Part shown: positions 1 through 35,003 of the stretch, piece by piece
Layout of the letters: each line of letters starts with the position of its first letter
How positions within the stretch are numbered: position 1 is the stretch's first letter
Source of the DNA: a virus
DNA: 35,003 nucleotides
Strand: one strand, 5' to 3'
IMG/VR virus record: IMGVR_UViG_3300012447_000003
Span: 1-35,003 of that record
Notes under the pieces: model-generated
Database searches by the model: none
The model's input: only the letters and a program-made list of their open reading frames with translations
Told to the model about the DNA's origin: nothing
Translations under genes and position numbers: made by a program

Positions 1-284
1 GGGGTGGGCCGTTTGGGCGCATCCCAGATATCTCCACGTCACCCACCGCGCATGCCACCGTCACAGCGAACCGTGAGGCAGAAGACCGGCTCCGCACGTC
101 GATGAAAGCCCGAACATCCACCGTCCACATCACTGCCCCGGTGAACCCGGCGATCGATGTGATGGATACGGCGGTCGTCACCGGCGGCCGGGTGGACATG
201 ACCGGAACCATCACGAAGATTTCTGTCTCCGACCATATGGAGCTGGATGTGTCGATGCCATGGGAGCAGGTGTGGAATGCGTGA
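1..284 (+). CDS. 3' end of the tail protein gene that starts at 34015 (frame 0 at window start; stop TGA 282..284)
   Basis: The frame at 34015 maps to frame 0 after subtracting the 34876-bp unit. ORF 102..284 is its in-window tail. Confidence 0.6.
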   Translation, partial: GGPFGRIPDISTSPTAHATVTANREAEDRLRTSMKARTSTVHITAPVNPAIDVMDTAVVTGGRVDMTGTITKISVSDHMELDVSMPWEQVWNA

Positions 285-1206
285 CCAGCTAGCAACAGCC
301 ATCGCCGCCCGTAGCCAGGAGAGCAGCGGGGCGGGTAGGGGTGTGGTCGTCGACACCACCGTCGGCCCGGGCCCGGTCGATGTGGTGATCGCCGGACGTG
401 TTGTCCCGGCGCACCTTGACACCGACACGCTCGTGTATGCCGGTGAAACGGTGCAAGTCGCCTCCTCTGTTTCTGGACTGTTGTCGGTTGCAGGGGTGGT
501 GTCGTGGCGTCCCACAGCCGGGGTGGCCGCAGATACTGTGAACGACAGTGTTCAGGTGCGTTGTGCCCACCCGGAGTTTGGGGGATGCACGGTCAGCTGC
601 CGCATGTCTGGCGCGATCACTCCTGGCACCCCGGTGGCTGTGGTGTGGACGGCTGCCGGGCCGGTGGCGTTCCCGGTCAACAGCGCTGAACCTGTCCAGG
701 ACCCGATCGTGTGGGACACCGACCCGGGGATGCCGGACACATTAACGGTGCCTGAGCCGGATGTGCCCGAGCCGTCCGAGGTGGCGGTGCGACCGTCGTG
801 GTGGACGGGTGAAAGCAACACGGGAAACACCACAACATCCGGTTTACGGCTTGCCCCGAAACAAGATGTGGTTCTCCTGTATGGGATTCCCAGAATCGCG
901 TGGAACGAGTTTCATGCGTCGTTGACGATCCAGCGCACCAGTGAAGGCTTCTCGCCGTCGCCGATCACCATTAAACTGGCTGATACCGGCAGCAACGGAA
1001 GCACAACAATATTGGATATTGTTGCGCGAACCTCCCCGGTTTCACCCGGGGAAACCATCGTTTTTGATCTTCCCCAAGACATGGCACAGGTATTGGCGGC
1101 TGGTGCGGCGAATAGCCTGGCCCTGTCTGCCGAACAGCCCATGTTTATCGAATCGCCTGCCGTCAACATATCTTCCACACTTCTCACATTCACCAAGGAG
1201 AGTTAA
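277..1206 (+). CDS. Minor tail / tail fibre-like protein (309 aa; alternative start 247)
   Basis: Long ORF. ATG 277 overlaps the upstream stop by 8 nt (ATGCGTGA). The protein is rich in Gly, Val, Thr and Ser, as tail fibre proteins often are, and sits between Tal and the lysis genes. Confidence 0.55.
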   Translation: MRDQLATAIAARSQESSGAGRGVVVDTTVGPGPVDVVIAGRVVPAHLDTDTLVYAGETVQVASSVSGLLSVAGVVSWRPTAGVAADTVNDSVQVRCAHPEFGGCTVSCRMSGAITPGTPVAVVWTAAGPVAFPVNSAEPVQDPIVWDTDPGMPDTLTVPEPDVPEPSEVAVRPSWWTGESNTGNTTTSGLRLAPKQDVVLLYGIPRIAWNEFHASLTIQRTSEGFSPSPITIKLADTGSNGSTTILDIVARTSPVSPGETIVFDLPQDMAQVLAAGAANSLALSAEQPMFIESPAVNISSTLLTFTKES

Positions 1207-1628
1207 TGTCTGGTCGCACGAAACGCGGATATCCGTTTCCCGGCATGGATGATGCCGATAATGTTCCCGCCGACATGAAAGCGCTGGCGGAGGCTGTCGA
1301 CAGTGACGTGTCCACTGCAGCCCAGGAAGCGCATCACGCAGACACGGTGGTCAAGAGCATCGGCATCACCCGCATGGAGACCGGTGTCCATACGCAGCCC
1401 TTCCAAGGATCAGTCTCGTATGTTAAAACTGTTGTTTTTAACAAATCGTTCAGTGCGCCACCAGTGGTGTTGGTTTCCAAAACTTCCTTGTCTGCAGGAA
1501 CGCATACAGTGATGGTTTCCGCTATCGACATCACCACTACCGGTTTCTCGCTGGCGTTTAGAACGATCGATTTCAACAAGGTGAGCGGTGTTTCCGTTTC
1601 GGCTAATTGGGTGGCGATCGGGTCGTGA
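1206..1628 (+). CDS. Tail-associated hypothetical protein (140 aa)
   Basis: ATG overlaps the upstream TAA (TAATG). Beta-rich Ser/Thr/Val composition. Confidence 0.5.
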   Translation: MSGRTKRGYPFPGMDDADNVPADMKALAEAVDSDVSTAAQEAHHADTVVKSIGITRMETGVHTQPFQGSVSYVKTVVFNKSFSAPPVVLVSKTSLSAGTHTVMVSAIDITTTGFSLAFRTIDFNKVSGVSVSANWVAIGS

Positions 1629-2011
1629 CAGCCGAGGACTTCAACCTGTACGGGCTGGCCTTAGCCGCCGTTTTGACAGCTATCGCAACATTTATTGGTG
1701 CCCTGCGTCAGGGTGCCAAGACACGATCGGATGTTCACATGCTGCACCGCCAGTTGAATCATGAGATGAAACCGAATCACGGCGGGTCTTTGCGTGATTC
1801 GAATGATCGTATCGAGGAGAAGCTGGGCACGATCAGCACCTCGCTGGACAGGCAGGCGGATGCGTTGCGCCGTGTCGAGGGTGAGCAGCGTGGCATGGCG
1901 AAGGACATTGGCCGGCTGGCTGACACCGACATGGATTTGCGCCGGGATGCCCACGATGCACACACCCGGCTCGATGACCGGATCAGTCGTCTGGAGAGAG
2001 GCACTAAATGA
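1625..2011 (+). CDS. Membrane protein with N-terminal TM helix and a charged coiled-coil C-terminus (128 aa from GTG 1625; ORF track start 1607)
   Basis: GTGA start/stop overlap. Hydrophobic segment LYGLALAAVLTAIATFIGAL followed by a charged, predicted coiled-coil region (my inference from composition). Confidence 0.5.
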   Translation: MTAEDFNLYGLALAAVLTAIATFIGALRQGAKTRSDVHMLHRQLNHEMKPNHGGSLRDSNDRIEEKLGTISTSLDRQADALRRVEGEQRGMAKDIGRLADTDMDLRRDAHDAHTRLDDRISRLERGTK

Positions 2012-2517
2012 ATGTTGTGACCAACATGCAGGATTTGACTGATGAGGATTTGGCGGACACGTCACGGGCGCTGATGGCCGAACTGGATCATCGTCGTGCC
2101 GTGGCTGCACTGCATCGTCAGGTGGAGGACGATATTCGCGCCTACCAGATGGTGTCTGGAATCATCAACGCACGAGGAAAACGTCCAGATGGCACGTGGC
2201 CGGAATGGGTACAGCCTTCAGGAGTGCAAGACGCATATTTGGAGGGCAGCCATGTCTCCCACAACGGCCGGGTGTGGCTGTCGTTGACGCCTGCGAACGT
2301 GTGGGAGCCGGGGGTGTCGGGCTGGCGCGCCGAGGCCACCCCCGATGAGCATGGCGATGTGAGGCCTGCCGACTGGGTGCAGCCCACCGGTGCCCACGAC
2401 GCCTACGGCAAGGGTGACCGGGTGACGTTCCACGGGGACGTGTGGGAATCCACCATCGATGCGAACGTGTGGGCACCCGACGTCTACCCGGACGGCTGGA
2501 GAAAGGTTGAACAGTGA
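2008..2517 (+). CDS. Protein with two tandem ~40-aa carbohydrate-binding-like repeats (W..P.G..DAY..G..V...G.VW.....ANVW.P....GW)
   Basis: ATGA overlap start. Internal repeat WVQPSGVQDAYLEGSHVSHNGRVWLSLTPANVWEPGVSGW / WVQPTGAHDAYGKGDRVTFHGDVWESTIDANVWAPDVYPDGW resembles CBM5/12-type aromatic motifs. Confidence 0.55.
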   Translation: MNVVTNMQDLTDEDLADTSRALMAELDHRRAVAALHRQVEDDIRAYQMVSGIINARGKRPDGTWPEWVQPSGVQDAYLEGSHVSHNGRVWLSLTPANVWEPGVSGWRAEATPDEHGDVRPADWVQPTGAHDAYGKGDRVTFHGDVWESTIDANVWAPDVYPDGWRKVEQ

Positions 2518-3443
2518 CACATGCAGCATGGTTTCCGCCCGCCAACCGGACGGCACAAAATTATGAGTCAGCCGTGCCCAGGCCCAAACAGCAGAAGATT
2601 AACGTGCTGGTGTTGCACACGACGGAGGGTGGTGGCTGGCCGGGGTTCGGCGGTGGACGCAAGGCCCCGAACCTCACCCTGAACTGCACCAGCGGGAGGC
2701 CGCAGTGGAGGCAGCATTGGCCTCTACCGTGTGCCTCGATGGCGCTGCGGCAGCCGTCTGGGTCGCCGTCGACCAACCGCCTGAACGTTTGCCAGGTGGA
2801 GCTGGTGGGCACCGGCGGCTGGGCCACGAGAGCCAACCCGCACCGCGAGTACACGGTCGGGGGTGCCCACACGGATTGGACCCGGCCCGACGACATGATG
2901 CTGCGTGCCGTGGCCGATCTCATCGCATGGCTGCACCGGGAGTGGGAGCTGCCCTTGACGGCCCCGTGGCCGTTCGGGGATTGGACGGGAAACCACAACC
3001 ATCGCATGACCGCCTCGGAGTGGTCACGGTTCACCGGGGTGTGTGGCCATCAGCATGTGTGGGGCAACGACCACACCGATCCCGGCGCCTTTCCGATCGC
3101 CCGCTGTCTGGCGATGGCACGTGGCGGCTCCACGCCTGTCCCCCGCCCTACCCCTGCAACCCCGAAACCCAAACCGATCGACCCAACCGAAGGAGACGAA
3201 ACAATGCACGGATGCTGGTATCACCCGAACCCCAAGGACAAGAACACCCGCGTATACCTGCTGTTCAACGAGACCAGCGGATTTTATCATGAGTTCTCCA
3301 ACGGCACGGGTAGGGGCGCTTTGTCGGCTGGCTATGTGAATCCGATCGCCAAGAATTGGGACACGAAGGCTTGGCCTGAGATCACCGCCGGACACGCCAA
3401 GGCCGTCAAGCATGGCTGCGACCTGGTGCGCAAGGGGGCCTGA
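2514..3443 (+). CDS. Endolysin, N-acetylmuramoyl-L-alanine amidase (amidase_2/PGRP-like) with C-terminal putative cell-wall-binding region
   Basis: Motifs NVLVLHTTEGG, NVCQVELVG and GHQHVWGNDHTDPG match amidase_2 zinc-amidase signatures. A Pro/Thr linker is followed by an aromatic-rich C-terminal domain. Lies immediately upstream of the holin. Confidence 0.75.
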   Translation: MTHAAWFPPANRTAQNYESAVPRPKQQKINVLVLHTTEGGGWPGFGGGRKAPNLTLNCTSGRPQWRQHWPLPCASMALRQPSGSPSTNRLNVCQVELVGTGGWATRANPHREYTVGGAHTDWTRPDDMMLRAVADLIAWLHREWELPLTAPWPFGDWTGNHNHRMTASEWSRFTGVCGHQHVWGNDHTDPGAFPIARCLAMARGGSTPVPRPTPATPKPKPIDPTEGDETMHGCWYHPNPKDKNTRVYLLFNETSGFYHEFSNGTGRGALSAGYVNPIAKNWDTKAWPEITAGHAKAVKHGCDLVRKGA

Positions 3444-3444
3444 C

Positions 3445-3756
3445 ATGTGGCAGATCGACAAGACGATTCCCCTATCTGCACGCCGCTGGATCTACGGGAT
3501 CGCCACCGCTGTGATTCCGCTGCTCATCGCCTACGGTGTGGTCGATGATCAGACCGCCCCGCTGTGGGTGGCGTTGGTGGCTGCGGTGCTGGTTCCCGGT
3601 ATGGCGACGGCTGCGACGGTGCCGTCGAACGCCTCGGTGGTGGTCGAGCCATCCGATGATCCACAGCCAGAGGCTGTCGAGGATGGCCCTGCGGTGATCG
3701 ACGCGGAGGCGGCTCCACGCCGGGCGGCTGATCCAGATGTGGATGATCTGGCATGA
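3445..3756 (+). CDS. Holin (103 aa, two predicted TM helices)
   Basis: ATG 3445 lies 1 nt after the endolysin stop. Hydrophobic segments WIYGIATAVIPLLIAYGVV and PLWVALVAAVLVPGMATAA are followed by an acidic C-terminal tail. Confidence 0.65.
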   Translation: MWQIDKTIPLSARRWIYGIATAVIPLLIAYGVVDDQTAPLWVALVAAVLVPGMATAATVPSNASVVVEPSDDPQPEAVEDGPAVIDAEAAPRRAADPDVDDLA

Positions 3757-4838
3757 GCGAGCCGAAGCTCCCCTCAGAATACAAATTCGGTTTGGTGACG
3801 GCCCGGGCTATCCGGGCCGTCGGAGACATGGGGCCCGAGGATGACCCCTATCCTGACGGACCACCAGTCAAGCTTGCCAAAGCTGTGACGTTCACCCCGG
3901 CCGACCGGTGGCGTCTGGTGTCTGGTGACCCGTCACAGCGTGTCATCCAAGAGGCGATCGTCGCCGACTTCGACGCCGACGGATTCTTGAGCTTGCATGG
4001 CCAGGCCGGCCTGTGGCTGTATCACGGCCTGTGGCATGTGCGGTTTGCCGACGAGCTGGGCTGGGACGGCATCGACATTCAGGTCACCGCCGAGCACACC
4101 CAGGACCATCCGCTGGACCTGTGGACGGCGGCGGGATTTGTGCCCGCCCCATCAGTGACGGTGACGACCCTGCTGGTGCCTGCCACCGTGGCCGACGGGG
4201 ATGTGCTCATCCGTGAGGGCGATCACGTCACTGGTGTGCCCCAATCCACGTTCACCGGTCCTCCGGGTCCTCCCGGGCCACCGGGTCAGCCGTCGACATT
4301 CACCGGGGCGGGCAAGGGGCGACCGGACATGCCCGACACCCTCGACGCCGCCGGGCGCAGCTGGGTGGCATCTGCACCGGTGGGTGCCGTGTGGTGCTCC
4401 ACCGATGGCGCCGGGGTGGGGGCGTGGCAGTGGCAGAAACTGCCTTCCGGATGGAGCGTGTCGATGGGAGACACTGGGGTGGTCAACCAGACCAGCAGCC
4501 CGGCGTTCATCTCGGCACTCACGTCGCCGGACGGCACCCTGCAGCTGTCCTCCGATGCCTTGATCACGGCGCGGCGCATCGGCTCGCTGGTGATCCTCAA
4601 CACCACCCTGAAGCACACCCGGAACGTGTCGAGTGTGACCAGCACGGGGTGGCCCGCCGGCTGGCGACCCAGAATCGCGTTCTCCACGCCGGCGCTCACG
4701 GCGTCCAGCAGGGACGTGTGCCGACTTTTCCTCAACTCTGGTGGCAACCGCTCATCCATGACTGGTGATGTCGTGGACAATCTGGAGGTGCATGCGGTGT
4801 TCGACACGGATGATCCGTGGCCGACCAGCCTCACATGA
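3753..4838 (+). CDS. Collagen-like repeat protein (Gly-Pro-Pro triplets PPGPPGPPGQP) with distinct N- and C-terminal domains; possible tail fibre or host-recognition protein
   Basis: ATGA overlap with holin stop. GPPGPPGPPGQP at nt ~4255..4290. Followed by a rho-independent terminator. Confidence 0.6.
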   Translation: MSEPKLPSEYKFGLVTARAIRAVGDMGPEDDPYPDGPPVKLAKAVTFTPADRWRLVSGDPSQRVIQEAIVADFDADGFLSLHGQAGLWLYHGLWHVRFADELGWDGIDIQVTAEHTQDHPLDLWTAAGFVPAPSVTVTTLLVPATVADGDVLIREGDHVTGVPQSTFTGPPGPPGPPGQPSTFTGAGKGRPDMPDTLDAAGRSWVASAPVGAVWCSTDGAGVGAWQWQKLPSGWSVSMGDTGVVNQTSSPAFISALTSPDGTLQLSSDALITARRIGSLVILNTTLKHTRNVSSVTSTGWPAGWRPRIAFSTPALTASSRDVCRLFLNSGGNRSSMTGDVVDNLEVHAVFDTDDPWPTSLT

Positions 4839-4867
4839 TTCCATGATCTCCTGTCGAGGATCACTCT

Positions 4868-4906
4868 CCCCCGGGATGCCCATTCGGGTGTTCCGGGGGC
4901 CTTTTC
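4868..4906 (+). terminator. Rho-independent terminator (stem cccccgg/ccggggg then ccttttcg)
   Basis: GC stem 4868..4874 pairs with 4893..4899 and is followed by a T-run. Located 30 nt after the stop at 4838. Confidence 0.7.
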
Positions 4907-4967
4907 GTGTCTCTGGGGGTGCGCCCCACTAGATCGCTCACTTCTTATGATCGTTTCTGGCAGTTGC

Positions 4968-4996
4968 TTGACACAGACTGCCAGGGGTGGCAGTAT
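4968..4996 (+). promoter_or_regulatory. Putative sigma70/sigA-like promoter for the accessory cassette (-35 TTGACA 4968..4973, 17-bp spacer, -10 CAGTAT 4991..4996)
   Basis: Perfect -35 hexamer and a spacing-compliant -10 with conserved A2/T6. Lies between the terminator and the RBS AAGGA (5057..5061). Confidence 0.35.
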
Positions 4997-5069
4997 TAGT
5001 CATGTCAACAGAACAAAGCCCCCGCGAGGCGGCCACCTCCGGGGGATGGACAGAGAAAGGACCTCTGAC

Positions 5070-5495
5070 ATGACCAAGAATAACACCTACGCCTTCCGCG
5101 ACCACGCCATCGAGTGCGAGATCATCGAGCCGATCGAGGCATCCGGGGTCATCCCTGACGCCCGCGCCCAGTTCGACGTCGACGCCATCGCCGACGAGGT
5201 CATCAGCGGCTACTATGACGGATTCGCCTGCAAGGTCGATGAGGAGCGCTTCTGGGAGATCGTGGAAGCCCACGAGATCGCCGATGGTGATCATCGGATC
5301 ATCTGGGGTGGACCAGACGACGACGGAATCCAGACTGCACGGCTGATGCGATGGAGCGACAACGAGGACGGCTTCATCGAAATCGACTCCGAGACGATCG
5401 TGAGCAGTGAGGAGGAATCCCCCTACGCCATCGCCGAGACCACCTTGGAGGCACGCAACGGCCTTCACGATGTGACCAGCATCTGGTGCCGCTGA
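5070..5495 (+). CDS. Highly acidic hypothetical protein (141 aa; alternative starts 5046 or 4947), first gene of the accessory cassette
   Basis: RBS agagaaagga sits 8 nt upstream of ATG 5070. The ORF-track start 4947 lies upstream of the predicted promoter. The protein is very rich in Asp/Glu; no domain recognised. Confidence 0.5.
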   Translation: MTKNNTYAFRDHAIECEIIEPIEASGVIPDARAQFDVDAIADEVISGYYDGFACKVDEERFWEIVEAHEIADGDHRIIWGGPDDDGIQTARLMRWSDNEDGFIEIDSETIVSSEEESPYAIAETTLEARNGLHDVTSIWCR

Positions 5496-5509
5496 CCACA
5501 ACAACTACA

Positions 5510-5533
5510 GAGGGGCCGCCATGGCGGCCCCTC
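5510..5533. promoter_or_regulatory. Perfect 24-bp palindrome GAGGGGCCGCCATGGCGGCCCCTC between the two cassette genes (intercistronic hairpin or operator)
   Basis: The reverse complement is identical to the forward sequence. Lies 15 nt after the stop at 5495 and 22 nt before ATG 5556. Confidence 0.8.
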
Positions 5534-5555
5534 ATCGACAGAGAGGAATCGAATC

Positions 5556-6005
5556 ATGGCTCGACCTGTCATCCATGCAGCCATCCCCGAGGAGCTGGCC
5601 GATTGGATCACCCGCCGCGAGGAGCTGAGGCAGGGCCCCCAACCCCTGTCGCGGGCATCCGTCTCGGAGCTGCAAACCTTCCACGACATCATGACCGCCG
5701 AGCTCACCCGCCACCGCTGGAGTCTGGCAGAGCTGGAGATCATCGCCCGATCCACGATGGGAACCCCGCCCGGCCCCGGCGTGCCAACCACCGTTGGTGC
5801 GATGTTCGCGGCGGTCTACGACGCACGCCGCCTGGGAGAGGTGGCCGACGACGAAGCCACGGCGGCGCTGCTGGACAAGCTTGGTGGGCTGTCACCAGCC
5901 GGTGACGTGGCCTTGGAATATGCGGTGGCCGCGTGGTGGAGCGATGACCACCAGAACACGGCCGCCGACTGGGCCACCGTCGGAATCATCGTCACCAACG
6001 ACTGA
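5556..6005 (+). CDS. Hypothetical protein (149 aa), second gene of the accessory cassette
   Basis: RBS gagagga sits 8 nt upstream of ATG 5556. No recognisable domain. Followed directly by a terminator. Confidence 0.5.
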   Translation: MARPVIHAAIPEELADWITRREELRQGPQPLSRASVSELQTFHDIMTAELTRHRWSLAELEIIARSTMGTPPGPGVPTTVGAMFAAVYDARRLGEVADDEATAALLDKLGGLSPAGDVALEYAVAAWWSDDHQNTAADWATVGIIVTND

Positions 6006-6018
6006 CCCAGCCACATGA

Positions 6019-6055
6019 CCCCCCGGAGCAGCCTTGGCGTCCGGGGGCCTTTTCG
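6019..6055 (+). terminator. Rho-independent terminator (stem ccccccgga/tccggggg then cctttt); its 3' tail is identical to that of the terminator at 4868..4906
   Basis: GC stem 6019..6027 pairs with 6040..6047, followed by a T-run. The 21-mer ggggccttttcgtgtctctgg occurs both here and at 4895..4915. Confidence 0.7.
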
Positions 6056-6077
6056 TGTCTCTGGAGGCAGTTTCACC

Positions 6078-6336
6078 GGTGTCAGATGTTCTACCAATGT
6101 TCTACCGATTTTTCAGTGACCGGTGTTTGCCCTAGTCAAATGGGCATAAAAAGCTCCCCCGACTGGACTCGAACCATCAACATACGGGATACCGAGGATG
6201 TATCGCGATCCCCTGCCTGACTAGGAGAAATGCTCTCTGACTAGGGGTGATGCGGCACGTCTCGGGAATCCCACGGCAGTGAACGAGGGGAACAAAGTGA
6301 CTAGAATGGTGTCAGATGTTCTACCAATGTTCTACC
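6078..6336. other. Putative attP: two perfect 29-bp direct repeats (6078..6106 and 6308..6336), each holding two ATGTTCTACC motifs, flanking a core with a tRNA T-arm-like fragment (minus-strand GGTTCGAGTCC, ~6163..6173)
   Basis: ggtgtcagatgttctaccaatgttctacc occurs twice, 230 bp apart and immediately upstream of the integrase. TGACTAG motifs at 6131, 6228, 6239 and 6299. A GGTTCGAGTCC(AGT)CGGGGGAG 3'-tRNA-like segment lies on the minus strand. Confidence 0.5.
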
Positions 6337-6349
6337 AACCCGGGGTGCA

Positions 6350-7690
6350 ATGAGCCGAACCAGAACTTTCCGACGCCGCTCCACCATCGGAGCCATCTGG
6401 AAGCATCGCGAACGATGGGCAGCCAAATACAAACGCAACGGCGTCTGGCACACCCCGGGTCACACCTTCACCACGGCAAAGCTGGCAGACGACTGGCTGT
6501 GTGACGAGCAACGCCTCATTGACCGTGACGAGTGGACACCACCAGCCGATCGCAGACACACCACCCGGATCGACTCGACCACCTTCCGAGACTATGCGTC
6601 GCGCTGGATCGACACTCGCCTCAAGAAAGGCCAGCCGCTCGCAGAGGCGACGAAACACGAATACCGCCGCTACCTCAAAAACTACGTTGGTGACATCGGC
6701 GACGAACCGCTGGCAGGCACCACACGCAACGACTGGCGCGAATGGTACAGCAAGCTGTGCCCAGACAAACCCGTCCAACGAGCACGCGTCTACGCCTTCG
6801 TGTGCTCCGTGCTCACCTCGGCCGTGGATGACGAGCTGATCCCTGCCAGCCCCCTGAAAATCCGGGGCGCCTCCCGGGCGGTCAGCGACAAAACCAACCT
6901 ACGACTCCCCACCGCCGCCGAGATCGACACCATCGCCGACCACATGCCACCCGACACCAAGCTTGCCGTGCTGCTGGCCGCATGGTGTGGTCTGCGCGCC
7001 GGCGAGATCATTGCCCTGCAGCGCCGCGACATTGATCTTGATGCCCCGTCGGTGACCGTGGCCCGGGCCGCCTCCCGCGCCGGGGCACAGTGGATCGTCA
7101 AGGCACCCAAATCCGAGGCAGGACGGCGCATCGTCCCCATGCCCGGTTTCCTCGTCGCCGAGGCTAGGCAGCATCTTGACCGCTGGACTGGTCCACGACG
7201 GGATGACTGGGTCTTCCCTGCCGACGATGGCGGCATGCGCACCCATGCCGGGCTGATCGGCACCCGAGGCGGACGCTACAAGGACGGCCGTCCGAAATAT
7301 CCCACCCGCTACTGCAAGGCCATCGAGGACGCCGGCCTGCCGTGGGTGACGTTCCACATGCTGCGGCACTTCTTCGGCACACAGGTGACATGGCAGGGCG
7401 CAGGACCCAAGGACGCCATGACGTTGATGGGCCAATCGACGATGTCCGCGTGGCAGCGCTACCAGCACACCGACCCCGCAAGGCAGAGGCAGCTGGCCGC
7501 CGCCCTGGACCAGCTGCACACCGGCGACACCACTGCTGCCCCGGAGTTTTCGGGTGACCTGCTGGGGCGTCTCACACCCGGCCAGATCGCCGCCATGATC
7601 GACACCCTCAGCGACGACGAGGCCGCCGAACTTCTGTCCGGCCTGCCACCGGAACGCCTCGCAGACATTTGGCGAGCCAGACGCTCATAA
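6350..7690 (+). CDS. int: Tyrosine recombinase / phage integrase (446 aa)
   Basis: N-terminal arm-binding and SAM-like domains. Catalytic-region motifs ...GLRAGEI..., HMLRHFF and WQRYQH (nucleophile Tyr). Adjacent to attP repeats. Confidence 0.85.
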   Translation: MSRTRTFRRRSTIGAIWKHRERWAAKYKRNGVWHTPGHTFTTAKLADDWLCDEQRLIDRDEWTPPADRRHTTRIDSTTFRDYASRWIDTRLKKGQPLAEATKHEYRRYLKNYVGDIGDEPLAGTTRNDWREWYSKLCPDKPVQRARVYAFVCSVLTSAVDDELIPASPLKIRGASRAVSDKTNLRLPTAAEIDTIADHMPPDTKLAVLLAAWCGLRAGEIIALQRRDIDLDAPSVTVARAASRAGAQWIVKAPKSEAGRRIVPMPGFLVAEARQHLDRWTGPRRDDWVFPADDGGMRTHAGLIGTRGGRYKDGRPKYPTRYCKAIEDAGLPWVTFHMLRHFFGTQVTWQGAGPKDAMTLMGQSTMSAWQRYQHTDPARQRQLAAALDQLHTGDTTAAPEFSGDLLGRLTPGQIAAMIDTLSDDEAAELLSGLPPERLADIWRARRS

Positions 7691-7767
7691 AAAGCATGCT
7701 CGGCTATGCTGCACCAGCATGGGCAGTTGTGACGGAAATCGTCACCACTGGAGCCGACGGTAATAGC

Positions 7768-7801
7768 AGGAGGACCCACCCAAAAATGGGTGAGTCCTCC
7801 T
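7768..7801. terminator. Hairpin between convergent integrase and membrane-protein genes (stem aggaggacccaccca / tgggtgagtcctcct, loop aaaa); likely bidirectional terminator
   Basis: 14 of 15 stem positions pair. Lies between the + strand stop at 7690 and the minus-strand stop at 7869. Confidence 0.5.
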
Positions 7802-7868
7802 AAGGTCCTCCCGGCCGCCTATCCTCCGAGGTCTATCATTCCATGAGCAGGCTACAAACAGTGTAGAA

Positions 7869-8183
7869 CTATTTGGCGCGGGGCTTCGCCACCGACCAGC
7901 CGGCCACAACACCAAGAACAATGGCAGCCACACCCAAAACCGCCACGAGCCACATACTCGCCGATGAGATGAGATAAATCCCCATGGCACAGCAGACGAT
8001 CAGGATGGCCAGGCCACCTATGGCACGTCCGGTGCGCTCGGTGCTGTCCATGTCGATGTCTTTGCCCTTGCGAATCATGTCCTCGATTTCGATTCGCCTT
8101 GAGTCGTATTCATGCTGGTCAATGTTGCCGCTGGCAAGCTGCTGGTCGAGGTTGGCTAGCATTTCTGATCCGATACGTTTCAT
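7869..8183 (-). CDS. Small membrane protein: SHOCT-like N-terminal segment plus two TM helices (104 aa); candidate superinfection-exclusion or lysogeny-maintenance factor
   Basis: RBS AAGGA sits 7 nt upstream of the ATG on the minus strand. Segment LANLDQQLASGNIDQHEYDSRRIEIEDMIRKG resembles the short SHOCT oligomerisation motif. Hydrophobic segments LAILIVCCAMGIYLI and WLVAVLGVAAIVLGVVAGW. Last gene of the repressor operon. Confidence 0.55.
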   Translation of the reverse strand: MKRIGSEMLANLDQQLASGNIDQHEYDSRRIEIEDMIRKGKDIDMDSTERTGRAIGGLAILIVCCAMGIYLISSASMWLVAVLGVAAIVLGVVAGWSVAKPRAK

Positions 8184-8202
8184 GTCAGGTCCTTAGTGGT
8201 GA

Positions 8203-8604
8203 TCAGGCTGGTATTTGGTTGAGCATGGCGCGTTCATCGTCAGCCAGTGTGGTGAGTCGGTCAGTGAGGACATCCTCGGTGACCCACAGCTCATCGGAGG
8301 CGGTGGCCATATCGACACCACCAGCCAAGACCGATGCCACCGCGTCGATGTCGGGCAGAAGACGCCGGGCTGTCACGTCACGGACACGCTGCTCGGATGC
8401 CCACGTCACATCAGACACCAGACCCAGGTCGATGTGGACGAGTTCGTGGGCAAGGGTGCAGCGGCGCTCCCGGACAGTGAGGCCGGTGGCGATCCAGATT
8501 CGATGCCCGTCGGTGGCACCCAGCTGTCCTGGTGGCAGGCCGCCCCAGCACAGGTCGAGTTGGGGCCGGGAGGTGAGGTCCGCCCACGGGTTAGGCAGGA
8601 TCAT
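8203..8604 (-). CDS. ImmA/IrrE-family zinc metallopeptidase (HEXXH: HELVHIDLG), 133 aa from ATG 8604; the ORF-track N-terminal extension to 8838 overlaps the repressor and is rejected
   Basis: HELVH motif typical of the COG2856 / ImmA anti-repressor protease family. Overlaps the 3' end of the XRE repressor gene by 14 nt, as in ImmR-ImmA pairs. Confidence 0.65.
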   Translation of the reverse strand: MILPNPWADLTSRPQLDLCWGGLPPGQLGATDGHRIWIATGLTVRERRCTLAHELVHIDLGLVSDVTWASEQRVRDVTARRLLPDIDAVASVLAGGVDMATASDELWVTEDVLTDRLTTLADDERAMLNQIPA

Positions 8605-8956
8605 CGCCCCACTCCTTCTCTTGGAGTTCCCGTTCGGTGGGATGGTCGACACGGTAGGCGGCGGCGTTTTCGGGTGCGGGCGGCGTCGGGTCACGAAGAC
8701 GACGGATATTCGACGGTTGTTCCGTGCTCTGCCGTCCCATGATTCGCTCGGCATCCTCAACGATCTCGTGGGGGGCCACATCGAGCACCTTGGCAATGTC
8801 GGCAACCTGTGTGACCTTGATGTCACGTTGCGCACCAAGGATGCGCATCAGCGTCGATAGGGGCACACCGGACTGCTCGGATAGCTCACGCACGGTATGC
8901 CCGGAGACGGCGCGCTGCGCTCTGATAGCGGCTGCGACGGCCTCGTTAATGTCCAT
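8591..8956 (-). CDS. XRE-family HTH transcriptional repressor (cI-like), 121 aa from ATG 8956 (MDINEAVAAAIRAQRAVSGHTVRELSEQSGVPLSTLMRILG...)
   Basis: Canonical HTH_XRE segment. Divergent from the cro-like gene. The in-frame upstream extension to 9064 lacks support. Confidence 0.75.
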   Translation of the reverse strand: MDINEAVAAAIRAQRAVSGHTVRELSEQSGVPLSTLMRILGAQRDIKVTQVADIAKVLDVAPHEIVEDAERIMGRQSTEQPSNIRRLRDPTPPAPENAAAYRVDHPTERELQEKEWGDDPA

Positions 8957-9000
8957 ATGGGTAACTCTAGCACTCTGTACGGACAACAAGAAATCCCAAA

Positions 9001-9046
9001 ATGTTCCCCGCTTGGACTTGCATGTTCCCGAAACCGGGTCTAACGT
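9001..9046 (+). promoter_or_regulatory. cI/cro switch region: direct repeats ATGTTCCCCG (9001..9010) and ATGTTCCCGA (9022..9031), 21 bp apart. They overlap a putative rightward promoter (-35 TTGCAT 9018..9023, -10 TAACGT 9041..9046) that would give a leaderless cro transcript. The leftward repressor also appears leaderless (TAGAGT -10 on the minus strand ending ~7 nt before its ATG).
   Basis: Hexamers with a 17-bp spacer. The ATG at 9054 lies 7 nt from the -10 end. Leaderless mRNAs are common in actinobacteria. The repeats are candidate operator half-sites. Confidence 0.4.
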
Positions 9047-9053
9047 TCTCCAC

Positions 9054-9311
9054 ATGGAAACCACAAGTTACCCAGAGGCGGTCGCCAAAGCCGTCCGCAA
9101 GGCGATGGACAGCAGCGGAAGCAGCGTCCATGCGACCGCCATCAAATCAGGAATCCCATCCGCCACCATGCAACGCCGACTCACAGCACCGACTCGATAC
9201 CCGTTCACGGTCGCTGAGATCGACGCCATCGCCCAGGCCACCGGAAAAAGCACATCGGCACTCCTTATTGAGGCAGAGGTGCTTGCAGCGCGACAGGGGC
9301 AGGCAGCATGA
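9054..9311 (+). CDS. Cro-like / small DNA-binding regulator (85 aa)
   Basis: Positioned divergent from the repressor and first gene of the rightward early operon. The segment VHATAIKSGIPSATMQRRL resembles an HTH. The ORF-track start 8724 overlaps minus-strand genes and is rejected. Confidence 0.5.
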   Translation: METTSYPEAVAKAVRKAMDSSGSSVHATAIKSGIPSATMQRRLTAPTRYPFTVAEIDAIAQATGKSTSALLIEAEVLAARQGQAA

Positions 9312-10102
9312 CCAGTAACATTCAGCCATTTACCCACGACAAGTTCGGAACCATCCGCACCGTAACGGACGAATCCGGAACAATTTGGTTCGTCGCCACG
9401 GACATCTGCGCCGCCCTTGACCTGTCCAACACCACTGTTACGATGCGGCGCTTGGATGCGGATGAGAAGTCTAAGTTCAACTTAGGTCTTCAAGGAGACG
9501 CATGGCGCGTCAACGAGGCGGGCCTCTACAGGCTTGTCCTCACCTCTCGCAAACCAAAAGCCAAGTCCTTCAAACGTTGGGGGACGCACGAGGTTCTCCC
9601 CTCGATTCGCAAGCACGGCGGCTATCTCACCGATCAGAAGATCGAGGACATCCTCGACAACCCGGACACGATCATCCAGCTGGCCACCAAGTTGAAGTCC
9701 GAACGTGCTAAGCGCGCCGCCTTGGAGGAGCAGGCCGCCATCGACACCCCAAAGGCCAGATTCGCCGATGCCGTGTCCGCATCACACACATCCATCCTCA
9801 TAGGGGACCTGGCGAAACTGCTACGTCAGAACGGCTACGAGATCGGCCAGAACAGGCTGTTCGAAATGCTGCGACGCGACGGCTACCTGTGCAGCGCCAA
9901 GGGAGGCATGTGGAACATGCCCACCCCGAAAGCCATGAATCTTGGCCTGTTCGAGGTGGAGGAAACCACCATCGTGCATTCCGACGGCCACGTGTCGATC
10001 TCGAAAACCACCAAGGTCACGGGAAAGGGTCAGGTGTATTTCGTCACCCGCTTCCTGGACGGTCGACTTCCCAAAGGCATCAACGACGAGGAGGCGGCAT
10101 GA
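9308..10102 (+). CDS. Phage antirepressor, Bro-N N-terminal domain plus KilA-C/ANT C-terminal domain (264 aa)
   Basis: Bro-N signature FGTIRTV..G.IWFVATDICAALDL. The C-terminal region matches the conserved antirepressor (ANT) domain. ATGA overlap with cro stop. Confidence 0.75.
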   Translation: MTSNIQPFTHDKFGTIRTVTDESGTIWFVATDICAALDLSNTTVTMRRLDADEKSKFNLGLQGDAWRVNEAGLYRLVLTSRKPKAKSFKRWGTHEVLPSIRKHGGYLTDQKIEDILDNPDTIIQLATKLKSERAKRAALEEQAAIDTPKARFADAVSASHTSILIGDLAKLLRQNGYEIGQNRLFEMLRRDGYLCSAKGGMWNMPTPKAMNLGLFEVEETTIVHSDGHVSISKTTKVTGKGQVYFVTRFLDGRLPKGINDEEAA

Positions 10103-10299
10103 ACCGCGAGGAAGCCACAAAAAGTTTCAATGCAGCATACGACTCCATCGACCGAGTGTTCAACGAGTTGTTTTTTAGATACGACAACCAGACTGCACAG
10201 GATGTCACCCACCTGCTGATCAGAGTCCTCGACCTCATCACACAGGCACGATCCATAATGGAGCGCGTCCCCGACGAAACATGGCAGGAGACGCCATGA
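10099..10299 (+). CDS. Hypothetical protein (66 aa)
   Basis: ATGA translational coupling. The hydrophobic/charged residue pattern looks like a folded protein rather than random sequence. Confidence 0.45.
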   Translation: MNREEATKSFNAAYDSIDRVFNELFFRYDNQTAQDVTHLLIRVLDLITQARSIMERVPDETWQETP

Positions 10300-10511
10300 A
10301 AACCAGAACACCAACCTTCGCCGAGGAGCTGGCCGACGAGTATGGCCGGTGGATGACCTACACCCAGGCGGCGAAAGAACTCAACTGCTCCGCACGCCAT
10401 CTGCGCCATTTGACGGAGCGTGGACAGCTGGCCTGCTGGACGATCGGTGACACGCAGGCGTTGAGGCTGAAGACCGCCGATGTGGCCGCCCTGATGAGGA
10501 GGGTCGCCTGA
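10296..10511 (+). CDS. HTH DNA-binding protein (excisionase/MerR-like HTH_17 fold), 71 aa
   Basis: ATGA overlap. Segment MTYTQAAKELNCSARHLRHLTERGQLACWTIG is typical of Xis-type HTH. Confidence 0.5.
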   Translation: MKTRTPTFAEELADEYGRWMTYTQAAKELNCSARHLRHLTERGQLACWTIGDTQALRLKTADVAALMRRVA

Positions 10512-10661
10512 CGTGCTTAACGGATACGCATCCGACATCGTGTTCGCCGTCGTGTGCCTTGTTGCTCTGGCTATCGCATTGAAGCACACCGACTGACCTG
10601 AAATCAAAACTGTTCATACCCCTACAGGGGTGCCTGTAGTGCACCCAAAAACGGAGAAACA

Positions 10662-10907
10662 ATGCACGAATACAAGGATCATTGGACCGCCGAATACATG
10701 TACCAGATACGACACATTTGCAATCGGATTGACGATCTGCAGGTGGCAATAGAGGAGCTGCAGTCCGACCTGGACTACGACAATCCCGGCGGCGCATCGA
10801 AGCAGCTGGAGGAGTCCTGCCTGCTGCTCGGGGTTGCCCTGGAGGAGCTACACCGGGTCGACCGGCATGTGCGCAGGGTCATCGACGCCATCTCTGGGGA
10901 GGCGTGA
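10662..10907 (+). CDS. Hypothetical protein (81 aa)
   Basis: RBS ggag at 10645 sits before ATG 10662. Confidence 0.45.
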   Translation: MHEYKDHWTAEYMYQIRHICNRIDDLQVAIEELQSDLDYDNPGGASKQLEESCLLLGVALEELHRVDRHVRRVIDAISGEA

Positions 10908-11083
10908 TGAGACTCAACCCCTGCAGACTGCTGACGGTCGTGTTTGCCGTGTGTGGTTTGGGTGAGTGTGTCGTCGGTTTGGCCGGCTGGTTCGACGACC
11001 TGCCTCATGCGCTGGCTATCGCCTTGTTCTGCACCTTGGCGGCCGCCTGCTGCCATCTGCTGGACCCTGCGAGGCTGCCATGA
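10907..11083 (+). CDS. Small hydrophobic peptide (58 aa, two predicted TM segments); not in the ORF track (<60 aa)
   Basis: ATGA overlap at 10907. Ends at TGA 11081..11083, which overlaps the ATG of the next gene. Translates as MRLNPCRLLTVVFAVCGLGECVVGLAGWFDDLPHALAIALFCTLAAACCHLLDPARLP. Confidence 0.3.
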   Translation: MRLNPCRLLTVVFAVCGLGECVVGLAGWFDDLPHALAIALFCTLAAACCHLLDPARLP

Positions 11084-11523
11084 CGGAAGTACTGCACACG
11101 GTTGCCCAGTCCGCCCGGATTCACGGTGTGCCTCGGGAGAAGCTGCGGGCCGGTATCCGCCGTGGCTGTCTCACACAGCACGGCACCACCAAGGACGGGG
11201 AACCTTTGGTGGCGTCATCCGAGGTGGCCGCCTACATCGGCTCCCGGTGGGCGCGCACCGACCATCGCCACGACGACCTGTGGGCACAGGCGGTGTGCCG
11301 CAAACCCGGCATGGATCCGGAAATGTGGTTTCCCGACGACGCCGACGTGGGCACCCAGGATGAGGCGATCCGGCTGTGCCACCAATGCCCACTGGCCATC
11401 CACTGCCTCGAAATGGCAATGGATTTGGAGCCGCCCGGATACAAGATGCGCGCCGGCATCTTCGGCGGAACCACACCACAGCAACGCTACCGCATAGGCC
11501 TATCGAGAAAGGACAGGAAATGA
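11080..11523 (+). CDS. WhiB-like (Wbl) iron-sulfur transcription factor with N-terminal HTH-like extension (148 aa)
   Basis: Four Cys in the C-x(n)-C-x2-C-x5-C arrangement (CRKPG...CHQCPLAIHC). Also WFPDD and the GIFGG turn (GIWGG-like). Confidence 0.7.
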   Translation: MTEVLHTVAQSARIHGVPREKLRAGIRRGCLTQHGTTKDGEPLVASSEVAAYIGSRWARTDHRHDDLWAQAVCRKPGMDPEMWFPDDADVGTQDEAIRLCHQCPLAIHCLEMAMDLEPPGYKMRAGIFGGTTPQQRYRIGLSRKDRK

Positions 11524-11777
11524 CCATCAATCATCGCATTGATGCTGAGATAAAAACCCTCGCAGACAACATGGAGCCATATGAGCTTGACATGTTGCGC
11601 GAGGAGGTGCGGGTTGCCCGGGTGCGAGCCGATCGTGCCCGCGACTTCCTGTCGTTGGATGACACCCCGCAGTTGTGGCGCATGGCGACCTGCGCAGCAG
11701 ACATGCTGAACCAGCTCTTCCACTATCTGCCCACCCCGGACGATCCGGACGAGTCGGATGAGGGGTGCGCGGCATGA
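11520..11777 (+). CDS. Hypothetical protein (85 aa)
   Basis: ATGA overlap chain within the early operon. Confidence 0.45.
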   Translation: MTINHRIDAEIKTLADNMEPYELDMLREEVRVARVRADRARDFLSLDDTPQLWRMATCAADMLNQLFHYLPTPDDPDESDEGCAA

Positions 11778-12709
11778 CCAGACATGCGAAAGACGCTGTC
11801 CTCATCGGGTGTGAGATCGACGGCACCCAGGCGTGGCATGACCTGCGCCGCTCCGGTGTGGGCGGCTCGGACATCGCCAAGGTGCTGGGCCTGTCACCGT
11901 GGGGCGACTCCTACTCCCTGTGGTGCGAGAAGACCGGCGACTCCGTAGCCGCCGAGCAGACAAGCCCGCTCATGGAGGCAGGCCACTACACGGAGCTGGC
12001 GGCCGACCGATGGTATCGGGACAAGAAGCTTCCCGATGGCACGTTTCTGCGTGATGCCCGAACATGGGCCCACAAGGATCGCCGCTGGCAGCTGGCCAAC
12101 CCAGACCGCATCGTCTGCACCAGAAACACGGATGCCTCCATCGACGGCATCGTGGAGTTCAAGTATTCCCCGGGCCGCCCCGGCGACTGGGGGCCGGACG
12201 GCTCCACCGACATCCCGAAACACTACTGGTGCCAAGTGCAGTGGTACATGGCGACATTTGGCGTCGACTGGTGCGATGTGGTGGCGCTGTCGACGTGGGG
12301 ATTCCGCTGCTACCGGATCGAGGCCGACCGCGACTGGCAGACGTATGCGGTGGCCGAGGCGAAACGCTTCTGGGACTGTGTGCAGCTGCACTTCCCGCCG
12401 AATTGGGAACCCAACCGGTGGTCCTACGAGGCAGACCGGCGCAGGCATCCCGACATCGACCCGGACAAGACGGTCACCGTCGCCGACACGTCGATGCTCG
12501 ACGCGATCACCGCAGGAATCGACGCAGACCAAGCAGTCAAGGAATACACGGCCGGCCACAAGCCCGACATCGAGCAGGCCAAACAGGTGCTGGCCCACCT
12601 CATGGGTGATGCGAAAACCGCTGTCGACCCGTCCGGGGAGGTTTTGGCCACCCGACACACCAGAGGAAAAGGAAACCCATACATCAAGCTTGCGAAAGGC
12701 GGCCGATGA
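11774..12709 (+). CDS. YqaJ-type viral recombinase exonuclease (lambda Exo-like PD-(D/E)XK), 311 aa
   Basis: RSGVGGSDIAKVLGLSPWGDSYSLWCEKTG is the YqaJ N-terminal signature. Paired with the downstream RecT. Confidence 0.75.
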   Translation: MTRHAKDAVLIGCEIDGTQAWHDLRRSGVGGSDIAKVLGLSPWGDSYSLWCEKTGDSVAAEQTSPLMEAGHYTELAADRWYRDKKLPDGTFLRDARTWAHKDRRWQLANPDRIVCTRNTDASIDGIVEFKYSPGRPGDWGPDGSTDIPKHYWCQVQWYMATFGVDWCDVVALSTWGFRCYRIEADRDWQTYAVAEAKRFWDCVQLHFPPNWEPNRWSYEADRRRHPDIDPDKTVTVADTSMLDAITAGIDADQAVKEYTAGHKPDIEQAKQVLAHLMGDAKTAVDPSGEVLATRHTRGKGNPYIKLAKGGR

Positions 12710-12930
12710 TCGACTACCGCGACGTCTACACGAACCGCATTGTCTACCAGTGCCAGTTTTGCCGACAAGACCACACGACAAAGGTTCCACCAGAAACCGT
12801 CTACTACTACATTCGCCGCGACCATGTGCTCGACATGCACCACGGGCTGTGGCGAGTCATCCCCCAAAAACCACGATTCATGGTTTGCCCCGACTGCCTC
12901 AAAAAAGGAGTACTGACCAATGTCCACTGA
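12706..12930 (+). CDS. Small zinc-ribbon-like protein (CxxC...CxxC), 74 aa
   Basis: CQFC ... CPDC pairs. ATGA overlap. Confidence 0.45.
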   Translation: MIDYRDVYTNRIVYQCQFCRQDHTTKVPPETVYYYIRRDHVLDMHHGLWRVIPQKPRFMVCPDCLKKGVLTNVH

Positions 12931-13729
12931 ACTTGATCTTCACCAGCCCAACCCGTCTGGCTACCTCGACAATCTGGACGGCAAAATGCAGTACTGCCAG
13001 CTGATTGCCGAATCAGACATTGTGCCGCCCGCATTCCGCGGCCGCCCGGCCAACGTGATGATTGCGATCGAGACCGCCGGGCAGCTGGGTGACGCCCCGT
13101 TCACCGTGATGCAGGAGATGGCGATCATCTCCGGCAAACCATCCCTGTCCGCCAAATACATTCGCTCCCTTGTCCGGCGTGCCGGGCATCGTCTGCGTGA
13201 AACCTACCGGGACGGTGTCGCCACATGTGTGATCGTGCGCGCCGACGACCCCGAGTTTGAGCATGTCGCCACCTGGGATGAGAAGAAGGCCAAGCAGCAC
13301 GACCTGTGGGGCAAGGGGCATTGGCGCAAGAACCCCGAGCTGATGCTGAAGAACCGTGCCCTGACCGAGTGCGCCCGCGAGGCCTGCTTCGAGGCGATGG
13401 CCGGAATCGGCTACACCCCAGACGAGATCCAGGACTTCGCCAAGCCGGAGCCTGCCACCCCCAGGGTGACGGTGCAGCAGGTGGACTTCAGCCGCCTGCG
13501 TGACGCCATGACAGCCGCGAACGTGGACGCCTCCACCATGGCGGCGATCGCCTCCGACGTGCTGGGACGCCACATCGACAGCGGCGCGGAACTGTCACAG
13601 GCCGACGCCGACGCCGTGGCCGAATCGCTGGAGGCAGATCTGCGCCGAGCCAAGGAAGACCATCCCGCCGGAACCGGCATCGACCCGGAAACCGGAGAAG
13701 CCGCCGAAAACATCGAGGAGCAGAAATGA
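12920..13729 (+). CDS. RecT-family single-strand annealing protein (269 aa)
   Basis: Segment [25 protein letters not shown] matches the conserved RecT core. Acidic C-terminus. Lies adjacent to the exonuclease and SSB. Confidence 0.7.
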
Positions 13730-14205
13730 GCGGTGAAACATCCATCACTATCGTGGGCAACCTGACCGCTGACCCGGATTTAAAGTTCACCCAGTCTGGG
13801 ATTCCGGCAGCGAATTTCACGGTCGCCTCCACACCGCGCACCTTCGACAAGCAGTCGAACCAGTGGGTTGACGGGGATCCCCTGTTCCTGCGCTGCACCG
13901 TGTGGCGCGACTACGCCGAGCATGTCGCCGAATCACTGTCCAAGGGAATGCGGGTGATCGTGCAAGGCAACCTGCGCGCCAACCAGTGGACCGACAAGCA
14001 GGGCAACAGGCGCACCACATACCAAATCGACGTGGCTGAGATTGGGCCGTCGCTGCGCTATGCCACTGCCCAGGTGTCCAAGGCAACCCGCGGCAACAAC
14101 TTTGGGCAGCCCCAGGGCGACCATCCAGCAGCCGGCGGCGCCGGCATGTGGACACAGCCCCAGACAGGCTGGCAGCAGCCCTCCACCGACCAGGCACCGT
14201 TCTGA
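13726..14205 (+). CDS. ssb: Single-stranded DNA-binding protein (OB fold, Gly/Gln-rich tail ending DQAPF)
   Basis: N-terminal [13 protein letters not shown]...F.VAS is canonical for SSB. Followed by a flexible Gly/Gln tail and an acidic/aromatic C-terminal tip. Confidence 0.8.
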
Positions 14206-14219
14206 CCATCACCCATTCT

Positions 14220-14247
14220 GGGGCGGCTCTACACCAAGGGCCGCCCC
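14220..14247 (+). terminator. GC-rich hairpin after ssb (ggggcggc / gccgcccc, 12-nt loop); terminator-like but lacks a U-tract
   Basis: 8-bp perfect stem located 15 nt after the ssb stop. Confidence 0.4.
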
Positions 14248-14299
14248 AGCTGCAAGGAGACACTATGAAACTCGATACCGACGCGGCAGGGATCCTCCG

Positions 14300-14674
14300 A
14301 TGAGCGTCCATGAAGTCACGGTGGATGTGCCCGACGGGCTGTGGATGACCTCAAACATGAGGCTGCACTGGGCCAGAAAAGCAGAACGGTCGAGAGGGCT
14401 GCGCTATCTGGGCCTGTGTGCCGTGCGCCATGTGCCCGCCATGGCCCGCGCCCACATTGTGTGCACCATCGCCTACCCCGGCGGCGGCAGGGCAGACCCG
14501 GCCAACGCCTGGCCCACCATCAAGCCGCTTGTCGACGGCATGGTCGACGCCGGAATGCTGCCCGACGACAACTCTCACTGCCTCATCGGCCCCGACATGC
14601 GCCGCGCACCACACCGTGCCCCGAAACACCACCACCACATCACCTTCACCATCGAGGAACTCGACCATGAATGA
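14300..14674 (+). CDS. RusA-like Holliday-junction resolvase (124 aa)
   Basis: Segment DPANAWPTIKPLVDGMVDAGMLPDDNSHCL resembles the RusA catalytic D..N..K...D......DD motif. Preceded by a 12-codon uORF with a strong SD. Confidence 0.55.
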   Translation: MSVHEVTVDVPDGLWMTSNMRLHWARKAERSRGLRYLGLCAVRHVPAMARAHIVCTIAYPGGGRADPANAWPTIKPLVDGMVDAGMLPDDNSHCLIGPDMRRAPHRAPKHHHHITFTIEELDHE

Positions 14675-14906
14675 CCCCGTGCACCACCCGTCGCACTATG
14701 ACGGGCCACCCTGCCCCCACTGCGGAACCCCAATGGAAACCCGATATGTGGTGGAGAATCTGCCATTCTTCCGAGGCAACGCCATCAAATACCTACTGAG
14801 GGCCGGAAGAAAAGAGGGGGCACCCGAGACACAGGACTTGGAGAAGGCCGACCAATGTGTCCGATTCGAGATCGAACGCATCACCGGAAAGGAGAGCAGG
14901 GCATGA
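14667..14906 (+). CDS. DUF3310-like phage protein (HPSHY ... AIKYLLRAGRK motif), 79 aa
   Basis: The HP.HY and NAIKYL.R motifs are conserved in this phage family. Confidence 0.5.
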   Translation: MNDPVHHPSHYDGPPCPHCGTPMETRYVVENLPFFRGNAIKYLLRAGRKEGAPETQDLEKADQCVRFEIERITGKESRA

Positions 14907-15865
14907 GGATTCGGACGATCAAACCTGAGTTCTGGGGATCCCCGGACGTTGCCCAGCTGGATTTCTTCGAGAGGTTGCTGTTCATCGGTCTCTGGTCGAT
15001 GGCTGACGACGAGGGGAGGCTGCTGGCAGACATGAACTGGATCAGGTCTCAACTCTTCCCCCTGGACGACCATGTCGGGGAGGACTCAGTGAGGACTCAT
15101 GGAGGACTCAGTGAGGACTCAGTGAGCCTTCATGGAGGCCTCATTCACCTCTCAAACATGGGTCTCATCACCCTGTATCAGGTCGACAACGGGCGCACCT
15201 ACTGTCAGGTCACGAATTTCACCACTCATCAGCGAATAAACCGACCTACTGAATCAAAGATTCCGCCTCTGACTAGGGGAAACATTCTGACTCATGGAGG
15301 CCTCACTGAGGACTCACTGAGGACTCATGGAGGACTCACTGAGGACTCATCACAGGAACAGGGAACAGGGAACAGGGAACAGGGAACAGGGAAGGTAATT
15401 GCTCAAACCGACGCTGACGCGACGGTGTTGAGCGACACACCCCCAACCGGCAACCAGCTGGAAGTGAGGGGCGGCGGAACGCCGACCCGTGGCAGCCGCC
15501 AGTACACTGACGAGTTCGAGAAGTTCTGGAAGACCTACCCGCGCAAGGTGGGCAAGGCCGAGGCAGCCAAGGCATTCACCAAGCTGATCAAGGGCGGCCA
15601 GGTGGACGCCAACCAGCTGACCGCTGCAGCCCAAGCCCACGCCCAGGCATGGCAGCAGTCCGGGACCAGCCAGGAATTCATCCCCCACGCATCCACCTGG
15701 CTGAACAAGGGCCGCTGGTCCGACGAGCCGGAGGTGCTGAACCGAACCGGCGATGGAAGACCCACCGCAGGGCTCAGCGACGACCAGTGGAAGCAGGCCT
15801 GGGAGCGGGCCCAGATCCTCGACGCCGACGATGACACCCAGCCGCCCAGCCCCGGATGGCCCTGA
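14903..15865 (+). CDS. Replication initiator / replisome-organiser-like protein (DnaD-like C-terminal motif FEKFWKTYPRKVGKAEAAKAF) that carries iteron repeats inside its coding sequence
   Basis: ATGA overlap start at 14903 (ORF-track start 14855). Tandem 11-bp DNA repeats encode the EDSVRTHGGL peptide repeats. The F..FW..YP.K.GK motif is typical of DnaD-like / phage replication proteins. Confidence 0.6.
   Translation: MRIRTIKPEFWGSPDVAQLDFFERLLFIGLWSMADDEGRLLADMNWIRSQLFPLDDHVGEDSVRTHGGLSEDSVSLHGGLIHLSNMGLITLYQVDNGRTYCQVTNFTTHQRINRPTESKIPPLTRGNILTHGGLTEDSLRTHGGLTEDSSQEQGTGNREQGTGKVIAQTDADATVLSDTPPTGNQLEVRGGGTPTRGSRQYTDEFEKFWKTYPRKVGKAEAAKAFTKLIKGGQVDANQLTAAAQAHAQAWQQSGTSQEFIPHASTWLNKGRWSDEPEVLNRTGDGRPTAGLSDDQWKQAWERAQILDADDDTQPPSPGWP
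15080..15145. repeat. Iteron cluster 1: six tandem 11-bp units (gaggactcagt, gaggactcatg, gaggactcagt, gaggactcagt, gagccttcatg, gaggcctcatt)
   Basis: Direct reading shows 11-bp (one helical turn) periodicity. Confidence 0.85.
15286..15351. repeat. Iteron cluster 2: ~5.5 tandem 11-bp units (gaggcctcact, gaggactcact, gaggactcatg, gaggactcact, gaggactcatc) of the GAGGACTCAnn consensus
   Basis: Direct reading. The core CTCA(C/G)TGAG is a near-palindrome. Confidence 0.85.
15354..15395. repeat. Six tandem 7-bp units (aggaaca, gggaaca x4, gggaagg) immediately 3' of iteron cluster 2
   Basis: Direct reading. A-rich purine tract next to the iterons, so probably part of the origin. Confidence 0.8.
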
Positions 15866-15978
15866 GAGCTTTAGCCATTAGCCGTGGAGCGCCTAACAAC
15901 CCCGCCCCCGTACAAAGGAGACCCCCAACGATTTCTAGGCCGTCAGAAATTACCCGTTCATCCAGAAGGACCAACGCC

Positions 15979-16242
15979 ATGTCACACACCTGCCACACCT
16001 GCGGACGCACCGACGGAAACCGCACCCAGCACTGCGTCGCCTGCCACCAAAGCTTCAACAGCACCACAGCCGGAGACATGCACCGCGTAGGCGACCACGG
16101 AACACGACAAGGCCCCAACCGCCGCCGCTGCCTCACCCCCGACGAAATGCGCCACAAGGGCATGACCCAGAACCCCCAAGGCGTCTGGATGGCAGCAAGA
16201 AAACTCAACCAGCAGGAAATCACCCGAAAGAGCCAGTCATGA
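15979..16242 (+). CDS. Zinc-ribbon-like hypothetical protein (CHTCG...HCVACH), 87 aa
   Basis: ATG 15979. First gene inside the C-rich skew block. Confidence 0.45.
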   Translation: MSHTCHTCGRTDGNRTQHCVACHQSFNSTTAGDMHRVGDHGTRQGPNRRRCLTPDEMRHKGMTQNPQGVWMAARKLNQQEITRKSQS

Positions 16243-16613
16243 ACCGCAAGGAAACCATCGCCCTCTGCCGATACCTCCAAGCCCTCTGCCCCAACCAGAA
16301 ACTCGACAAACACACCCCCGACGCCTGGGCAGACATCCTCGCCAACATCGACTACCTCGACGCCAAACTCGCCATCCGAAACATCACCCACCAAAACGAC
16401 AAATACGCCCTCAACATCGACGTGCGCATGATCTACAACGAAGCCAAAACCATCCGACAAAACCGCCGCAACAAAGCCGACCCCACCCCAACAGAAAACA
16501 ACCGGCCACCAACAAACCCAGCCGCCTACTGCGAATGGATGCGCAACCAAAACCACCAACAAGCCCAACTCGAAAAACAACAATGGGCCAACAACCACAC
16601 CATCAAATACTAA
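16239..16613 (+). CDS. Hypothetical protein (124 aa)
   Basis: ATGA overlap. Hydrophobic core residues interspersed with charged ones. Confidence 0.5.
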   Translation: MNRKETIALCRYLQALCPNQKLDKHTPDAWADILANIDYLDAKLAIRNITHQNDKYALNIDVRMIYNEAKTIRQNRRNKADPTPTENNRPPTNPAAYCEWMRNQNHQQAQLEKQQWANNHTIKY

Positions 16614-16644
16614 AAACCACCACACCCAAACCAGAAAAACAACC

Positions 16645-16845
16645 ATGAACACCAACCAAGCCGACGCCTACCGCGCCTGGATGGCCGCCGACCGCGTCAT
16701 CAACGGGACCGCCAGCCTCAACGACCTGCCAACCCAGCCACCACCCATCGCCCCGCCCCGCCACACCGACGCCAACACCATCCACGAAACCCGACGCAAG
16801 GCACAGACCAGAAACCAGCCCCACACGCGCTACGTTCGCCCCTAA
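16645..16845 (+). CDS. Possible small protein (66 aa)
   Basis: ORF only. Stop codons are scarce on this strand in this region, so the ORF is weak evidence. Confidence 0.3.
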   Translation: MNTNQADAYRAWMAADRVINGTASLNDLPTQPPPIAPPRHTDANTIHETRRKAQTRNQPHTRYVRP

Positions 16846-16856
16846 CGCACCAACAG

Positions 16857-17456
16857 GTGGCCCAGCGTCCAAATTGCACCCCCACCACCCGCAAGACCCT
16901 CAGAAAGGCGCACAGCACAAAAATGACGAAGCAAACCCACAAACGGCAAACCCCACAAGTCATCGCCAACCGACAACGCCAAGACAAAGCACTCGAACTC
17001 CGCAAAGCCGGAGCCACCTACAACCAAATCGCCACCCAACTCGGCTACTCCAGCCCATCCACCGCCCACAGAGCCGTCACCACAGCCCTCAACAGACTCT
17101 GCACCGACAACGCCGAACAACTCCTCAAACTCGAACTCACACGACTCGACCAAGCCACCCTCTGGGCAGCACAACGAGCCAAAGCAGGAGAACCAGCAGC
17201 CATCAACACCCTCGTACGAATCTCAGAACGCCGCGCCAAACTCCTCGGACTCGACAACAACGAAAAACGACTAGCCGACGCCGCAGAACAACAAGCAACC
17301 ATCGACAAACAACAAGCAAACCTCGTCATCAAACTCATAAAATCCGTCACCACAGCACTCGGATGCACCGAAGAACAACAAAACAAACTCCCAGAAATAC
17401 TCCACCAACAAATGATCGAACTCGGCCTCATCAACAACACGAAAGAAACCCGATGA
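16857..17456 (+). CDS. HTH-domain protein with coiled-coil C-terminus (199 aa from GTG 16857, or 177 aa from ATG 16923); possible terminase small subunit or regulator
   Basis: Segment ALELRKAGATYNQIATQLGYSSPSTAHRAVTTALNRL is a sigma-70 region-4-like HTH. Overlapping frame-2 ORF 16874..17452 is low-complexity and rejected. Confidence 0.5.
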   Translation: MAQRPNCTPTTRKTLRKAHSTKMTKQTHKRQTPQVIANRQRQDKALELRKAGATYNQIATQLGYSSPSTAHRAVTTALNRLCTDNAEQLLKLELTRLDQATLWAAQRAKAGEPAAINTLVRISERRAKLLGLDNNEKRLADAAEQQATIDKQQANLVIKLIKSVTTALGCTEEQQNKLPEILHQQMIELGLINNTKETR

Positions 17457-18136
17457 ACACCAGCGGCTACTGCAAAACACCCGGATGCCACACCAAAAAC
17501 CACTGGACAGAATGCACCCAACCACAATGCCCAGGCTGCATCCCAGCCCGCGCCACACACGGAAACCTGTGCAACCACCACTACAACCTCCTCACCACAC
17601 TCCTCTCCCACAACGCCCACAGCATCGAAGAAACCTACGAATGGCTCCTCCACAACCTCGGACAACACCTCCACACCACCAACACCAACCCACCCATCAC
17701 AGGAACCCGCACACCACAAACGCCACTCAACCTCACCGCCCACGACCTCGCTGACACCATCACCACCACCATCGCCGCCTGGGCAAACCTCCTCCACCAA
17801 CACCTCCACACCAACCACCCAACCCACAACATCTACGAAAACCTCGCCACACTCACCCGCCACATCGACACCATCACCACACTCGACTGGTGTCCCGACA
17901 TGCTCGACGAACTCCACCACCTCAACAACCAAGCCCTCACCGCCTTCCCCATCGACGACCACCCACGCCACTGTGACGGAATCCCATGCAGAACCTGCAA
18001 CCTCCCAGACCTATGGATCGACCCAGGAGACGAAAACGTCACCTGCCACACCTGCACCGCCACCTACACACCCAGCCAATACCGAGGCTGGATCAAATCC
18101 CTCTGGAACACCTGGAACCAGGACAACAAGCAATGA
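17453..18136 (+). CDS. Cys/His-rich hypothetical protein (228 aa); only the part of ORF 16874..18136 downstream of ATG 17453
   Basis: ATGA overlap with the preceding gene. CKTPGCH...CTQPQCPGC and CDGIPCRTC...CHTCTATY clusters suggest zinc binding. Confidence 0.5.
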   Translation: MNTSGYCKTPGCHTKNHWTECTQPQCPGCIPARATHGNLCNHHYNLLTTLLSHNAHSIEETYEWLLHNLGQHLHTTNTNPPITGTRTPQTPLNLTAHDLADTITTTIAAWANLLHQHLHTNHPTHNIYENLATLTRHIDTITTLDWCPDMLDELHHLNNQALTAFPIDDHPRHCDGIPCRTCNLPDLWIDPGDENVTCHTCTATYTPSQYRGWIKSLWNTWNQDNKQ

Positions 18137-18417
18137 ACCCAACCACACAACAAGCAGCCACCATGCTCGGACGAACCCCCCAAGCAATCAGACACTGGCA
18201 CACACGAGGACTCATCAACCCCACCAACCCAGGACACAAACCACTCCGCTGGAACTGGCCCACCCTGCTGGCCGCCGACGCCGAAACACGCCGAACCACA
18301 CCAACACCAGCACTTCTGTACAAAGCCGAAAAAGATCTGGCACAATGGCAGCAGGGACGAGTGCACCCACAAGCCACACCGAAACGCCCCACCCACCAAC
18401 CCACACACACAAGGTGA
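18133..18417 (+). CDS. HTH_17 (excisionase/MerR-like) DNA-binding protein (94 aa); possible small terminase-associated or regulatory protein
   Basis: ATGA overlap. Segment AATMLGRTPQAIRHWHTRGLI is HTH-like. Confidence 0.5.
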   Translation: MNPTTQQAATMLGRTPQAIRHWHTRGLINPTNPGHKPLRWNWPTLLAADAETRRTTPTPALLYKAEKDLAQWQQGRVHPQATPKRPTHQPTHTR

Positions 18418-18420
18418 GCC

Positions 18421-19635
18421 ATGCCCACACACAACCTCGACACCCACACGCTCACCATCAACGAACTCCACCCCTACTACCGCAACCCCAGAAAAGGCGA
18501 CACCAAAGCCATAGCAAGAAGCCTCGACACCAACGGCCAATACCGGCCCATCGTCGTCAACACCGGACGCCAAACAGGACGCCCACTCGAAATCCTCGCC
18601 GGCAACCACACATGGAAAGCAGCGAAAACCCTCGGCTGGGACACCATCCAGGCAGTCACCATCGACGTTGACAACCTACAAGCCGCACGCATCATCGCAG
18701 CAGACAACCGCACCGCAGACCTCGGCGACTACGACAACACCATCCTCGCCAACCTCCTCGAAGACATAGGCGACCTCGACGGAACCGGCTACACAGACAT
18801 CGACCTCGACAACCTCCTCGGCAACACCGCCCAAGACACCACAAACACCGACGACACCACACCCCCACAAACACCCATAAGCCGCACCGGAGATGTCTGG
18901 CACCTCGGAGGGAGCACGCTAGTAGTCGGCGACGGAACAAACAACGATGCCCTCAACGAAGCACTACACGGACACACAGCAGACCTGTACGTCACCGACC
19001 CCCCATACAACGTCGCCTACCAAGGGAAAACACAACAGCGCCTCACAATCCAAAACGACCACGTCGAGGACACAGCATTCATAGAGTTCCTCACATCACT
19101 GTTCACCGCAGCGTTCAACCACACAGGAAACGGATGCGGCGCATACGTGTTCCACGCAACCTCCACACAAACCCAGTTCCTGGAGGCCTTCAAAAAAGCA
19201 GGATTCGACTACAAGCAAACACTGATCTGGGTGAAGAACACGCTCGTCCTCGGACGGCAGGACTACCAGTGGATGCACGAACCCATCATCTACGGCTGGA
19301 AACCCAAAGGCCCCCACCACTGGTACGGAGGACGCAACAAAACAACCGTGCTGGAGTGCGACAAACCGCCAGCCAACCGCGACCACCCCACCATGAAACC
19401 CATCAACCTCATAGGCGAACTGATCCACAACTCCAGCAAGCCAGGAGACATCATCCTCGACACCTGCGCCGGCTCCGGAACCACACTCCTGGCAGCACAC
19501 CAAATCGACAGAACAGCCGCCGTCATCGAAATAGACCCACGATACGCAGACGTCATCTGCAAACGCTTCCAAACAATGACCGGTGAACTGCCACAACGAG
19601 ACGGGGAAGAGATAAACTTCATCGACAACGAATAA
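18421..19635 (+). CDS. ParB-like nuclease N-domain fused to N6-adenine/N4-cytosine DNA methyltransferase (404 aa)
   Basis: ParB/Srx motif ILAGNHTWKAAKTLGW. Methylase motif IV DPPYN and motif I CAGSGTT. This fusion is common upstream of phage terminases. Confidence 0.8.
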   Translation: MPTHNLDTHTLTINELHPYYRNPRKGDTKAIARSLDTNGQYRPIVVNTGRQTGRPLEILAGNHTWKAAKTLGWDTIQAVTIDVDNLQAARIIAADNRTADLGDYDNTILANLLEDIGDLDGTGYTDIDLDNLLGNTAQDTTNTDDTTPPQTPISRTGDVWHLGGSTLVVGDGTNNDALNEALHGHTADLYVTDPPYNVAYQGKTQQRLTIQNDHVEDTAFIEFLTSLFTAAFNHTGNGCGAYVFHATSTQTQFLEAFKKAGFDYKQTLIWVKNTLVLGRQDYQWMHEPIIYGWKPKGPHHWYGGRNKTTVLECDKPPANRDHPTMKPINLIGELIHNSSKPGDIILDTCAGSGTTLLAAHQIDRTAAVIEIDPRYADVICKRFQTMTGELPQRDGEEINFIDNE

Positions 19636-19654
19636 GCAAGGAGGCCCCCACACA

Positions 19655-21076
19655 ATGGCCTCCAACCTTTTCCAAACGATCGACTCAATGTTCTGCCGTG
19701 CCAGCCACCCACAATGGAACACCCCAGGCGACATGGCCCAACACCTCGACCCCGCCACCGTCCAAACCCCAGCACTACGCCTCATCGACACCGAGCTCAC
19801 CCAACTCGCCGACAACCCCGACGGCCGCCTCATCATCTCCATGCCCCCACAGGAAGGAAAATCGGAACGCGCCTCCCGCCGCTTCCCCCTGTGGTGCCTC
19901 ACCCACAACCCAGACACCCGCATCGCCATCGCCTCCTACGCTCTCTCAGTAGCCAGACGGTGGGGTCGCATCATCCGCGACGACATCGCCTCCCACCCCA
20001 GCCTCGGGCTCACCGTCCGCCCCGACCTGTCAGCCCAGCACGAGTGGCAGCTCGCCGGACATGACGGTGGCGTCTACGCCACCGGCGTAGGCGGCAGCCT
20101 CACTGGACGCGCCGTCGACCTGCTCATCATCGACGACCCCATCAAAGACCGCGAACAAGCAGACTCCACCATCTACCGCAACCGCGTCTGGGACTGGTGG
20201 ACCGACGTCGCATCCACCCGCCTCGCCCCCGGCGCACCAGTCATCCTGATCCTCACCCGCTGGCACCAAGACGACCTGGCAGGACGCCTCCTCAACGCCC
20301 CCGACGGCAACCGGTGGAAGCTCCTCAACATCCCCGCCCAAGCCGAAACCAGCAACGACCCACTAGGGCGCAAACCCGGCCAGTGGCTCCAATCCTCCCG
20401 CCGCCGAACCCCACAGCAGTGGGAAGCCATCAAACAACAAGCAGGCTCCCGCACATTCGCATCCCTCTACCAAGGACACCCCTCACCGCCCGGCGGAACC
20501 ATCTTCAACCGTGACCACTGGATCATCGACCCACACCCCGCCTGGCAGGCAGACAACAACCAGCAGCACTGGGTCGCCTCCGGGCAGGTGTTCACCTCAT
20601 GGGACCTCACCTTCAAAAGCGGCGAACACACAGACTGGGTCGTCGGACAGGTCTGGCAGCACGACGGCACAACCCTGCGCCTCCTCGACCAGGCACGAGG
20701 ACGCTGGTCCTTCACCGAAACCTGCCAACACATGCAGCAACTCGCGGCACGATGGCCACAAGCCACCGCCCACCTCGTCGAGGACAAAGCCAACGGCCCA
20801 GCCGTCATCGACGCCCTCCACTCCACCATCACAGGACTCGTCCCCGTCCAGCCACAAGGCGGAAAAGAATCCCGCGCCAACGTCGTCCAACCCCTCGTCG
20901 AGGCCGGAAACATCCACCTGCCCGGCTACGAACCCTGGTGCGGAGACCTCATCGAGGAACTCGCCGCCTTCCCCAACGCCACCCACGACGACCAGGTAGA
21001 CGCCCTCACCCAGGCACTCACGTGGGCCGTCGTCACACGCCGCAGAAAAGGCAACACATTCACACCCCTCGGATAG
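19655..21076 (+). CDS. Terminase large subunit (473 aa)
   Basis: Strong RBS aaggagg. Walker-like and Terminase_6 motifs (ISMPPQEGKSE; LLIIDDP; ILTRWHQDD). Nuclease domain at the C-terminus. Confidence 0.85.
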   Translation: MASNLFQTIDSMFCRASHPQWNTPGDMAQHLDPATVQTPALRLIDTELTQLADNPDGRLIISMPPQEGKSERASRRFPLWCLTHNPDTRIAIASYALSVARRWGRIIRDDIASHPSLGLTVRPDLSAQHEWQLAGHDGGVYATGVGGSLTGRAVDLLIIDDPIKDREQADSTIYRNRVWDWWTDVASTRLAPGAPVILILTRWHQDDLAGRLLNAPDGNRWKLLNIPAQAETSNDPLGRKPGQWLQSSRRRTPQQWEAIKQQAGSRTFASLYQGHPSPPGGTIFNRDHWIIDPHPAWQADNNQQHWVASGQVFTSWDLTFKSGEHTDWVVGQVWQHDGTTLRLLDQARGRWSFTETCQHMQQLAARWPQATAHLVEDKANGPAVIDALHSTITGLVPVQPQGGKESRANVVQPLVEAGNIHLPGYEPWCGDLIEELAAFPNATHDDQVDALTQALTWAVVTRRRKGNTFTPLG

Positions 21077-21087
21077 GAGTTCGGCCC

Positions 21088-22431
21088 ATGAGTATCCTCA
21101 CAGACGCCATCACACAATGGGCCACCCGACAAAACACCTACCGGCTCCTCCACGACTACTATCGCGGCAACCACCAGCTACGCTTCGCATCCCGCGACTA
21201 TCTGACGAAACAAACCCAGAAACTGTTGACCGACACGGTCATGTCGCTGCGAGAAAACCTGTGCCCCGCCGCCGTCACCGCATTCACCGACGGCATCGCC
21301 ATCCAGCAATGGACCACCACCGATGATGGCCTCGACAACGACGGGGCCGCGAAACTCCACGGACTGTCCCGGCTAGAAGGCTTCATCGACCGGGCAGGAT
21401 TCATCTACGGTGACGCCTACGCGATCGTCTGGCCCGGCCGAGACGGCACCCCCTCCCCCGTATTTTGCGACCCCACCACCATGGCCGCACAACCCGACCC
21501 AGACGACCCCTCCCAGCTGGCATGGGCCGCCCGCATCTGGACCGACGACGGGTACGGCCGGGTCAACCTGTACCTGCCAGACCGTTTGGAGCGTTGGATC
21601 ACCAAGCATCAAATCGGCGGCGACATGCCCACCACAGACGACGCATGGACCGGCTGCACCGATGATGACGGAGACACCATCACCCACCCATTCGGTGTCG
21701 TCCCCGTCTGCTGGTGGAAACGCGACCCAGACGACCACATGTCCCACGGCCACTCCATCCTCACCGACGTCATCCCCCTCCAAGACGCCCTCAACAAAAC
21801 GTTGGCCGACCTCATCATCACCACCGAAACCTACGCCCGCCCCTTCTACGCCCTGCTCAACCACGACGTGGAAACAACGGTGCACAACCCGTACGCCCCC
21901 ACCCCAACCAGGCCCAGTCAGGGAATCAACTTCGACAAACAGCAAATCTGGGCAACCAACGGCCCCGGCCCGCTGCTGCGTTTCGACCCTCCCGACCTCA
22001 CCCCACTGCTGAAAGTCCAAGACGCGTTCGCCGCGAAAATCGCCCGCGTCGTCGGCATCCCCTACCACTATCTCTCCCAAACCTCCGGCGATGTGCCCTC
22101 CGGTGAAGCCCTCCGCATCCTCTCCACCAGACGCACCGCCACCATCCGGGCATGGCAGCGAGACGCCGAACCCGTCTGGAACGGCCTCCTCCAACTGCTG
22201 GGAGTCGACCCCGGAATCCAATGGGCCGAACCCATGCCACTCGACCCCCTCGAACAACTACAGGTCGCCCAAGCCAAACAACAGTTGGGCTACGCCCTCG
22301 TCGACATTGTTCACAGCCTGGACGAACCCGACCCGGAAGGTGTCGTACAGAGAGCCACCGACCAACAAGCCCAATCCGCGGCGGCCGCCGGACGCGCCCT
22401 CATGAACGGCACCCTCAACTATGACCGCTAA
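21088..22431 (+). CDS. Portal protein (SPP1 gp6-like), 447 aa
   Basis: RBS aggag. Size and position after terminase. N-terminal YYRGNHQL. The ORF-track start 20599 overlaps terL and is rejected. Confidence 0.8.
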   Translation: MSILTDAITQWATRQNTYRLLHDYYRGNHQLRFASRDYLTKQTQKLLTDTVMSLRENLCPAAVTAFTDGIAIQQWTTTDDGLDNDGAAKLHGLSRLEGFIDRAGFIYGDAYAIVWPGRDGTPSPVFCDPTTMAAQPDPDDPSQLAWAARIWTDDGYGRVNLYLPDRLERWITKHQIGGDMPTTDDAWTGCTDDDGDTITHPFGVVPVCWWKRDPDDHMSHGHSILTDVIPLQDALNKTLADLIITTETYARPFYALLNHDVETTVHNPYAPTPTRPSQGINFDKQQIWATNGPGPLLRFDPPDLTPLLKVQDAFAAKIARVVGIPYHYLSQTSGDVPSGEALRILSTRRTATIRAWQRDAEPVWNGLLQLLGVDPGIQWAEPMPLDPLEQLQVAQAKQQLGYALVDIVHSLDEPDPEGVVQRATDQQAQSAAAAGRALMNGTLNYDR

Positions 22432-23503
22432 CCAGCGCACCCTCACCGAGCTGCTACGTCAGCGCCATGTGATCGACCGTATCCAAGACGATCAGACACG
22501 GATGCTCGCCCAACACTGGGCCTCCACCTGGGACGCTATTGAATCCGAACTGCGCACCACCACACTCGCCCTCGCACAACTCGACGACGACTCCAAAGCT
22601 TCGGCTGCAATCCGCAACGTCAAAGCCAGAGACGCCCTTGCTATCGCCTCCGACGGCCTCACCGACTGCCTCGCCACCTCCAACCTGAACGCCGCCGATG
22701 TGGCACGCCGTCTCATCGCCCAAGCCACCTCCGACCAAGACGCGCTCATAGCCACCCAGCTACCGGCCGGGCACACCATCAACCTCGCCTCGGTGGACGC
22801 CCGACAAATCGATGCGATCATGCGGCGCACCCTCGACCAGATCACCGTGCGCCACTGGCACCTCAACCAGGCAGCCACCGCATCCATGAAACGAAACCTG
22901 GCTGTCGGTGTCACGCTGGGACGCAACCCGAAACAGGTGGCCGAGCACATGGTCAACATGGTTCAAGGCGACTTCGAGGGAGGCCTGGCCCGCGCCCTCG
23001 TCATCGCACGAACCGAACAACTCGACGCCTACAGGGCCGCCGCGCAAGCCCACCACAACACCAACCGTGGCGTGCTCCAAGGATGGCAATGGTACGCCGA
23101 GCTAGACCATCGCACGTGTGCCTCCTGCATCTCCCACCATGGCGAACTCCATCCCCTCGACGACCCCGGCCCCCTCGACCACCACCAAGGCCGATGCTCC
23201 CGCCTCCCCGTCACCAAAACATGGAGCCAACTCGGGTTTGACGACATCGACGAACCCCCCACAGCACTGGACGAGGACGCCGGATACCAATGGTTCCAAA
23301 ACCAGCCGGAAACCATGCAGAAAAACATTCTCGGCCCCAAAAGATACGACGCCTGGACCGGCGGAAGATACCCTGTAGACGACTGGACCATTCGCAAACA
23401 CCACTGGTCACGCGACGAAAACGGGAATCTGGTGCAGGACTGGCGAGACTCCTACCATGTGGGCCCCATCAAAACCCCATCAACCCTCGACATGAAAGGT
23501 TAA
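22421..23503 (+). CDS. MuF-like minor head / capsid morphogenesis protein (360 aa)
   Basis: Phage_Mu_F-like core (ARTEQ..AYRAA; WQW.AELDHRTCASCISHHG). Follows the portal. Confidence 0.75.
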   Translation: MTANQRTLTELLRQRHVIDRIQDDQTRMLAQHWASTWDAIESELRTTTLALAQLDDDSKASAAIRNVKARDALAIASDGLTDCLATSNLNAADVARRLIAQATSDQDALIATQLPAGHTINLASVDARQIDAIMRRTLDQITVRHWHLNQAATASMKRNLAVGVTLGRNPKQVAEHMVNMVQGDFEGGLARALVIARTEQLDAYRAAAQAHHNTNRGVLQGWQWYAELDHRTCASCISHHGELHPLDDPGPLDHHQGRCSRLPVTKTWSQLGFDDIDEPPTALDEDAGYQWFQNQPETMQKNILGPKRYDAWTGGRYPVDDWTIRKHHWSRDENGNLVQDWRDSYHVGPIKTPSTLDMKG

Positions 23504-23509
23504 TCCGAG

Positions 23510-24079
23510 ATGGACGACACCACCACAGAAACCGACGAAACAAATACCACCAATGATGCTAAACTGGGTGGCGACAACGGCACCACTGACACCAGCAGCG
23601 AGACGCCAACAAGTGACAGTGAAGGACGCGGATCCAAAAACGCGGTCCTAGCCGACCTCGCCCGGGAACGCGACAAGCGCCACCAGCTCGAAAAGCAATT
23701 CGCCGAATTCCGCGACGGACTCGGCAAAGCCCTGGGTTTGACCCCAGACGAGCAGCCCACCCCAGAACAACTCACCAGACAGTTGGCAGAGTCGCAGGCG
23801 GCTACCCGTGCAGCACAAACACAGCTGGCAGTCCTGCAGAATCTGCCAGACGGTGTGGACCGGGAAGCCCTGCTCGACTCCACCGCCTTCCACAAGGTGA
23901 TCTCCGACGCGACGCCGGACACGATCGCCGACACCATCACCACGTTCGTTGAGCAGCACCCCCGCTTCAAGACGAAGCCCGCCGGGATGCGCGACCTCAA
24001 CACCCCCACCACCACATCTGACCCTGTCGACCCGATCGCCGCGGCCCTCACAGCTGCCGTCGGGCAACGACACCGATAA
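23510..24079 (+). CDS. Scaffolding protein (189 aa, acidic, helical)
   Basis: Position between MuF and major capsid. Low-complexity acidic N-terminus and a region predicted coiled-coil from composition. Confidence 0.6.
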   Translation: MDDTTTETDETNTTNDAKLGGDNGTTDTSSETPTSDSEGRGSKNAVLADLARERDKRHQLEKQFAEFRDGLGKALGLTPDEQPTPEQLTRQLAESQAATRAAQTQLAVLQNLPDGVDREALLDSTAFHKVISDATPDTIADTITTFVEQHPRFKTKPAGMRDLNTPTTTSDPVDPIAAALTAAVGQRHR

Positions 24080-24091
24080 GGAGACCCAGCC

Positions 24092-25015
24092 ATGGCTGTC
24101 ACCAAGCCCACCGTCACCACCGATTTCGCCGGATATTTGCAGCCACACATGGCGCAGGCGTTCTTCGACGAGGCCGCGAAACGCTCCGTTGTCCAGCAGC
24201 TCGCCCGCAAGGTGCCGCTGGGCATCTCCGGGGAGACCGTGCCGATCGTCACATCCAAGCCCACCGCATCGTGGGTTGCCGAAGCCGGCCAGAAGCCCGT
24301 CACCAAGGGTGAAGTGGGCCTGCTGAAGATGGAGCCGAAGAAGATCGCCGCGATCACCGTCGTGTCTGCCGAGGTGGTGCGTGCCAACCCGGCCAACTAT
24401 GTGAACCTGTTCAAGACCGACATTGCCGAGTCTTTCGCCCAGGCCTTCGACGCCGCCGTGCTGCACGGAACCGACTCCCCGTTCGCCCACCACCTGGACG
24501 AGACGAAGAAGACGGTGCAGCTTGGCAAAACCCCCGCCAACCAGGGTGGCGTTTACGGGGACGCGAATCTGGCAATCACGAAGCTCGTCGAGAATGGCCG
24601 CAAGCTCACCGGCTGGGCGTTCGACTCCGCTGCAGAGCCCATGCTCAACGGCTCCTATGACACCACGGGCCGGCCCATCCTGACCGAACCTGTCTACAAT
24701 GATGCCGCCCTGGCCTCCGCACGGCTGCTGGGACGCCCCGCCTACCTGGGTGATGGTGTTGCCACCACTGACCGCAAGACCGTGATCGGCTACGGCGGCG
24801 ACTGGACAAAGGTCATCTGGGGGCAGGTAGGTGGAATCACCTACTCGGTTTCCACCGAGGCCACCGTCAAGATCGGCGGCGACATTGTGTCCCTGTGGCA
24901 AAACAACCTTGTCGGCATCCTGGCTGAGGCCGAATTCGGCTGCATCATCAATGATCCGGAAAACTTTGTGAAGCTGACCGCCAACGCTCCCGCCCCGGCA
25001 GGCAGCGGATCCTGA
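24092..25015 (+). CDS. Major capsid protein (HK97 fold), 307 aa
   Basis: RBS aaggag. Size, position and conserved HK97-like segments. Followed by a long hairpin at 25034..25085. Confidence 0.8.
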   Translation: MAVTKPTVTTDFAGYLQPHMAQAFFDEAAKRSVVQQLARKVPLGISGETVPIVTSKPTASWVAEAGQKPVTKGEVGLLKMEPKKIAAITVVSAEVVRANPANYVNLFKTDIAESFAQAFDAAVLHGTDSPFAHHLDETKKTVQLGKTPANQGGVYGDANLAITKLVENGRKLTGWAFDSAAEPMLNGSYDTTGRPILTEPVYNDAALASARLLGRPAYLGDGVATTDRKTVIGYGGDWTKVIWGQVGGITYSVSTEATVKIGGDIVSLWQNNLVGILAEAEFGCIINDPENFVKLTANAPAPAGSGS

Positions 25016-25116
25016 CACCGGAGTAGCAAGCCGCCCCTAGAGGAACATCAAGACATGTAGGGGTAGACGGTGTTCCTCTAAGGGGCTTCAAAAGCCAGTA
25101 TCTCCCGGGGGCAGAT

Positions 25117-25542
25117 GTGGACAAGCAGCAAACCATCGAGTTCGTCAACCAGCTGGTGCAGGACGCAGACCTGCCAGCCGGTGCGGTGTCTGAATGTGTC
25201 GACTCTGCAGCCATCCCCGACGATCAAGGCCATCTTCCCAACAGCCCGGAGTGGCATCCCACCTTCGACCCGTGGTGGGCTGCCGCCGACGCCGCACTCC
25301 TGGCAGCCTCCCTTGCAGGCGACCAGCTGACACACGTCACCTCCGAGGGAACAACCATGATCATCAACCCCCGAGACTGGGAGAAAACAGCATCCATGTG
25401 GCGTCGCCGATCCCAGATTTGGGCGGATGCGCACCGTGACGGGTTCACTCTGCTGCAGGTCGACAGCCACCCGCCATATGCCCCAACAACAGATCTGTAT
25501 CGCGACGGCACTGGACGGTGGGAGGAGGAGCTGTGGAGTTGA
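25117..25542 (+). CDS. Head-tail connector / DNA-packaging-associated protein (141 aa, GTG start)
   Basis: Position after capsid, so by gene order probably a head-tail joining protein. Confidence 0.5.
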   Translation: MDKQQTIEFVNQLVQDADLPAGAVSECVDSAAIPDDQGHLPNSPEWHPTFDPWWAAADAALLAASLAGDQLTHVTSEGTTMIINPRDWEKTASMWRRRSQIWADAHRDGFTLLQVDSHPPYAPTTDLYRDGTGRWEEELWS

Positions 25543-25937
25543 CTGCCCTGGTGGATGAGGCGCGCCGCTGGCACCGACAGTTGTACACCGACCGTTGCGT
25601 CATCACCCGGAAAACCGGAACGGACATTGACGATGCCGGCGTGGAGCACGACACCATGACTCCTGTCGCCGACACGGAATGTTTGGTGCAGCGCATCAAC
25701 GCGCAGGCATCCGATTCTTCTACGGCGGGTGATCCAATCCGGGTTGCCACCCACGTGTGCAAAACACCTATCGACACGGACATTCGCCCCGGAGATCAGG
25801 TGACCGTGACCGCATCACACGACACCACCAACATGAAAACTTGGTATGTGGTGGATGTGGAGCAGCAGAGCTGGGCGGTCACAAGGAAAGCGTATTTGGT
25901 GGGATCATGGCGTTCACCGTCGACACCTCACAGCTGA
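25518..25937 (+). CDS. Head-tail adaptor / head closure protein (start probably GTG 25533, after GGAGGAGGAG RBS)
   Basis: Gene-order inference. Strong SD at 25521..25530. Confidence 0.5.
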   Translation: MGGGAVELTALVDEARRWHRQLYTDRCVITRKTGTDIDDAGVEHDTMTPVADTECLVQRINAQASDSSTAGDPIRVATHVCKTPIDTDIRPGDQVTVTASHDTTNMKTWYVVDVEQQSWAVTRKAYLVGSWRSPSTPHS

Positions 25938-26263
25938 ACAAGCTATCCACCGATCTGGGCAGAACCGGAGTAAACGCCACCCGGAAAGCGGCGGAGGCGG
26001 TCCGCAAGTCCGCGGCGGAGGTGGAGCGGGCCAGCCAGCAGCGCTGCCCTGTTGACACGGGGGCCACCCGCAATTCCATCCACACAAGCATTTCTGCAGG
26101 TGGCACGGCTGCCGAGATCGGACCCACCACCAACTATGCCCCCTACCTTGAATGGGGCACGCGGCGCATGGAGGCACGCCCGTTCATGCGTCCCGCGCTG
26201 GACGAGGTGACACCCGGATTCGTCCGCGCCATGAACCAGATTGGGGGTGGATGGTTTGACTGA
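25907..26263 (+). CDS. HK97 gp10-like tail-component protein (118 aa)
   Basis: Motifs TGATRNSIH, YAPYLEWGT and ARPFMRPA fit the gp10-like family. Confidence 0.6.
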   Translation: MAFTVDTSQLNKLSTDLGRTGVNATRKAAEAVRKSAAEVERASQQRCPVDTGATRNSIHTSISAGGTAAEIGPTTNYAPYLEWGTRRMEARPFMRPALDEVTPGFVRAMNQIGGGWFD

Positions 26264-26624
26264 CGACATCGCCACCGCCATCTGTGGCCTGGCACCGGGA
26301 ACAGTGTTCGATCAGCGCATCGACGGCGACCCCGACTATCCGTACACGGTAGTCACCGTTCAGAGCGCTGCTCTCACAACCACGTTGGGGGATCGTCCCC
26401 TGTGGCACGTCACCATCGACGTGATGTGCGTCTCCAACAATCCGGCAGGCTGCCGACTCCACACCCGACGTGTCGTCAACGTCTTAGATGGGGCACGCAT
26501 CGACGGCTGGCGTCTCACACACACCGCCGGAGGCCCCATCCTCGCCGACCGCGGCGACCCCACCGACTCGTGCTGGACATGCACCACAGAATTCACCATC
26601 ACCACACCAAGGAGAATCCCATGA
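26241..26624 (+). CDS. Tail terminator / tail completion protein (127 aa)
   Basis: Gene-order inference. Confidence 0.5.
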   Translation: MGVDGLTDDIATAICGLAPGTVFDQRIDGDPDYPYTVVTVQSAALTTTLGDRPLWHVTIDVMCVSNNPAGCRLHTRRVVNVLDGARIDGWRLTHTAGGPILADRGDPTDSCWTCTTEFTITTPRRIP

Positions 26625-26797
26625 CCGACTGGGTGCGTATCGCAGACGCCACCTGCCAGAGAACCGTCCCCTCCAACGCCATCCCCGACGGGGCGAAAGT
26701 CCTGAACGGGCATCCCGCCTGCGACAACCAAGGCCGCCCCCTCCCCACCAAACCACGCAACACCACCCAGACATCCACCAGCAAGAAGGAGAAGTGA
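26621..26797 (+). CDS. Small hypothetical protein (58 aa)
   Basis: ATGA overlap. Confidence 0.35.
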   Translation: MTDWVRIADATCQRTVPSNAIPDGAKVLNGHPACDNQGRPLPTKPRNTTQTSTSKKEK

Positions 26798-26799
26798 CC

Positions 26800-27309
26800 A
26801 TGCCTGTTTCCGTGTACAACCCTGAGGGCATCGAAACGATCGAGAATTCCAAGCTGATGCTGGTCCCCTCGATCAAGAAACTGGATGCCGCAACCGTCAC
26901 CGAGCTGAAGGCTGGCACCGAAATCACCTGTGCCCTGCGCTCGTTCGAGTCGTCCTCGGATGCCTCCGAGTCGGAGGACAAGCGTATTTGCCGCCGTGAC
27001 GCCGGTAAGCGACCCGGCCCTGTCACCTATGGCCTGTCTGACACTGACATCATCATCGACGACCCGCAGAAGGACGACGAGGTGATCGCCGGCCTGGAGC
27101 CGGGTGTTCACACGATTATCGTCGAGTTCCCGAATGTGAAGCCCGGATCGGAAATCACCGCCGGACAGAAGTATTACGCCTGGAAGTCGACGGTGAAGAC
27201 GAAGACGCCGGGCAAGCTGTCCACCGATGACGGTGAAATGTTCACGATGAATGTGGGCTGGTCTGTGACCGGCCGCACCCTGAACGGCAAGGTCACCGGG
27301 GCAGCCTGA
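26800..27309 (+). CDS. Major tail protein (170 aa)
   Basis: Position upstream of the G/T chaperones and TMP. Followed by hairpin 27317..27364 (15-bp stem with 14 matches). Confidence 0.65.
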   Translation: MPVSVYNPEGIETIENSKLMLVPSIKKLDAATVTELKAGTEITCALRSFESSSDASESEDKRICRRDAGKRPGPVTYGLSDTDIIIDDPQKDDEVIAGLEPGVHTIIVEFPNVKPGSEITAGQKYYAWKSTVKTKTPGKLSTDDGEMFTMNVGWSVTGRTLNGKVTGAA

Positions 27310-27415
27310 CAAGTCTGGTGGCCTTCCAAACATTTTTCTGTGGGGTGCCGTTTGGGAGGCCACCACCCCTCAACCCCTTGGCACCCCCAAACTCTGCTGT
27401 AGGAGACACCCCAAC

Positions 27416-27964
27416 ATGACTGGCACCCCAACCGACATGCGCACCCTGATGCAGGACTATGTGTCCGGCCTCAACCGTCCCACGAAACATGTGGACATTT
27501 GCCTCGACCCGAAAGCCGCCCAGGCGTGGAAACAGGCCGACGAAGAGCTGACAGCCGCCCAGGCGGAAGCCGACGACACCGACAATGGGTCTGGAGGCAC
27601 CATCGGGCAGGCGGCAGCGGTGAAGAAACGCCTCAACGCCGCCGTGAAGAGCGAGAAGACGGCCCGGGACAGGCTGGCTAATGCCACGATCCGGCTGGTG
27701 TTCACCGGGCTGACCACCACCGCATGGAACGATCTCGTCGACGAGCTGCGCCGCATCGACGACGAGGAGCAGCGGGCCACCATCGAACAAGTCAGGCTGC
27801 CCCGAGCATGCCTCACCAAAGCCACCACCATCGACGGGGCGGACGCCGGAATCGGAGGAGACGACCTGAACCGTCTGCTGGACAATCTTCCCCCAGCTGA
27901 CGTGTCACGATGCTGGGCCGCCTCGATCGAGGCATGCACGGAAACAATCGACCTCCCTTTCTGA
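27416..27964 (+). CDS. Tail assembly chaperone G (182 aa) with -1 slippery heptamer CCCTTTC (27955..27961) at its 3' end
   Basis: Position immediately before TMP. The X XXY YYZ heptamer ends 1 nt before the stop codon. Confidence 0.65.
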   Translation: MTGTPTDMRTLMQDYVSGLNRPTKHVDICLDPKAAQAWKQADEELTAAQAEADDTDNGSGGTIGQAAAVKKRLNAAVKSEKTARDRLANATIRLVFTGLTTTAWNDLVDELRRIDDEEQRATIEQVRLPRACLTKATTIDGADAGIGGDDLNRLLDNLPPADVSRCWAASIEACTETIDLPF

Positions 27965-28348
27965 AAAGGGCCGTCACCGATCCGCAGATTCGCCGCGACA
28001 TCGACCACGCCAAGGAATGGGCGATAGCACCAACCGTCTACTGGGGGGCGTGACACCGGACCCCGGTGGACACCGGAGGATCGGGCTGTCCTCGACGCCC
28101 TCGACGATTACGAGGCCACCCTGTGCCCCGGATGCGGCCAGCCCATGTCCAGCCATGACGGAAAAACAGCAGCCGACTACACGGCGGCCGCCATCACCTG
28201 CCCATCGCTGCAGGCGCTGGACCGGGATCAGGTGGCCCAGGCACGACGCGACGGCCACACAGACCAGAAACCCGACCCAGAGAGAGCCCGCCGCTGGATC
28301 CACGGCGACCGGAAACACATCACCGAATGGGCAAAACAATTCCAGTGA
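27955..28348 (+). CDS. Tail assembly chaperone T extension. It would be reached by a -1 shift at 27955..27961 into frame 1, but that frame stops at 28051. The long frame-2 ORF to 28348 (CPGC zinc-ribbon-like motif) is reached only if one G of the G6 run 28043..28048 is skipped.
   Basis: Frame-by-frame translation. The frame-1 bridge LKRAVTDPQIRRDIDHAKEWAIAPTVYWG reads like protein. Frame 2 from 28028 encodes ...PRWTPEDRAVLDALDDYEATLCPGCGQPM... ending 25 nt before the TMP start. Confidence 0.4.
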
Positions 28349-28372
28349 AACACCACACATGAAGGAGACGCT

Positions 28373-31300
28373 GTGGCTGACAAAACCGTGACAGTGAAGC
28401 TGAACGCCGACACGCACGGCTTCACCGCCGCCATGGCCCGTGCAGCCACCGCCTCCAAACAGCTCGGAAGCCAAGTCAAGGCCCACGGAGCAGACTTCGA
28501 CCGGATGGCATCCGCATCCACCAAAGCCGGTTTGGCCGTCACAGCAGGGGTCGGTGGGGCCGTCAAGGCCGCCGTCGACTGGGAATCCGCCTGGACAGGT
28601 GTGCAAAAGACCGTCGACGCCACCCCGGCACAGTATGCACGGCTGGAAGGGCAGCTGCGCTCCCTCACCAGCGTGCTGCCAGTGTCGCATCAGGAGATCG
28701 CCGGTGTCGCCGAGGCAGCCGGCCAGCTGGGCGTGAAACAGCAAGACGTCGCAAAGTTCACCTCGACGATGGTCAAACTGGGCACCGCAACCAACATGAC
28801 ATCGGAGGAGGCTGCCACCAGCCTGCGCCAGTTCATGAACGTCATGGGCACCGCCCCCAAGGATGTGGACCGGCTCGCCGCCACCGTCGTCGACCTGGGC
28901 AACAACTCTGCCACCACCGAACGTGACATCGTCGAGATGGGTCAGCGGCTCTCCGGCACCGGAAAGCAGATGCGCATGTCCGAACCGCAGGTGATGGCGT
29001 TCGGAGCCGCCATGGCGTCGGTCGGCATCAACGCCGAGGCGGGCGGCACCGCCATGTCCCGCAACTGGATCAAAATCGACAAGGCCGTCCGCTCCGGCGG
29101 GCAAAGCCTGCAAACCATGGCGCAAGTGTCCGGCATGTCGGCAGCCCAATTCAAAAAAGCATGGCAGACCGACGCCGCCGGGGCAACAAACGCCCTGATC
29201 GAAGGTTTGGGGCGCGCCTCCAAATCCGGGCAGGACGTGTCGAAACTCCTCGACCAGATGGGCATCAAAGGCCAATACCAAACCGATGCGATGAAACGTC
29301 TGGCCGGCGCATCGGCCGGGGCCGGAAACGCCCAAGACCAGCTGGCAGACTCCCTGAAAATCGCGGGGCAAGGCTGGTCACAGAACACGGCGTTGGAAGA
29401 GGAGTTCGGCCGCCGCCAGCAGACCACTGCCTCACAGATGCAGCTGGCCATGAACCGCATCAAGGATGCCGCCATCAACGTGGGTCAGGCTGCCCTCCCA
29501 GTGTTGGGCAGGGCGGCGCAACAGGTGTCCCGGTACGCCGACCGGTTCGCCAAACTGTCTCCTCACACGCAGGAGATGATTTTGAAGATTGGTGCGCTCG
29601 GCGGCGTGTCGCTGATCGCAGCCGGCCAGATCGGCAAGGTGGCCCGCGCCTTCAAGGATGTCGGTTTGGCTGTGCAGGCGGTGCGCGGCATCGCCGGTGT
29701 CGCCGGGGCGTTCGCCGGTATCGGCGGTTCGGCGGGCAAAGCGGCAGGCGGGGCATCGGCGGCCGGAAAAGCCATGTCGAGGCTGGGCGGATCCACCGCA
29801 GGGCTGGGCGGCAAACTTTTTGGTGTTGCTGCCGGGCTGGGTGCTGTGGCAGTGGCATGGGCACATCAGCATGACGCCGATTGGGCGGCCAACATTGACA
29901 GGCAGCTGGGCTCCACCACCGACTGGGCGGAGCAGGCGAAACTCGGCATTGTCGACCTTGACGACAAGCTGAAGCAGGTCAACGATGGCGGTTTCGGCCC
30001 GCTGCGTGAAAACCTGACCGGCCTCGGTGATGCCATGAACCGTGCCTCCGGCGCGAACCGGGGATTTTGGCAGCGGCAATCGGATCATTTGGCGCATTTC
30101 GTGGGTGCCAACGCCGATTTGACGGAGCAGTCTAAGGCGCAGCTGGCGAAATATGATGCGGCGATCTCCCAGTTCGCCTCGTCGCATGCTTGGAATGATC
30201 TGCAACGCAACTGGACACAGATCGCCGACATGGCCAAGCACAACGGCATATCGGATGACCGGTTGATGTCGCTGTTCCCGAAGGTGCAGGCCGGGCTGGC
30301 AGACACGGCGAAACAGCTGGGTGTTACTGGCCTGTCAGCCCGGGAATACGCCGGCTGGCTGCGTGGAGAAATCCCGTCGTCGGTGAACCGGGCTGCTGTG
30401 GCAAACGAGAAACTCGCTAAATCGTTGGGGATCGTCCCCGACAAGAAACGCGTCCAGGTTGAGACCGTCATCAAGGGCGGCAAGAAGGGTGAAGTTGAGG
30501 CCCTCAATAGGGAGATTCTGAAGCTCCCCAAGGACAAGCAGACCAAGGTGCTGGCAACAGCTAAAACCAAGGGTTTCAAAGAGGCCATGGCGCAAGCCAA
30601 GGACTTGGAGAAGCAGGCCAAAGGTTTGCAGGAGACCACCCGGCACGGTGTGAAGCTGGAAGCCAAGGGCGGTATCACATCGGCGCAGGTGCACGCCATG
30701 CGTCAACAGCTGGAGGGGCTGTCGAAGGCGGCCGCCAAGGAGGTGGCGCTCAAGTTCAACACCGGCGACCTCGACGGCGCGAGGCGGAAGCTTCAGGAGT
30801 TTCAGAACACCGTGCGCACCACCGCCACGAAGGCTGGTGTGAAGCTGGAGATTAGGGGTGCCACCACCGGGGATCTGGAGCATTTGCGCGCCGAGATGGA
30901 CAAGCTGCCCAAGGAAAAGCAGGTCCAGATCGCCACAACGGCGAAAACCGACGGTTTCGACAAGGCCATGGGGCAAGCGACCCAGTTCCAGCAGCAGATC
31001 GCCGGAATCACCAGGTCCACCAGAGATGGTGTGACGGTGAAGATCAAGGGTGTCACCGACGCCACCCAGATCACCGCACTGAAAACCGACATGGAGCGGC
31101 TGACCACTCAGGATCAGAAGAAGGTTTCCCTGATCGCCGAGACGCGGGGGCTGGAGCCGGCCCGGCAGGCGATCGACGACATCCGACGCTCGTACGGCCG
31201 CATCTCGGATTCCGCCCCCATCAACATGAAAGCCACGGTGCAGGGCGGTGCGGAGAAGCAGCTGACGGTTTTGGATCAGCATGCCACCGACTTGGATGGC

Positions 31301-33094
31301 AAGAATGTTTTGGTGACCACTTCCGCCCCGGATGCGTACGGCACGATGGTGGAAATCGACGGCATCAAATACAAAGTGGACGAGTTGGAGGGCCAGTCGG
31401 TTCTCATCCCACTGGGTTTGAAGAACACGGATGGCACCTATGACGGTTTGCGGAAGACTGATGCCAAGGTTCAGGAGTTGGATGGCAAATCTGCCACGGT
31501 GAAGCTGAACCTGCCGAACACCGGAGACACCGAGGGGAAGCTGAACAGGGTTGGCAAGGCTGCTGACCGGTTGAACGGCAAGAAAGCGACGGTTCACACG
31601 TCGGCACCGTCGGCTGGACACACCACCTCGCTGCTGGGACGAATCCTGTCCGCAGCAGGACGAGTGTCTGCGAAAAGAGCCATGGTGCGCACTTCCGCCC
31701 CTGGTGCGACGCAGGCGCACGGCCTGCTGAATCGTGTCAGGTCGATGGCTTCTCAGGTGGCCGGGAAGCATCCTCGTGTCGTCACCTCGGCCCCTGGTGC
31801 GACGCAGGCAACCGGCCTTGTCCGGGCGGTTGGCAAGGCGGCGGATTGGGTGAACGGTAAGCATGCCCGGGTGACCGCCTCCGCCAACACGGGCAGCGCC
31901 AGATCGGCGCTGAACGCCCTGACGCGTCCTCTGCGCACCACGGTGACCGCGGTGGTGCACACCGTCGGCAATGTGGCCTCCGCGGTGAAGGGACTGTTCC
32001 ACGCCAACGGGGGCATGTATGAGAGGCATGATCCGCAGATAGCCAAAGCCGGTGCCTACCGGGTGTGGGCCGAGCCGGAAACAGAAGGCGAAGCCTACAT
32101 CCCGTTTGCACGGTCGAAGCGGGGCCGCTCCCGCATGATCGCCGCGCAAGCCGTGCAACGTCTGGGAGGGGCGGTGCAGTGGTTCGCAAACGGCGGCATC
32201 ACAGGGGCACAAGCCCGCATGATCCTCAACATCGAGGCCAGGCCCACCGGTGAACTGGCCGACTATGTTCAGGCCGTCCGTGACGCAGCAAACGCCACCC
32301 GGGCACGGCAGCGCGCCTCGCGGGCCTGGTGGAATGCACGCCGCCGCCACTCCAAGTCCGAGAAGAAACTTGGTGAAGCCCTCAGCAAAGCCAAGGAGAA
32401 AGAGCGTGACGCCACAGAGAAGGCACGTCAAGCCGCCGAAGCCCTGGCCCGGTCGGCTGCACAGGCCGGCGACACCATGGCCAAGGACTATAGGGCCGGA
32501 GGATCATGGCAGGACTGGGCGACATCGATGCGCGAAGGCGTCAAGGAACTCGGCCTGTTCCGGTGGCGTCTGGCGAAACTCCGCGGGATGGGCCTGTCAC
32601 AAGAGAACGTCGACACCATTGCCGGCATGGGGCCTGCTGGTGTGCAGCTGGCAGGCGACGTGCTTGCAGGCGGAAAAACCGCAGTCAACAGTCTTAACGC
32701 GGCATCCAACCAGCTGAAAAAAGTTTCCGACCAGCTGGGTTTGGTGACGATGACGAAATATGCCGACGGTGGTTTCTCATCCGGCCAGGGCATCCGAGTG
32801 TGGTCGGAGCCTGAAACCGGCGGTGAAGCCTACATTCCCCTGGCTTCTGGCAAGCGAAGCCGTTCCACCCAGCTGTGGTGGGAAACCGGACGCCGTCTGG
32901 GTGCCATCCCGGCCACAGGGCAACCGCGCCCCATCACACCACCAGCGGGCACCAGAGGCGGCTACACCCCAGGGGCACTCGACCTGTCTGGGCTGCACAT
33001 CACCCTATCGGTGCCCGGTTTGGCCAACGCGGTGGACGCGAAAATCGTTGCCGCCAACAGGGCGACGGCACGGAACCTTGTCAGGAGCCGATAA
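28373..33094 (+). CDS. Tape measure protein (1573 aa) with internal tandem repeats
   Basis: GTG start after AAGGAG. Very long helical protein following the G/T chaperones. Repeated ~60-aa segments (LPKDKQTKVLATAKTKGFKEAMAQA... / LPKEKQVQIATTAKTDGFDKAMGQA...) and a duplicated VW.EPET.GEAYIP motif. Confidence 0.9.
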   Translation: MADKTVTVKLNADTHGFTAAMARAATASKQLGSQVKAHGADFDRMASASTKAGLAVTAGVGGAVKAAVDWESAWTGVQKTVDATPAQYARLEGQLRSLTSVLPVSHQEIAGVAEAAGQLGVKQQDVAKFTSTMVKLGTATNMTSEEAATSLRQFMNVMGTAPKDVDRLAATVVDLGNNSATTERDIVEMGQRLSGTGKQMRMSEPQVMAFGAAMASVGINAEAGGTAMSRNWIKIDKAVRSGGQSLQTMAQVSGMSAAQFKKAWQTDAAGATNALIEGLGRASKSGQDVSKLLDQMGIKGQYQTDAMKRLAGASAGAGNAQDQLADSLKIAGQGWSQNTALEEEFGRRQQTTASQMQLAMNRIKDAAINVGQAALPVLGRAAQQVSRYADRFAKLSPHTQEMILKIGALGGVSLIAAGQIGKVARAFKDVGLAVQAVRGIAGVAGAFAGIGGSAGKAAGGASAAGKAMSRLGGSTAGLGGKLFGVAAGLGAVAVAWAHQHDADWAANIDRQLGSTTDWAEQAKLGIVDLDDKLKQVNDGGFGPLRENLTGLGDAMNRASGANRGFWQRQSDHLAHFVGANADLTEQSKAQLAKYDAAISQFASSHAWNDLQRNWTQIADMAKHNGISDDRLMSLFPKVQAGLADTAKQLGVTGLSAREYAGWLRGEIPSSVNRAAVANEKLAKSLGIVPDKKRVQVETVIKGGKKGEVEALNREILKLPKDKQTKVLATAKTKGFKEAMAQAKDLEKQAKGLQETTRHGVKLEAKGGITSAQVHAMRQQLEGLSKAAAKEVALKFNTGDLDGARRKLQEFQNTVRTTATKAGVKLEIRGATTGDLEHLRAEMDKLPKEKQVQIATTAKTDGFDKAMGQATQFQQQIAGITRSTRDGVTVKIKGVTDATQITALKTDMERLTTQDQKKVSLIAETRGLEPARQAIDDIRRSYGRISDSAPINMKATVQGGAEKQLTVLDQHATDLDGKNVLVTTSAPDAYGTMVEIDGIKYKVDELEGQSVLIPLGLKNTDGTYDGLRKTDAKVQELDGKSATVKLNLPNTGDTEGKLNRVGKAADRLNGKKATVHTSAPSAGHTTSLLGRILSAAGRVSAKRAMVRTSAPGATQAHGLLNRVRSMASQVAGKHPRVVTSAPGATQATGLVRAVGKAADWVNGKHARVTASANTGSARSALNALTRPLRTTVTAVVHTVGNVASAVKGLFHANGGMYERHDPQIAKAGAYRVWAEPETEGEAYIPFARSKRGRSRMIAAQAVQRLGGAVQWFANGGITGAQARMILNIEARPTGELADYVQAVRDAANATRARQRASRAWWNARRRHSKSEKKLGEALSKAKEKERDATEKARQAAEALARSAAQAGDTMAKDYRAGGSWQDWATSMREGVKELGLFRWRLAKLRGMGLSQENVDTIAGMGPAGVQLAGDVLAGGKTAVNSLNAASNQLKKVSDQLGLVTMTKYADGGFSSGQGIRVWSEPETGGEAYIPLASGKRSRSTQLWWETGRRLGAIPATGQPRPITPPAGTRGGYTPGALDLSGLHITLSVPGLANAVDAKIVAANRATARNLVRSR

Positions 33095-34015
33095 ATGCAA
33101 CTTGTGGCAACCGAAAACTATCAGCCGACCCCACACATGTCGCTGGAACTCGAAGGTATCCCGGAGGGTGCAGCCACGGTCACGATTTATCGTGCCGTGT
33201 TCCATGGGAAATCCTCCAACTCTGCGGTGGTGCGCGGCATCAACCGGGCACCGCTCTACGGGTCGCAGACGTTTTTTGCCGACTGGGACTGTCCCCTACA
33301 AACCATGGAGGCGTGGGGCAACTACATTTATGTGGCGCAGGTGTTCAACGCCCAAGGTGTCCAGCTGGCGTCAGCAAACGCCCGGGTGATGTTTCCTCCC
33401 ATGATCGACGACGACTATGCGTGGATCACCAACCCCTATCGGCCCACACAAGGCCTCTATGTGGCGCTCATGCAGGGAACGGACGAAACCACCGAATACC
33501 CGTCGGATGTGTCGCTGTCCGTCCCCGGGTGGTCAACCGGGCTGCCGTCCGCAGCCGTGTCCAGGAGACGCCGCGGCGGGCATCGAACCCTCGTGGTTCG
33601 TCTTGGTGACTTGGTGCAGGCGGAGCTGTTGGAAAAACTTGTTTTGGATGCCCCGGTGCTGGTGCTGCGTGCACCGAACATGCGTCATCCATACGGCACC
33701 ATGTTTCTCACCCCCACGTCGATCAGTGAGCATCGTGAGCGGGACTTCATGGACACCCGGACATATTTGGACGGCGACATGCCAGCCCTAGTCGTTGACG
33801 GCCCAGATGACTATGACACGGAGTACGCCCCGATGGAGTCTGTTCTCGGGGAAGAAACCACGTGGACGATTGAATGCGACGAGATCGACGGCACCCGCAT
33901 CCCAATCGTGGTGAACCCGTGGACCTACCACGACACCAAGCGTTCAGCCTCAACGTACCGTGCGCGTGCCGAGAAATATCCGTCCTATGTGGATGCCAAC
34001 CGGGGTGACCTGTGA
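33095..34015 (+). CDS. Distal tail protein (Dit-like), 306 aa
   Basis: TAAATG junction with TMP. By gene order this is the position of a Dit-like protein. Confidence 0.6.
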   Translation: MQLVATENYQPTPHMSLELEGIPEGAATVTIYRAVFHGKSSNSAVVRGINRAPLYGSQTFFADWDCPLQTMEAWGNYIYVAQVFNAQGVQLASANARVMFPPMIDDDYAWITNPYRPTQGLYVALMQGTDETTEYPSDVSLSVPGWSTGLPSAAVSRRRRGGHRTLVVRLGDLVQAELLEKLVLDAPVLVLRAPNMRHPYGTMFLTPTSISEHRERDFMDTRTYLDGDMPALVVDGPDDYDTEYAPMESVLGEETTWTIECDEIDGTRIPIVVNPWTYHDTKRSASTYRARAEKYPSYVDANRGDL

Positions 34016-35003
34016 TGGGCTGGCCGGTCGATGACACATGGCAAGCGATCGCCGCATCACCTCACGGAATCACATGGCTTGTCACGGCCACCCGGGGTGC
34101 TCAAACACTGTCGGCAAACATGGAAGTAGCCGACGCCACCTGGACGGCCACATGGGACGGGGGCCAGGTCACATCGGAATGGAAGGGCAGCATCTGTGAC
34201 CCGCTGATGGACCTGTTCACCCAAGACCCGCTGTGTGCGTTGGCTCCGTGGGGGCAGCAGCTGCATGTCAGGGCTGCGATGGAGGCCGGCCGCACGTGGC
34301 ATGCTGCATGCCCCATCGGCGTGTTCCGCATCGAGGAAACCTCGGTTTCGGATGGCGGTGTGTGGATCCTTCAGGGCACCTCTGGATGGCGTCAGCCGGG
34401 TTTCACTGACCGGTTTGCCCCGTCTGGGCAGCAGCTGGACACGACTGGCCGCGACATGCTGCAGCAGCTGGCCGACGAGAAATGGGTGACCGGGAAACAC
34501 CCCCGAAACGTGGATGTGCGCCAGGCCATGGAGCACATTGTGGATGGTACTGGTATCCGGCTGGGTGTCTGGGCCGATAGCACCCGGATTCCTGCCGACA
34601 TGGATTGGGGCAAGGATCGTCTCGAGGCAGCCCTCACGGTGGCGAAAGCCGCCGGGAAAACGTTGTGGTGCGACCGGGTAGGAGCGTTGCAGCTGGTCGA
34701 CGACAAAACTGGGCGTGGACGGTGGGAATTTTCCCCTTCCGACGATGTTGGGGTGTCGTGGCTGCCATCTGCCACCCGCGATGGTGTCGCGAATGCCGCC
34801 GCAGTCCAGGCGGAGACGAATGGTTCCCGAACCGAGATTTGGGGTGCAGCCTACGACGTGTCATCCCCGCTGGCATGGGGTGGGCCGTTTGGGCGCATCC
34901 CAGATATCTCCACGTCACCCACCGCGCATGCCACCGTCACAGCGAACCGTGAGGCAGAAGACCGGCTCCGCACGTCGATGAAAGCCCGAACATCCACCGT
35001 CCA
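34015..35003 (+). CDS. Minor tail protein (Tal-like, tail tip), 5' part; the ORF continues across the circular junction to stop at window position 284, ~382 aa in total
   Basis: ATG at 34015 overlaps the TGA of the upstream gene (TGATG). The open frame runs to the window end with no stop and the same frame is open at 1..284. Its position after TMP and Dit fits a tail-tip protein. Confidence 0.6.
   Translation, partial: MGWPVDDTWQAIAASPHGITWLVTATRGAQTLSANMEVADATWTATWDGGQVTSEWKGSICDPLMDLFTQDPLCALAPWGQQLHVRAAMEAGRTWHAACPIGVFRIEETSVSDGGVWILQGTSGWRQPGFTDRFAPSGQQLDTTGRDMLQQLADEKWVTGKHPRNVDVRQAMEHIVDGTGIRLGVWADSTRIPADMDWGKDRLEAALTVAKAAGKTLWCDRVGALQLVDDKTGRGRWEFSPSDDVGVSWLPSATRDGVANAAAVQAETNGSRTEIWGAAYDVSSPLAWGGPFGRIPDISTSPTAHATVTANREAEDRLRTSMKARTSTV
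34877..35003. repeat. 127-bp exact duplicate of window bases 1..127 (circular closure or terminal redundancy)
   Basis: Base-by-base comparison: ggggtgggccgtttgggcgcatcccagatatc...catccaccgtcca is identical at both ends. Confidence 0.95.

Follow-up and report, generated by a model that had tools for sequence, protein, structure and literature searches.

A discrete, optional two-gene cassette beside attP in a Cutibacterium granulosum phage: a possible acr-aca-like anti-defence operon

The window, which is the whole stretch of 35,003 nt (~35 kb) analysed here, represents a temperate phage of Cutibacterium granulosum whose integration target is tRNA-Asn(GTT). Its attP region (6078–6336), delineated by repeats and by alignment to the attR of the integrated prophage L020, contains two identical 29-nt arm repeats (6078–6106 and 6308–6336), each with a tandem ATGTTCTACC, and a core at 6153–6176 (minus strand) that equals the last 24 nt (3′ end) of tRNA-Asn(GTT). 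Homology of the window to the L020 attR stops in the alignment at 6176, and the tRNA-Asn gene of L020 is located at 6597–6670. A tyrosine integrase is encoded at 6350–7690. An earlier note on this DNA had placed an autonomous accessory cassette, equipped with a promoter and terminator of its own, beside attP at the prophage end; that arrangement holds, and the neighbouring attP and integrase are both present, the core being shown by the L020 attR alignment. Because the phage integrates into tRNA-Asn, the cassette is the final element before attR in the lysogen.

The cassette contains two genes. Gene A (5070–5495, plus strand) encodes a 141-aa soluble protein (pI 4.11, net charge −24, GC3 0.82), the strongly acidic first product described earlier. 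An upstream in-frame ATG at 4947, which would give a 182-aa protein, was rejected as its start in favour of 5070 because GC3 drops to 0.61 upstream, the conserved promoter and leader occupy the stretch downstream of 4947, 5070 is preceded at 8 nt by a Shine-Dalgarno sequence, and every homologue begins with MT. Gene B (5556–6005, plus strand) encodes a 149-aa protein of pI 4.63. Pfam and NCBIfam contain no family above threshold for either protein, PADLOC has none above threshold for B and none for A at E-values up to 1, and profile searches of A and of B against PDB sequences returned no meaningful match; by these searches the second gene is, as had been said, without a recognisable domain. 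DUF6197 scored 19.2 bits for B, short of the gathering cut-off of 24.6, in the window protein alone (1/27 close and 1/66 distant members), and was dismissed as a chance match.

On its left the cassette is bounded by the intrinsic terminator of the late/lysis operon (4868–4906, plus strand), identified by a terminator scan as a 14-bp stem at 4868–4899 followed by a T-tract; the same stem is found in the cassette-free phages L080 and L082. On its right lies the intrinsic terminator of the cassette itself (6020–6055, plus strand), a stem-loop with T-tract that is kept in relatives and in the integrated prophage L020. The scan calls its inner stem (6031–6048) with the T-tract, and the full 8-bp outer stem (6020–6047) was read by eye. 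Across 4 kb the scan reported 8 terminator-like sites, against 2.0 expected. The two flanking rho-independent terminators proposed earlier are thus real features, displaced by at most a few bases. Common to both is a 28-nt direct repeat, TCCGGGGGCCTTTTCGTGTCTCTGGGGG, which comprises the 3′ terminator half, the T-tract and 12 further nt; its left (4892–4919, plus strand) and right (6040–6067, plus strand) copies are 96% identical and 1148 nt apart.

Comparison with close relatives shows that the cassette can be absent. In the IMG/VR phages L080 and L082, the 361-aa late gene (93–94% identical to that of the window) is followed by one terminator, attP with the same arms as in the window, and the integrase (97% and 89% identical), with neither A nor B in between. 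The single terminator of these phages is a hybrid formed exactly at the 28-nt repeat, with the endpoints of gain or loss inside the repeat. The ~1.1-kb cassette is a discrete, optional and dispensable accessory operon, and a more discrete one than the earlier note claimed, in that near-identical phages exist without it. The unit would have been gained or lost through recombination between the two terminator copies, and whatever its function, the locus offers a clean case of this putative route of accessory-operon gain and loss. Megablast found no match to the cassette among 50,697 phage records. Hendrix and colleagues reportedly described the moron, in lambdoid phages, as a promoter-gene-terminator unit inserted between conserved genes. 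The cassette likewise has an autonomous promoter and terminator, is inserted between two conserved genes that are adjacent in relatives, and is present or absent among close relatives; unlike lambdoid morons, it is flanked on both sides by a 28-nt repeat belonging to the adjacent terminator, and a swappable slot holds its first gene. The term is an anatomical label and says nothing on function.

The cassette promoter (4957–4998, plus strand) combines a consensus −35 element, TTGACA (4970–4975), a 17-nt spacer and an extended −10, TGGCAGTAT (4990–4998), with the pattern TGnCAGTAT. A generic promoter scan did not call it. The same layout recurs at related loci, in 21 distinct variants of the promoter, which bears out the earlier reading of a consensus −35 with a plausible −10. 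TGGCAGT half-sites are located at 4958–4964 (plus), 4977–4983 (minus) and 4988–4994 (plus), and two of them form a perfect inverted repeat, ACTGCCAggggTGGCAGT, at 4977–4994 between the −35 and the −10. The promoter thereby holds 3 of the 8 TGGCAGT copies in the window within 37 bp, and the window has no second copy of the inverted repeat. Operator-like repeats overlapping the cassette's own promoter are accordingly present as a sequence feature alone, and the inverted repeat is a candidate operator. Such repeats are inverted in C. granulosum phages and direct in C. avidum-type promoters.

Two hairpins are predicted in the 5′ leader. The first (5019–5045, plus strand; CCCCCG.GAGG, 6-nt loop, CCUC.CGGGGG) appears in the minimum-free-energy fold with z = −2.95, and across 19 leaders its stem is invariant and its loop variable. 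The second (5051–5067, plus strand), also in the minimum-free-energy fold, presents the Shine-Dalgarno sequence AAGGA (5057–5061) in its loop and ends 2 nt 5′ of the start codon; two of its stem pairs are compensatory between variants (CAGAG/CTCTG vs CAGGA(A)/(T)TCCTG). An Rfam search of 4800–6400 gave no match. Between the genes, the perfect 24-bp palindrome noticed earlier is present at 5510–5533 (plus strand) as a GC-rich hairpin that no U-tract follows; it forms a 10-bp stem in a 71-nt fold (−24.9 kcal/mol, z = −2.87). Since relatives carry different GC-rich hairpin sequences in the same place, a protein operator was ruled out and the palindrome is taken to be an RNA structure, probably an mRNA stabiliser or a partial attenuator that sets the A:B ratio.

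The position of gene A is a variable slot. At least six sequence families precede B in relatives behind the same conserved promoter and leader: type 1, which includes gene A; proteins of 106–109 aa, 102–107 aa, 113 aa and 202 aa; and a 79-aa basic extra gene. The first genes of the slot all have pI values of 4.05–4.2 and net charges of −14 to −28, and an N-terminal ‘FDxDAI’ motif is common to several of the families. B is 60–100% identical across loci with differing slot genes, such that mostly unrelated acidic proteins substitute for A upstream of a near-identical B; small acidic proteins exchanged in front of a conserved gene are what an acr-aca slot would look like. A 358-aa protein of net charge −56 precedes B in Brooklawnia, and a 163-aa protein of net charge −25 does so in a Dermatophilaceae genome. 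Mycobacterium phage Boilgate and an oral phage each have a small early gene corresponding to the N-terminal module of A. The A protein is a candidate inhibitor, with a defence protein or a nucleic-acid-binding protein of the host as its putative target. The earlier suggestion that the acidic protein provides immunity or mimicry and has an effector as its partner is not supported, since A and B are no fixed pair and no toxin or defence family matches them.

B is the constant element. Its modelled architecture looks like a ribbon-helix-helix (RHH) N-terminus (approximately residues 4–52) followed by a five-helix C-terminal domain (approximately residues 57–140). With a 43-member profile of the N-terminus, NikR and CopG-family RHH domains were in register among the top four PDB matches, at E-values (0.55–0.67) that fall short of the usual thresholds. 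Alignment of B to an RHH alignment by hhalign gave P = 2.7e-4, a score of 20.5 and a probability of 42%, the maximum score among 25 column-shuffled controls being 9.8. The secondary structure predicted by AF2 fits strand-helix-helix and then five helices, in a model of mediocre quality (pLDDT 68.5 overall and 36–53 at the N-terminus, with one of five models above 51). Isolated N-termini of the B family matched no RHH model of Pfam in any member, and the lone RHH_1 match in the family belongs to a separate domain of the fusion protein P0205. B is acidic overall, and the putative recognition strand of the Cutibacterium members contains few basic residues. These results suggest an RHH-like regulator rather than the effector that the second gene had been supposed to encode, and we propose that B is an Aca-like autorepressor of its own operon that would bind the promoter DNA.

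Clustering at 50% identity divides the B family into 252 groups, most of them from phages, prophages and plasmid-like elements of actinobacteria. Many assemblies contain a decayed C. avidum prophage in which B alone survives, with an intact promoter region, and A and C are truncated. Gene C (~300 aa, basic, conserved, phrog_15934) follows B in most lineages and is absent from the window; the two are tightly coupled in C. avidum-type phages (4-nt gap) and adjacent in phage PFR1. A toxin-family search of C gave no match, and its profile search against PDB sequences gave no meaningful one. A resemblance between the invariant C-terminal VRGHW of C and the C-terminal RRAHWH of an AcrVA2 homologue was discarded as not significant (hhalign P = 0.16).

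Two of about 12 distant contexts place a B relative beside a homologue of a validated anti-CRISPR, as identified by phmmer against PDB sequences. A gap of 1 nt separates the B-family protein P0146 from the full-length AcrIF11 homologue upstream of it (E = 6e-19 to 8DWQ, AcrIF11_Pae2, and 3e-5 to 6KYF), at a locus where three tandem 10-bp repeats adjoin the −10. P0180 and an AcrVA2 homologue (E = 5e-13 to 7CI1) belong to one operon-like cluster. The other contexts contain a helicase or runs of small genes. Profile searches of A and B against PDB sequences revealed no sequence similarity to validated Acr or Aca proteins. Genes 23–25 of PFR1 form a homologous module that is shared with the plasmid-like element pJS25 at 88% identity, and a PFR1-like prophage and pJS25 each coexist with CRISPR spacers against themselves (PMC5644110). 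The authors of that study put the self-targeting in JS7 down to a possibly inactive CRISPR system (PMC5644110). A tblastn search of PFR1 Orf24 against the PLSDB plasmids gave no match, and the pJS25 link comes from PMC5644110 alone.

We tentatively favour, at somewhat less than even confidence, an acr-aca-like anti-CRISPR or anti-defence operon over a toxin-antitoxin or effector-immunity pair. From the options listed in the earlier note, anti-defence is the one retained, being favoured by the AcrIF11 and AcrVA2 neighbours, and toxin-antitoxin-like cargo is disfavoured because A is swapped and no toxin family matches. The frequent type I-E CRISPR-Cas of the host species, and the spacers that coexist with a PFR1-like prophage and with pJS25 as their targets, also speak for this reading. 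Host RNA polymerase would transcribe the cassette from the strong sigma-70-type extended −10 promoter. Because such a promoter would need no phage factor, expression is expected on entry and would probably also occur from the prophage. The acidic soluble product of the first gene, of which A would be one interchangeable occupant, may bind and block a component of host defence; this target and the timing of expression are what we infer from the features above. B, as a dimeric RHH protein, would bind the TGGCAGT inverted and direct repeats overlapping the −35 and −10 and repress its own operon. The leader hairpin and the ribosome-binding-site hairpin may shape translation of the first gene, and the stable intercistronic hairpin would favour the first gene over B. 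Gene C, where it follows B, is left unexplained by the acr-aca picture.

Classical acr-aca loci include acr-aca1 of Pseudomonas and the acrIIA1 locus of Listeria prophages, downstream of the lysin gene. The cassette resembles them in that small acidic, fast-exchanged genes stand behind one strong promoter and are followed by a conserved putative autorepressor or marker gene, and the Listeria locus, like the cassette, lies where the late/lysis region finishes, close to the end of the prophage. It differs in that B is RHH-like, helix-turn-helix being the fold of nearly every known Aca protein, that many relatives carry gene C after the regulator, and that the leader and intercistronic RNA hairpins are conserved. 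The inhibitors of the classical loci are demonstrated ones, that of the cassette a putative one.

It is rather unlikely that the cassette is a prophage-encoded defence or superinfection-exclusion system, expressed in the lysogen and shielding the host from other phages, which was the leading idea of the earlier note. A location at the prophage end beside attR with a host-type promoter and terminator would suit such a role, as would variable and dispensable content, and host benefit could account for the persistence of intact B in the decayed C. avidum prophage. Prophage-mediated defence cargo is reportedly found by Dedrick et al. 2017 between the lysis cassette and integrase of Cluster N and other mycobacteriophages, the same niche in temperate actinobacteriophages and likewise variable in content. 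That cargo, however, consists of lysogeny-expressed defences including enzymes and membrane proteins, to which the cassette has no resemblance by PADLOC: A, B and the 361-aa neighbour match no defence family there at E-values up to 1, nor in Pfam or NCBIfam, and instead of membrane segments or nuclease or ATPase domains there are small acidic soluble proteins and a regulator-like protein. Where neighbouring genes have known relatives, these are anti-defence proteins (AcrIF11, AcrVA2) and not defence proteins, and the copies of the A N-terminal module among the early genes of other phages fit an infection-phase function better than prophage defence.

The extreme acidity of every first-slot protein, the ‘FDxDAI’ motif across several slot families, the stand-alone copies in early regions and the heterogeneous contexts of the B family, with their helicase and small-gene operons, could all be accommodated by general host takeover. 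The acidic proteins would then favour phage development by acting as nucleic-acid mimics or by binding host nucleoid proteins, RNA polymerase or repair enzymes, and B would be the transcription factor of the module, with no link to immune evasion. We regard this as unlikely: core takeover functions are seldom optional among near-identical phages and seldom common to a conjugative plasmid-like element, and the only neighbours of known function are anti-CRISPRs.

A toxin-antitoxin or addiction module, with B as RHH antitoxin and autorepressor and with A, or the ~300-aa gene C of relatives, as toxin, is improbable. An RHH N-terminus would be in keeping with a type II antitoxin, for which such domains are typical, genes B and C are tightly linked in C. 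avidum-type phages and neighbours in PFR1, the module also occurs on a plasmid-like element, and B left intact beside truncated A and C in the C. avidum remnant resembles an orphan antitoxin. Yet no toxin family matches A or C, and the window has no gene C. The replacement of A by unrelated proteins over a conserved C-terminal domain of B is incompatible with specific neutralisation of A, and that domain is predicted by AF2 to be a folded five-helix unit rather than a short disordered toxin-binding tail. A recognisable toxin in a fixed pair was not found; the partner is swapped or absent and the whole cassette is missing from close relatives.

A role as recombination directionality factor, aiding integration or excision and suggested by the proximity of the module to attP or integrase in the window, L021-type phages, PFR1, L074, L076 and L108 and by the frequency of excisionases among small DNA-binding proteins, was rejected as very improbable on the cassette-free phages, whose attP arms are unchanged and whose integrase is 97% identical, and is further opposed by a separate HTH_17 excisionase-like gene in the early operon and by the varying order of the module relative to integrase and attP among phage groups.

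Within the acr-aca-like reading, the nearest analogue of B may be AcrIE10, a bifunctional RHH Acr-Aca protein encoded by the acrIE9.2-acrIE10 operon of Klebsiella pneumoniae plasmids (PMC11317147, PMC13530269). AcrIE10 has an RHH followed by a five-helix domain, and the predicted layout of B, in its mediocre model, is likewise RHH-like plus five helices. The two have no detectable sequence similarity, the B-family profile having failed to return 8JI9 when compared with all PDB sequences, and a match of folds is unsupported by Foldseek, which found nothing for the B model in the PDB and did not recover AcrIE10. The crystallised AcrIE10 chain has 114 aa and B has 149; acrIE9.2-acrIE10 is on a plasmid and the cassette on a phage; and the gene upstream of B is unrelated to AcrIE9. 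AcrIE10 is linked to Cas7 and to DNA binding, both of which are hypothetical for B. By analogy, B might be the founder of a large unannotated RHH ‘Aca-like’ family whose conserved five-helix domain would be a sensor or a second inhibitor that binds a defence subunit of the host, such as Cas7 of the type I-E complex, and by this binding lifts repression, an idea we consider speculative and decidedly unlikely in this full form.

If true, the slot proteins, gene C and the two leader hairpins would constitute a new regulated anti-defence module, and B would serve as a marker gene with which actinobacterial anti-CRISPR and anti-restriction proteins could be sought systematically. To our knowledge almost no such proteins are known from Actinobacteria, and we are aware of few or none described in Cutibacterium/Propionibacterium, for which a literature search found none validated. 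A conserved marker with a swappable slot would yield several candidate inhibitor families at once and a search handle across Actinobacteria. Phage therapy of the skin microbiome targets these hosts, which commonly have type I-E CRISPR-Cas, and P. freudenreichii serves as a dairy starter. Such a marker with its slot might also explain the persistence of PFR1-like prophages and of the conjugative element in strains with targeting arrays. Type I-E CRISPR-Cas systems are present in 19 of 30 C. granulosum genomes (PMC10832045).

The cassette features listed in the earlier note were all found in the window. A terminator scan returned the left terminator (4868-4906) and the inner stem of the right terminator (6020-6055), whose outer 8-bp stem was added by eye. 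Between them lie gene A (5070-5495), which encodes a 141-aa protein with a pI of 4.11 and a net charge of -24, and gene B (5556-6005), which encodes a 149-aa protein with a pI of 4.63; third-position GC bias is strong in both. The in-frame ATG at 4947 was rejected as the start of gene A, since the stretch that follows is conserved promoter and leader with a GC3 of 0.61. The promoter, which was not picked up by a generic promoter scan, consists of a -35 TTGACA (4970-4975), a 17-nt spacer and an extended -10 TGGCAGTAT, a layout kept in 21 distinct variants at related loci. TGGCAGT occurs eight times in the window, with three copies inside 4958-4994. The perfect inverted repeat ACTGCCAggggTGGCAGT, which includes TGGCAGT copies, lies between the -35 and -10 and is found once in the window, making it a natural candidate operator. 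The corresponding elements in C. avidum-type promoters are direct, not inverted. Two hairpins are predicted in the 5' leader (fold z = -2.95). Among the leader variants compared, the stem of hairpin 1 does not vary but its loop does, and hairpin 2 carries the Shine-Dalgarno sequence in its loop, with compensatory changes at two stem pairs. The 24-bp palindrome between the genes (5510-5533) is perfect, as claimed. Because relatives have many different GC-rich hairpins at this position, and no U-tract follows the palindrome, it is read as an RNA element; the hairpin plausibly raises the A:B ratio.

Comparison with relatives indicates that the cassette is a separate unit that phages can lack. A 28-nt direct repeat is present in both terminators (4892-4919 and 6040-6067). 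Both A and B are missing from two IMG/VR relatives, L080 and L082, in which the upstream 361-aa gene is 93-94% identical, and the integrase 97% and 89% identical, respectively, to the window's. The left stem of their single terminator is that of the left terminator in the window, and its right flank is that of the right one, a hybrid implying that a 1148-bp unit was gained or lost exactly within the 28-nt repeat. A requirement for the cassette in integration or excision is all but ruled out by these cassette-free relatives. Tandem cassettes, each with its own promoter and leader copy, were observed in the related loci L031 (2925-7301) and L028 (325 and 2257). The first cassette of L031 contains a type-1 acidic gene and an intact B, and the second contains a type-2 acidic gene, a 65-aa B remnant with an internal deletion, and gene C, a gene that follows B in relatives. 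Such tandems point to ongoing recombination between cassette types. At tRNA-Ala(CGC), the C. avidum chromosome (L009/L013, ~9314-10520, including ATCC 25577) carries the decayed end of a prophage, in which the promoter region (with a degenerate -10) and leader are retained, A is truncated to ~50 aa, B is intact and C is truncated to 24 aa; next to it comes an island of low GC that contains an HNH-motif ORF. This B sequence is present in at least 24 assemblies.

The proposed attP was borne out by L020, an integrated prophage whose similarity to the window extends from gene B across the terminator and arm repeat as far as 6176, after which it goes on into tRNA-Asn(GTT). Since the prophage sequence runs on into the tRNA, the attP core (6153-6176, minus strand) corresponds to its last 24 nt. 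Within attP (6078-6336), the core lies between identical 29-nt arm repeats (6078-6106 and 6308-6336), each with tandem ATGTTCTACC; CTGACTAGG(A/G)G repeats are located at 6217-6253. Because the core is the 3' end of tRNA-Asn(GTT), the order in a lysogen would be late genes, A, B, terminator, attR and a convergent tRNA-Asn.

Sequence comparison across IMG/VR, GTDB genomes and metagenomes, in which the gene or genes between the conserved promoter/leader and B vary among loci, indicates that B is the anchor of the cassette and that the slot upstream is variable. In C. granulosum and C. avidum material, B forms 55 close clusters versus 14 for A. The slot is occupied by type 1 (gene A, Orf25 of phage PFR1 and truncated forms), by families of 106-109 aa (N-terminus MTDHIIASNF) and 102-107 aa (N-terminus MTENTNT), by a hybrid-like 103-aa protein, a 113-aa protein in Acidipropionibacterium timonense or a 202-aa protein, and occasionally by a 79-aa basic second gene. 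All first genes of the slot have a pI of 4.05-4.2 and a net charge of -14 to -28. Several slot families, including gene A, have in common a short N-terminal 'FDxDAI' motif region (window 5094-5204), which in gene A contains a 33-nt imperfect internal repeat (5094-5126 and 5172-5204). In A. timonense a near-identical locus (L014/L015) is present twice in one genome, ~40 kb apart, with B preceded by a tandem pair of acidic genes, the first type 2-like and the second encoding the 113-aa protein; one copy adjoins tRNA-Pro(TGG) and the other an integrase-like ORF.

Gene B matched no curated family, and DUF6197, a sub-threshold match of one family member only, was rejected. When 1.84 billion representatives were scanned in full with HMMER, the B family came to 252 clusters; most members are full-length, at 140-190 aa, and fusions to RHH_1, HTH_7 or Endonuclease_7 domains are rare. 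The N-termini are ribbon-helix-helix-like, with an alternating strand, P/D-x-x-L-x-x-W-L and a second helix. When a profile of 43 B-family N-termini was searched against 177,635 PDB sequences, the NikR ribbon-helix-helix domain and a CopG-family protein were among the best four matches (E 0.55-0.67), both aligned in register (for NikR, query 5-54 with chain 2-47). Comparison by hhalign with a manually entered ribbon-helix-helix alignment gave P = 2.7e-4, a score of 20.5 and a probability of 42%, and 25 column-shuffled controls scored at most 9.8. Single-sequence Pfam scans of the N-termini gave no match, and the ribbon-helix-helix signal of B is below standard thresholds. The AF2 model of B is moderate to mediocre overall (pLDDT 68.5) and poor at the N-terminus, as expected of a domain whose folding depends on dimerisation; helices are modelled at 12-26 and 33-51, with five others after them. 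This architecture resembles that described for AcrIE10, an N-terminal ribbon-helix-helix followed by a five-helix Acr domain, which is encoded downstream of acrIE9.2 and represses the operon via an inverted repeat overlapping the -35/-10 until Cas7 binding relieves repression (PMC11317147; PMC13530269). Foldseek gave no corroboration of a B/AcrIE10 fold match, and the architectural resemblance is treated as a good lead, not proof of homology.

Two distant B-family proteins have anti-CRISPR homologues as neighbors. In L074, a low-GC contig, the 3' end of an integrase gene is followed by a promoter, then by an acidic gene of 157 aa and, after 1 nt, by the gene for B-family protein P0146. The product of the acidic gene is homologous over its full length to AcrIF11_Pae2 (8DWQ, E = 6e-19) and to AcrF11 (6KYF, E = 3e-5); AcrIF11 is an anti-CRISPR ADP-ribosyltransferase characterised by experiment. 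At 400-470 of this contig, three perfect tandem TGTTTACAAC repeats directly abut the -10 TGTTATATAAT (TATAAT) and look like an operator for a direct-repeat-binding ribbon-helix-helix protein. In L101, an 80-aa acidic gene is followed by B-family P0180 and two genes, the second of which encodes an AcrVA2 homologue (7CI1, E = 5e-13). Less can be learned from the other distant B contexts, which include a DEAD-box helicase, a series of small genes, and hyperacidic genes on the upstream side combined with gene C on the downstream side.

The best-supported model, put forward tentatively at a little under an even chance, is an acr-aca-like operon, that is, anti-CRISPR gene(s) with an anti-CRISPR-associated repressor. 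Gene A would be an acidic inhibitor interchangeable with other slot proteins, and gene B a ribbon-helix-helix autorepressor of its own operon, possibly with a second function as in AcrIE10. Of 30 C. granulosum genomes, 19 carry type I-E CRISPR-Cas (PMC10832045). Published work on Propionibacterium freudenreichii describes CRISPR 'self-immunity' for pJS25, which is a putative conjugative plasmid or ICE, and for PJS7, a PFR1-like prophage; the authors sought anti-CRISPRs by BLAST and found none, and considered the CRISPR system of strain JS7 possibly inactive (PMC5644110).

The earlier note's view of the cassette as accessory cargo at the prophage end holds, and a prophage defence cassette would be cargo of that kind as well; set beside the anti-CRISPR homologues in L074 and L101, we consider it unlikely. 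Slightly less probable again is a general takeover module. The 'FDxDAI' region is also found (L002 3992-4417; L110 2438-2641) inside gp75 of Mycobacterium phage Boilgate, a full-length gene A homologue, and in oral Caudovirus D_HF5_3, where it makes up a small gene of its own (67 aa); each of the two genes is located among early genes. PFR1 genes 23-25, homologues of C, B and A, have a copy with 88% identity on pJS25 (PMC5644110), and the presence of one module on both a phage and a conjugative element is more in keeping with anti-defence cargo than with a role in the phage life cycle. The pairing of an effector with an immunity protein, or of toxin with antitoxin, pictured in the earlier note does not fit, and a toxin-antitoxin-like module is very improbable.

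Gene C (phrog_15934) is not accounted for by the acr-aca-like model, which we count as a weakness. Missing from the window, it follows B in C. avidum-type phages, PFR1, Brooklawnia and a Dermatophilaceae prophage (L022 1582-2550; L021 1982-2956; L001 5443-6330; L075 5490-6440; L076 5446-6336). Its product is ~300 aa (295-340), mostly basic (pI 7.2-11), without a relative in Pfam or PDB, and has an invariant C-terminal motif, VRGHWxxQxxGP...GP...VxVWRR, that faintly resembles the RRAHWH C-terminus of the L101 AcrVA2 homologue (not significant by hhalign).

An NCBI hypothetical protein from Cutibacterium granulosum has the same sequence as the gene A product (100% identity), and gene A recurs on many metagenomic contigs, ~35-36 kb long, whose layout is that of a complete temperate siphovirus: tape measure, tail genes, Amidase_2 endolysin, holin, the 361-aa gene and the cassette, then attP, tyrosine integrase, a leftward repressor region and early genes (Bro/ANT, an HTH_17 excisionase-like gene, WhiB, YqaJ/SSB). 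Megablast against GenBank phages gave no match; the closest isolated phages with homologous genes are PFR1, PFR2 and G4 of P. freudenreichii. The 361-aa gene (3753-4838) is the last of the late operon, an unusual position after the holin. It has weak PHROG matches to minor tail proteins, relatives with a collagen-like GPRGARGEPGPPGQP stretch, and homologues in phages of C. avidum and Acidipropionibacterium. Identical cassettes accompany two different immunity regions: one in L003/L005/L008 (12663-15336) with Peptidase_M78, a 126-aa gene, an Ltp-like lipoprotein (a superinfection-exclusion type family) and an HTH_3 repressor, and that of the window (7869-8956) with 104-aa and 133-aa genes and a 121-aa HTH_31 repressor.

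Follow-up and report, generated by a model that had tools for sequence, protein, structure and literature searches.

An apparent double frameshift in a phage tail chaperone locus is probably a recent one-nucleotide insertion in a single clone

Introduction

How is the second half of a tail assembly chaperone read when the frame that should encode it appears to be broken twice? This question is raised by a locus of an uncultured phage represented by IMG/VR record IMGVR_UViG_3300012447_000003, of which positions 1 to 35,003 were analyzed (this whole stretch of 35,003 nt is referred to here as the window). An earlier note on this DNA proposed that the extension of a G/T-type chaperone requires a -1 slip at CCCTTTC followed by a +1 correction in a run of six G residues (G6), and offered three readings of the second step: a homopolymer error of sequencing or assembly, a second programmed +1 event, or a decaying T domain.

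Lambda gpG and gpGT, the subject of work by Xu, Hendrix and Duda in 2004, are reportedly tail assembly chaperones whose -1 programmed translational frameshift is conserved. The frameshift work of these authors serves as the "Xu et al." test set in PMC10885494, and the slippery consensus given there allows any base at X, A or U at Y, and A, U or C at Z. The CCCUUUC of the window phage fits this consensus.

Results and Discussion

Anatomy of the G/GT locus

The locus is of the well-known G/GT chaperone kind. This identity follows from the order of the tail tube, G, T and tape measure genes and from homology of T to annotated chaperones, and agrees with the G/T assignment of the earlier note; the pair lies between tail tube and tape measure genes, with PF25595 and PF10145 matches, respectively (Table 1). 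The tail tube gene encodes 169 aa in the gene calls of every related contig. As in lambda, the major tail gene and the tape measure gene are separated by two ORFs, and the second of these, which has no start of its own, lies in the -1 frame and overlaps the end of G, where an in-phase X_XXY_YYZ heptamer occurs. In contrast to lambda, the window heptamer C_CCU_UUC directly precedes the 0-frame stop and T of this clone is interrupted by a one-nucleotide insertion; no sequence similarity of the window phage to lambda G or T was detected.

Table 1. Coordinates of the features of the window discussed in the text.
Feature	Position	Strand	Evidence or remark
Tyrosine integrase gene	6350..7690	+	Pfam PF00589, E=9.5e-14; phrog_1 integrase, E=5e-53
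Major tail (tail tube) protein gene	26800..27309	+	Directly upstream of G; Pfam PF25595 Phage_TTP_16, E=9.5e-25
Gene G, putative tail assembly chaperone, 182 aa	27416..27964	+	ORF; AGGAG Shine-Dalgarno sequence upstream
Slippery heptamer C_CCT_TTC, predicted -1 slip site	27955..27961	+	In phase; 0-frame stop TGA adjoins
First part of T extension (LKRAV...VYWGA), -1 frame, 30 codons after slip	27961..28053	+	Premature TGA 28051..28053
G6 run with the extra G that breaks the T frame	28043..28048	+	Sole gap in coding part of 16-sequence alignment
Orphaned T remainder (RDTGPRWTPEDR...LCPGCGQP...QFQ + stop), frame of G	28049..28348	+	Lacks a start codon upstream of 28145
Tape measure protein gene, 1573 aa	28373..33094	+	Pfam PF10145 PhageMin_Tail, E=1e-21; GTG start; AAGGAG Shine-Dalgarno sequence

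The 3' end of gene G reads GAC CTC CCT TTC TGA, which puts C_CCT_TTC in the correct X_XXY_YYZ phase and confirms the slippery heptamer that had been placed at the end of G. The frame of G and the -1 frame are jointly open only in 27901..27961, and CCCTTTC is the sole in-phase XXXYYYZ heptamer in this 61-nt overlap, where about 0.06 would be expected, as well as the sole copy of CCCTTTC in the 35-kb window. Eleven relatives (approximately 77–98% nucleotide identity) and a Cutibacterium avidum prophage have the heptamer unchanged, although the bases just downstream vary. Judged from these sequence data, its presence at the end of G is beyond chance, and we infer that -1 frameshifting takes place here. 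Folding of the sequence that follows the slip site revealed no conserved stimulatory structure (consensus fold of -8.4 kcal/mol with one covarying pair; z = -0.8 for the window fold), and a literature search returned nothing on CCCTTTC with tail chaperones. CCCTTT and a downstream AAAGGG (27955..27970) pair perfectly as an inverted repeat of 6 bp around a loop of 4 nt; this repeat is lost in most relatives and is therefore probably due to chance.

The exact G protein is present on 16 contigs. It has no significant Pfam match, its sole PHROG match is a family of unknown function (phrog_19248, E=3.5e-6), and no homologous named chaperone family was detected for it with Pfam, PHROG or BLASTP against the G part of Brevibacterium phage LuckyBarnes. 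Its position and the frameshift architecture suggest that G is a tail assembly chaperone, and a chaperone function is predicted for G and GT alike.

For the T part, the two pieces found in the window were joined after deletion of one G and used as a query. By tblastn this sequence matches the annotated tail assembly chaperone of LuckyBarnes (gp21/gp22; 42% identity over 72 aa, E=3e-8) and tail assembly chaperones of about 130 Microbacterium phages; it also matches phrog_4537, a tail assembly chaperone family (E=8e-7). The matching LuckyBarnes stretch is part of a joined GT CDS (gp21), and for both LuckyBarnes and Caudovirus D_HF5_3 the alignment passes the position of the G run without a change of frame. 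The motif W-T-x-x-D-R...Y-E-A-x-L-C-x-G-C-G-Q-P-M-S is shared with the LuckyBarnes and Microbacterium chaperones. In contrast, the G parts of the window phage and LuckyBarnes are unrelated (BLASTP E=0.5), and the GT of LuckyBarnes is intact. The two T domains also differ in their cysteines: the LuckyBarnes homolog has two CxxC pairs (CRGC...CIGC), whereas the T domain of the window family (28121..28210) has CPGC and a single later Cys (ITCPS), which looks like the partial loss of a zinc-ribbon-like site in the Cutibacterium phage family.

The interrupted T extension

In the window, the -1 frame translates to PFLKRAVTDPQIRRDIDHAKEWAIAPTVYWGA and is closed after 32 codons by the TGA directly following GGGGGG, in agreement with the segment of about 30 aa described previously. 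The remaining T sequence lies in another frame, that of G, which carries stops at 27962 (TGA) and 28025 (TAG); beyond these it has no stop from 28028 up to the TGA at 28346..28348 (106 codons), encoding ...RDTGPRWTPEDRAVLDALDDYEATLCPGCGQP...QFQ. The claims that a T-like remainder with a CPGC motif runs in the frame of G to 28348, and that two stops in this frame block simple readthrough, were thus both borne out, the former also by the homology of T to annotated chaperones. The distance from the T-frame stop to the tape measure GTG at 28373 is 24 nt and not 25 nt as had been given.

Other routes to the T remainder were considered and ruled out. Readthrough of the G stop would meet the second in-frame stop at 28025. 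Independent initiation is precluded by the lack of any ATG, GTG or TTG in the frame of the remnant in 28028..28144 and of a Shine-Dalgarno sequence there, and stop-start coupling at GTGA (28050..28053) by the GTG being in the third frame.

A predicted 11-bp, G/C-rich hairpin, GUCUACUGGGG...CCCCGGUGGAC (28036..28071), has the G run in its 5' arm and might favor replication slippage there. This hairpin is not conserved, its 3' arm being changed from CCCC to ACAC in the relatives with about 80% identity.

Relatives read T in one uninterrupted frame

IMG/VR yielded 11 related contigs with G proteins 70–98% identical to that of the window, and exact-protein look-ups added more, resulting in a comparison set of 23 distinct, non-identical relatives with about 77–99.9% nucleotide identity to the window. 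All 23 have one G fewer at the run (GGGGG, GGGGA or GGGGC) and an uninterrupted -1 frame. The extension could be read out fully in 16 of them and spans 130 codons, beginning at CCCTTTC and ending with a stop immediately upstream of the tape measure gene, compared with 32 in the window. In the 16-sequence alignment the extra G of the window is the only gap in the coding stretch, which supports the earlier proposal that the lesion consists of one additional G. Third codon positions of the -1 frame account for most of the variation on either side of the G run: 18 of 27 variable sites upstream of it and 46 of 78 downstream. Together with the single -1 frame in all relatives, this argues that the phage family uses one -1 shift only. 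The view that the extension requires a -1 slip followed by a +1 correction as a designed feature is not upheld.

One of the relatives is a prophage in the complete C. avidum chromosome AP024308.1 (L045, 1731997..1738308), in which the -1 frame is intact. C. avidum and C. granulosum prophages share with the window the gene order, the G terminus ...CTCCCTTTCTGA and a 130-aa T extension; unlike the window, they have GGGGC or GGGGG at the run and an intact frame. Close cultured relatives were not found: megablast of 27400..28400 against the phage collection gave no match, and the nearest capsids are those of Arthrobacter phage ArV2 (57%) and Rothia phage Spartoi (51%). A search of genome contigs with G returned no relative, and a search with the T alignment returned only a distant Serinicoccus locus. 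In one relative that is 91% identical to the window (L039 763..3168; ENA ERZ28587599 scaffold_224), the large terminase is 801 aa long as opposed to 473 aa and has a LAGLIDADG_3 match, which suggests an intein or homing-endonuclease insertion.

A model for the locus and the window clone

The explanation that we favor, with good confidence, is that an uncultured temperate siphovirus of Cutibacterium has an ordinary G/GT locus with a -1 frameshift, and that a very recent one-nucleotide insertion truncates GT in one clone. Most ribosomes translating G would stop at the TGA at 27962, while a minority would slip -1 on C_CCT_TTC, with the Pro and Phe tRNAs re-pairing with CCC and UUU. In the relatives, slipped ribosomes would read one -1 frame for 128 further codons to give a GT fusion of about 310 aa, with the WTPEDR...LCPGCGQP domain in its T part. 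In analogy to lambda gpG/gpGT, the tape measure protein may be coated by G and GT, which may also recruit the tail tube protein.

In the window clone, insertion of one G, most likely through a slipped-strand replication error, would have converted GGGGG to G6, so that the -1 frame would end at 28051..28053 and yield a truncated product of 212 aa, with the remaining 99 T codons stranded in another frame without a start codon. Such a clone could survive in lysogenic form or as a replicating genome that can be induced, and it could easily revert to G5 or gain weak rescue by incidental slippage on the G run. It is probably defective or severely impaired in tail assembly and, at best, weakly rescued in this way. 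That the clone stays infectious, either because slippage of the ribosome or RNA polymerase on G6 supplies enough GT or because the truncated 212-aa GT suffices, appears rather improbable.

Could a second shift operate on the G run?

A functional two-step recoding in the clone, in which a +1 or -2 slip on the G run or stuttering of RNA polymerase keeps the phage viable, would be incidental and not evolved. The local sequence would allow it. A Gly tRNA on GGG at 28045..28047 can re-pair at +1 (GGG 28046..28048) or at -2 (GGG 28043..28045), the pairing on GGG_GGG being perfect after either shift, and the frames needed for a second shift are jointly open only in 28028..28050, which contains the G run and therefore makes it the sole plausible correction point. 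According to Xu, Hendrix and Duda, lambda is said to need far less GT than G, which would ease the demand on such a mechanism, and the G6 clone is present in several samples as complete, high-coverage circular contigs, as if it were replicating.

Features of a programmed site are missing at this point. When GGG occupies the P site, the codon in the A site is GCG; this codon is common (22 per 1000 codons in the window genome), and the ribosome would meet no hungry codon. If the A site holds the stop, GCG occupies the P site and is unable to re-pair at +1; for a pause with the Gly tRNA in the P site, the -1-frame stop would have to lie one codon closer. No slow A-site codon is thus found beside a re-pairable P-site codon, and folding identified no significantly stable or conserved structure at the G run. 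The site is not conserved either, G6 being absent from all 23 distinct relatives. The yield of GT would be the product of two inefficient events, and circular high-coverage DNA could also be derived from an induced tail-defective prophage. On balance, two-step recoding in the clone is considered unlikely.

The +1 frameshift site of prfB consists of CUU_UGA with an upstream AGGGGG. The window resembles it in having a G-rich, Shine-Dalgarno-like run near a stop and in that a +1 shift would restore the frame. Unlike in prfB, the slippery P-site codon does not adjoin the stop, and the G run lies at a different distance from the stop; moreover, the site is conserved in no relative.

Is the extra G genuine?

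A further explanation is that G6 is an artefact of sequencing or assembly, that is, a homopolymer miscall in the consensus, and that the true genome has G5 and an intact GT gene with a single -1 shift. The difference is indeed a single base within a homopolymer, and the run lies in the stem of the G/C-rich hairpin described above. Moreover, one contig (L023) has no mismatch to the window over 1846 nt except for G5 at the run. Every contig with G6 is 100% identical to the window, over up to 20 kb, and comparison with homologous phages, as the earlier note had advised, located G6 in these window-identical contigs only and in none of the distinct relatives.

Within this clone, G6 is reproducible. 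It occurs in about ten assemblies, all seen as consensus sequences, from at least four metagenomes and with differing k-mer sizes: in Logan contigs of two separate SRA runs (SRR1647619 and SRR1647271), in JGI metagenomes 3300012218, 3300013419, 3300012540 and 3300012289, and in ENA assemblies ERZ27289904, ERZ27290240, ERZ27290085 and ERZ1032611, the last of these at a coverage of 142. The ENA assemblies fall into two series, with SPAdes-style or k141-style contig names. Several of the G6 accessions may be re-assemblies of the same few runs, and all may stem from one study or person; a literature search on the sample accessions found nothing. The recurrence of G6 across about ten assemblies with different k-mers makes a one-off assembly error unlikely, and the first of the three readings in the earlier note loses much of its appeal.

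The assemblies are also consistent in other respects. Positions 1..127 of the window are identical to 34877..35003, from which it follows that the window is a circular assembly (k=127) of a 34,876-bp genome, and same-clone assemblies of 35,003 nt (k=127) and 34,931 nt (k=55) both fit a circle of this size. In 24.4..31.3 kb, of which approximately 6.5 kb was compared with relatives, all other indels are intergenic or preserve the frame, the neighboring genes are full-length, and no other frame-breaking homopolymer indel is present. On short-read platforms, a 6-base run is seldom miscalled in most of the reads. The exact G5 ORF was found only under other sample accessions, which is weak evidence on whether G5 and G6 coexist, as the accessions of the archives cannot be mapped onto each other.

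Given that shared runs or a single person may stand behind the accessions and that the view is one of consensus sequences, a small probability of an artefact remains, and we judge this explanation to be somewhat less probable still than two-step recoding. Most likely, G6 is a genuine and very recent insertion in one clone, and we infer that it would be seen in the reads as well. Of the three readings offered previously, decay of the T domain comes closest, although the decay amounts to one very recent mutation, the G5 contig being identical over 1.8 kb but for the G.

An evolved, programmed second (+1) frameshift, with -1 and then +1 as a regulatory device, is consistent with the local geometry only (a G run directly before the -1-frame stop and an intact T domain downstream) and is rejected as extremely improbable: G6 is found in one clone with zero divergence, one base away from its nearest G5 contig over 1.8 kb, all diverged relatives including the isolate genome read T in a single frame, and the G run lacks the usual features of programmed +1 sites.

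In two samples, assembly of the clone breaks near ~3100, 4100 and 6150, in the lysin/holin region and upstream of the integrase; these breaks possibly reflect co-occurring strain variants or an attachment site.

Lifestyle and host

In addition to the integrase, the window encodes a repressor-like HTH protein, an antirepressor and WhiB. The protein cluster of the T ORF includes NCBI hypothetical proteins of C. avidum and C. granulosum (P0011-P0016), and the relatives sit in contigs of 0.2 to 2.8 Mb. The integrase, repressor and antirepressor, together with Cutibacterium cluster members in large contigs, identify a temperate Cutibacterium phage family. Since the phage is temperate, a tail-defective copy could persist in a lysogen, and after induction it could still replicate and package DNA. 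Induction of such a lysogen would explain the complete, high-coverage circular contigs.

The G6 genome itself has been recovered as complete, circular-assembling contigs of approximately 35 kb (one at 142x) or as short fragments, and never within a host contig. For a dead prophage, such an absence from host contigs is a little surprising; it agrees with active replication of the element and is compatible with residual function, for which some room is left.

Implications for annotation

In AP024308.1 the T ORF is represented by a 103-aa hypothetical protein at NCBI, and a joined GT is absent from the listed called genes despite the intact CCCTTTC and 130-aa extension. The C_CCT_TTC site and the 130-aa T extension can be annotated across the prophages of C. 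avidum and C. granulosum, in which the T ORF is now hypothetical. The apparent double frameshift of the window, a lesion of one clone, should not enter annotations as a recoding signal. It nevertheless offers a natural test case, in which an essential-looking tail chaperone gene carries a reproducible frameshift mutation in a phage whose genome is still complete, circular and at high coverage. The clone could serve to study the amount of GT that a siphovirus requires, or the leakiness of a G6 run.

Other features of the genome

Strand composition is strongly skewed in 16000..24000 of the window, where the coding strand is A/C-rich and G/T-poor; at 16–18 kb the GC skew reaches -0.45 and the AT skew +0.58. 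This zone covers a likely small terminase gene, a 227-aa gene, a ParB-methylase gene and the terminase gene. Upstream of it, a 336-aa ORF (14855..15865) with no Pfam match contains tandem peptide repeats of THGGL(S/T)EDS(V/L). Repeated V-x-T-S-A-P-x-A-like motifs are also present in the C-terminal third of the tape measure protein.
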